From: Chiloscyllium plagiosum
Lineage: Eukaryota
Reading direction: 5' to 3'
Assembly (NCBI RefSeq): GCF_004010195.1
Contig: NC_057719.1
Coordinates: 23,732,313-23,796,312, forward strand
Length of the DNA: 64,000 bases
The notes beneath the pieces are model-generated. The model worked only from the letters and a program-made list of their open reading frames with translations. It was not told the DNA's origin and did no database searches. Position numbers and translations under genes: made by a program. Every line of letters starts with the position of its first letter. Positions within the stretch are counted from its first letter, which is position 1. Positions 1 through 64,000 of the stretch are shown here, one piece after another.

Positions 1-1336
1 TTCTTGTACTCAGAAACTGAAAATATTTGAATGCTAAAGCCAACAAAAATTAAGCTCTTTACGATATATTTTAAGCCTAATTTTAAGTACATTTATTATT
101 ATTTCTAGTCTCATAAAATCCTTTTAAGTCAATGTTGAAGATTACCTTATGAAAGGATGTTTTATGTTCAACAATAATAATGGAGGAATCAGATGCAAGA
201 CTTCAGCATATTAACACTGACTATTTAAAGTGCGGGCATAGAACAAAGCTAAGTTTAGAAAATCACCTGACAAAGGTGATATGTCTGGATTTCTCCCCAC
301 CTCCTTCCCCACTTAGTAAGGTCATCACTGACAACAAAGCCTAGAAGGTTATGCTTTGTATTACTTTGTGCTGAATTCTGCAACATCTCCACCATTTGCA
401 GTTTTTTGCTTTCCTGCTTGCTGCTTCTTTTTTGCCTCTCTATTTCTCTTTTATGCCTCATTCTTACATCCATCTTTATTTAATGATAGTGCACATCACA
501 TGTATTATTCATTATGCCTAATCTTACAGACAAGGGAACAGAAGATGTTACTTAACTTCACTCATAAACATTTCACAATATTTTTAGTATGCACTTGAAT
601 TCCATGAGGTTGACCCATCTACTGCTGTAAACATAAATCCTTTTGGTTCTTTCTGTCATTATCTGCTGACAAAATAATTTAATATATCCTTGGCTACTGA
701 ATACCCATCCAATTTGCTTACATTATGTATCGTGTTTGTTCCTGTTCATTTCAAGCAAGACATCACGGAATACAAGTCTTCTCGAACAGATGTATAAAAG
801 CATTGACATCCCATAACCTAACCCTATTCCATTGAAATTGTGCCACTGATTGTTGTATTGAAGACCTTAGCTGGGTTGATTAAAGCTTCAATTCTCATCT
901 CTGCAAAATAATAGCTCAGAAATCTGGCTTTGCCCTCAATCATCACAGGTGCATTCACAAAGGTAAATAGATACTTTTTACATATTTCTGCACAATACTG
1001 TTAATCTAGCAAATTACAATTTACAAACTAGTTTATTGAAAACAACCCTGGCCTCATTTTGGAATTCAGTTTATTCTGCTCATTGCTATAATACAAGTTT
1101 GCTCCTTTCAGTGTGTTAATTATACACAACACAGATAAAGGATGAAAACAGAGTCACCGGCAATGTTCCCACTAATGTTTTAAGTTTAGTATGCAGGCAA
1201 CTGTTTGAGTGCATGATTCCTTTAAATTGGTTAAATGGCACATCGTGGATAAATGGTAATTTAAAGGTGCTTGGTGTGTGTTTTCTCTCCAGCAGGCTAT
1301 TTTATCTGATGTGATAATCCCATGCTATTCCCAAGC

Positions 1337-3138
1337 TTTAGCGGATAGGATTAACAAAACCCCTAAGACATTATACACTTATGTGAAGAACAAGAGGGTG
1401 GTCAGAGTGAGGGTAGGGCCAATCAGGGATAGGGGAGGGAACTTGTGCCTGGAGTCGAAGTAAGTAGAGGAGGTCCTTAATGAATACTTTGCTCTAGTAT
1501 TCACTAGAGAGAGGGACCTTATCATTTGTGAGGACAGAGTGAAACAGAGGTGCTAGAACAGGTTGATGTGAGGAAGGTGGATGTGTTGAAAATTTTGAAA
1601 AGCATAAGGATAGATAAATACCCCGGGCTAGGTGGCATATACCCCAGGATACTACAGGAAGCAAGGGAAGAGATTGCTGTGCCATTGGCAATGATGTTTG
1701 CATCCACTCTGTCCACTGGAGAGATAATTTGAGGTGGCAAATATTGTTCCCTTTTTTAAGAAAGGGAACAGAGATAAACCTGGGAATTACAGACCAGTCA
1801 ATCTTATCAGTGATGGGCAAATAATATTGGCCAGGATTCTGAGAGACAGGATTTATGATTACTTGCAAAACCAGTTTGATTAGAAATAGTCAGCATGGCT
1901 TTGTGAGGGGCAGGTCATGCCTCACAAACCTTATTGAATTCTTTGAGGAGGTGACAAAACACATTGGTGAAGGTAGAGCAGTGGATATGGTGTATATGGA
2001 TTTTAGCGAGGTATTCAATAAAGTTCCCCATTCAGAAAGCAAGGAAGCATGGAATACAGGGAAATCTATCTGTCCGGATACAGAATTGGCTGGCCTATAG
2101 AAGACAGAAAGTAGCAGTAGATGAAAAGTATTCGGCGTAGAGCTTGGTGACCAGTGGTGTTCGGCACGGATCTGTTCTGGGACCTATGCTCTTTGTGATT
2201 TTTATAAATGACTTGGACGAGGAAGCGGAAGGGTGGGTTGGTAAATTTACCGATGACACAAAGGTTGGTGGAGTTGTGAACAGTGTGGAGGGCTGTTGTA
2301 GTTTGTAACGGGACATTGACAGAATGCAGAACTGGGCGGATAAGTGGCAGATGGAGTTCAACCTGGAGAAGTTGGAAAGTCAAATTTGAATGCAGAATAC
2401 AGAGTTAAAGACAAGACTTTTGGCAGTGTGGAGGAACAAAGGGATCTTGGAGTCCATGTCCATAGATTCCTTAAAGTTGCCATCCAGGTTGATAAGGTTG
2501 CTAAGAAGGCGTATGGTGTATGGCTTTTATTAACAAAGGGATTGAGTTTAAGAGCTGTAAGGTTATGCTGCAGCTCTATAGAGCCTCGTTAGACCACACT
2601 TGGAATGTTGTGTTCAGTTCTGGTCGCCTTGTTATAAGAATAATGTGAAAGCTTTCAAGAGGATGCAGAGGAGATTTACCAGGATGCTGCCTGGACTGGA
2701 GGGCATGTCTTATGAAGAAAGGTTGAGGGAGCTAGGGCTTTTCTCATTGGAGCGAAGAAGGATGAGAGGTGACATGATACATGTATATACGATGTTGAGA
2801 GGCATAGATAGTTTGGATAGCCAGAGACTTTTTTCCATGGTAGAAATGGCTATCACAAGGGGGCACAATTTTAAGGTGATTGGAGGAAGATTTAGGGGAG
2901 ATGTCACAGGTAGGTTCTTTACACAGAGAGTGGTGGGTGTGTGGAATGCACTGCTAGCAGTGGTAGTAGCGTCAGATACATTAGGAACAGTTAAGCGATT
3001 CTTGGATAGGCACATGGAAAATGGCACAATGAAGGGTATGTAGGTTAGTCTGATCTTAGAGTAGAATAAAAGGCCAGCACAACATCGAGGGCCGAAGGGC
3101 CTGTACTGTGCTATATTGTTCTATGTTCTATATTCTAT
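1337..3138 (+). mobile_element. CR1-type LINE, 5'-truncated, degenerate ORF2 (RT) plus 3' UTR
   Basis: Frameshifted RT peptides SQHGFVRGRSCLTNLIEFFEEVT, VYMDFS, KFTDDTKVGG, QRRFTRMLPGL, FFTQRVVGVWN; ends in a (ctatgtt)n-like tail. Confidence 0.93.
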
Positions 3139-5132
3139 CTTTTTATTCAATGAATATACCTGGTTTTATCTAAAAGGCTCTAATGCATTTAAATAGTGAG
3201 TGATTGCTTGTATGATGAATCACAAGTTAAAATTCTTAATCAACCTTTCTACGTGTTCAATTTATTAATTCAGTAACTTGAATGCATGAAGTATGAGGAT
3301 GCTTTTATTCATCAGAGCACATTATTCGGAATCTCAGCACTGCATTACATGACCTGAAACCTGAATTCCATTTGACTATAACTGCAATGGTAATTATATG
3401 ACTTGCTGTCTTCATCACCAAACCCATGTCCCCCTCAACAGCTTACACCTCTCGCCCCCAATCTTAATTTAGGACCAAAACTGGTGCTGGTACTGGTATA
3501 ATTGCTTCAAAAATTGCAAGTCTTGTTGAAAAGGCTCTTCCAGTCAATGAGTTCAGAATTCTCAGTTCTGCCACAAGTTTGAATCTAAAGCATCACTTTT
3601 TGGGGGTTAGGAATTCTGCTTTGCAATAGTATCATAAAAACAGTTAAAACACTTATCCATTACTTAGCAGAGGTGGCAACCAATTAAAAAGAAATAGCGT
3701 GCTTCTCTCAAAGCTATTCCAAACGAATGAAGCTAAAGCTTTTACATTGATATACAACATAATTTTCTAACCGAGACTACTTGGTCATACGAGTTAGTAA
3801 ATATCAAGGATTTGCAGATTAAAAAGATGAAACTCGAACTCAACACTTCCTTTCTTTATCAACACCCACTTCCAATTCAATGGCATAATATTGTTTCTAC
3901 TTGTACTTAATTAAATACAGTTTTCCTTTTGGAGACTGATAGCCTCAACAGAAGCATTTGATGTGTTCAAGCCTGACAATGTACTGCAGACTACAAGTTA
4001 TGCTAATGAGAATGCTTCACTACCAAGGCAGCTTTGTGCAATACAGTGTGATATGTGTCACCATGGTTTTAACACAGTGGCTACTGAGAAAACTTCAGTC
4101 CATAAAATCATTTAGAATTAGCTTTGACACTTCTTTTAAGCAAAAACTTTATCATTTTAATCATAGACTGAGGATTTCTGGATTGCTTTTCAGAGCTCCT
4201 TTGCAATCATTTTGTTGCAATGCTTAAGAAGTAGAATTTATGGCCTAAATTGGTTGAATCATTAGTTTTGTGTCAACAACAAATTCAATTTGCCAATTAG
4301 GAATAATACTTGTAAAATGAATCTTTGCATAACGCAAAAGGGAAAATAAGTAATATATGTACAGTTTTTCATGTCTCTTGTTTTTAGCAGGGTGTTAGGA
4401 ATGGGGCTGTCGAGTAAGATAATTTCTTCATTGAAAATAACTGAAGACACAAATATTCAAGGACAGGAATTTTGCTTCTCAGTATTAATTAAATTTACAT
4501 TTATATTTACACTGAAGGCCAGTAATCTCTGGAATGTAAAGCTGTTGTAGTAGTACTGGATACTTTGTCACTAAAATAAAAATGTATTTGTAGATCTTAG
4601 CCGAAAGCTGTTTAAAAAGGAAACTGACTATTCTGGAGATATCAGTTGTATTGCTTGGTGCTTTTCAATGATAGTTGAAATTATATACCAGCTAACACTT
4701 GGTCAACTAAAAACTGTATTATATGTTGAAAGAGAGATTCTGGAATATGCTGAACATCTCTCATGACTTGGTCTTTCAAAAGACCATCATTGATGAGGAG
4801 ATCCAATACTCTAGCAGCTGCCTGAATTCAACCTTCTATAAACTATGGCAGTATGCTTTTGACAGAAACACCTCCAACAGTCAACGACAGTCTAAGTGTA
4901 CAGAACAGCTAATGTCACCTTGCTTCGATATGACAGTGAAACTTAGTAACAGCTATACATAAGAGTGATAGAGAAATTCTCTCTGACTCTGTTCATGGAA
5001 GAATGCCAGTGTTCTTCTTAATGCTAGCTCCATGAGCAGTCAGGCAACACCCCAATAAAATCAGTTTCATTGCTCTGGTCACTGTGTCCCACTAGATCCT
5101 GCACTAATGATTAACATTCCAGGTGAAGATAT

Positions 5133-5183
5133 GGGTTAGGGTTAGGGTTAGAGTTAAAATTGGGGTGAGGGTTAGGGCTAAGG
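5133..5183 (+). repeat. Short degenerate (TTAGGG)n telomere-like tract
   Basis: gggttagggttagggttagagtt...gagggttagggctaagg. Confidence 0.6.
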
Positions 5184-5189
5184 ATAGAA

Positions 5190-6180
5190 ACAGTAAAATC
5201 AGGAGCAGGGTTGTCCATTTATCTCAATGTCATAATCCTGCTTTCTCCCATACCTTTTTATGCCTTCAAAATGTAAAAATACATCTGCCTCTATTCTTGA
5301 CTATATTCAGTGATATGGCCTTGTCAGCCTTGTGTGGTCCTGGACTCCCCATCCACCGAAAACATCCTCACTGCATTTACTCTGTCCAGCTGTGTTAGAA
5401 TTTTACATGTTTCAATCAGATCCCCTCTCACCCATCTAAACTAGAGTGAAAACAGGCCAGTTGAAGAAATCTTTCCTCACAGGACAGTCCTGGCTCAGTA
5501 GTATCAGGCTAGTGAATCTTCACTGCACTCCCTCTATGGTAAATATATCCTTCCTGAGGTAGGAACACAAAAAGTGCATGCAATGCTTCAGGTGTGGTCT
5601 CACCAATGCCCTGTAAAGGTGCAGTAAGATGCCACTACTTCTGAACTGAAACCCTTGCAATGAAAGCCAATATACTACTTACTTCCCTAATTGCTTGCTG
5701 CTCCTACTTGTTTGCTTTCATTGACTGGTGTACAAGAACACCCAAAACTCTTTGTACACCCACACTCTCTAATGTATCAACATTCAAAAATATTCTTCCT
5801 TTCTGTTTTTCACACTGTGTACAACTTTGCATTTAGCTACATTATACTACATTTGTCACATGTTCTCACTCAACTTCTTTAAATCACCAAGAAACATTCT
5901 TGCATCCTTCTCACAACACACAATTACATCTAGTTTTGTATTATCAGCAAACTTGTATTTTGTTTCTTCATCCAAGTTATTTAAAAATATTGTGAATTGA
6001 TTGGGCCGAAGCACTATGGTATTCTACTAGTCACCTTTGCCACTCAGAAAAATATTTGTAACTCCCATTCTCTGTTTCCAGTCTCTCATCCAATTCTCAA
6101 TACTAACATATAACTCTCTATCCCATGTGCATTGTCACTAACTGCTTGTGTGGGACCTTATAAAAATCCTTCAAAAATCC
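5190..6180 (-). mobile_element. Old CR1-type LINE 3' fragment
   Basis: Degenerate reverse-complement similarity to the CR1 copies elsewhere in the window (atcagatcccctctca, caggtgtggtctcacc, tatcagcaaactt). Confidence 0.7.
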
Positions 6181-6229
6181 AACAAAACAGGGAAATCCGT
6201 GACATTCACATCGGCATTGTGGTCAATCT

Positions 6230-6905
6230 GGGCCTCTTGGCTCTAGACCTCATTACAAGCATAGTTCAAATGTGAGGGTAAGAATTGAGCTCAAAACGTG
6301 AGATGAGCGTAACTGCCCTTGAAATTAAGGCAGCATTTGACTAAACGTGGCATCAAACAGCCCCCAACAATATCACTACCGATTGAAAAGATGTGGAAAA
6401 CTCTCCATGGGTTGGAGTTGTACTGGAAAATGACAGTGGTTATAGGAGGTCAATCATCTTGATCCAGGATAGATATGAAAGAGCTCCTCAGGCCAGTGTC
6501 CTAGGCCCAACCTCCTCAACTGCCTCATCAAAATCTTTCACTCCATTGTTATAATCTCCATTGGGGATTATAATTTTTCAGAAGATAATTGAATTTCCTG
6601 ACTGACTGGAAGAATCACACAAGAAGATTTAAACAGTGGGGTGCATCTTCTGACTTTTCCACCATGGTAACCTAAAGGCAAGGGCACACTGATCAAATGA
6701 AGTGCATGACCTTTCTTTTCCACCAAGGCTTGCTCATAGACCAATTGAAGCCCTTAAGTGGCCAATTAGTGTGAGTGCATCAACATGAGATGGAGTGCAG
6801 TGGTTCAAGTAGTTGCTTCACCACCACCTTCTCAAGGGCAATTAAAATGGGTTACAAATGTTAGCTTCTGAGAGGTTCTCACATCACAAAAAAGAATTTT
6901 TAAAA
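6230..6905 (+). mobile_element. Old CR1/L2-type LINE fragments (RT piece about 6230-6540, 3' tail about 6795-6905)
   Basis: aaggcagcatttgac..gtggcatc and cctcaggccagtgtcctaggccc ([12 protein letters not shown]); tail caccaccaccttctcaagggcaatt matches the LINE at 18655-19770. Confidence 0.65.
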
Positions 6906-7300
6906 AGCAATAAAATCCCTTTCAATTGGCTGAATCATTTTTTTCTCAGTCTAGACTGCTTTAACTGTTATTTTTAATGGAATATGTGGTATTATCCTTA
7001 CCAATGAATGCTGAGAGGAAATGTGTTCTGAATTTCAGAACGAAGCTGACAGCTCATTTTTATCAAATGCCTCCAGTAATAACATTTACATTGCTGCTCT
7101 CCAAATTCACATAGTACTCTGAAATCTCTGTTACTATAACTGTTTTTTTCCCTTAAAAGGTCAAGTTGATGTGGCTGTCCTCTGGTTGTTTTGCTCCCAG
7201 GTTAACCAGGTCTATGAGCAAGCCTTGGTGGAAAAGAAAGGTCATGCACTTCATTTGATCAGTGTGCCCTTGCCTTTAGGTTACCATGGTGGAAAAGTCT

Positions 7301-7350
7301 GGGCGGCACGGTGGCACAGTGGTTGGCACTGCTGCCTCGCAGCGCCAGAG
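7301..7350 (+). mobile_element. 5' head only of an HE1-type (V-SINE) tRNA-derived SINE
   Basis: gggcggcacggtggcacagtggttggcactgctgcctcgcagcgccagag, near-identical to the head of the copy at 34389. Confidence 0.85.
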
Positions 7351-9013
7351 TTACTATAACTGTTTTTTTCCCTTAAAAGGTCAAGTTGATGTGGCTGTCC
7401 TCTGGTTGTTTTGCTCCCAGGTTAACCAGGTAGAGAGATTACACTAGCGTGTATTCAGCTTAAATGAATAAACACAGTAAAATGCAGCAAAGACAGACAA
7501 TGTAGAGATCTGGTCTGAAAGAATTTTCAGCCTATTTACAATAATATTATAGTTCTGTAAGTAAGCAACTGGGTTGATAAAACCCCAAAGACACTTTGTG
7601 TTATCAATTCTGTCATTGTGGAGAACAACTGCTCTAAGTCACGTCTGACTACCAGAATCTAGCAAAAACAAGCTGAGCATTATCCAAATAATATCAGCAG
7701 AAAGCAAGTACACTCACTTCCAAGATATCTGTATCAGAATTTTCAAGCGCAACAACATTCTAGTTGCTGACAAGTTACAGAATATATGGTAAAAAACTTT
7801 ATATTACAATAAAGATGATAACATTTACCAATAATAAAAAGGTTATTAGAAAATGTAGTAAAGAAGCTAAAATATTTAATTCCAGAGAAACATTTTTCTG
7901 AGAGTGTTCTTTCTACCACCTGTAACATATGTGGCAGCATTAAAATTAATGAAAATTCTTAACATGTTATTGTTGTGTATAAAGTCATAATCATACAAAA
8001 TCATATGAATTTGTATCAAGCGAAGTCATTGAAGCTAAAGGCTGATTTCAAGGGCAGCCTTTAGCTTTCTGTCATCTCAAGTCTACTGAACCCTTTAAAC
8101 CAAATCAGTAAAATTTCTGCTTAAAACGTCTACCACTCTGAAACATAGCATTGTCCTTTGCAACAGTGCAAACAATTGTCCTAAATTCTCAATTTATGTC
8201 AGTTCTAAACAGGCTGCAATTTTATAACAGGTCATGACATTATACTTCTGAAATTTTATGATAATTTGTTTCAGTAGGTTTTTTTTATCAAGACCTAAGA
8301 TGGAATTTTCACACTTCTGTATGCATCATTGTGGCAATAGAATGAATTAGCTATTGGAACACTTGCACAATTGTTTCTTTTGGGGGTGAAATTGACTTAG
8401 GATGGTCTATTCTGCAAAAGTAAACAAGGGGGACAATTGCACAAGCTCATGGAGACTCATCTGCAAGGAGTTTAAAAATCAGAAATCACATCCCTGTTTC
8501 CATCACAGTCAGCGTGTTTTCAAATTCAGCACAGGATCTCTGATAGATTCAGTTAGATGGAAGTCTGCTGAAGTCATAACTATATTTAAATCATCAATGT
8601 AGGTCTTTTCTGACTGAGAGACACAAAGGATTCTAATTGGACTGTTTCAGTGTTATGAAACAATACAGACAGTATATTAACTTGAGAGTACTTCTCAGAG
8701 CAATGTTCTGTGAAAGAATGATGGAACAAACACTGTTAATTGCTTCAATTTAGTATAGACATAAGGAGTTCTCACAGATTAGAATAGTTGTGTGGTTTAC
8801 AACAACTGTGAGATTCCCTTTATGGTAAATGCATTGTTTTATTAAATCTATTGCTAAGTGTTTATGTTACTGTGTTGTTTAAACTATTACATTTTAAGTG
8901 CTCCATATTTTGTTTGTCAAGAAATAATCTCAATCTTACCTGTGTATTTTCTAATTATCTTTTTCATTTTCACCTATTCCATTGCAAAACCTGAGTCAGT
9001 CCTTGATTCATGA

Positions 9014-9320
9014 GGACACCATGGTGGCTCAATTGTTAGCACTGCTGCCTCACAGTCCCAGGAACATCCTCAGGCAACTTTCTGTGTAGAGTTTGCACAT
9101 TCTCTCCATATCTGCATGAGTTTCCTCCAGGTGCTCCAGCTTCCTCCTACAGCCAAAAGATGTGCATGCTAAGTTGTCCATAGTGTCCAGGGATGTGTAG
9201 GCCAGGTGGATTAGCCATGGAAATACAGGGTTGTCAGGTAGGGGGGATGGGATGCTTTCAGAGGATCGATGTGGACTCTATGGGCCAATCAGCCTGCTTC
9301 CACACTGTAGGGATTCTATA
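9014..9320 (+). mobile_element. HE1/V-SINE-type SINE, diverged
   Basis: tRNA-like head, V-domain core gagtttgcacattctc...gtttcctccaggtgctcc, CR1-like tail cacactgtagggattcta. Confidence 0.85.
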
Positions 9321-9434
9321 ATTTCTCCATAATCTTTTCTTGATTTTATTAAGAGTTCACTTAAATTATACACAGATTTATGATTGGCTTATTATATTGG
9401 TTATTGAGCTTATTTCAAATTTATCAAGCATTTA

Positions 9435-10513
9435 TCAAACAAATACCTCTGCCAACCATCCAACCCAATCTTTGGGTCCACTACCTGGATGACACCTTTG
9501 TTCCAAATTAGAGGAAACCTTCAAGACCATCAATAATACCCTTACTGACATAAAATTCACGAAAGAGGAGGAAAACAACAACAAACTGCCATTCCTAGAA
9601 CTTCGAACCAGTGCCTACAGGAAAACAACACATACAGCCCAGAAACTGAACTACAGAAGCAATCATCCCAACACTCACAAATGAAGCTACATCAGAACAT
9701 TATTCCAACAAGCCATCACATACTGCAGCATAGAGGAACTGCGCAGAGCAGAGGAAAATCATCTATACAGTGTATTCGAAAGAACGGACACCCAATGAAC
9801 ACAGTCCGCAGATTTCTCAGCGACAAACCCAACAAGCAGACAAAACATGTCCAGAAACCCTAGCCACTCTCCCTACATCAAAGACATCTCAGAAATGACT
9901 GCCAGACTACTCAGACCCCTTGGCATCAAGGTAGTCCACAAACCCACCAATACACTGAAAAAGCAGCTAATGAACTTTAAAGACCCTATATAGACTTTAA
10001 GTAAAACTAATGTCATTTACAAAATACCGTGCAAGAACTATAACAAACACTACATTGGACAAACAGGCAGAAAACTAGCCACCAGGTTACTTGAATAATT
10101 AATAGCCACAAAATGACATGACCCTCTCTCACTAGTATCCTCACATACAGATGAGGAAGGACACCACTTCGACTGAGACAACACGTCCATCCTAGGACAA
10201 GCCAAACAGAGACATGCACGAGAATTCCTAGAAGCATGGCATTCCAACCGGAAATCTATCAACAAACACATTGACTTGGACCCGATTTACCACCCCCTGA
10301 GAAAAAGAACAGGAAATGATATCACTATAGAAAATGACATCACTACAGGAAATGACATCACCAACGCAAAGAAACCCAAAGATATAAATAGTAAGCAGGA
10401 ATCAACAGCAATGCTTCGTCTGGAGGCTCACTGAAGATGTTACCCAGTATGGTCTGAAAATGAACCCTCCAGCTCAGCGGGCAAGTTGACCTACAAATCT
10501 TCTCAAAACTCGC
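9435..10513 (+). mobile_element. Penelope-like element, 5'-truncated (RT C-terminus, GIY-YIG endonuclease, pLTR)
   Basis: WVHYLDDTF at about 9473; NVIYKIPCKNYNKHYIGQTGRKLATR from 10009; 3' end has CTGAAGA at 10431 (hammerhead 5' half). Confidence 0.9.
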
Positions 10514-10935
10514 TCTCAAGTTACTATTGCATAGCCATGAGGATCAAGGTGTACTGACCTCCCACATTTTTGTCAGGGCACAGGAACTAAGGAATCTGTA
10601 AAATCCTGCCCAATGCTTCAGATCATTGTCTTTTCATCAGAATTTTATTTCCTCTATCTCCTGTTATTTTGAAGAAAATTGCAAAAATGTTATCTCAGAT
10701 TATAAATCTCTTACTTTCAGACTTTAAATTAAAATCCTCTTTTACTGAATTTCAAAATCTTTTTTAATGCTTATTCCATCAGAACCAAGATATTAGCTTT
10801 GCCTTGTATTTTTTTCACAAAGAGAATAAATATTACATTGACTCGTGTTCTGAACATATTTCCTCTATTTAATCATATGACAAACAAGCATTATTCTCTT
10901 GGTTCTGCAAGATCACAAAATCCTCCAATCCATAA

Positions 10936-11125
10936 ATAAATACAGAAAGTGCTGGAGAAATGCATCAGCACTGAAGCACTCTGAATTTTATTCATTTGGA
11001 AGAACAGTAATACGAGACTGAAAATGTTAACCCTGTTTCTCTCTCCACAGATGCTGCCAGAGCTGTTGGGTTCTCCAGCATTTTCTGTCTTTTCTGATTT
11101 CTAGCATCTGCAATATCTTGCTTTT
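10936..11125 (+). mobile_element. Old PLE terminal-repeat fold-back remnant
   Basis: acagaaagtgctggagaa ... ttctccagcattttctgt inverted arms; ends ctagcatctgca like the other pLTRs; decayed hammerhead-like ggaaga...gaaaatgtt. Confidence 0.6.
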
Positions 11126-12581
11126 AACATATCATTTCATACTGTTACAGATGTTTTTAATTTGATACTAACCATCAGTCTCTGAGCTAGATCACTGGAT
11201 AGGATGCCTGGTAAACATTAAAGTTGATTAACGCAGTTTGCATAGAGTGAAACCTTCACTTATCCATAATAATTAGCACTTCTTCTGTACCTCGTGGGAA
11301 TAATTCAAGCTAAATCTGCTGCATCAAGTTTCTATTTGGAGAAAAAGAGCTATCGCCTGATTAATTGCGTTGAGTAACATTTTCATGCTTACTGCATCAC
11401 AATGATCTCAGGTAATGTAATATATGACAGTTTTGATAACTAATGTGTTAGGTGTTCTGGCAGATTCTTAAAAAGTACTAAAAGCTACTTTGTCAGAATC
11501 CCACATGAGGAACGTAAGAATATGGAAATAGGAGCAACAGTAGCTAATTACCGGTTATGCGGAGAAAGCAGGAGAACAGCAATGAGAAACTTATCTGCTA
11601 TGATTGAATGGCAGAGCAGACTCAATGAACCAAATGACCTAATTTCTGCTCCTATGTCTTAGGGTCATTTTTGACTGCATGAGTCTTTCTGTCATTCAAC
11701 CAGATCATGGCTGATTTTCAGTTCTCAGCTCTGAAGTACCTGTCTTATTCAGTTGTGAATGGTGGTAGATAATTAAAAAACTAAAAGGTGAAAGAGGTTC
11801 CACAATTATCCCCATACTCACTGGCGGAAGCAGCAGCTACTTTATCCCACAAGCAATTGTTACTTTATCCCTGAACATTGTTGTTTTATCTCGATAATTC
11901 TCATTGCTTTATCCCCGAACTTTCACTTAATGTTAACATTAAGAGTTATAATTATTTCATGTATTTTGCCATTCAAGATAAAAAATGAAGGGTTCCATGA
12001 ATCACATACTTGTAGATGTTACAAAACATCGCAATGTTTTGCTGCTGACATTATATTATATGAAGTTTAACACAGGCCTTTTAGCGTATACCTAATAAAG
12101 CAAATTACCATTTCTCTGTATTTAAATTAGAGTACTATAGATCTAATACAGTCTGAACAGAAACAATGCCTGAGGGCAAGACTCCAGTTCATCACATTTG
12201 ATCTCCTTAATGGAAATTGGAATGTTACAATATTCATTTGGCAGTCCTTCATGCTGAGGATGTTTTATTGTTTATGGATAGCATTGTTTGACAATGGGTT
12301 CACAAATGGATTCAGAACCAATTCTGAGTCTTATAAACTTTTCCACAGCTGGAATTCACTTGTTGTAAGTTGAGATGAAGAGAATTATTGGCTCAAGCAA
12401 CTGATCTCTTCCCATTTCTCATACTACTCTGTCTCAGCGGCTGTGTCTATTGATTGGAAACTCTTGACACCACTTTTGATGTTGGATTGCCTTTCTGGTC
12501 ATCATGTGAACATGGGGAGGTGGGAATCACTGGCTAGGCCAGCACTTATTGTGCATTCCTAATTCCTCAGAGGGCAGTAAA

Positions 12582-15500
12582 AGTCATAAAGTCATAGAGA
12601 TATCCAGCATGGAAACAGACCCATCGGTAAAAACAATGACTGCAGATGCTGGAAACCAGATTCTGGATTAGTGGTGCTGGAAAAGCACGAAAAGCACAGC
12701 AGTTCAGGCAGTATCCGAGGAGCAGGAAAATCGACGTTTTGGACAAAAGCCCTTCATCAGGAGTTCCTCGGATGCTACTTGAACTGCTGTGCTTTTCCAG
12801 CACCACTAATCCAGAAACAGACCCTTCGGTCCAATCCATCCTTGTGGACCAGATATCCCATCCCATTCTACACCCACCTGCCAGCACATGGCCCATATCC
12901 CTCCAAACCCTTCCTATTCATATACCCATCCAGATGCCTTTTACATGTTGCAATTGTACCAGCCTCCACCACTTCCTCTGGCAGCTCATTCCATACACGT
13001 ACCACCCTCTGCGTGAAAATGTTGTCCCTTAGGCCTCTTTTATATCTTTCCCCTCTCACCCTCTAGTTCTGGACTCCCCATCCCAGGGAAAAGACTTTGC
13101 CTATTTATCCTATCCATGCCCCTCATAATTTTGTAAACCTCTATAAGGTCACCCCTCAGCCTCCAACACTTCAGGGAAAAATGCCCCAGCCTGTTCAGCC
13201 TCTCCCTATAACTCAAATCCTCCAACCCTGGCAACATCCTTGTAAATCTTTTCTGAACCCTTTCAAGTTTCACAACATCTTTCCGATAAGAAGGAGACCA
13301 GAATTGCACGCAATTTTCCAACAGTGGCCTAACCAATGTCCTGTACAGCCGCAACATGACCTCCCAACTCCTGTACTCAATACTCTGACCAATAAACGAA
13401 AGCATACCAAATGCCTTCTTCACTCTCCTATCTACCTGCGACTCCAGTTTCAAGGAGCTATGAACCTGCACTCCAAGGTCTCTTTGTTCAGCAACACTCC
13501 CTAGGACCTTACCATTAAGTGTATAAGTCCAGCTAAGATTTGCTTTCCCAAAATGCAGCACCTCGCATTTATCTGAATTAAACTCCATCTGCTACTTCTC
13601 AGCCCATTGGCCCATCTGGTCAAGATCCTGTTGAAATCTAACATAACCTTCTTCACCGTCCACGACACCTCCAATTTTGGTGTCATCTGCAAATTTACTA
13701 ACTGTACCTCTTATTCTCGCATCCAAATCATTTATGTAAATGGCGAAATGTACAGGACCCAGCACCGATCCTTGTGGCACTCCATTGGTCACAGGCCTCC
13801 AGTCTGAAAAACAACCCTCCACCAACACCCTCTGTCTTCTACCTTTGAGCCAGTTCTGTGTCCAAATGGCTAGTTCTCTGTGTATTCCATGAGATCTAAC
13901 CTTGCTAACCAGTCTCTCATGGGGAACCTTGTTGAACGCCTTACTGAAGGCCATATAGATCACATCAACCACGCTGCCCTCATCAATCCTCATTGTTATT
14001 TCTTCAAAAAACTCAATCAAGTTTGTGAGATATGATTTCCCACACACAAAGCCATGTTGACTATCCCTAATCAGTCCTTGCCTTTCCAAATAATGTACAT
14101 CCTGTCCCTCAGGATTCCCTCCAACAACTTGCCCACCACCAATGTCAGGCTCACTGGTCTATAGTTCTCTGGCTTGTCCTTACTACCTTTCTTAAACTGT
14201 GGCACCACATTAGCCAACTTCCAGTCTTCTGGCACCTTACCTGTGGCTATCAATGATACAAATATCTTAGCAAGAGGCCCAGCAATCATTTCTCTAGCTT
14301 CCCACAGAGTTCTAGGGTACACCTGATCAGGTCTTGGGATTTATCCACCTTTATGCGTTTCAAGACTTCCAGCACTTTCTCCTCTGTAATCTGGACATTT
14401 TTCAAGGTGTCACCATGTATTTCTCGACAGTCTATATCTTCCCTATCCTTTTCCACAGTAAATGCTGATGCAAAATACTCATTTAGTATCTCCCCCATTT
14501 TCTGTGGCTCCACACAAAGGCCGCCTTGCTGATCTTTGAGGGGCTGTATTCTCTCCCTTGTTACCCTTTTGTCCTTAATGTATTTGTAAAAACCTTTTCG
14601 ATTCTTCTTAATTCAATTTGCCAAAGCTATCTCATGTCCCCTTTTTGCCCTCCTGATTTCCCTCTTAAGTATACTCCTACTGCCTTTACACTCTTCTAAG
14701 AATTCACTTGATCTATCCTGTCTATACCTGACATATGCTTCCTTCTTTTTCTTAAGCAAACCTTCAATTTCTTTAGTTATCCAGCATTCCCTGTACCTAC
14801 CTGCCTTCCCTTTCATCCTAACAGGAATATACTTCCTCTGGATTCTCGTTATCGCATTTCTGAAGGCTTCCCATTTTCCAACCATCTCTTTACCTGTGAC
14901 CATCTGCCCCCAATCAGCTTTTGAAAGTTCTTGCCTAATACCATCAAAATTAGCCTTTCTCCAATTTAGAACTTCAACTTTTAGATATGGTCTATCCTCT
15001 TCCATCACTATTTTAAATCTAATAGAATTATGGCCGCTGGCCCCAAAGTGCTCCCCCACCTCAGTCACCTGCCCTGCCTTATTTCCCAAGAGTAGGTCAA
15101 GTTTTACACCTTCTCGAGCAGGTACATCCACATACTGAATCAAAATATTGTCTTGTACACACTTAACAAATTCCTCTCCATCTAAACCCTTAACACTATG
15201 GCAGTCCCAGTCTATGTTTGGAAAATTAAAATCCCCGACCATAACCACCTTATTATTTTTACAGATAGCTGAGATCACCTTACAAGTTTGTTTCTCAACT
15301 TCCCTCTTACTGCTATAGGGTGTATAATACAATCTCAATAAGGTGATCATCCCTTTCTTATTTCTCAGTTACACCCAAATATCTTCCCTGGATGTATTTC
15401 TGGGAATATCCTCCCTCAGCACAGCTATAATGCTATCCCTTATCAAAAATGCCACTCCCCCTCCTCTCTTTCCTCCCTTTCTCTCCTTCCTGTAGCATGT

Positions 15501-15643
15501 GGAACATTAAGCTGCCAGTCTTGCCCATCCCTGAGCCATGTTCCTGTAATTGCTATGATACCCCAGTCCCATGTTCCTAACCATGCCCTGAGTTCATCTG
15601 CCTTCCCTGTTAGGCCCCTTGCATTGAAATAAGTGCAGTTTAA
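12582..15643 (-). mobile_element. CR1 LINE, about 3.1 kb, covering most of ORF2 (APE endonuclease plus RT), frameshifted
   Basis: MVGDFNFPNIDW and LDLLL (endonuclease); [32 protein letters not shown] (RT); (ctatgact)n-like tail at 12582. Confidence 0.96.
12629..12813 (-). mobile_element. PLE pLTR fold-back mini-insertion inside the CR1 3' UTR
   Basis: 17-bp TSD gaaacagaccc(a/t)tcggt at 12612-12628 and 12814-12830; inverted arms; hammerhead motif 12733-12760 on the minus strand. Confidence 0.88.
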
Positions 15644-15912
15644 TCAATTGAATTGCTGTAGGTCTGGAGTCATATGTAGGCCAAGCTAGGTCAGAAGAAT
15701 ATTTCCTTCCTGACAGAACATTACTGAACCAGATGGGGATTGTCAACAGTGTTTACATGGTCGCCATTAGGTCAGCTCTTTATTCCAGAATTGTTTTATT
15801 GAATTCAAATTTCACAATCTACCATTGTGAGATTTTTCCTATGTTCCCAGAAAATTGGCTGAAGGTTCTGGATTGCTGTTCTAGTGACATTACTGCTCAT
15901 TCACCATCTCCT
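15644..15912 (-). mobile_element. tRNA-derived SINE with LINE-like tail, split by the CR1 (tail part at about 12510-12581)
   Basis: Reverse complement of the family at 42398-42745; sequence resumes across the CR1 (gagggcagtaaaagtca / attgctgtaggtctggagtca). Confidence 0.8.
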
Positions 15913-16515
15913 CAAGGTATCCCACATGTTGTTAATGGAGCAGACCATCATAGACACCTTGAGATTGTTGTTATAAATTTTCTTAGGCTTCCTTATGAAT
16001 GAGCTTCCTGGCCTACCTCTGGATAGAGCATTTGTTTGGGCATAATTGAGTGAGGCATTCAAACAACATGGCCAGTTTATCTCAGCTAATATGAGCATAT
16101 TGTGGCCTCTAGACCTGACGTTGTATTTTGGGGGATACTCATGTTTGTTTTTATGTCTTTCCAGAAGATTCACAAATTTCTTGCAATGCTTTTCTTGGAC
16201 AATAATGTATTAAAGCTATGTTGATGCTGTAACACCATTGAAAACCCATAGAGAGAACCACAGCCGATGGACTTTGAGGACAGTGTCAGGTTTGATATCA
16301 TTATTCCTGAAACTTTGATAATGCTATTTACCTTAGCCTGAGTTAGCACATTGGATTCACAGGTCGATATCATGGAAGTTATCTATAACAAAATATTATT
16401 ACAGAACAGTTCTGCACAAGATCTGTTCATAACAATAAGTTTGTGTAGTGAGATTGATCTTAGTTGTAAGTATTTTGTTGCATTACATATGTAATTAATT
16501 AATAAGCATTGATGC

Positions 16516-16731
16516 GTGTGGTGCAGGAAAAGCACAGCAAATCAGGCAGCATCCGAGGAGCAGGAGAATCGCATTTCAGGCATAAGCTCTTTTTCAGGAA
16601 TGAAGCTTGTGGGCCGGAGGGGCCCATAATGTCGATTCTCCTGCTCCTCGAATGCTGCCTGTCCTCCTGTGCTTTTCCAGCACCACACTCTCGACTCTGA
16701 TCACCAGCATCTGCAATCCTCACTTTCTCTT
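16516..16731 (+). mobile_element. PLE pLTR fold-back mini-insertion
   Basis: 11-bp TSD agcattgatgc at 16505-16515 and 16732-16742; inverted arms gtggtgcaggaaaagcacag / ctgtgcttttccagcaccac. Confidence 0.87.
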
Positions 16732-16850
16732 AGCATTGATGCATCCATTTGACAGCAGGGGAGTTTCTTGATGTGTTGCAGTCCTTCCATCACAAAATTT
16801 TAATATATTTATATAAGCTCCTCCAAGTGAAGTGAACATTGTGTTCATTC

Positions 16851-17055
16851 AGGTAAAAACAAGGACTGCAGATGCTGGAAACCAGAGTCTAGATTAGAGT
16901 GGTGCTGGAAAAGCACAGCAGGTCAGGCAGCATCCGAGGAGCAGGAAAATCGACGTTTCGAGCAAAAGCCTTTCATCTGGAATAGAAACATCGATTTTCC
17001 TGCTCCTCGGATGCTGCCTGATCTGCTGTGCTTTTCCAGCACCACTCTAATCTAG
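16851..17055 (-). mobile_element. PLE pLTR fold-back mini-insertion with 72-bp near-perfect arms
   Basis: 13-bp TSD attgtgttcattc at 16838-16850 and 17056-17068; arms 16888-16959 and 16985-17056; hammerhead motif 16952-16979 on the minus strand. Confidence 0.9.
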
Positions 17056-18251
17056 ATTGTGTTCATTCTGCAAATCCTAATTGGTAGAGTAGTAAAGAAT
17101 GGCTAATTCACAATCACCATTATCCTGCCATCTCAGTGACTTCCTGACCTGCATCCTCTTAAAGTTTTTTTCCAACCTTTATTCTTCCTCCATTTATTCT
17201 CTATTTTTCTTCCTCAACCTCTCATTGCTGTTTCTCCATAGACAACACATGTAAGGATTTATACTTCCAGTCATGAGGAAGGTCATGGACACTCAGAATG
17301 TCCCATCCCAGGAGACACTCTTTATTGGTCCTTTAAAACTAATGACTAAGCTTGTTCAACAGCCTTCTACCCATCTACTTGGCACTCTGCAAATTCTGGA
17401 TAGGTCTTTCATAGATGCAGTATTTGGGCAGTTATTCAAATGATCCTTTCGCTGGCAGTCTGACATTAGTGGTGAGAGGCCCAGTCCACTTTACCAGTGG
17501 TGCCTTATTGGCATTTGGTCAGTGTAGTAAAAGAATCTGTCAGAATATTTTCTGAATAAACCTGGCCCGTTTTGGCATTTTGACCAATACTTTGGATTGA
17601 TTGTGTTTATCGAGACCCTTTAACAACACCTTCCATTCTAACACATAACAAAACATTGTAAGATGCTTTAAAAGGGGTGCAGTGGACATCAAAAATAAAG
17701 GGAGAAACCAAAATCATAATAAAGGCTAAATATTCCCGAATGCATCAAAGATAGGGAAGCAAAGAAATGGACAGCGATGGACGTATTGATTCAAAGCTAT
17801 TACAATATTGGAGAGAGAGGGCACTGATGAAGAGTCAAGGACAGAATCAATATGATTAGTGGTAAGAAACAATTGAAAGTACAATTTTATTGCAAGATGT
17901 AATCCATAGGATACCAATTGGTGTGAAAGGTATAGATGCACAACTTTTGAAGGAAATTACAGAGACTGTTGTCAAATGATTATAGAATAGTTGCAATTAT
18001 CCTAATATTGAGCATGACATCATAGGGTAGAGGGCAAAAAATGCCTGAAGTGTGTTCAAGAGAATTTTCTGGACCTGGATATTTCTGAACTGATGAGGAA
18101 GCATCCTGAAGCAAACATAAAAGTCAATCTAATCGCCTTCTACAGCCAACCCTCAGTTAATCAATTTTCTGATCTTCTGCTACATTTTCTCTTAGAGGAA
18201 CAAGCTATGGGCTCCCTTCCTTCCACAGCTAACTCTATCACTTCAAGTAGT

Positions 18252-18565
18252 TCATGAAACCTTACAGTGTGGAAGCAGGCCATTCAAACTATCAAGACCA
18301 CACCATCCCTCTGAAGTACATCCTATCCCTGCAACCCTGCATTAACCATGGCTAGTTCACCTAGCCTTCACATCCCTGAACACCATGTGACAATTTATTA
18401 TAACCATTCCATCTAACTTTGGATTGTGGGAGGAAAGCAGAAGACCTGGTGGAAACCCATGGGGAGAATGTGCAAGCTTTACACAGACATTTGCCCGAGC
18501 CTGGAATTGAAGCCGATTCCCTAGCGCTGTGAGGCAGCAGTGCTGACCACTGAGCCACCGTGCCA
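18252..18565 (-). mobile_element. HE1/V-SINE-type SINE
   Basis: gtgaggcagcagtgctgaccactgagccaccgtgcc head and ggggagaatgtgcaagct core in reverse orientation. Confidence 0.88.
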
Positions 18566-18654
18566 CTCCAAAGTTGATTTAGTTCTTCGAATTGCTGCCA
18601 ACCACAAAGAACAAAGTATGATTTACACTTATGTAAAATTCTTTTCTATTGTTC

Positions 18655-19770
18655 ATTTTGTGGGACACGGTGTCACTGGCTGACCAGCATTTATTATTTG
18701 TGCTTAATTGACCTTGAGAAGGTAGTAGTGAGCTGCCTGCTTGAACCGCTGCAGTCCACCTGCTGTGGGTTGACCCACAATGCCATTAGAGAGAATTCCA
18801 GGATTTTGACCCAGTGACAGAAAAGGAATAGTGATATATTTCCAAGTCAGAATGGTGAGTGGCTTGGAGGGGAAATTGAAGATGGTGGTGTTCTCCTCTA
18901 TCTGCTGCCCTTGTCCTTCTAGATAAAAGTGGTCATGGGTTTGGAAGGTGCCGTCTGAGGATCTTTGGTGAACTTCTGCAGTGCATCTTGTAGATATGAA
19001 CACTGCTGCTACTGAGCATTGGTGGTGGAGGGAATGGATGCCGGTGGATGTAGTGCCAATCAAGTGGGTTGCTTTGTCCTGGATGGTGTCAAGCTTCTTG
19101 AGTGTTATTACTTTGGTAGTTACTGTGTTTATTTGGTGAGTCTAATTACACTCCTGGTCAATGATAACCCTCAAAATGTTGATAGTAAGGGATTCAGTAA
19201 TGGTAACATAAGGGAATATCAAGAAATGATGGTTAGATTGTCTCTTATTGGTTATGGCAATAGCCTAGCATTTGTATGGCACAAATGTTACTTGTCAGTT
19301 GTCAACCCAAGCCGGGATATTGTTCAGATCTCATTGCATTTGAATGTGGGCTACTTCAGTGTCTGAGGAGTCATGAATGGTGGTGAACATTGTGCAATCA
19401 TCTATGAAAATCCCCACTTCTGACATTATGATGGAGGGAAGGCCATTAATGAAGCAGCTGAAGATGCCTGGGCCTGGAACATTACCCTGAGGAACTCCTG
19501 CAGAGATGTCCTGGAACTGGGATGACTGACCTCCAACAACCATGGTCATCCTCCTTTGTGCAAGGTATGACCTCAACCACTGGACAGTTTGCCCCTGCTA
19601 CCAATCAATCCCAATTTTGCCAGGGCTCTTTGACGCTACACTCAGTCGAATACAGCCTTGATGTCAAAGGTTGTTACTCTCACCTCACCTCTGGAATTCA
19701 GCTCTTTTGTCCATGTTTGAACCAAGGCTGTAATAATGTCAGGAGCTGAGTTGCCCTAGCGGAATCTAAA
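18655..19770 (-). mobile_element. CR1/L2-type LINE 3' portion (second LINE family)
   Basis: ISAGVPQGNVPGPGIFSCFINGLPSII..IFIDDCTMF; IHSLHHQCSVAA; tail shared with a SINE family. Confidence 0.88.
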
Positions 19771-19774
19771 CTTT

Positions 19775-20120
19775 TGACAGCCATACAATGCTTCACAGTC
19801 AATGAAGTCCTTCTAAAGTATAGTTGCTGTTCTAATGTAAGGCTATTGGCAGGCAATTTGCACATAGCAAAGTCATACACATATGAACATGATGACAATC
19901 AGATAATTGGTGTCACTGATGTTGCATGTGGGTGAAGGTACCAGGTATAACTCTACTGTTCTTTTCAAAATAATGTGATGGGATCATTTCACTTAAGACC
20001 ACATATGAATCCTCGGTTTAATACTCAGTTTGAAAGATGACAACTAAGACAGCACAACATGCCCCCAGACTGCAAATATATTTCAGCCTTGATTCTTTAT
20101 GCTTGAGTCCTGAAATGGAG
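19775..20120 (-). mobile_element. Deu-domain SINE (SacSINE1/AmnSINE1-like), old
   Basis: Reverse complement resembles the recalled Deu domain (gtcatctttcaaactgagtattaaaccgagg, gatcccatcacattattttgaaaagaacag, tgtgcaaattgcctgcc). Confidence 0.7.
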
Positions 20121-20767
20121 CACTTCTCTGTAATTACTTTAGAAATGTGTTCATCTATATCCTTCATACTAGGTGGTGTCCGATAGGATATGCCTAATAA
20201 TGAAAAATTGCACTTCAGCTATTTCTTAACTACTCTAACCATGTAGATTCAGTCCTTGTCCCCTTGAGGAGTTATCTCTTAATATGCATTTCCAGCACTC
20301 CCAGCCTTCTTTCCTTCACTAACTTTCTTGCTGCCAGTAATATTTAGCACCTATCCTGCCCTATCCTGTCTCTATTATCACCATAACATCATGCCTGCAC
20401 TTGGCTGTCTGTGCCTGCAGCTTACCAATCTTATTTAACATGCTCTGTTCACAAAAACCTATTTAAGACGTAATTGCATTTCATATTAACCTGCCTCAGA
20501 GGTGAGATTTTTACACATCATAATTAAATATTCATCCTGACAAATTTAGCAGTTTGAGAAATATGAAATGATCATCTTTTATCATTGTTTTTGAACCATA
20601 TTTTGATGCTTTACTTTTGTTTTGTTGCTGTAACTATTCTATTGAGTTATCCATGGCAAACTCAAGCACAGTGATCATTTTGAGCTGTATGTTCAAAATT
20701 GTTAAACGGAATTAACACTTCACTTGAAAATGCAGAAGTTATGGTCCAAAACTATTTAAATATTTAG

Positions 20768-21760
20768 ATCATAGAACAGTATATAACAATAACAGGCCCT
20801 TCGGCCCACCATGTCTGTCCCAACCGTAATGCCATTTTAAACCAATCCCATCTGCCTAAACATGGTGCATATTCCTTGCCTGTTCATATGCCTGTCTAAA
20901 TGTCTCTTAAATGTTGCTACTGTATCTGCTTTCGCCACCTTCCCAGCAGCATGTTCCAAGCATTTGTGTAAAAGACTTGCTTTGCACATCTCCATTAAAC
21001 TTCTCTCTCTCACTTTAAAACTATGACCCAAAGTATTTGACATTTCCACCTGGGAAACTCCCTGTCCTCTAACCATGCCTCTCATAATTTTATATACTTC
21101 TACCAGGTCACACTTCAGCCTCCATCAGGCAACAGGAGGCACAAACCAAGGTTATCTAACCTTTCCTTATAGTTAACATACTCCAATCCAGGCAACATCC
21201 TGGTAAAAACCTTTTGCATCCTCTGCAAGTCTTCCATTTCCTTTCTATAGTCCAGGAACCAGAATTGCACACAATACTCCAAATGTGGCTGAACTGAAGT
21301 TTTATACAGCTGCAACATAACTTTCAAATTCTAGACTCAACTGATGAAGACAAGCATTCCCAAGTCTTCTTTACTAACCTATCCAATTGTGTTTCCACTT
21401 CCAGGGAGCTATGGACTTGCATCCCAAGATCCCCCTGTGTATCAATGCTTGTAAGGGTCCTGCTATTTACTGTAAATTTTCCTCTTGCATTTCACCTCCC
21501 AAAGTGCATTTCTCTGCCCAGCCTTCTAGCAGATCTTATATCCTGTTGTATTCTATGGCAAACTTCCTCACTATCCACAACTCCACCAATTATTGTATTA
21601 TCTGAAAACTTTCTAATCAGATCACCTACATTTTCATTCAAATCATTCATACGCATATCAAACAGAGCTCTCAGCATTGATCTTTGCAGAACACCACTGG
21701 TCACAGATCTCCAGTCAGAAAAAGACCCTGCCACAACTACCTTCCGTCTTCTGTCTTTGA
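20768..21760 (-). mobile_element. CR1 LINE 3' fragment (RT)
   Basis: [38 protein letters not shown]. Confidence 0.9.
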
Positions 21761-21789
21761 CATCTCTCCAACATGCTGGAAACAATAAA

Positions 21790-23050
21790 ATCCTGGAATG
21801 TTAAGCTGCTGGTCCTGCCCTTCTCTAAATCCAGTTTCTGTAATGGCTAGAACATCGTAATTCCACGTACTAGTCCAGGCTCCAAGCCCGGTAAAAACAA
21901 TGACTGCAGATGCTGGAAACCAGATTCTGGATCAGTGGTGCTGGAAGAACACAGCAATTCAGGCAGCATCCGAAAAGCTTCGAAATCGACGTTTCGGGTC
22001 CTGATGAAAGGCTCCAAGCCCACCTACCTTACTGTCATACTCTTTGCAATGAAATAAGTAAACTGCAGACTTCATTAACCTTACTCTGTCTATTCTTCCT
22101 ATTAGACTCACATGATTTAACCTTTACCTTCTCCTCAATCACCCAACATGCTGACCTACTGCTCTGCTTCCCATCCCTGTCACATGGGTTTAGACCTTCC
22201 TGAGCAGCACAGGCAAACCTCCATGCAAGGATATGGGTGCTCCTTCACTTTAAGTGCAACCCATCCTCTTGTACAGGTCTCCCCTGTCCTGAAGAGATCC
22301 CAATGATCCCTTATCTGAAGCCCTCCCTCCCATCCTGCTGTTTATCTACATTTGCAACTGCATTATCTTCCTATTTCTGCCCTCAATGCACGTGGAACAG
22401 AGAATAATCCCCAGATTACATGCTGAAAGGTCTTGCTTTTCAACTTTCTACCTAACTTCTAAATTTCCTTTGCAGGACCTCATCTCTCTTCCTGTCTATG
22501 TCATTAGTAAGAATATTGGGTCACAATCTCTGGCTACTCACTTTCCCCTTTCAGAATGTGCTGTTCCTGTTCATAGACATCCTTCAGCATGACAGAAGGA
22601 GGCAACACATCATCCCTGAGACACAGAAACACCCATCTCTACCTCTGAATATCGAGTCCTCCATCACTACTGCTCACATACACTTTGAACCTCTTCTGTA
22701 CAATAGAGTCAACAGTAGTGTCACTGATCTGCCTGCTGTTGTTGCTTTCCCCTCAGAAGTACGATTGTTTGAGAGGGAAATAGTTACAAGGGACTCTTGC
22801 ACGACCTGCCTTCCCTCTTGATGGTCACCCATCTATCTGGCTGAACCTTTGGTGTAACCACATCTGTGCAACTCCTAACTATAAAACTGTCTGCATCCTG
22901 TATGCTCCTCAGTGAATCCAGTTGCCATTCCAATGGATCTATGCAGTCTGAGAGGAGTTGCAGGTGGACAACCATCATGCAGACATGGCTGTCAGGGACA
23001 TTTGACTTCTTCGTGATCTCCATATCTCACAGGAGGACAATACTACTCCA
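21790..23050 (-). mobile_element. CR1 LINE ORF1 remnant (esterase-type) and start of ORF2
   Basis: HVCMMVVHLQLLSDCIDPLEWQLDSLRSIQDADSFIVRS..DVVTPKVQ..RWVT parallels ORF1 at 27590-27800. Confidence 0.7.
21890..22008 (-). mobile_element. PLE pLTR mini-insertion
   Basis: 13-bp TSD aggctccaagccc at 21877-21889 and 22009-22021; same terminus ggtaaaaacaatgactgcagatgctgg as the 12629 copy. Confidence 0.88.
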
Positions 23051-24345
23051 CTAATTGCCATTACTATCCCTCCAGTACTTACTGGATTAAAAAAGGAGGA
23101 AAGACCTTATCTTGCCGTAACTTAATGTCACTCATCCGACTCAGCACAGCCGAATGCTCACCCACCCTCTGTTTCTAATACTTCTCATCATAACTATTCA
23201 TCAATATCTCCCAAGCTCAGCTAATAGGTGTAAACATAAATCATGGAGATTCAGCTGATGAATATGCTGTTGATAGGAGTCTGTGCATCATTTCAAATCG
23301 AGACCTACCAGATGGTAATCTCAGATCTGTCAGCACATCCATAATATTATTGTTGAGAACTAATGTGCAGTTATTTTACTGAACACATCTGCTTGCATGA
23401 CTATTGAAAGAGCTAAAATTCAGTTCTGACAATTTACATGTCACACAAGCAATATAAAACCAATCTAATATCTCCTTGGGAGTGCTAATTACATTTCCTT
23501 GTAACAAGCAACCCAAGCCAACATTTTAAGGAATGATTTATAGCTCATTCAGATGGTTTTACAAGGCCATTTTCAATTGTCAGTAGTTATGTTTTACACA
23601 ACAATTGATACCAGGCTCCATTGTCACCCTGCAGCAATTATTAACCTCTCCCATATGTGTCCATGTCATGCTAGTCACAGCTACTTACACATATATCTCA
23701 TTCCAATCCACTTTTGCGGGCAGGGTTTAACATTCGAAAATGACTTTGATTTTGTTTCATCCAGCAAATTTATATTATTCTTGAAACTCATTAAGTTTAT
23801 TTTTCTGTAACAAAATACTATATATGGCTGTATACTTCTAACTAATAAAGCAGTAAAAAATGTATTATATATTAAGTCAGGATAAACAATCCAGAAAGCC
23901 ATATAATACTGTTTGTCTTTATGTTTGTGACTACCCCTCTCTGCCAAATGTCTGTTGATGTCACTGTTTGATTTTTCTATAACAGTGCTTCTTATAATGC
24001 TGAGGTTTGTGAAGCTGGTAATAACATATTGAGAATCCTTCTTCAAAGTTTAATTTTAATAAAACAAATGACTAAAAAACATTTTCACAGTTGCAATGCA
24101 CACACATCATTATTCAAGTGAACAGGTATAAACAGTGTAAGCTATGTCTCAGTTCTAATGTGCTTGGGTTTGTATAGCATTCAAAACCTCAGCATCGGAA
24201 TATCACTTCTAATACTGCGAATTCAGTTAGAATGGCATGAGATGCTAAATAGTTCCAATGATTAGAGGTAGGAACGTGACTGCTACTAACTTATTGTGAT
24301 GACTTAGATTCAGAAACTTGACTGATGTGTTGTCCATTCCTAGGG

Positions 24346-25904
24346 AGGTGCTGGAAAAGCACAGCAGGTCAGGCAGCATCCGAGAAGCAGGAAAATCAAA
24401 GTTTTGGGCAGGAGTCCTTCATCAGCAATGAGGCTGAGAGCCTCCAGGGTGGAGAGATAAATGGGAGGGTGGTGGGGCTGGGGAGAAGGTAGCTAAGGTG
24501 CAATAGGTGAATGGGGGCAGGGATAAAGGTGATAGGCTGAAGAGGAGGGTGGAGCTGTTAGGTGGGAACGAAGATTGGCAGGTAGGACAGGTCATGAGGA
24601 TAGTGCTGAGCTGGAAGGTTGGAACTGGGATAAGGAAGGGGGAGGGTAAATGAGGAAACTGGTGAAGTCCACATTGATGCCCTGGGGTTGAAGTGTTCTG
24701 AGGCAGAAGATGAGATGTTCTTCCTCCAGACGCGGGTGGTGAGGGAGTGGCAGTGGAGGAGGCCCGGGACCTGCATGTCCTCAGCAGAGTGGGAGAGGAG
24801 TTGAAATGTTCGGCCATGGGTCGGTGGGGTTGAATGGTGCAGGTGTCCTGGAGATGTTCCCTAAAGCGCTCTGCGAGAAGGCGTCCAGTCTCCCCTATGT
24901 AAAAGTGACCGCATTGGGAGCAACAGATACAATAAATGACATTGGTGGATGTGCAGGTGGAACTTTGGTGGATGTGGAAGGCTCCTTTGGGGCCTTGGAT
25001 AGAGGTGAGGGAGGAGTTGTGGGTACAGGTTTTGCAATTCCTACGGTGGCAGGGGAAGGTGCCAGGACAGGAGAGTGGGTTGTTGGGGGGCGTGGACCTG
25101 GCCAGGTAGTCACGGAGGGAATGGGACCTGACCTGACCTGACCTTCCTCTGCCATTGCAGGAATTACAAAACCTATGCCCACACCTCCCCCCTCACCTCC
25201 ATCTAAGGCCCCAAAGGAGCCTTCCACATCCACCAAAGTTTTACCTGCACATCCACCAATGTCATTTGTTGTATCCGTTGCTCCCGATGCGCTCTCCTCT
25301 ACATTGGGGAGACTGGACGCCTTCTCGCAGAGGACTTTAGGGAACACCTCCAGGACACATGCACCAATCAACCCCATTGCCATGTAGCTGAACATTTCAA
25401 CTCACTTTCCCACTCTGCCAAGGACATGCAGGTCCTGGGCCTCCTCACTGCCATTCCCTCACCACCCAACGCCTGGAGGAAGAATACCTCATCTTCAGCC
25501 TTGAAACACTTTAACCCCAGGGCATCAATGTGGACTTCACCAGTGTCCTAACTTCCCCTCCCCCCACCTTACCCCAGTTCCAACCTGCCAGCTCAGCACC
25601 ATCCACATGACCTGTCCTACTTGCTAATCTTCCTTCCCACCTATCCACTCAACCCTCCTCTCCAACCTATCACCTTTACCCCCACCTCCATCCATGTATT
25701 GCTCTCTTAGCTACCTTCTCCTCAGCCCCACCCCCCTCCCATTTATCTCTCCACCCCAGAGGCTCCCAGTCTCATTCCTGATGGAGGGCTCCTGCCCGAA
25801 ACCTCGATTTTCCTGCTCCTCAGATGCTGCCTGACCTGCTGTGCTTTTCCAGCATCACTCTAATCTTGACTCTGATCTTCAGCATCTGCAGTCCTTACTT
25901 TCAC
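24346..25904. mobile_element. Penelope-like element as a 1.56-kb inverted duplication of GIY-YIG plus pLTR
   Basis: 12-bp TSD ccattcctaggg at 24334-24345 and 25905-25916; arms 24347-25060 and 25141-25856; NVICCIRCSRCALLYIGETGRLLAEDFREHL at about 25258-25350, mirrored on the minus strand. Confidence 0.93.
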
Positions 25905-26208
25905 CCATTCCTAGGGCGGGTTGAGCCAAGAGTGTCATTGTGTAATTCAAAAGCCATTAGGCAAAAATAATATTGAAAACAACAAAAGTTGAATCCTGTT
26001 TATTCACACACTGGAGCAGTTGCAAGTGCAAACCTCTGAGGATCACCTTGAAGCAGTTTGGGAAAAGGGTCCTCACAGCCAACATCACAATGATGAGGTC
26101 TGGGAAGGGCGTTGGTAAAGAACAAAGAGAGACATCACAGGAAAACAGGAGTGGTCTCACCTGACTGTAGAAGAACAGGTTGCAAGGGGAAGATCTGATT
26201 GGTAAGTA

Positions 26209-27336
26209 GAGGTAGCCCTTGGATAACATGCATCTTGGCAGCGCATTTTGCTTATAACATTGCTGAGGAATTAAGGAATGGTATTTTTGAGAACGCTTAC
26301 CTCTGCAATAGCGCAATTCCAGCAGTGGTCATTTTGCGCACTTCATTCTGCGTATGTTCCAATGTCCGTGCCGAAGACTCCATTCCAATCTGCGCATGTG
26401 CCAATGTCCATGCCGAAGACTCTGCGCCATTCTGTGTATGTGCCAATGTCCATGCCAAAGTCTCCATGTCATTCTGCGCATGTGCTGATGTCTGTACCGA
26501 AGACTGCGCCATTCTGTGCATGTGCCGATGTCAGTGCCAAAGTCTCAGTGCCATTCTACACATGTTCCAATGTCCGTGCCAAAGTCTCCATGCCATTCCA
26601 TGAATGTGCCGATGTCTGTGCCGAAGTCTCCACATCGTTCCATGAATGTGTTGATGTCCGTGCCGAAGTCTCCAAACTGTTCTATCCATGTGCCAAAGTC
26701 CATGCCGAAGTCTCCACGCCGTTCCGCACATATGCCAATGTCCGTGCTGAAGTATCCGCGCCATTCTGTGCATGTGTCAATGTCAACTGCTGACAGAACA
26801 GCTTTCTGCGAGAGGTACTGTAGAGAGAGCACTTTCTGAGAGAGATATGTTGAGCAGCTTCCTGTGAAAAGTGCACCACTCCTAGATTAAAGCAGATGGG
26901 CATAGTGGCAAGAATATTAACAAGACACATCCTGGAGATAAAATTGCTGGTGGTGAACACAAAAGAAAGGGTATAACAATGGAAGAGAAGCTCGATATTA
27001 TAAAGCATTTTGAACATAAGGAGAGAATATATGACATAGCTCCCTTAACAGGAATGAGGGAGTCTACCTTAAGCACCATTATAACCCTCTGTCCCTGCAT
27101 TAACAATATTTTTTAAATGTACTGTGTTAAATTTACTTTTATTTCATTGATAATATGATTCATACCTTCATTCAGGCTGTGCTATACTTTGTGTTAGACT
27201 TTTGGGAGATTTTTGAGCGCTTGTGCGGGATATTTTTTTCTGGTCTGCTCCTCACCCCACTTTTTGCATAGGCCTCATTGTTCCTATTGAGCAATTCTTT
27301 TTATTCAGCAAGGTTTCACTGGAATGCAACTGCCTG
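26209..27336 (+). mobile_element. Tigger/pogo-type DNA transposon, internally deleted
   Basis: CENP-B/psq-type HTH KRKGITMEEKLDIIKHFEHKERIYDIAPLTGMRESTLSTII at 26961-27083; decayed termini TA|gaggtag ... ctgcctg|TA. Confidence 0.75.
26355..26784. repeat. 42-bp minisatellite, 10 units plus a partial unit
   Basis: Consensus about tgtgccaatgtccgtgccgaagtctccacgccattctgcgca; one unit is 40 bp. Confidence 0.95.
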
Positions 27337-27489
27337 TAGTAGGTAAGATCAGATAAATATTTTCAACTATTATGACTATGATTTGTCAGGTCCTTTTGTG
27401 GTTTACAGTTTCTAAGCATTGTATTCTGTGGTAACAAGGAACAAGAAAGAAAGGCACTAGAGAAATAGATACAGTATTATTTGATATTA

Positions 27490-30100
27490 AGCATCTTCCA
27501 AAAGGTTTAATTTAGCTGGGTAAGTGATGGCAGGAGAACTCAAATCTGGGTTTGCTTCTCCAGCTCTGAGGGAAGCTTGGTGGGGGGAGCCGGAATGTAT
27601 GCAGAAAGTGTCTCCAGCTGCAGCTCCTAGAAGCCCCTGGGCTTTGGAACTGGAGTGACAGCTGGGGACACTGTGGAGCATCCAGGAAGCTGAGAGAATT
27701 GTGGGTAGCACAGACAGAGACATGGTTACACCACAGCTAAGACTCAATAGGCAGAGAGGGAATGGAGGACTACCAGGCAGAGTAAGAGGATTAGGCTGGC
27801 AGTGCAAGAACTCCCTGTGGCCATTCCCTGAACACACATTGACCACTTTGGATACAGCTAAGGGGAATGACCTGTCAGAGGAAAACAGCAACAGCCAAAT
27901 TCATGGCATCATGGTTATCTCAACTACACAGGGGAGCAGCAAAAAGTGTGGAATTCCAATAGACATCAGGATTTAATTGTAAGAGGAATAGATAGGCATT
28001 TTTGCGACCCAAATAAGACTCTTGGATGGTATGTTGCCTCCCCGATGCTAGGGTCAAGAATGGCTCCGAGCAGTTACAGGACATCCTGGAGGGGGAGTAT
28101 GAACAGCCAGTGGTTTTGGTATGTATTTGTACCGATGACATAAGTTTCAAAAAAAGGGATGAGAACCTTAAAAGGAGAATACAGGGAGTTAGGAAGCAAG
28201 CTGAAAAGTAGGATCTCCAAGACAGTGATCTCAAAATCGCTACCAGTGCCACGTTCTAGTCAGAGTAGAAATTGCAGAATATTGCAAATGAACACATGGC
28301 TAAAGAAATGGTGTGATCCAAAGGGTTACAGTTTCCTGGGGCATTGGGACCAGTTCTGGGGGCGGTGGGATCAGTGCAAACTAGACAGGTAACTTGTAGA
28401 CAGCACCAGGACTAAGGCCTAAGGGGAGTATTTGCTAGAGTCTTTAAACAACAGACTTTAAACTAAATTGGCAGAAGGATGGGAACCTACTTGGGCTGAG
28501 GAGTGGCAGATGGAGTCGCAGGTAGATAGGATGGTGAAGAAGGCATTTGGTATGCTTTCGTTTATTGGTCAGAGTATTGAGTACAGGAGTTGGGAGGTCA
28601 TGTTGCGGCTGTAAAGGACATTGGTTAGGCCACTGTAGAATATTGCGTGCAATTCTGGTCTCCTTCTTATCGGAAAGATGTTGTGAAACTTGAAAGGGTT
28701 CAGAAAAGATTTACAAGGATGTCAGAGTATTGAGTACAGGAGTTGGGAGGTCATGTTGCGACTGTAAAGGACATTGGTTAGGCCACTTTTGGAAAATTGC
28801 GTGCACCAGAGGATGTGGTGGAGGCTGGTACAATTGCAGCATTTAAGAGGCATTTGGATGGGTATATGAATAGGAAGGGTTTGGAGGGATATGGGCCGGG
28901 TGCTGGCAGTGGGACTAGATTGGGATGTCTGGTCGGCGTGGACGGGTTGGACCAAAGGGTCTGTTTCCATGCTGTACATCTTTATTATTCTATGATTCTA
29001 TGACTCTATGACAAAAGCAAATGACAAAAAGCGGGTAAGAGAGGGGCTAAGTAGAGGAAACATCCGCCATGTTAAACAAGGACACAGTAAAAGATAGTAG
29101 GAATGGGACCAGGAATGTTAAAAGAAACAAGCTTTCAGGCTTTGTACCTGAACGCACAAGGCATTCGAAATGAAGTGGAAGAATTAATTATACAAATAGA
29201 TCCAAATGGCTATGGTAGAGTTGGGATCATGGAGACATTGCTGCAGGGTTACCAGGGACAGAAACTGAACACGTTCAGTTTTTAGGAAGGACAGTGAAAA
29301 AGGGAAAGGTAAAACAGGATATAAACACAATATTGAGGAAAGGTTTTAGCTCAGACAAATTGGAATATGTGTGGGTTGAAATACCAAGGGCAAAAAAACA
29401 GGGGTGGTATATAGACCATCTACATAGACCAAGCTGTAGTGATGATGTTGGGAATGGCATTAAATAGAAAATCAGAGATGCATGCAATAAAGGAGCATCT
29501 AAAATTATGGGTGACTTTAATCACATATAGATTAGTCACAGTACCGTAGAGAAAACATTCTTAGATTGCATACAGGATTATTGGCACAATACATTGCGGA
29601 ACCAACTGGAGAACAGCCATCTTAGACTGGGTATTATGCAATAAGAAAGGAATTATTGTTAATTTAGTTGTGAGAGACTCCTTGGTATGAGCAATTATAA
29701 TATGATAGAATTATTCATCAAGATGGAGAGTGAGGTAGTTGATTCAGAAACTCGGATCCTGAATCCTAATTAGACAACCTATGATGATATGAGGCATGAG
29801 TTAGCTATGATGGATTGGGAAATGTTGCTGAAAGGAATGACAGTGGATAAACAATGCAAAACATTCAAAGAACAAATAGATGAGCTACAAAAATTGTTTA
29901 TTCCTGTTTGGTGCATGAGTGCAAAGAGAATAGTGGCCAAAAATGGCTTACAGGGAAGGTTAGAGATAAAATTAGATGCAAAAAAGACCATACAAATTGG
30001 CAACTAAAATAGGCCTGAGGATTGGGAACAATTTAGAAGCCAGCAAAGGAGGACCAAGGGATTGATTAAGAAGGGGAAAATAGATTATGAGAGTAAGTTT
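27490..30100 (+). mobile_element. Old CR1 LINE 5' portion: ORF1 (C-x2-C region plus SGNH-esterase-like domain) and endonuclease region
   Basis: DLIVRGIDRHFC, MVCCLPDARVKNGSEQLQDILEGEYEQPVVLVCICTDDI, FLGHWDQFWGRWD; ALYLNAQGIRN and IMGDFN (endonuclease). Confidence 0.88.
28492..29010 (+). mobile_element. Younger rearranged CR1 3' fragment nested in the older CR1
   Basis: High similarity to the 12582-13600 family, with internal deletions, an internal duplication and a (ctatgat)n tail. Confidence 0.88.
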
Positions 30101-30432
30101 GGAACACTTTCTTCAACATATCTAATACATCTTCACATCCTTCATAAAATGTGATGCTCAAAACTGGCCATGATACCTCAGCTGAAGTCGAACTAGCGTT
30201 TTACAAAGTTTTGCTATAACCTTCTTCGTTTTGCATTTTCTGCATCAGTTTGTACAGCACACTTCTTATTAACTGCTTTCCTAACCTGTTTTAAAATCTT
30301 CAACATTTATTTGTACCTCCTGTTCCCTCTGCTCCTCCACTCCCTTTAGAGTTGTAACTTCTAGTTTATATTGCCTCTCTTCATTTCTAACTCACTACAT
30401 GAGAGAATTGTATAAACAAAACTAGAATATTC

Positions 30433-31031
30433 TGTGATGATACAATTGCTTTAAGAGGTGTATTTTGTCCTTTTTTTATGATGATAGATCGAGACAGTGG
30501 TATAGAGTGATCTGCTTCCAGCCAATAAAGTAAATAACTTGTGAGGCCTTGGGGCTTATTTTTAAAGTTGGAACAATAGAAACAACCTGAATGGATGGTG
30601 TCAAGCTCCCACAGAACCAAGATTTTTAATTTGGCTTTCAGTCGCTGTTCGGGTTGTGAAAGCTGCTACACTCTCTTCTCTTTGCTACAGCTAAAGGCTT
30701 GGGTTCATTTCCTGTTGCTAGAATTGCATGTGAGACAATCTATTTTACTGACTTTGCTTTTGCCAAGGGTGTGTTTCTGGAATCTTATTATATTGGAACA
30801 GTTAATGAGTAGTTTATTATTTTGTTCAGTATTTCCATAGAGCTATATTATTTTGTCTGTATTTTAACTATGGTGTGTGAATAAAGTGTGTTTTGCTTCA
30901 AGACGAGATGTTTGACCAATCAAATTGCATCTGGATTGCAACGTCTGGTACTTGCCTTTAAAATAAGAAAAAGTTCAGGTCTAGGCTATCTCCTTGGCGT
31001 GTTTTGAGGGAGTTTGGTCTGGTCCATAATA
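30433..31031 (+). mobile_element. Probable solo LTR (Gypsy-like, 4-bp TSD)
   Basis: attc|tgtgatg ... cataata|attc (TG..CA decayed to TG..TA); AATAAA at 30880. Confidence 0.7.
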
Positions 31032-31149
31032 ATTCTGCCCAAATGCTGTGTAAAGAATTAGCTCGAAACATGAAGGCCTTTCATATTGCGAATGTGTCAC
31101 AATCTCATTTGAGGGAATGTCGCAATGCTAGCTAACAATGGGATGATTA

Positions 31150-31483
31150 TAGAGTCCCTACAGTGCAGAATGAGGCCATTTGGCCCATCAAGTCTGCACT
31201 GACCGTCTGAAGAGCATCCCATCCAAACACAGTCTCCTACCCTATCCTGTAACCCTGCATTATGATGGCTAATCCACCTAGCCTGCACATCCCAGGACAC
31301 AAAGTACAATTTAGCATCCACTTAACCTTTAATCCACAACTTTTAATTGTGGGACAAAACTGGAGTTGCTGCAGGAAACCCATGTAGACCTGTGGAGAAC
31401 ATGTAAATCCACACAGATAATTACTCAAGGCTGGAATCGAACAATAAGTCAGCAATGCTAACCACTGAGCCACCATACCACCA
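31150..31483 (-). mobile_element. HE1/V-SINE-type SINE, diverged
   Basis: gctaaccactgagccaccatacc head; cctacagtgcagaatgaggccatttggccc tail. Confidence 0.85.
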
Positions 31484-31662
31484 TGAGAAGGGACTGCAAA
31501 TTCTGAAGACAATGCAATGTAGTAAGTGAAAAAATTTCCAATTTAATTGCAAACGTGATGTCTTATTACTGGGGTGTGTGAAATGCTCCCCTGTTGCTTT
31601 GGCTTCTTCTGTTTATACCTTTGAATTCTGTTGACTTTCATATTTCACCTTCAATATCTCAC

Positions 31663-32966
31663 CTTCCTCGGAACCAGAGAAAACATTTCAATTCCATTGC
31701 AGAGTCACGTTCCAAGATAACAATCAAGTAATGCACTGAATAGGTTTTAGATGCTCTATCATGAGTGTGAAGCGAGTGATAGTCCATGGTTCTAGTGAGA
31801 TTAAGATATGGATTTAGATTACAGCATCGGAGAGCACATTGTAGAGGGAACATTGATCAAGGCAATAGCTATGTAATCTCCCAGGGAATTGGGTGAAGTG
31901 AGAAATGTCAATATGGTTGTGTAGAATGCCCTTGATAACATGATGATCTTTACACTAACTGCAGCCAGCGAAGAGAAGTTTCCACTTACATTAACCCACT
32001 AAGTCCTAGTTGCATTCTGATTGTAGGTAGTATATGTTGCAGCTGCCCAAATCCCTTTTGCCTTTAACTGATCTGCTTCAGTGGATAATATATTAAGTGT
32101 TGACTCCAGAATATACGCCTTTCCCAGGGGTGAGGGAAGGTAATAGTTATGAACGGCTTCAAATATTATTGCTAGCAACCTCCATTTCAGAGATGGTTTG
32201 AAGTGTTGGTTTTGAAATACTTGCATTGTTAATTTTCTGTTATTTTTCTGTGGATTTTCTCTCATGTCTTCCTGAATTGATACCATTGACACATTGTACT
32301 GCACTGTTTCATAAGTGGCTGCCTGCCTGTTCATTTGGCTGTTATTCTTTTGTGCATCTTGAGCTTGAGAAGGCGTAGAGACCACAGGGGAAATTATAAT
32401 CAAGTCGAATCCTTTCTTCACCCAACCTCAGCAAACATGCACTTCCAGCTGGGCTAATAATTGGAAGTGAAATAGCTGTCTGATTTCCCTTCCCCAGTGT
32501 AAGGGAAATAAACACTTCTACTTTTAAGATTAGATAATGCAACACAGATCTGGAACTATCATGCCTAAATCAGGTCTCCTCAAAGCAGAATTGGGACGCC
32601 AAATGGGGTCACGAGCTGTAGTTTTCAGGTTGTGAGCCCTGAGTCTGTAATGGTTGCAATGGAACTTTGACAGATTTGCAATAATCTGTAACCCTGCTCT
32701 AACAGTCTTTGAACAGCCCACTCTTACCAGCCTCAGTGTAGGGACAGAATGGTTTTTAAACCTTGACGTGAGGCCACAATGGGTAAATATTTGCGGAGCA
32801 CACATCATTAAAGGGAAACTTATGAACACAGAAGAGTATGGAAATACTGGACAGGACGAAAAGCTAAGGCTGCCCTTCAATCCTGCTCTGCACCATATAA
32901 GACCCCGCAGCCACAAGGAGACACTTCCTAATCCTTCGTCACCCTCCCCAGCAGGCATGTCATTTC
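31663..32966 (-). pseudogene. Possible decayed large exon of an unidentified gene
   Basis: Acceptor ctttttctattcgcag and donor AAG|gtgaga; two about 140-codon ORFs in the same frame, bridged by an ORF in another frame; no recognisable domain. Confidence 0.3.
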
Positions 32967-33593
32967 CTGCGAATAGAAAAAGACAAGTCCTAAAAAAAAG
33001 GAGGAAAGCTGGAAAATTCTCTCAGTTCTCTCAGATGATCAATAATCCAGGAGATTCCAACATTTGGGGGTATATATAAACTAGTCAATTACATTCTTGC
33101 TGTAGATTTTTTAAGGAGGGTGTAAGTTTAACACAAGGAGACAGTATGTTTGTTTCCGGTGGGAGGTTAAATTTCTGTATCCTGATCCTGAACCACTTCC
33201 AACTGGCCCATTTCTGGTTTTAACAGAGGTGGAACAGAAAGTTTCGTCTCATGACCCACTAATAATAAATACTATATTGACGATGGCAGCCTCACATTAT
33301 TCTTTGTTTTCAAATGTTACGTGAGCAGCCATGTTTCCCAGGTCTCAAGGACCCCAACAATTAGTAGAAGACGAAACCTGCTAAATTCAGAAACTAAGCG
33401 CCTTTCCACTGACCTCTTCCCAAATCAAAATACCTGCTGCTTTCTCATCTTCCCAAATAATCTCCTGCCACTTCCTGAGGCCTCCAATCTTGCATCCCAT
33501 TATAGTATCTGAACTCAAATCCTCCGATGCCCCAGTTCTCACATCGAGCTTCTGAACTCTGCTTCAACTTCCTGCAACTCTTCCGGTTTCCAA

Positions 33594-33785
33594 ACCTCTA
33601 AATGACGGTGCCACCTTCACCCCCACCCCCACCCCACCTCTAAATGATGGTGCCACCTTCACCCCCACCACCACCCCACCTCTAAATGATAGTGCCACCT
33701 TGATCCCCACCTCTAAACGATTTGCCACCTTAATCCCCACCTCTAAACAATTTGCCACCTTCACCCCTACCCACACCCCACTTGC
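33594..33785. repeat. C-rich minisatellite with 42- and 30-bp units
   Basis: Five copies of cctctaaa..tgccacctt separated by ccccac tracts. Confidence 0.85.
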
Positions 33786-34388
33786 CAGCTTAAACTTTCT
33801 TACCTTTGTTCTTTCCATCAGCGTCCCAGCTCTTATTTCTCAGGTCACCCAAATGCCAGCCCTCATCATCTCAGCCTCTAACCAGCCCAGTGTCTGACCC
33901 CACCGCAGCCTCTACTCTCCACATTCTTCATCACCAGCTCGTGTCCAACCACTGACCCCAGACTACCACCTACCTGCCACTTCTTTGGAAGATCTCTGGC
34001 ATTCATAGTCTGTTATCTCTAATACTTCTCTTACACCTCTGTTTCTGCTTTGGTCCTGTCAGCATCACTGATATCTCTATTCTGCCAACATTTACATTGT
34101 TAACACCACTGAACCAGATTTGATCTGCTGGCGTGGCAATGGAAAACCTACAAATGGAAGTAATCTGAAGATGGATCTTGAAGATTTTGGATGATGGGGC
34201 TGTGATTAAATTCATTTCCTGGGGATTGAATTGTAGCAGGGAAGCCAGCATTTTCTGTGAAATATAACATGATGAGCACGATCAGTTCAGGAGTTAGTAC
34301 ATGACAACATTCAGTTCTGCCATACAATTCAGGAGGGTGTTATTGCAAGCTTTTCATGAGACTGCTCAGGACAGTTCATAGAATTTAT

Positions 34389-34711
34389 GGGCGGCACGGT
34401 GGCACAGTGGTTAGCACTGCTGCCTCACAGCGCCAGAGACCTGGGTTCAATTCCTGCCTCAGGCGACTGACTGTGTGGAGTTTGCACATTCTCCCCATGT
34501 CTGCGTGGGTTTCCTCCGGGTGCTCCGGTTTCCTCCCACAGTCCAAAGATGTGCAGGTCAGGTGAATTGGCCATGCTAAATTGCCCGTAGTGTTAGGTAA
34601 GGGGTAGATGTAGGGGTATGGGTGGGTTGCGCTTCGGCGGGGCGGTGTGGACTTGTTGGGCCGAAGGGCCTGTTTCCACACTGTAATGTAATGTAATCTA
34701 ATCTAATCTAA
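34389..34711 (+). mobile_element. Full-length, young HE1-type V-SINE
   Basis: A-box tggcacagtgg, B-box ggttcaattcc, V-domain core, CR1-like tail ggccgaagggcctgtttccacactgt, (taatc)n end, CpGs retained. Confidence 0.95.
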
Positions 34712-35247
34712 TTGTTACGGTACAGGAGAAAGCCATTTGGCCCATTATATTTGCACCAGCTCTTCAACCATGCATCATTACCTCGTGCCAATCTCCTGCT
34801 TTCTCGCATACCTTTGCATACTCTTTCTATCTAAATAATCTTCCAATATCCTCTTGAATGCTTCACTTGAACTGTGTCCAATGCACTTCCAGGCAGTGCA
34901 TTCCATATTCCAACCACTCGCTGTGTGAACAAGATTTTTTTCTCACATCACCTTTGCATCACTTTAAATCTATGTCCTCTTGTTCTTGCTCCTTATACGA
35001 GCAGGAACAGCATCTCCCAATCTAGTCTGTCCAGCCCATTCGTGATTTTGAAAACCTCTAACGGATCTCTTCTCAGCCTTCTTCTCTGCAAGGAGACAGT
35101 CCCAACTTCTTTAATCTAGCTTCATAACTTAAGGTTCTTGTTCTTGGAAATATGTTTGTAAATCACTTCTGCACTGTCTCTAAAGCATTCGTATCTTTTC
35201 AATAATGTTGTGCCCACAACAGTACACAATACTCCAGCTGAGGCCTC
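34712..35247 (-). mobile_element. Old CR1 3' fragment (resumes at about 36048-36110)
   Basis: ccaggcagtgcattcc, cacaatactccagctgaggcct. Confidence 0.75.
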
Positions 35248-36047
35248 GCAAGGAGTTGCAGATGGAGTTTAATTTAGATATTGAATTTTGGAAAGATGAA
35301 TAAGGGTTGGACTTATACAGTTAATGGGAGCAGCCCAGGTAGTGTTGTCAGACAAAGAGACGTAAGGGTGCAGGCACATAGTTCTTTAAAAGCTGTATCA
35401 CAGATAGACAGGCTGGTTAAGAAGGTGTTTAGCACTCGTGCCTTTATTGCTCAGACCACTGAGTATAGGAGTTGCGACATCATGTTGAGGTTGTACCGGA
35501 TGTTGGTGAGGCCACTTCTGGAGTACTGTGTACAGTTCAGGTCATCCTGCTATAGGAAGGATATTATTAAATTGGACAGGGTTCAGAAAAGATTTACAAG
35601 GAATGTTGCTGGGACTGGAGGATGTGAGTTATAAGGAGAGATTGGATGTGCTAGGACATTTTTCAAGGAGCATAGGAAGTTGAGGAGTGACCTTAAGGAG
35701 GATTATAAAATCATGAGGGGCACAGATAAGGTGAATAGCAAAGATATTTTCCCTAGGGTGGGGGGGTTCAAAACTAGAGGGCATATTTTTGAAGAGAGAG
35801 AAGAAAGATTTAAAAGGGACCTGAGGGCCACCTTTATCACACCGAGGGTGGGTCATATGTAAAAATTAACTGCCAGAGAAAGTGGTAGATGCAGGTACAG
35901 TTACAATGTTTAGACGTGAATGGGAAAAGTTTAGAGGAATATGAGCCCGATGCCTGCAAATGGGACTAGATTTGTTTGGGAAACTAGGTCAGCATAGATG
36001 AGTTGGACTGACGAGTCTGTTACTGTGATGTATGACTTTATGACTCT
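35248..36047 (+). mobile_element. CR1 3' fragment inserted into the preceding CR1
   Basis: [25 protein letters not shown]; tatgact tail. Confidence 0.9.
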
Positions 36048-37513
36048 GAGTGTCTTACGGAAGTTCAACATCATCTCCTTGCTTTTGTATTCTATGCCCC
36101 TATTGATAATAAAGTTAAAGATTCAATACACCCCTGTAAGAGTTACTGAAAATATTCCAGGGTCTCATTTAGTTGGGGAAAGACAGAGACAGGTACACTC
36201 CATGTTAGAAGTATCTTGCAGGAAAGGCAGCTGAACTACATAGGCTGTGTGTGTGATTCACAGTGTGTTAGGTTCCAGGAGAAGTTGAATATCTGTTGTT
36301 GGAACTCTGACTCAATTCCAGAAGTGATTCGGCAGCTAGGTGTTTCAGGCAGGACTTAGGAAAAATCTTGAATATTACAGAGGCTCACAGTAAGGTGAGT
36401 GCAAGGAATTGGTCTGTACAATTAGGAGTGAGGGTTGAAAAGCCACAAGCAGTATTTTCTTCATATAACCAAGAAAGACTGGAGCACATGAGAATACCCA
36501 GAGTTAATGTGGTGAAGGGAGCTTTCAGGAGCTGTGAACTGTGAAGCATACCAGAACAGGAATCATAGTAATTGAGACAGACCATTACAGAACATCTCTT
36601 GGGAGGGGATTTCATGGACAGATCAGGAAAAGTGAAGAATTGTAATCTTGTGAAGTTCAATGAGATTTAATTATCTATCACACCATTAACATCAGGGGGA
36701 GGCTGATGAGAAATTTGTGGAATCTTTCGTGGTAAATTTGTGATGTGATGTGCACTGCAAGGTGTTCAATCAGATCCTAGTGTTACTTATATTTACTACA
36801 TTCATTCATGGTGTTAGAAGTAAGCTGTACGTGCATTGTAATTTATACTTCTGTTCGAACTTGAATAAGTTTTGCTGTTTGTTCCAAACCATGGAAGCTT
36901 GTGGCTTTATTTTATTAGAAAGTCCCCTGGATCTCACCCTTTGTCTGCAATAACATTAAAATGTTACTGGTCCCAAACCAGATCACAGCATAAATATTAA
37001 TAGTCTGTTCTGGAATCATAACTGAGGTTTGCCTGTTTCTTTGCACAGCTTGTTTCATTGTGGGATTGTTCTTGGGCAATGAGATTGTCAATGTGTTGTC
37101 TTGGAAACAAATGCTCCTAGCAGCTTGTATGGATGGCTACCTAGTAGTTTGTCATTGCCAGAGGTGAGGACAGAAGGGCTTTGTACTTGTTTTTTTTTCA
37201 ATTCCCACCAGTCTATTCCATATTCTCTACAACATGGCCAGTCTATTTTTCTCTCTCATTTGCTATGGTGTTTACCCTCAGCCACCATCACACCCTCTTC
37301 ACCAACAACCTTTCACACACGTTCACTGCCCTGACCTTTGACCTTCCCCACTCAGAGGCCTCCAAAGAGTCCCTGAGCCTAAATCTTAAGCTTTCCACAC
37401 TTATCATGCTCCCTGCTCCTTGGTTCTAGTCTAATACTTGAATTACAGGCTTTTCTAGCCAGTCAGTGTCTCAATTGGGGCTGCATCCAGGAAACTAAAC
37501 TCTACAGGACCAA

Positions 37514-37745
37514 AGGAGTTTGCACATTCTCCTCGTGTCTGCGTGGGTTTCCTCCGGGTGCTCCGGTTTCCTCCCACAATCCAAAGATGTGGAGGTCAGG
37601 TGAATTGGCAGTGTTAAATTGCCCATGGTGTTCGGTGCATTAGGCAGGGGAATGGGTTTGGGTGGGTTACTGTCCGGAGGGTTGGTGTCGACTTGTTGGG
37701 CCGAAGGGCCTGTTTCCACACTGTGGGGAATCTAATCTAATCTAA
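37514..37745 (+). mobile_element. 5'-truncated HE1-type SINE
   Basis: Matches the 3' part of the 34389 copy. Confidence 0.9.
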
Positions 37746-38139
37746 AACCTGCAGTTCTGGGTTTCCCAGTTCAATCCAACTCCTTGCTCCCCTGACTCCC
37801 TCACTGTCGTCAAGTAAACATCCAGCCTCAAATCTTCGAATATGCTGAATTTAATTCTTCATTTCAGCTCAGAAATCTTTGTAAGCACAAATATACGATA
37901 ATGACTGGCTGTAAATAGAGATTAAAACATGTCTTCTGCTGGTTTTCGAATTTATGCATAGTTAAGCTTTTAATTAACATACATCAATTGCTCAATCAAT
38001 TCTAAATGTCATTATCAGTTAATAATCTTATATTTGCTTTGTTAAATATTAACAGTGTAGAGAGCAGGTTCCTGGCTGTTGATATATTTTCTTTTGTCAA
38101 TTATAGCTGAAAACTGGATTTTTTTTTTAAAAACTTCTT

Positions 38140-39280
38140 TCATAGAATCTGAGGATCTCTGGCAAGAACCAACTATTTGTTATCTAATTGCCCTGGGGAA
38201 AGTGGTGTTGAGTCATTTTCTTGAATTCAGTCCATGTCGTGTATTTACAACCACAAAGCTGTTAGAAAGAGAGTTCCAGGAGTTTGATACAGGGACAATG
38301 AAGAAATAGAGATGGAGTTCCAAATCAGAATGGTGTGTAGTTCGAAGGGAAACTTTTTGTCCATGCTGAAATGCAGGCATCGCTTACTCGGCAAGTATTT
38401 ATAACCCATTCCTAATTGCACAGAAGGCAAGTTGAGACTCTACAGTTAAAAGGACACATTGTTGTGGATTTGTAGTCTAGACTTTACTAGACCAAGTAAG
38501 GATACCTAAAGAGGGTCAAATGGGTATTTTATGGCAATCAATTTTAATGTTTGCTTTTTAATTCAAAATTTTAATATAATTACAACTTCATCATCTGTCC
38601 TGGTGGGTTTTGAACTCATGTCCCCAGAACTGTATCCTGATCACTAATTTAATGCCATCACTACAACACCACCACTATGATGATGGCATTCCTAACAGAA
38701 AAGCCGAATGTCTGGACAGACTGCATTAACAATTGAAGGAATTCAGCAGGTTTTGTTTTGATCGTGGGATGTGAGAATGGAATACGAGGCCAGCAGTTTT
38801 TTGCCCCTTTCTTTAGGAGTCAATACATTGCTGGACATTGCTGGAGTCAATACAGTGGTGGACTCTCCCTCTTTATGGGCATTTAAGCGGGCATTGGATA
38901 GGTATATGGAGGATAGTGGGTTAGTATAGGTTAGGTGGGCTTGGATCGGCGCAACATCGAGGGCCAAAGGGCCTGTACTGCGCTGTATTCTTCTATGTTC
39001 TATGTTCTATGTTCTATGCTGTGGGTCTGGAGTCACATGTGGGTAAGGATGGCAGACCTCCTTCCCTAAAGGACCTCAGTAAACCAGCTGGGTTTTTACA
39101 ACAATTGACAGTGATTTCACGATCCCCAAGAAGCTAGTCATGTCTTAATAAGAAATACCAGATTTTTTTATTAAATTTGTATTTCCTTGCCATGGTGGGA
39201 TTTGAACTCATGCTCCTAGAAATATGGCAAAGGTTCTTGATTACTATTTGGAGTGAAATTAACATTATTCCACCACCTCC
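38140..39280 (-). mobile_element. Cluster of tRNA-SINE/LINE-tail remnants, with a young CR1 3' end (about 38852-39017, plus strand) inserted
   Basis: gctgtgggtctggagtcacatgt, ggtgggatttgaactc; insert ends (ttctatg)n and matches the tail of the 1337-3138 CR1. Confidence 0.75.
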
Positions 39281-40399
39281 CCAAATATGTGTTTGACTAA
39301 AAGATAAAGCTGTAAATGTTAGAAACTCTGACTGCAAAGAAAATATGATGCAAGTGCACTGCAGGTCCATTGCTATCTGAAATGAGAGAAGGCAATTTAA
39401 TATTTCAGGCACAGGCAATACTGATAAAAGATCCACAAATAAGCTATTAAATATCTATTCTCTTTTTGAATGCCTACTACTCTGACCTATTGTGTCATTT
39501 GCAGTATTTTTATGTACCTCTAATATTAATCAGGGGCATGTACAGAATGCACATACCTAGTCAAAGTTTAATGCAATGCTTACTGATCAAACTGATCTCG
39601 GAACATGAGAGTGTATTAATTAATGAAAGAACTGATATTGATTTATCATGCATCTCCAAGGGAGAATAGCCACACAAACAGTATATTGCCTCCACTTCAA
39701 AAGTCATATATCTCTCATATAGTGCTAGTTATGAACATATGGTGCTCTCTTTTACACAACGTGCACTGAGTTTTAACATTGCTTTTGCAGTCTAGAGCGA
39801 TTACAAAGAATTGTAATGTTTAAAAGTTAAAGACATCATTTAATAGCAAGGTTCATGAGTAAAGTAACTAAGAAAGTGATAGCTTAAAAGCCATTTGTCC
39901 TGCATTTTTTATTGTTGCTCATTTTCCATCTTAGCTCTGCAGTTCCTTCTGGAAACTATTTCATTTTCTTTCACAGTGGTGGGTCAGCATTGTTGTTAAT
40001 GTCAAACATAAGACATAAAACAATAACATAGAGATCCAATGAATGTTCTTCTTCAATTTAATCACAAAATAAAATACCCATCAGATAAAATGCTTACAAG
40101 TGATTCATAATTAATGTGAAATGAAATCGCCAATTGCAAAGCAGATCAGATAAAGTCAGTGCTATGGCACAGTGGTAATGTTCAGATTAGGAGAAAAAAC
40201 ACCAACTGTCTGTACGACTTTTTTTCTTTAGAATCCTCCTTAAAACTGACCTCTTTAGCCAAAAATGTCGTCATCTGTTCTAAAATCTCATGTAACTTGT
40301 TGTTAAATCATATTTTATAAAGTTCCTGCAAAGTTCTTTGCATCATTATTCTATTTCAAAGGTCCTACATGAATGCAAGTTATCATTTTTGGATTGTGA

Positions 40400-40620
40400 T
40401 TTTTTTTATTGTGGCTGTGTTATTAATGAAGATTTGTTTTAAACACCATTCTTGCATCTTCATGCCAAAAGGTCTCCCCACCTCCATTATCATTTCAAAT
40501 ATGCTATCTCTTCTATTTCCTGAGGCGGTCAATGGCATTATCTTATAATGACTGAATGTCCTATCATCAGCGTAGAGCAATGTGTCTTCGTATCTTATCA
40601 CATCTCTCAAGACTCTCACA
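40400..40620 (-). mobile_element. Possible ancient non-LTR RT fragment
   Basis: VLRDVIRYEDTLLYADD..MEVGRPFGMK resembles the YADD motif and the following domain; support is short. Confidence 0.35.
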
Positions 40621-41409
40621 AGTCATTCCCAATGGTGACATCATCAGCACTTAATCCATTCGGTTTCAGCTGAATTCCAACTCAACCAGGAAGACCTTTC
40701 CCATTGCCGATATATCAATATCACTGAAGACAATGAACCTGACCATCTACAGCTTTATAAAATGTTCTCAACTCCTACCTAGCTAGTTTCACCACTATAA
40801 GACAATAAGAAACAGGAATGGGTGTAGGCTATTCGGCCTCTTGAGCCTGCTGTGCCATTCTATAGAATCATGGCTGATCCAATATTCCCCAGCCCCAACT
40901 TCCTCCATTATCCCATCACACTGATCAAGAATTTAACTAGCACAGTCTTCAATATACACAAGGATTCTGTGCCCATAGCTCTCTGTGGCAAGGAATACCA
41001 AAGATTCACAACCACTGAGAGAAGAAATTCCACCTCATCTCAGTCTTAAAGTGGTGCCCCTTTATTCTGAGACTATGCCCTCTGGTGTGAGACTCCCCCA
41101 TGAGGAGGTAACATCCTCTCAGCATTTACACTTTCAAGTCACTTAAGAATCCTATAAAATTCAATGAGATCATCTGTCACTCTTGTAAACTCCAGTGAGT
41201 AGAATCCCAACCTATATAGCCTTTGCTCAATACCTCCTAACAAGGAAGCATCTTGAAATTTCTCTGAACTGCCTCCAATAAAATAATATATTTTCTTAAA
41301 TAAGGGCACCAAAACTGCTCACAGTACTCCAGATGTGCTTTCAGCAGCACCTTGTACAGTCACAGTAAGACGTCCCTCCATTTATACTCCAACCCCTCTG
41401 AAATAAGAG

Positions 41410-41555
41410 GCTTGGCACACCAGCCTCATTCCTGAAGAAGGGCTTATGCCTGAAACGTCGATTCTCCTGCTCCTCTGATGCTGCCTAGCCTGCTGTGTTT
41501 TTCCAGCATCACATTTTTCAACTCTGGTCTCCAGTATCTGCAGTCCTCACTTTCT
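41410..41555 (+). mobile_element. PLE solo pLTR insertion
   Basis: 16-bp TSD ccctctgaaataagag at 41394-41409 and 41556-41571. Confidence 0.9.
41432..41459 (+). ncRNA. Minimal type I hammerhead ribozyme motif (PLE-associated)
   Basis: CUGAAGA-A-GGGC-UUAU-GCCU-GAAAC-GUC; both conserved core boxes and the GUC triplet are present; activity not shown. Confidence 0.75.
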
Positions 41556-42397
41556 CCCTCTGAAATAAGAGCCAACATTCCATTAGCCTTCCTGATTACC
41601 TTCCGCACCTGTGCGCTAGCTTTCTGGGTTTCATGCATAAGTTTCTCCAAGTCCCTTTGTGTTGCAGGTTTCTGCAGTTTTTTTTCCCCTTTAGTTCTCT
41701 TTTGATTCTCCTTTCCAAAATGAACAACTTCACATTTTCCCACATTATATTCCATTTGCCAACCTTTGCCCACTGTCGTCTGCCAATCTGGTGAAAGCAT
41801 ATTCACTTTATATATAGTAAACAGTTATGATCCCAGCACTGATACCCATGAAATCCCACTGGTCATAGATTGTCAACCCGAAAAAGAACATCTTATCCCC
41901 ACTTGCTGTTTCCTGCCCATCAACCAATTCTTTATCCATGCCAGTATACTACCTCCAACACCATGAATTCTTATTTTAAAACTCTAATCTTCTGGAAGTC
42001 CAAAGATAGTACTGGTTCTCCTCTATCCACTCTGGTTAAGGTTTCCTTGAAAAACTTAAATAAATTAGTCAACCATGATTTCTCTTTCATAAAGTCATGT
42101 TGACACAACTTGATTACATAATGATTTCCCAAATGTTCTCTACTATTATTTCCTTAATAATTGATTTCATTAATTTGCCAACAATAGATCTTAGGCTAAT
42201 TGTCCTATAGTGATACTTGTATGTCTCCCTTCTTTTTTGAATAGGTATGTCATATTCATAGTTTTCCAATCCACTGGAAAATACAAGGATTTTTGGAAAA
42301 TTACAACTAATGCATCCACTATCTCAATAGCCATTTCTTTAATATCCTAGTATGCAAACCATTGGAGCCAGGTGGCTTTTCTGCCTTTTGCCCAATT

Positions 42398-42745
42398 GGG
42401 GAGGCAATGGCATAGTGGTAACGAAATTGGGCTAGTGACCCAGACCCCCAGGCTAATGTGTTGAAGATGTGCGTTCAAATCCACATGGCAGATGGTGAAA
42501 TTTGAATTCAATAACAATCTGGAATAAAATGCTAGTCTAATGGCAACCATGTAACTCCCATCAATTGTCAGGAAACCCATCTGGTTCACTAATGTTCTTG
42601 ATGGAAGGAATTCTGCCTTCCTTACCAGTCTGGCCTACATGTGACACTAGACACTCAGCAATATGGTTGACTCTTATCTGTCTGTCTGCAATTTGGGATG
42701 GTTAATACTTATTGGCTTGGACAACAACAGGAATGAATTAAAAAG
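42398..42745 (+). mobile_element. tRNA-derived SINE with LINE-like tail
   Basis: tggcatagtgg A-box, gttcaaatcc B-box, core ccatctggttcactaatg..ggaaggaa..ctgcc. Confidence 0.8.
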
Positions 42746-44835
42746 AAATTGTATGATGCTGCTTCTTTCGTACTTCATTCCTCCTCCATATTCTTTATGA
42801 TTAATGTTTGAAATATTTTCCAGCATAAAACATTTTTTCAGACAAATGTAAACTTTTTATTTGCATGATGATGATACAATTCATTGAATTTAGCCTGTGG
42901 TGTATGTTAGATCACATTAACTGTGAGATAGGAATCTGTCACAATGGCAAGTTATCACCTGCAGTAAGTGATCAAAAGGATAAGTTAAGATTAACGTTTG
43001 AACAAGCTACATCACAGTAACCCTCGACACCACTCTCACTCTGTGCAAACACACTTAACTGGGCTGTGTCACTCAATGCTGCACCACAAGGTACGGTGTA
43101 GCCACTAAACTGTCAGATGCATGTTTTACGACAAAGCTTCTCACTTCAGAGTAATCCGAGAAATGGAAATCAGTAGGTCTCAACCTTAGTGAGTTCCTCT
43201 CAAAAAGGATACACCTTTTTTCTCCCAACGCCTGCAGTAGCTTTTTAATTTATACTGCTCACAAGTGTCGTGAATATTGATTCATGTTGACTTCCAAAAC
43301 TGATTTTAACACACTTCAACAGATACTTATCACTGGCTTTTTCAATACTCTCTCAGCCTCAGCTCAGATGACTCTCTCTTTATCATTTGGATGGTACTTA
43401 CAGCCAGGTGCCTTTTATAGACTTACCTTTTTGTGTTTTTTTTTTAAATTTAGAAAGAAAATATGCATCCATTGAATTGATCTTTATGAACACATTTTTA
43501 AAGAATTTTTGTGTGTTATCATTGTGATTTACAATGCACTCAACCCATTTAATCAATGCAGCAATCTAAAAACAGGCCCCAGAAAGATGATTTACCAGCG
43601 CAGAATAAATCAATGCAGGAGACAAATATGTTTTGTAAACTATAACATGTAGAGTATATGGAGGGAATTTTTATGCCTAATATATTTATAAATACACACT
43701 GCTGACTTAGCGACTGATATTTATCAACTTGGGTACCGTCTCAAAAAGATTTCACTGAGTTGCTGAGACAGGCTATTTTTTCTAGGGGCCATATTGAAAT
43801 AAGCTCTATGGGTATACCTACACCACACAGGAGACTGCAGTAGTTAAGATGGAAGCTTATCATGTTCTGAATGGCAACAAGGGAGAAGCAAGAAATGCTG
43901 ACTTTGCTAGTGATTCTCACATCCCATGAATGAATATTTTAAAAATTCCAACCTACATTTCTGGATCAGTTTACATCAATGCTTACAACTGTCCAGCTAT
44001 TTTTATACCATCTCATTTCTAGTCTTGCAGTGCTGTGATTATCATCCCTGTCTCTGAGGCAGACTTCTGGGTTCGAGTGCCCTTTAGGACTTGATGTCCA
44101 TAAAAGGTACATTCCTGCCCAAAATCCACAAACCTGACTGCCCCGGCCGACCCATTGTCTCCGCCTGCTCCTGCCCCACCGAACTCATCTCCGCATACCT
44201 TGACACCGTCCTGTCCCCCTTAGTCCAAGAACTCCCCACCTACGTTCGGGACACCACCCATGCCCTCCACCTGCTCCATGATTTTCGCTTCCCCGGTCCC
44301 CAACGCCTTATTTTCACCATGGACATCCAGTCCCTGTACACCTCCATCCCCATCACGAAGGACTCAAAGCCCTCCACTTCTTTCTTTCCCGCCGTACCGA
44401 CCAATACCCTTCCACTGACACCCTCCTTCAACTGACTGAACTGGTCCTCACCCTGAACAACTTCTCTTTCCAATCCTCCCAATTCCTCCAAACGAAAGGA
44501 GTAGCCATGGGCACCCACATGGGCCCCAGCTATGCCTGCCTCTTCGTAGGATATGTGGAACAATCCATCTTCCGCAACGACACTGGCCCCACCCCCCACC
44601 TTTTCCTCCGCTACATCGATGACTGTATCGGCGCCGCCTCGTGCTACCACGAGGAGGTTGAACAGTTCATCCACTTCACCAAAACCTTCCACCCCGACCT
44701 CAAATTCACCTGGACAGCCTCAGATTCCTCCCTCCCCTTCCTCGACCTTTCTATTTCTATCTCAGGCGAACAAATCAACACGGACATCTACTACAAACCA
44801 ACCGACTCACACAGCTACCTGGACTGCACCTCCTC

Positions 44836-45587
44836 NNNNNNNNNNNNNNNNNNNNNNNNNNNNNNNNNNNNNNNNNNNNNNNNNNNNNNNNNNNNNNNNN
44901 NNNNNNNNNNNNNNNNNNNNNNNNNNNNNNNNNNNNNNNNNNNNNNNNNNNNNNNNNNNNNNNNNNNNNNNNNNNNNNNNNNNNNNNNNNNNNNNNNNNN
45001 NNNNNNNNNNNNNNNNNNNNNNNNNNNNNNNNNNNNNNNNNNNNNNNNNNNNNNNNNNNNNNNNNNNNNNNNNNNNNNNNNNNNNNNNNNNNNNNNNNNN
45101 NNNNNNNNNNNNNNNNNNNNNNNNNNNNNNNNNNNNNNNNNNNNNNNNNNNNNNNNNNNNNNNNNNNNNNNNNNNNNNNNNNNNNNNNNNNNNNNNNNNN
45201 NNNNNNNNNNNNNNNNNNNNNNNNNNNNNNNNNNNNNNNNNNNNNNNNNNNNNNNNNNNNNNNNNNNNNNNNNNNNNNNNNNNNNNNNNNNNNNNNNNNN
45301 NNNNNNNNNNNNNNNNNNNNNNNNNNNNNNNNNNNNNNNNNNNNNNNNNNNNNNNNNNNNNNNNNNNNNNNNNNNNNNNNNNNNNNNNNNNNNNNNNNNN
45401 NNNNNNNNNNNNNNNNNNNNNNNNNNNNNNNNNNNNNNNNNNNNNNNNNNNNNNNNNNNNNNNNNNNNNNNNNNNNNNNNNNNNNNNNNNNNNNNNNNNN
45501 NNNNNNNNNNNNNNNNNNNNNNNNNNNNNNNNNNNNNNNNNNNNNNNNNNNNNNNNNNNNNNNNNNNNNNNNNNNNNNNNNNNNNNN
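44836..45587. other. Assembly gap (752 N)
   Basis: Run of n. Confidence 1.
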
Positions 45588-45644
45588 GGAACAGGAGAAT
45601 CGACGTTTCGGGCATTAGCACTCGGGCATTAGTGTTCCTCATTC

Positions 45645-45672
45645 CTGAAGAAGGGCTAATGCCCGAAACATC
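45645..45672 (+). ncRNA. Minimal hammerhead ribozyme motif (PLE-associated)
   Basis: CUGAAGA-A-GGGC-UAAU-GCCC-GAAAC-AUC; the partial inverted copy at 45588-45619 retains GAAACGUC. Confidence 0.65.
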
Positions 45673-46054
45673 GATTCTCCTGTTCCCTAGATGCTGCCTG
45701 ACCTGCTGCGCTTTTCCAGCAACACATTTCCATCTCTGATCTCCAGCATCTGCAGACCTCACTTTCTCCACATTCACAATATGCACAATCAGGTGGATTG
45801 TCAATATATAAATCCTTTTGATACCAGTGGCAGGTGTTAAGAGCAGGAGACTCTCCTAGTCAGCTATTCTTCATGCAGAGTGTGTCACTCAAGGTATATA
45901 GGTTCTGTTGACTGGCCAGCAACCTGTTCTAAGTCAATCTAGCTATGGAAACAATCATACACAAGTGTTTTGTCAGCCTCATATGTTGTCAGATGTGAGA
46001 TCCCTCTAAATCTATTCCATGGACAATTTTGTGGACAACTACCATGCTAAAAAC

Positions 46055-46814
46055 ACAGAAACAGGAGTGCAGTATTCAGCCTAGCAAGCCTACTCTGCTA
46101 TTCAGTTAAATCATGACCGATCCTTTACCTCAACATCACTTTCCCACACTATCTCCATATCCCCAGTAACATTAGACTCCTGAAATCTATTGATTTCTGT
46201 CTTGAACATATTCAATAATCGGGGTAACAATTCCCAAAGGTTCACCACCCCCTGAGTGAAGAAATTCCTCCTCTTCGCAATCTTAAATAGCCTACTCCTT
46301 GTCCTGAGAATAGGTCCTTGGTTTTAGAATTGTAGTCAGGCAAAACATCTTATCTAAATACATCCTTTTACACCCTGTAAAACTTTTGTACATTTCAATG
46401 AGGTTACCTCTATCTATTTGAAAATACATCCAGTCTTGTTACTATCACTTCATAGGAAATTCTGCCATTCTGGAGAATAATCAGCTGAATCTCAGACAAA
46501 GAGACCAAAACTGTACAGAATACTCTAAGTGAAGTGTCACCAATGTTCTATAAAAATTGAGCAAGAGATTTTTGCTCTTATACACAAATCCCCTTATGAT
46601 GAAAGTCAATATAGCAGTTGACTTCCTGTTTCCTTGTTGCACCTGCAAGCTGAAGTTTCATGATTAATAAAGAAGGACCCTTTGTGCCCACACTTCACAA
46701 CTCTTACTATTTAAAATAGTTTGCCTTTCTGTCTTTTCCACCAAATTGAATAATTTCACAGTTGTTCATATATATGTGCTCCGTCACTTAGTCTATTCAA
46801 GTCCTCACGAAGCC
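46055..46814 (-). mobile_element. Old CR1 3' fragment
   Basis: ggttcaccaccccctgagtgaagaaattcctcctc, gagaccaaaactgtacagaatactc. Confidence 0.75.
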
Positions 46815-48193
46815 TAAGACCATAAGACCATAAGACATAGGAGTGGAAGTAAGGCCATTCGGCCCATCGAGTCCACTCCGCCATTCAATCATGGCTGATG
46901 CGCATTTCAGCTCCACTTACCAGCGTTCTCCCCGTAGCCCTTAATTCCTCTAGACAACAAGAATCTATCAATCTCGGCCTTGAAGACATTTAGCGTCCCG
47001 GCTTCCACTGCACTCCGTGGCAATGAATTCCACAGGCCCACTCTCTGGCTGAAGAAATGTCTCCGCATTTCTGTTCTGAAATGACCCTCTCTAATTCTAA
47101 GGCTGTGTCCACGGGTCCTAGTCTCCTCGTTTAACTGAAACAATTTCCTAGCATCTACCTTTTCCAAGCCATGTATTATTTTGTACGTCTCTATTAAGTC
47201 TCCCCTTAATCTTCTAAACTCCAACGAATACAATCCCAGTATCCTCAGCCGTTCTTCATATGTTAGACCTGTCATTCCAGGGATCATCCGTGTGAATCTC
47301 CGCTGGACACGTTCCTGTGCCAGTATGTCCTTCCTGAGGTGTGGGGACCAAAACTGGACATAGTACTCCAAATGGGGCCTAACCAGCGCTTTATAAAGTC
47401 TTAGTAGTACATCTCTGCTTTTATATTCCAGCCCTCTTGAGATAAGAGACAACATTGCATTCGCTTTCTTAATCATGGACTCAACCTGCATGTTTACCTT
47501 TAGAGACTCCTCGACGTGCACTCCCAGATCCCTTTGTGCTTTGGCTTTATTAATTTTCTCACCATTTGGAAAGTAGTCTATGCTTTTATTCTTTTTGTCA
47601 AAGTGCAAGACCTCGCACTTGCTCACGTTAAATTCCATCAGCCATTTCCTGGACCACTCTCCCAACCTGTCTAGATCCTTCTGTAGCCTCCCCACTTCCT
47701 CAGTACTACCTGCCTGTCCACCTAACTTCGTATCATCGGCAAACTTCGCTAGAATGCCCCCGGTTCCCTCATCCAAATCATTAATATATAATGCGAACAG
47801 CTGTGGCCCCAGCACCGAACCCTGCGGGACACCGCTCGTCACCGGCTGCCATTCTGAAAAAGAACCTGTTATCCCAACTCTCTGCCTTCTGTTAGACAGC
47901 TAATCCTCAATCCATCCCAGCAGCTCATCTCGAACACCATGGGCCCTCACCTTGCTCAGCAGCCTCCCGTGTGGCACCTTATCAAAGGCCTTTTGAAAGT
48001 CTAGATAGACCACATCCACTGGGTTTCCCTTGTCTAACCTACTTGTTACCTCTTCAAAAAATTCCAACAGGTTTGTCAGGCATGACTTCCCTTTAGTAAA
48101 TCCATGTTGACTTGTTCTAATCAGACTCTGCTCTTCCAAGAATTTAGAAACCTCATCCTTAATGATGGATTCTAGAATTTTACCAACAACCGA
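46815..48193 (-). mobile_element. Young CR1 LINE, 5'-truncated, nearly intact RT
   Basis: 311-aa [24 protein letters not shown] plus an in-frame upstream ORF (QHGF, VYLDFQKAFDKVPH) separated by one stop; (cttatggt)n tail. Confidence 0.96.
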
Positions 48194-48942
48194 GAATGCC
48201 TCATGGCATTCTCCTCACAACTTAGGTTCTGCCTTCCTGTGTAGCTGCTTCTTTCTTCCCCAGCTCTCCTCCCCCTTGTCATCTGCCCATTTCAGACAGT
48301 GTCGTGCCTTTTTCATATGAGTTTCCCTCAATAAATTGTTCTTGAAGCAAGAGGAAGTGTAATGCCAGGTTGATGAGCCTGCAGCAACATTATGTAATAT
48401 TCATCTGCCAGTATCCCCATATCAGATTAATTGTCTGCAGTGTTCCTCTTGACAAGAAACAATTTCTTAAGATTGTATTCTGTGTTGCTGGAGGCAGGAG
48501 TGCTGTTACAAGATGAAGCTGCCTTCTCCACAGCATAATGATACAAGCATAGCATTAAAAGGAAGCATTAAAAAAAAGTCACTGGTTTCCCTTGGCTGGA
48601 TTTAAATTGTAGTCCTAAAGGTAAAAGGATGCTTTATATCACACCAGACCACTGAATATCCTTTAACATCAGTTTTTCACTTCTTTGTCAGATCATATCA
48701 AAAACATATTACATTTGCTTGTTCATGCAAACATAGTAACAAATGTACTTGGAGCTGTTATTGGCCATTTGAAACCTGGAGCCTATTTCTCATTTGATTG
48801 GGTAATGTATTATGAACGTTAATATTTAATTTTGTGGGGTCTTGCATTTTGAAGGATTGTAAACAAGTGCATTTGTTTTAAGTTCTGTGAAGATATTTTG
48901 ATTGTATGAAGGGCGGTGTGTGTTAACCAGCTTTGCATCTTA

Positions 48943-49715
48943 GGCCATAAGTGGGGAAAGGTCATTCAGCCTATCAAGTCTTATCCACCGTTCAATGAGA
49001 ACAGGGTTGATCTGATAACCCTAAGCCCCAGTTTCCTGCCTTTGAGTCCCTTTCTGTCCAAGTCAGCCTTAAATATATTGAATAACCCAGCATCAACAGT
49101 AGTCTCTGGTAAAGAACCCATAGATTCACAGCCCTCCCAGAGAAGAAATTCTTCCTTATCTCTGTCTTGAATGAGTGAAGTCAAAAGTCACATGATACCG
49201 GGGTATAGTCCAATAGGTTTATTTGAAGCCACAACCTTTCAGTGCCCCGTTTCTTCCTCAGGCAGCTAGTGAGAGACAATACATCAGACACAGAATGTAT
49301 CCGAAGTATTCTCTCTCACTAACTACCTGAAGAAGGAGCGAGGGCTCCAAAAGCTTGCAGCTTCGAATAAACCTGTTGGACTATAACCCAATATTGTGTG
49401 ATTTTTGTCTTTGTCCACCCCAGCACTAGCACCTCCACATCTTAAATGAATGACCCTTTTTTCTCAGGTTATGGCCTCTCGTCCTAGACTCTTCCACAAG
49501 AGGGAACAACCCTCCCACATCATGTTCACTGAGAATCTTGTAGGTTTCAATAAGCTTGTCTCTTATTCTTTTAAATTCCAACAAGTTCAGGCATAGCATA
49601 TTCAACCTCTCCTCATAAAACAATCCCTCCATACCTGGTATCATCCTAGTGAACCTTCTCTGGACTGCCTCCAATGCCAAAATATCTCTCCTAAGGGATC
49701 CAAAACTATTCACAG
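48943..49715 (-). mobile_element. CR1 3' fragment
   Basis: LALEAVQRRFTRMIPGMEGL, SRTRGHNL. Confidence 0.88.
49179..49439 (+). mobile_element. Fold-back pLTR of a different PLE family
   Basis: 14-bp TSD-like repeat tctt(g/a)aatga(g/a)tga at 49165-49178 and 49440-49453; inverted arms; CUGAAGA-A-GGAGC-GAGG-GCUCC-AAAAGCUU at 49327-49356. Confidence 0.8.
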
Positions 49716-50343
49716 CATTATCTTCATTGAATAGATTTTGTTTTATAATAAATCAATAACGTGGTGCTTATTTATTAAAGAAACCTGTTTAATTGGTCTC
49801 TACTTTAAATTTAATATCGAGAAAGCATATGATTGACCATATCAGTAACTGGGTAAAACAAGTACTTTTTTGTTGTAATGTATGGATTATTGCTGTTAAA
49901 AAGGGAGAAAGGGGCCATGCAATCCTCCTATGTAGATCATAACACATGGCTCATCTCACCCTTAAAAATATTCAAAGTCTTTGAATTTACTGGTCCGGGA
50001 AGAAAATTGCATACCTGAAAGAAAAAGTCTCCATCTTAAACCAATTATTTTTAAATTTTGTGTCCTTGTTCTCCCCACAAGAAGAATATACTTTCACCTT
50101 CCCCTCTGTCAAGTCTCCTCTGGGTCTTATATATTTCAATAAGATGTCTTGTTCTTCTAAACACAAATGGATACAGGCACTCTTTCCTCATAAGACAACC
50201 TTTCATCCCAGAAATTAGCCGAGTGAATCTACTTTGCACTGCATGTAATACAAATATACTCTTTCCTAAAGAGGGAGACTAAAATTTTATACTGTGTTCC
50301 AGATGTGGTCAGCAATCCCCTTCAAACTGTAACAAAAGTTTCC

Positions 50344-50423
50344 AAGGGCTTATGCCCAAAACATAGATTCTCCTGCTCCTCGGTTGCTATCTGACCTGCT
50401 GTGCTTTTCCAGCACCACACTCT
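50344..50423 (+). mobile_element. 80-bp PLE pLTR fragment starting within the hammerhead
   Basis: 14-bp TSD taacaaaa(g/t)tttcc at 50330-50343 and 50424-50437. Confidence 0.82.
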
Positions 50424-50781
50424 TAACAAAATTTTCCTACTTTTATATTCCATTTCCCTCGTAATATTTTCTTTCACCTGATGTACCTGCATACTTTTTT
50501 TTTTGTCATTCTCATGTACCAGGATAGCTAGATACACTTATACTACAAAATACTGCAATCTCTCCCCATTTAAATAACCTGCCGCTTTGTTATTCTTCCT
50601 GCTAGAACGGAAAATGTCACATTTTCACACATTATATCCCATTGTAGGCATCTTTTGTCCTATTCATAAATACTATCTTCATGTCATCAACAAATGTAGC
50701 TGCCACAAATAATCAGTCCTTTTATCAATGTCATTGATGTAAACTGTAAATAACTGAGGCTGTGGCACTGCAGTGGCTATA

Positions 50782-52195
50782 TAGAGTCATAGAGATGTAC
50801 AGCATGGAAACAGACTCTCCGGTCCAACTCATCCATGCCAACCAGATATCCTAACGCAATCTAGTCCCACCTGCCAGCACCTGGCCTATATTTCTCCAAA
50901 TCCTTCCTATTCGTATACCCATCCAAATGCCTTTTAAATGTTGCAATTGTACCAGCCTCACCACGTCGTCTGGCAGCTCATTCCATATAGGTACCACCCT
51001 CTGTGTGAAAGGGTTGCCCTTTAGGTCTCTTTTATATCTTTCCCCTCTAACTCTAATCCTATGCCCTCTAGTTCTGGACTCCCCCACCCCAGGTAAGTGT
51101 TTCGGTTAGTTTATCCTATCCATGTCCCTCATGATTTTATAAAACTCTATAAAGTCACCCTTCAGCCTCCGGCTCTCCAGGGAAAACAGCCCCAGCCTAT
51201 TCAACCTCTCCTTATAGCTCAAATTCTCAAATCCTGGCAACATCCTTGTAAATCTTTTCTGAACCCTTTCAAGTTTCACTTCCTATCTTCCTCATAGGAA
51301 GGAGACCAGAATTGCATGCAATATTCCAACAGTGGCCTAACCAATGTCCTGTACAGCTGCAACATGACCTCCTAACTCCTGGATTCAGTACCCTGACCAA
51401 TAAAGGAAAGCATACCAAACACCTTCTTCACTATCCTATCTACCTGCGACCCCACGTTCAAGGAGCTATGAACCTGCACTCCAAGGTCTCTTTGTTCAGC
51501 AACACTCCCTAGGACCTTACCATTAAGTGTATAAGTCCTGCTAAGATTTGCTTTCCCAAAATGCAGCACCTTGCATTTATCTGAATTAAACTCCATTTGC
51601 CACTTCTCAGCCCATTGGCCCATTTGATCAAGATCCCATTGTAATCGGAGGTAACCTTCTTCACTGTCCACTGCACCTCCAATTCTGGTGTCATCTGCAA
51701 ACTTACTAACTATACCTTTTATGTTCACATCCAAATCATCTATATAAATGATGTAAAGTAATGGACCCAGCAACGCTCCTTGTGGCACTGGAGGTCACAG
51801 GCTTCCAGTCTGAAAAACAACCCTCCACCACCATCCTCCGTCTTCTACCTTTGAGCCAGTTCTGTATCCAAATGGCTAGTTCTCCCTTAATTCCATGAGA
51901 TTTAACCTTGCTAACCAGTCTCCCATGGGGAACCTTGTCAAACGCCTTTCTGAAGTCCATATAGATCACATCTACCACTCTGCCCTCATCAATCCTCTTT
52001 GTTACTGCTTCAAAAAATCCAATCAAATTTGTGAGACATGACTTCCCACTCACAAAGCCATGTTGACTATCCCTAATCAGTCTTTGAGTTTCCAAATGCA
52101 TGTACATCCTGGGTCTCAGGATTCCCTCCAACAACTTGCCCACCACCAACATCAGGTTCATTGGTCTATAGTTCCCTGGATTTTCCTTACCACCT
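50782..52195 (-). mobile_element. CR1 LINE 3' portion (RT), inserted in an older CR1 (about 49945-50780 and 52196-52330)
   Basis: QHGFVSGKSCLTNL, YMDFRKAFDKVPH, KFADDTRIGG. Confidence 0.95.
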
Positions 52196-53287
52196 TAACT
52201 CATTTATGCTTACTCAGTTTTTTTTCTGTTAGCTAACCAATCCTCTTTCCATGTTAATATATTACTCACTGTGCCATACACTTTTATTTTGTGTCATAAC
52301 CTGTCATGTGGCAGCTTGCCAAATTCAAGCAAATCATTTCAGACTCACAATTAATGTTTAAAATATATTGCATGTTCTATTATAAGAAATCATACTAGTT
52401 AATTCAATCAGTCAGATCTAACAATTACAAAAAATACCAAAATAAGTGACCAATTAAATTGGTCAGTGACAAGAATTTGAAAAAGAAACTTTAGCCAGGT
52501 AATTAGGTGATCTCAATACTTCTTCCTGGAATAATATTGAGGGAACACATAACACCTATCAGATACAAGAGTGAAGGTTTCATTTGAAAGACAGCACTTT
52601 GACAGTATTGCATTCCTTTAGTATTTCAGCAGAGCATTTGCCGAGATTATGTGCTCAAGTTCTGGGGTGGGATTTGAACACACAACAGTCTAATGCAGGC
52701 AATAGTAATGCAGGCAATAAGTTGAAAATTTATCCTGACATGTTAAAATTACACACAATGAGCATTCTTTAGTATCGCATATGTCCTATAATTTCAATAA
52801 ACTAGAAACTTTTTTCCAATCAGCAATGATTCCTTTGAAATAATCCACTAATGAACTTACTATTCATTTTGAACTTTTGGCTTGAACATGAATAATACAT
52901 TTTTCACTGTAAATTTCTTAGAGGTGAAAACACTGCAACCAACAAGGGAATTAAGGAAAGTAAGCCATCATTGAATAGGAGAGAATCAATCAAAATATGT
53001 CATTCCAGATAACAGCATAGAAATTGCTATTGAATGTGTTCTGAATAGGAGTCAACATTTGTCTTGATTCTATTAAAGCTATTAAAGCAGCTAACTCTTC
53101 ATATTAAATACTGCATAATATGTCTCATTATGTGACAGTTTTCTAGTTTTTTTTGTGGGTGTGGGCAACACTGTCAAGGCCAGCATTTGTTGCTTATCTT
53201 TAACTGCTCTGGGGAACCATCTTTTGAACTATAGTCTATCTGTTGCGATGCTGCTAGGAATAGAATCAAATCCTGGTATATATGCTG

Positions 53288-53610
53288 ATGGTCATTAGGC
53301 CCAAGGAGTCCACACCAACCCTCCGAAGAGTAATCCACGTAGACCCATTGCCCTAACCTATTACTCTACATTTACCCCTGACTAATGCACCTAACCCACA
53401 CATCCCTGAACAATATGAGCAATTTAGCATGGCCAATTCACCTGACCTGAACACCTTTGAGGGAGGAAACCGGAGCACCCAGAGGGGACCCATACAGACA
53501 CGGGGAGAATGTGCAAACTCCACATAGGCAGTTGCCCTGAGCCTGGAATCGAATCCAGCTCCTTGGCGCTGTGAGGCAGCAGTGCTAACCACTGAGCCAC
53601 TGTGCCACCC
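53288..53610 (-). mobile_element. HE1-type SINE nested in an old LINE tail (about 53150-54080)
   Basis: Reverse complement of the HE1 head and core. Confidence 0.9.
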
Positions 53611-56600
53611 TAGGGAATGCAAGGTTTCAGTCCAGTGACAATGCGAGAAAAACAATATGATTTCAAGTCCAAATGGTGTGTGGCCTCATGGGACTGTGTA
53701 GGTAATGGTGTTCCCATGTGCCTCAATCTTTTGACCTCATCGGTGACTGAGGTCATGGGTTTGGATTTGCGTGAGTTGCTACAGTGCAGTTGTGTCTGCT
53801 ATCTGCTGCTACTTTGCATAGATAGTGGAGGGAGTGAATATTTTAGTTGGTGGATGGAATGCTGATCAAATGAGTTCTTTAGTCTTCTACGGTGTTGAAC
53901 TTCCTGAGTGATTTTGAAGTTGCACTCATCCATGAAGGCAAGTAGAAAGTATTCCATCTGACTACTGGCTTTGACAGTGAACAGATTTTGGGTAGCTAGG
54001 AGATGAGTTTCATGCCATGGAATTCACAGCTTTTAACTTGGTCTTGTAGTTACACTTTTTGTATGACTGATCTAGTTCAGTTGTTTTACACTTCTTTCTC
54101 ATACATACATTAACAGTTACTATAAAGCATCTTTCTATTCCAAGTAATCTGACCAAGTAGCCTGTCAATTCTATGCAATCTCAATGCGTCCCTGGAATCC
54201 TAGTTTACCACTGTTTTGCAATTTGTTTAATTACTTCTGAAGTTCCCAAGGAGTCCAATTCTGACGTTTTCAGTAGCCATTTTGAAAATAACTGAAAATA
54301 AAATTTCAGTGTGTTTGGCAATCACTTTGACATATGTACTGCAAAGATATATATTTGCCTTCTCTTAAGTAACCCTGTGCAGTCATTATCAAACCTGAAC
54401 TAATCCAATTTAGCTTAATAATAGAAATCACCAGGATGCTCCGAAAAATTGACCAAGTCAGATTCAGATGGCATCATCAGCAGTTTAAAGAAGCCATGTG
54501 CAGTTTCCACTTTCTGTTAGAGACATGCAATGGGCTCAAATTATTCCAAAGTTGCATTTCACAAACTGCATTGCAGAACATTAGTAACAGAGTTAATGTG
54601 AAGATTTCAATCTTTAAAAAAATTTAATCTGGATCTGAATTCTCTAAGAGTTGATTCTTAAGCAATAGTTTAAGACAATCGAAATGACGGCCTGAAAGAT
54701 AGCAATGAATTCAATCAATTTCCATTTCCATTTCTCACAACAATAATGATTTTCCTACAACCAATTGTAAGATCTTTGTTAAAATGAGTCTATGAAATAA
54801 TCTGTAAATGAGCTGGAAATACTCCCTTTGCAGTTTTACAATTAAATATCTACATGGAAACTTTTATGATCAACAAGGGAGACCACAGTGACAGGTATCT
54901 TGATCATTAGGAATAATGAAACAGCAGAACCTTGAGCTGTCAGATATCCCACTGAAGATGTCATTCATCAGTTGTTGCAAATGAGTAATTTATTAGGCTG
55001 GATCTCTCATTGCAAGCAGAGTAGTTTATTTAGTGCTTTTACAGTGACAGTATTCATATCTGATGAGGTTTTCATTGCAATGTAATTTGTGAATGTAGTG
55101 CACCATCAGCATATATACCAGGATTTTAAATGTGAAGATGGGAATTTGAACATTGGTTTTAACTACACTTCTTGTCCATGTAAATTATCTTTAAGGTGCA
55201 ACATGATGTATTTACTAAGTAATTGTCATCTGTATTGTTTTTCTTTGTCCGATAGCTTGAACATTTGAGCATTTGTTGCACAAAATTGTATGCATGTCCA
55301 TTTAACTGTACAATATACCAAGTACACTCCAATGATTTAGATGTTAAGGTTACAAATATAGAATATAAACTTATTTCTGATTAACTTGCTCAAAACATAT
55401 TCATTAAGTACCTCCAATTTACTTGTTACCACAATCAACCAGAATAGATTCAGTAGCACTACATTTACATGGCAGCCATAAAACTTCCTGGAGTTTTCAA
55501 ACTTGCCACCTATCCCAGAGGGATTCAGTTTGTTTTCCTACTGGTACTGGCAACATTGTTGCCCTTGGGAAAATTCCTACAATATTTTCTGCAGAGATAA
55601 CATATACCCTTTCTCTGTTTCTGCAGCTCTAGCCAATCATGTCACTTACTTAGCAGAAGATTGAGCAGTTAGATACACTCAGATTACAAGTCAATGATGA
55701 TAATAAATGTTTACCAGTCTTGGGTTTCCAAACAGCAAAATAAATATATCTCCCTAGAACAGTCATCATATTCAATTAATGTTCGTATTATGTTATTTTT
55801 ATTACCTTAAATTCTGTGATCAGTTCAGACAACATAAAATGAAATTGCTTTATTCTTTTCTTGATAAAGAATTGCTAATTTAACTGAAGGGTGAAATTAT
55901 GATTCTGAATATCTTTTCAACTTTGTTATATTCCTAATTTTGTTTGCAAGAGTATCCATAAATGATTTTGCAATAAGATTTTGCTTCTGTGTTCTGCCTG
56001 GGCAAGATGATTAGGGAACAAATCCATGACAATTCACTTTGGTGTCACATTCTACCTACACATTTATATGCAGTCATTCCTGTTCACTTAAGCAAGTTAG
56101 AAGTGACTTGAAGAATTGCTTTGTAAATGGTTGATTGATGTCCACAATTGCTGTTTCTAGAATTTGAAAGTTGCCAGCAATATATAAAGTGAGAATGAGA
56201 ATGACCATTACGGGATTCAGCAGTCCATACTTTGTGACGCTGTCACATTCCAAATCCTCCTTTAACTCCTCCCGTAGGGCATCTGTTTGCACAATCTAAA
56301 CTCCCCCTATACATGTCACACCAATCAATAAAACTTAGTTAGAGCCTGCAGATCCTAAGGGTTTTCTCTTCACAGCTTCACCTCAATGGCTTCAGCTGCA
56401 ACTGTCATTTTCAGCCCTTTTGTCCCCTTGGCAGAATTGAGTTGCCTTTCTTACACGATTTCACTCTTTATACCATTTCCCAATGGTGTAAACAAAGACA
56501 CTGAACAATGACCCTTTCTACCTCTGAACTGGTTAACAGTATAGCAACTTTGGTGCACAATGAACTGAAAGTTGTTACTTTTGTGTCAGCACTCAATGCA

Positions 56601-58161
56601 ATGTGTCAAAGCAGCTTGTGTTCCAGCCAAGGGCACAGAACATGCAGCATGTCGGAGCAACAAAGTAAGCTGCACTGATTCACAAAATACAACTCAGGAT
56701 GATATGTTAATTAAAGTAAAACTTGTAATTGTAAATTAAGTACTAAAGGATATATTATGAAGTGCCACCATAAATCCTACTTGGTTGACATATAAACATT
56801 TCTGTAGGAAGTTTAATATAACTATTATTTTATATATTATCACAACATCTGGCTACTTTTGCATATGAGACGCAAGCTATAAAACTGCATATATGTAGAA
56901 ATTTACAGCATGAAACAAGGTCATTCAGCTCATCATGTCCATCCTATGCCATATTATATTCTGCATTGGGTGTATGGTAACACCCTTAAACAGAAACCTG
57001 TTTACCGAAAAAAGACTGTTTAAGATGTTAAGCCCATTCCCTGTTAGAATATGTCATTGTAAAAGAATATATCATATGTCATGAAACATACAATAAGGCA
57101 TGATTTATACAAAGTACTTGAAATCTCTTGAAGCTTTGAAAGGCAAAACTATTGGCCCAAATTTGCAATCTGTGTCAGAATCACTATTTCCTATTTCAGA
57201 CCTGTCTCCAACACAGGAACTTTCATAGTAGAGACTGTACTGTCCTGGCATAGAACAGTGGAGAGGGTCTTCATGGAAAGTCTTCATGGAGGGTCTTTTT
57301 ATTGGGGCGGGCATCAAACAGGAAATTTAAGTCACAAGCAATAAAGCTACAGCTGTAATTATGGTCTTAATCTGCTTCTAGATATTTTAATCTGCATAGA
57401 GATAAAGAAGATTAAATCAGTTACAACGCCAAATACAATAAATTCCTGGATTGTGTATGAGATGATTTTCTGGCTCAATACATTGAGGAACCAACTAGAG
57501 GACAGACCACTCTTGACTGGGTGCTGTGTATCAGAAAGGATTAATTGGCAATCTAATTGTGTGAGGCCCCTTAGAGTAAAGTGACGGTAATATGACAGAA
57601 TTATTCTTGAAGGTGGAGAGTGACATAATTGATTTTGAGACTTGGGTCCTGAATCTAAGTAGAGGAAACTACGCAGGATAGTGAAACAGAAGCTAGCTAT
57701 GACAAATTGTGGAGCATTATGTAAAGGGATGACAGTGAATAGGCAATAGCAAATGTGGGAAAACTGCCTTGGCCATGGCTAACAAGGGTAATTATGGATA
57801 GTATTAGATCCAAGGAAGCGATGTATAAATTGATCAAAAGGAGCAGCAGACCTGAGAATTGGGCAAAGGGTTGATTAAGATGGGGAAAATAGAAGACAGG
57901 ACTGATAATATAAACTGATTGTTAAAGGTTTCCATAGGTATCTGAAGAGAAAAAGATTATTGTGAACAAATGTAGATCCCTTTCAATCAGAAAAAGGGTA
58001 AGTTAGGTTAGGGAACAAACTGATAGTGAAACAATTAAAAACATTGTTTGATTCTGCCTTCATAAATGAGGTCACAAATAACGTTACAAAATATTGGTGA
58101 CACGTGGTCTAGTGAGGGAGAGGAACTGAAGAAAATCAGTATTTGAAGGGAAATGGTGTTG

Positions 58162-58474
58162 ACGGCACGGTGGCACAGTGGTTAGCACTGCTGCCTCACA
58201 GCGCCAGAGACCCGGGTTCAATTCCCGACTCAGGCAACTGACTGTGTGGAGTTTGCACATTCTCCCCGTGTCTGCGTGGGTTTCCTCCGGGTGCTCCGGT
58301 TTCCTCCCACAGTCCAAAGATGTGCAGGTCAGGTGAATTGGCCATGCTAAATTGCCCGTAGTGTGGGGTAAATGTAGGGAAATGGGTGGATTGCGCTTCG
58401 GCGGGTCGGTGTGGACTTGTTGGGCCGAAGGGCCTGTTTCCACACTGTAAGTAATCTAATCTAATCTAATCTAA
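58162..58474 (+). mobile_element. Young full-length HE1-type V-SINE
   Basis: Nearly identical to the 34389 copy; (taatc)n end. Confidence 0.95.
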
Positions 58475-58627
58475 AACTGCTGGGATTATAGAATTCCTAC
58501 AGTATAGAAGCAGGCCATTCGGCCCAGTGAGTCCACACTCACCTGTTGAAGAGCATCCCATCCAGACTCAGTCATGACCTTTTTCCTGTAATCCTGCATT
58601 TCCCATGGCAAACCATCTAACCTTCAT

Positions 58628-59938
58628 ATATAGTCATAGAGATGTACAGCACGGAAACAGACCATTCGGTCCAATTCATCCATGCTAACCAGATATCCCA
58701 ACCTAATCTGGTCCCACTTGCCAGCACACGGCCCATATCCATCTAAACCCTTCCTATTCATATACCCATCCAGAAGCCTTTTACATGTTGCAATTGTACC
58801 AGCCTCCACCACGTCCATACACATACCACCCTCTGCGTGAAAGGGTTGCCCCTTAGGTCTCTTTTATGTCTTTCTTCGCTCACCTAAACCTATGCCCTCT
58901 AGGTCTGGATTCCCCCACCCCAGGGTTGATAGGCTTTGACAATTTATCCTATCCCTCATAGAATCATAGAGATGTACAGCATGGAAACAGACCCTTTGGT
59001 CCAACCCGTTCATGCCAACCAGATATCCCAACACAATCTAGTCCCACCTGCCAGCACACAGCCCATATCCCTCCAAACCCTTCCTATCACCCCTCAGCCT
59101 CCGACACTCCAGGGAAAACAGCCCCAGCCTGTTCAACCTCTCCCTATAGCTCAAATTCTCAACATCCTTGTAAATCTTTTCTGAACCCTTTCAAGTTTCA
59201 CTTCCTATCTTTCTCATAGGAAGGAGACCAGAATTGCACGCAATATTCCAGCAGTGGTCTAACCAATGTCCTATACAGCCGCAACATGACCTCTCAACTC
59301 CTGTACTCAGTACCCTGACCAATAAAGGAAAGCATACCAAATGCCTTCTCCATTATCCTATCTACCCGCAACTCCACTTTCAAGGAACTATGAAATTGCA
59401 CTCCAAGGTCTCTGTTCAGCAACATTCCCTAGGATCACCATTAAGTGTATAAGTCCTGCACTGATTTGCTTTCCCAAAATGCAGCACCTTGCATTTATCT
59501 AAATTAAACTCCATCTGCCACTTCTCAGCCCATTGGCCCATCTGGTCAAGATCCCGTTGTAATCTGAGGTAACCTTCTTCGCTGTCCACTACACCTCCAA
59601 TTTTGGTGTCATCTGCAAACTTACCAACCATACCTCATATGATTTCATCCAAATCATTAATATAAATGACAAAAAGTAGTGGACCTAGCACCGATCCTTG
59701 TGGCACTCCACTGATCACATACCTCCAGTCTGAAAAACAACCTTCCACCACCACCCTCTGTCTTCTACCTTTGAGCCAGTTCTGCATCCAAATGGCAAGT
59801 TATCCTTGTATTTCATGAGATCTAACCTTGCTAACTAGTCTCCTACATGGAACACCTTGCTGAAGTCCATTTAGATCATGTCTACCCCTCTGCCCTCATC
59901 AATCCTCTTTGTTACTTCTTTAAAACCTCAATCAAGTT
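58628..59938 (-). mobile_element. CR1 with two tandem 3' ends, splitting an older HE1-type SINE (about 58488-58623 and 60055-60215)
   Basis: catagagatgtacagca tail start at about 58635 and 58965; KFADDTKIGG. Confidence 0.9.
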
Positions 59939-62429
59939 CGGGTTTGAGAGTCAAAGGGGGTCAACTAGCTTGTATAGACTTTAATAAATTTTAACTGTTT
60001 GCAGAAGTCGCGAATTGCATCTCGTGTGTGAAACCTTGGGAAAAGAACCTAACATGTTAGCACATCTTTGATCTGTGGGAGGAAACCGGACCACCCGAAG
60101 GAAACTCACGCAGACAAGGGGGGATGTGCAAGCTCCACACAGACAGTCACCCAAGAGTGGAATCAAACCCACCTCCCTGGCATTATGAGGCAGCACTGAG
60201 CTAACATGCTGCCCATATTATGGCATAGGGAGACGTGGGCGTCCAGATACAGCAGACGCTGAAAGTAAGCAGGCAAGTGCAGCAAGCACTGAAGTAGGCA
60301 AATAGTACATTAGTCTACATCAGAGAGGATTTGAATACAGGAACAAGGATGTCTTGCTGCAATTGCACAGGGCCATGGTGAAACCACATCTGGAGGATTG
60401 TGAGCAGTTTTGGTCTCCTTACCTGAGAAGGTTTCTGGCTATGAAGGGAGTGTAACAACAATTTACCAGACTAATTCCAGGTCTGCCCTATGAAGAGACA
60501 TTGGAATGGCCAGGAGTATATTCATTGGAACTGAGCAAACGTTTGGGTTGGGTGGAGGGGTCAGTCTCTTAGCAAACTATAAAATTCTAATAAGACTAAA
60601 CAGGGGAAACACAGGAAAATATTCCCAATGACCAGGGAGGCCACAACCAGGGTCACAGTCGAAGGATATGGGATAATTAGGAGACAATTTAGCACTGAGA
60701 TGTGAAGAAATTCTTCACTCAGACAGTGGTGAGCCTGTGGAATTCTCTGCCACAGAAGCAATGAAAGCCAACATTGAATTTGTTCAAGAAAGAATTCAAT
60801 ACAGTTCTTCAAGTTAAAGGGATCAAAGGTATGGGGAGAAAGTGAGAACAAGGTACTGAGTTGGATGATCAGCCATGGTCATATTCAACGGTGGGGCAGG
60901 CTTGAAGGGCCAAGTGGCATCTAAGTGAGATGGGGGAGAGGGTGGGGTGAAGGTGGGTGGGCAGGCAGGATGGCAAGTGGGTGAGTGGGTAGGGTGGAAG
61001 CTGGGTAAGGGTTAGGTTGTGAGTAGGTGAGGTGATAACTTGGCAAATAGATCTGGATGATCACTTTCTCTCACACATTTAGTGATTGCCTCTTATATTA
61101 CAACACGTATTTGACATCACCACTGTTTTGTGGGGAGTGTACATTCCTTCAGATCTTTCCATACAACTGTCCAAGCTGATGTAGTTGTATTACGTATGTA
61201 TATGTTATTGCACTCACTATGAACTGCAATTGAGTTCAGCCAGAAGCAGAAAAGGTGAGTGTAAGGGTGACCTTTAATGAAGCTAGTTGTATATAATTTA
61301 TGGCACTGTAACAATCCAAATCAGCTCTCTGTTTTTTTTTTCAAAATTCTCAAGATGTGTCAGACTGATCAATAAAACATATTCAGATCCCGCAAGATCC
61401 TGAAAGATGGTTCTTTCAGAGCATGACTATGCAAGCCACTTCACATCACTATTCACATCATTATTCACTTCATTCATCTTCACTGCTTGCTCGTACTATT
61501 CCATGTCATACATTGTTGCAACTGGCTTCATGCCAAGCAGTACCCTGCAATAGATAGTTACTGTACAGACCAGGCAGACTAACAGCTGCATGTGTGCAGT
61601 TTTGAATGGCAGTTTTGCAACTCAAAAGTTTGCAGCAGTTTTAAGATCTCTCAGTGATTTTGCAATCAGAGACCTGAAAATTCAGATTCAGGATGAAGTA
61701 AACAATCTGACATTAACAAACTTGCCGTGTACAGTTCATCACCTTTTTTTTTGAGAAAAGATATACATGCATCAGAAGCAATGCAGAGAAGAAATCACAG
61801 AACTTATTCCTGAGGAGGGGGGAGTGGTTTGTGCTCATGAGTAAAGCTTGACAAGGCTAGACTTTGTCCATTTGAGTTCAGAAGAATGAGAGGTGATCTT
61901 ACTGAAACATATGAGGGCACTTGAGAGCATGGATGCTCTCTTCTTGTGGAAGAGACTGGCACTAGAGAAAACCAGTTGAAAAATAAGGGGTCTGCCATTT
62001 TAAATGAAGATGAGGGGATTTTGTTTCTCTCAGTGGGTATGATACTTTGGCATTTTCTCCCCTACAGAGTGGGGGTGGTAGCATTATTAAATATTTTTAA
62101 ATAAGAAGTAAATACTTACAACCAGATCCTTTGTACCTCAGAGTTCTGCAATCTTTCTCCATTCACTGCTTTTCTACTTTTTATACTAAAGTGAACAAGT
62201 TCACAGTTTTCCACATTATTTTCACTTACCCATACTCAATTAATGCTTTGCAGACTCCTTATGTCCTCTTCACAACTTTCTTGACTGGGAAGATAGACAA
62301 ATGTTTTCAGATATGTAAAGATGTAACGTTGAGGTCACAATTAGACTAGCCATGATTGTAATGCATGGCAGAGCAGGTTTGAGGGATCATGTGCTCTACT
62401 CCCACCCCTAATTCATATCTTCGTATGTA

Positions 62430-63180
62430 GATTATATCTGACAGCCAACTTAAGCACAGCAACCTATACACAAATAGCATGTGATAATGATAAGACATTA
62501 TATTCTCTTTATTCATGTTGGTTGAAGGGTAAATATTGGCAAGGAGAATATAGGAGAACTTACTTTAAAGAGTGCCGTGGGATGTTTTACACCCACCTGA
62601 AGGAAAATCTTCAGCTTATTGTCCCACTCAGCAGACTAAATCTAAAAACAATGTACAGCATCCGTATTTTTTTTAAAATGAGACAGGCACTGGTATAGCA
62701 GTAACATCTTGGGGCTAGTCACTCCAGCTCCACCCCAATACACTGTGGGTGTGGGTTCAAATCCCACTATAGCAGATATTAAAATTTGACTTCAGTTTAA
62801 AAGTTAGTCTAATGGAGATCATGTTATCATTGTTGCTCTTGTTAAAAACAAACTGGCTCACTATCCTCTTTAGGGAAGGAAATCTGTGTCTTTACCTGGT
62901 CTGGACTACATATAACTCCAAACCCACAGCAATGTGGTTGCTACTTAACTGACCTCTGCCCTGGTACTAACAAGCCACTCAGTACAAGGTGCAATTTGGG
63001 AAGGGTATTAAATGTGGCCTAGCAAGTAACACCAACATCTCATGACTCCCAAAACCGACTGGGTTCAGTACTGGTGCATTGGCTGAGATTTTGTGTTCAC
63101 ATACTGGTAGCAGCACTACAGCTCACAATGTTTTGAATTAGAGATAAAATTGTCTCCACAGATCTATGCCTGCAAGGAAG
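62430..63180 (-). mobile_element. Deu-domain SINE remnant split by a tRNA-SINE (about 62685-63050, plus strand)
   Basis: atgttggttgaagggtaaatattggc, agtgccgtgggatgttttacacccacctga; insert matches the 42398 family. Confidence 0.7.
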
Positions 63181-63714
63181 TGTGTTAAGATCAAATGCTA
63201 GGCTCCTATACAAGTGGCATGGTTAAGATGAAAAATCTGGTGGAATTGGAGTTGTGTTTGCAAAACATACTCTTGAAAGGCTTGTGCTGTTTCATCACAT
63301 GATATGAAACCAGACAATACACATCCCAATTTCTGGGTTGTTGTGTCACAACTGACATAATTAGCAGAACATGTCTATTCCACAAGTCAATGAGGTGGAA
63401 AGCAGGAAAAATGGGTGCAAGGATAGCCTGAAAATGTTTCTAACAATCTGCAATTAAGGTTTTCAAGATTGTTCCCATAGCTCCTTCTGTGTTTACCAAC
63501 CCATATTTAATCATCAGAATATGAATAAACACTGTGTACATGGGATCAATCAAAAAATGCCAGTTGCAAAATCATGTATTTCATTATTAAATCACAAAGA
63601 TCCTGCCAGTTTTCCCTTTAGTTGCATTCAATTTACAGCTGATTGCAAAGTAAGACTGATCCCTTTTGAAATCATATGAAGAGTAGTCAGTAAACTTATA
63701 ATTTCGTAGGTAAG

Positions 63715-64000
63715 ATAGAGTCATAGTCATAGAGATGTACAGCACGGAAACAGACCCTTTGGTCCAACCTGTCCATGCCAACTAAATATCCCAACCCAAT
63801 ATAATCCCACCTGCCAGCACCTGGCCCATATCCCTCCAAACCCTTCCTATTCATATACCCATCCAAATGCCTCTTAAATGTTGGAATTCTACCAGCCTCC
63901 ACCACTTCCTCTGGCAGCTTATTCCATACCTCTGTGTGACAAAGTTGCCCCTTAGGTCTCTTTTATATCTTTCCCCTCTCACCCTAAACCTATGCCCTCT
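63715..64000 (-). mobile_element. CR1 3' end, continuing past the window edge
   Basis: FKRHLDGYMNRKGLEGYGP; (ctatga)n tail. Confidence 0.93.

Follow-up and report, generated by a model that had tools for sequence, protein, structure and literature searches.

At positions 41428-41463, the window (the 64,000-nt stretch of the Chiloscyllium plagiosum genome analyzed here) contains the sequence of a minimal type I hammerhead. It lies in a solo terminal repeat (pLTR) of a Neptune-type Penelope-like element (PLE); this particular copy is in decay and is a passenger without detectable selection. In the source elements of the family, the hammerhead was probably kept by selection and probably cuts the element RNA after GUC in the germ line. 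We also favor, with somewhat less assurance, a broader reading: minimal PLE hammerheads would cut in the animal germ line and the genome would keep a DNA record of it in U6 fusions that arose independently and lie precisely at the scissile bond. One of these fusions would involve the 5' end of a full-length element RNA, and the cut ends would be substrates of RtcB. The motif alone is unsurprising, since minimal hammerheads (min-HHR) in the pLTRs of metazoan PLEs have been known since the work of Cervera and De la Pena in 2014 (PMC4209133).

The features of the family in the window are listed in Table 1. Both flanks of the 41432 copy match one continuous LINE copy (47343-47468). Retention of all 11 catalytic-core bases and of the ACGU palindrome might suggest that this copy is itself a functional, host-domesticated ribozyme. 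We consider this highly improbable: its downstream part is 12% diverged from the nearest subfamily consensus, the conserved 10.1-11.1 pair has suffered a CpG hit and is now G-U, the insertion lies within a LINE fragment, the nearest direct-repeat partner is at least 4.2 kb away, and, with about 55 intact cores per Mb in the genome, one intact copy is to be expected. The G-U pair, taken in the earlier note for a wobble, is ordinary CpG decay. The weakness of stem I described there is real: pair 1.3-2.3 is U-U in 12 of 13 rows of lineage A copies, and one subfamily closes it (AUUC/GAAU).

Table 1. Features of the PLE family in the window
Feature	Position	Strand	Remarks
Solo pLTR stub, 5'-truncated (hammerhead, conserved box, tail)	41410-41555	+	146 bp, within LINE fragment
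Target-site duplication, left copy	41394-41409	+	16 bp, letters identical to 41556-41571
Target-site duplication, right copy	41556-41571	+	16 bp
Minimal type I hammerhead motif	41428-41463	+	All core bases kept; CpG decay at C11.1 (now U); ACGU palindrome; cut predicted between 41459 and 41460
Stem I (41432 hammerhead)	41428-41431	+	
CUGAAGA (41432 hammerhead)	41432-41438	+	Extra A next
Stem II (41432 hammerhead)	41440-41451	+	
GAAA-CG-UC (41432 hammerhead)	41452-41459	+	Predicted cut 3' of 41459
Conserved downstream box	41477-41512	+	Common to lineages A-D; lineage alignment
Optional tail that separates the two favored 3' ends	41523-41555 (approximate bounds)	+	Copies end preferentially at +87..+90 or +123..+128, counted from C3
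Inverted pair of PLE 3' ends	24341-25905	.	Each arm: zinc-finger linker, GIY-YIG endonuclease, pLTR, hammerhead (25778 +, 24425 -)
GIY-YIG endonuclease fragment	25207-25446	+	Hammerhead C3 332 nt downstream
PLE reverse-transcriptase fragment	44113-44836	+	Then assembly gap 44836-45587
Young pLTR copy	45588-45769	+	C3 at 45645, G16.2>A; short inverted arm 45588-45622; near-identical copies genome-wide
Inverted stub pair	12629-12813	-	Hammerhead C3 at 12760, G12>A
Inverted stub pair, decayed	16514-16729	.	G8>A
Inverted stub pair	16855-17048	-	Hammerhead C3 at 16979, U4>A
Further pLTR stub without 5' half of hammerhead	21893-21999	-	Missing from the earlier list
pLTR stub starting inside hammerhead	50344-50427	+	G12>A
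Older lineage-B-like pLTR remnant	11022-11114	+	

A pattern search of the window, allowing up to 3 mismatches, found 6 places that match the hammerhead pattern versus 0 expected (100 shuffles), and the remaining places named in the earlier note (about 16570-16597 and 50344) are genuine partial copies, which bears out the recurrence it had described. Its further reading, that the differences between the copies preserve the structure by falling at N7 and in loop II, does not apply to the window copies, as 6 of 8 have lost core bases and the full set of 11 is kept only at 41432 and 45645. The core changes are G12>A in copies 12760, 24425, and 50344 (the last of which lacks the 5' half of the hammerhead), U4>A in 16979, G8>A in 16597, and A9>G in 25778; further changes, C11.1>U, common to 41432 and 16597, and G16.2>A, in 45645, are at CpG sites. 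Two-sided changes affect none of the 8 pairs in lineage A (13 hand-picked copies). The lineage A subfamilies, which were clustered from downstream letters alone, show hammerhead differences at N7, at position 1.3, and in loop II. Copies 24425 and 25778 belong to a single inverted insertion, one on each arm, and the UCCU loop common to both therefore represents one event. This insertion (24341-25905) forms a near-perfect 1.5-kb inverted repeat, whose hairpin yields spurious Rfam microRNA matches. The window also contains a tandem array of a 42-nt repeat (26302-26797) and a perfect inverted repeat of 91 nt with a spacing of 466 nt (6652-6742 and 7209-7299).

The abundance of the motif was estimated from a random sample of one hundred 10-kb stretches, which were placed at round coordinates of large contigs and comprise 968,664 non-N bases (the assembly has 3.56 Gb); a profile found 196 pLTR pieces in it. 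A structure descriptor recognized 53 motifs in this sample (51 with C3-G8 and 2 with U3-A8), i.e., 55 per Mb (bootstrap, 40-70), compared with 0 and 0.5, respectively, in the shuffled sample, and extrapolation gives a genome total of roughly 1.4-2.5 x 10^5 motifs. The lineage of the 41432 copy accounts for 39 of the 53 motifs and two unrelated hammerhead families for much of the remainder. The min-HHR core CUGANGA/GAAA/UH with the C3-G8 pair is present in the family, an extra base precedes position 10.1 in 52 of the 53 random motifs, the 10.1-11.1 pair is G-C in 40 and G-U in 12 of them, and the palindrome positions 15.2-16.2 read CG in 34 and GC in 6, with CA and TG (10) being CpG decay products. 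Single copies decay at CpG sites within the hammerhead (G12>A in 15/95, C11.1>T in 14/94, and G16.2>A in 23/98), so the notion that individual copies spare the core has to be abandoned. In the 111 random copies that could be assigned, the core shows 27/734 non-CpG changes; the downstream figure, 520/7890, is inflated by unresolved subfamily differences. One of the unrelated families has stem II GGAGC/GCUCC, palindrome AGCU, and a CUA triplet (L068:421, L140:4148, L152:1863, and L171:1782), with a U3-A8 copy at locus L161; another has a stem II of 6-7 bp (L080:4925, L150:1148, L179:2107, and L031:7033), and its copy in L031 is found a few bases downstream of the cut site of a lineage A hammerhead.

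The assignment of the motif to the terminal repeat of a Penelope-like family was confirmed: it lies in a pLTR beside an ORF with reverse transcriptase (RT) and GIY-YIG domains. The family displays the organization of endonuclease-containing (EN+) PLEs, namely, RT with a C-terminal GIY-YIG domain, direct pLTRs, and a tail plus an inverted 5'-truncated partner, which is found within 200 nt in 56 of 110 random copies. In the full-length copy L263, which was reached by walking upstream through genome copies and has one N gap inside, hammerhead C3 at 629 is followed by ATG at 793 (the long ORF starts 164 nt downstream of C3), RT, EN at 3429-3668, and a second hammerhead at 4012; among the loci fetched, it is the one copy with direct pLTRs flanking the ORF, its hammerheads being 3.4 kb apart. 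Locus L207 shows the N-terminus, RT, EN, and pLTR in this order without a gap. The RT motifs were identified by eye, and the endonuclease fragment of the window matches Pfam GIY-YIG with an E value of 3.4e-4, just below the curated cut-off. An intact element ORF was seen in none of the copies, of which the young ones carry assembly gaps, and the "long open frames" returned by genome searches are mostly N gaps. Ahead of the endonuclease, the minus frame at 24422-25192 contains a C-X4-C-XX-C linker. As the Neptune and Nematis clades are reported to have a CX2-5CxxC linker before the endonuclease (PMC8557442), this linker marks the element as one of the Neptune/Nematis type; it is called Neptune-type here, the linker being common to both clades. 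The 3' ends of pLTR copies are bimodal (+87..+90 and +123..+128 from C3), which delimits an optional tail.

Three older lineages (B, C, and D) carry the same downstream box as lineage A, and it is the comparison of these lineages that argues for selection on the source elements. Stem I reads AUUC/GAAU or AUUC/GAUU in A, AGUU/AACU in B, AGUC/GACU in C, and AGCU/AGCU in D, the length of stem II is 4 or 5 pairs, and lineage D has U3-A8 for C3-G8 in 16/16 fetched loci (the query's own included) and in 4/4 random-sample copies. In six chosen representative copies of lineages A-D, 5 of 9 pairs, including C3-G8 to U3-A8, are changed on both sides versus 0 in slid controls, and 96% of the cells are paired; these counts cover four lineages and hand-picked copies, with the B, C, and D loci fetched by a motif-containing query, and the shuffle control of the six-copy pair count is not a probability. 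The core is also more conserved than the flanking pLTR sequence, the opposite of the result that the earlier note named as refuting its reading: over six subfamily and lineage consensuses, gathered by expressions that include motif letters and hence biased towards conservation, 11/11 core positions are invariant versus 6/60 upstream and 25/62 downstream columns. When the lineage D consensus is added, the sole two core changes are those of the C3-G8 to U3-A8 swap. The downstream box is conserved as well, so that the core is not the sole constrained part. Thus, the earlier proposal of selection on the source elements stands on the between-lineage covariation and not on the window copies, and selection likely kept the motif in these elements. 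Endonuclease pieces are found upstream of 2 B loci and 4 C loci, as opposed to 0 of 16 lineage D loci. Lineage D (L091-L106) comprises short, nearly identical copies starting at stem I and is possibly a non-autonomous or mostly stub lineage.

The same data bear on the view that the motif is a vestige, once active and then passively carried, with its conservation reflecting few lineages and recent common descent. The decay of single-copy cores at CpG rates (see G12>A above) and the loss of one stem I pair to U-U in most lineage A subfamilies would fit such a history. However, the upstream pLTR has been nearly randomized between the very lineages in which five pairs change on both sides, and the U6 fusions described below belong to lineage A subfamilies with the U-U mismatch, which makes the vestige very unlikely in our judgment.

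Fusions with U6 snRNA sequences place an RNA end at the predicted cut bond. The analysis covered 31 U6 loci, namely the 30 best Rfam matches plus two further stretches, one of them already in that set. Three of the 31 are fused to a pLTR, each time at the predicted bond, and another two to the endonuclease region. A genome-wide search with an exact U6-pLTR pattern, with the U6 3' end 0-30 nt from the box, returned six matches, all of which join five Ts to G1.1; the same pattern gave no matches at 31-60 nt from the box and none elsewhere in the 60-nt range. A seventh fusion at this bond (L275) has one U6 mismatch, and an extra match obtained with a relaxed U6 pattern (L310) was discarded as a chance hit, not U6. 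The seven loci differ in subfamily letters, in U6 length (24-105 nt), and in flanks; none has microhomology at the joint or the 5' half of the hammerhead upstream of it, and in three of them an inverted pLTR arm precedes the U6 piece. In L299 (G000:C1:38726739-38729780, minus strand), the U6 piece leads into the PLE at the cut bond, the element continues for 530 nt across 5' UTR/ORF, and a second PLE piece restarts at the cut bond, giving two scissile-bond joints in one insertion. The joints of L287 and L291 lie inside the endonuclease region, as in ordinary U6/L1 chimeras; other breaks in PLE RNA are therefore joined to U6 as well. Genome-wide patterns for lineages B, C, and D found no U6 fusions. 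A single abundant short repeat, which we take to be SINE-like, is attached by its 5' end to many U6 copies (L280, L281, L285, L290, and L293-L297), and in L276 U6 is followed by a tRNA-like sequence.

The 3' terminus of U6 RNA consists of five U and a cyclic phosphate, and RtcB is described as joining it solely to RNA with a 5'-OH (PMC6789731), the end that hammerhead cleavage leaves (PMC6155905). The U6-pLTR fusions therefore suggest, indirectly, ribozyme cleavage of source-element RNA in the germ line. Whether the ribozyme cut, a protein cut, or a template switch was responsible, the genomic joints indicate that RNA molecules ended at the ribozyme bond.

Ordinary copies show a different picture at their 5' ends, which lie at -9..+6 from C3 in 52 of 110 random copies, with 1 at +28; of the 85 ordinary copies whose 5' end falls in the range searched for fusion joints, 1 starts at the predicted cut. 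Ordinary 5' ends form no peak at the cut, and an apparent one at +32..+34 proved to be an artefact of a chimeric reference, for which 10/120 random and 5/131 other hits were dropped. In pLTR stubs, 5' ends accumulate where stem I begins (20/110 at -4/-3), many of them at inversion joints (random sample L051-L090 and L139-L198), and this place is a possible transcription start. Reads and contigs also break at -4. A G before the -4 start, which might be cap-derived, was counted in 7/16 versus 39/182 cases and, in a second count, in 5/19 and 5/27. RNA reads of run X21, a polyA single-cell library possibly from another species, used to the extent of 2% of the run, showed no pile-up of ends at the cut; they map to both strands and 94-97% continue into unlike sequence, which indicates copies inside host transcripts. 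The Rfam hammerhead models had no match at E<=5 in the window or at E<=10 in two short stretches. The 44-nt hammerhead region has no folding advantage over shuffled sequences (z 0.37). In monomer folding of six sequences (z -2.35 to 0.37), stem II forms, and stem I forms in the CUGU subfamily only; for four lineage A consensuses, a model without tertiary contacts places the dimer fold ~5-11 kcal/mol higher than the most stable dimer structure.

In our preferred mechanism, which starts from an element RNA with one minimal hammerhead ahead of the ORF and another after it, cutting would be weak or conditional, depending on a dimer through the ACGU palindrome or on help from the element protein. 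Most integrated copies would derive from uncut RNA with a 5' end near the start of stem I, which fits the clustering of 5' ends near C3 and not at the cut; such molecules would be copied from the tail into stubs or long copies. A minority would be cut after GUC, likely as dimers via ACGU or protein-aided as in the anole, and the 5'-OH product could be joined by RtcB to a cyclic-phosphate RNA such as U6 or, alternatively, to its own 3' cut end, the latter giving a circle as Cervera proposed.

A competing explanation is that the fold was selected as a protein-binding or transcription-start structure and that the 5' end at the GUC bond came from a protein nuclease or from a template switch of the reverse transcriptase. 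The position of ordinary 5' ends around C3, not at the cut, would be expected on these grounds, and published experiments lend it some weight: ribozyme mutants of the anole PLE are reported to insert normally, with no RNA-seq ends at the cut (PMC11167929), and the activity described in 2014 was low even in dimers (PMC4209133). Against it, the joint coincides with the exact hammerhead bond in 7 loci without microhomology, ordinary copies do not pause at this bond (1/85), and the change of C3-G8 to U3-A8 preserves a pair within the catalytic core. We therefore regard this explanation as unlikely, if less so than the vestige, and prefer cleavage by the hammerhead itself.

The published sequence features of min-HHR (PMC4209133) are, so far as the letters tell, all present in the family, the 41432 copy itself having G-U at 10.1-11.1. 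They include the consensus CUGANGAH-G..C-GAAAN-palindrome-NUH with an extra base between 9 and 10.1 and G10.1-C11.1, a short helix I, a predominance of solo copies, inverted pairs, hammerheads paired ~3 kb apart around an ORF, and the U3-A8 variant, reported there in Schistosoma; stem II is shorter here, at 4-5 bp. The same paper gives ~4,000 motifs for coelacanth and ~9,000 for Xenopus, compared with the roughly 1.4-2.5 x 10^5 estimated here, although the descriptors differ. Cartilaginous fish are absent from its text and from the examined part of its species alignment, and our literature search, confined largely to main texts, found no report of shark PLE hammerheads or U6-PLE fusions. Non-LTR retrozymes, reported to be present in the one chondrichthyan sampled, likewise have type I hammerheads tied to PLE pLTRs (bioRxiv 10.64898/2026.07.22.740005). 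They form tandem arrays, whereas the shark family is seen as solo stubs, inverted pairs, and ends of autonomous elements, and the 41410-41555 insertion consists of one unit flanked by target duplications, with no tandem head-to-tail hammerhead units.

The function of PLE hammerheads has been called unclear by Craig et al. (PMC8557442), and the genomic U6 fusions, by pointing to cutting in vivo, bear on this question. The family offers natural compensatory variants, with four stem I versions and the U3-A8 core, that can be used in cleavage assays; if our reading is correct, the proposed cut-and-circularize step of Penelope transposition becomes directly testable in a genome with some 10^5 motifs. 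A close counterpart is the anole Poseidon element PAc (Frangieh et al. 2024, PMC11167929), which shares the pLTR hammerhead and an optional tail of 30-40 nt between two 3' ends, and whose main template is described as uncut RNA, the same as proposed here. The anole hammerhead is reported to cut only with its protein. In contrast to PAc, where the long ORF starts inside stem II, the shark ORF starts 164 nt behind C3 and the linker is Neptune-type; also, the cut bond is marked by genomic fusions in the shark, whereas RNA-seq data reported for PAc had no ends at the cut. The fusions themselves resemble the U6/LINE-1 chimeric pseudogenes attributed to RtcB ligation (Moldovan et al. 2019, PMC6789731), in which the five-U end of U6 is joined to retroelement RNA and co-retrotransposed. 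However, the L1 joints are described as variable and as requiring an unknown nuclease, whereas the pLTR joints in the shark genome all fall on one ribozyme bond.
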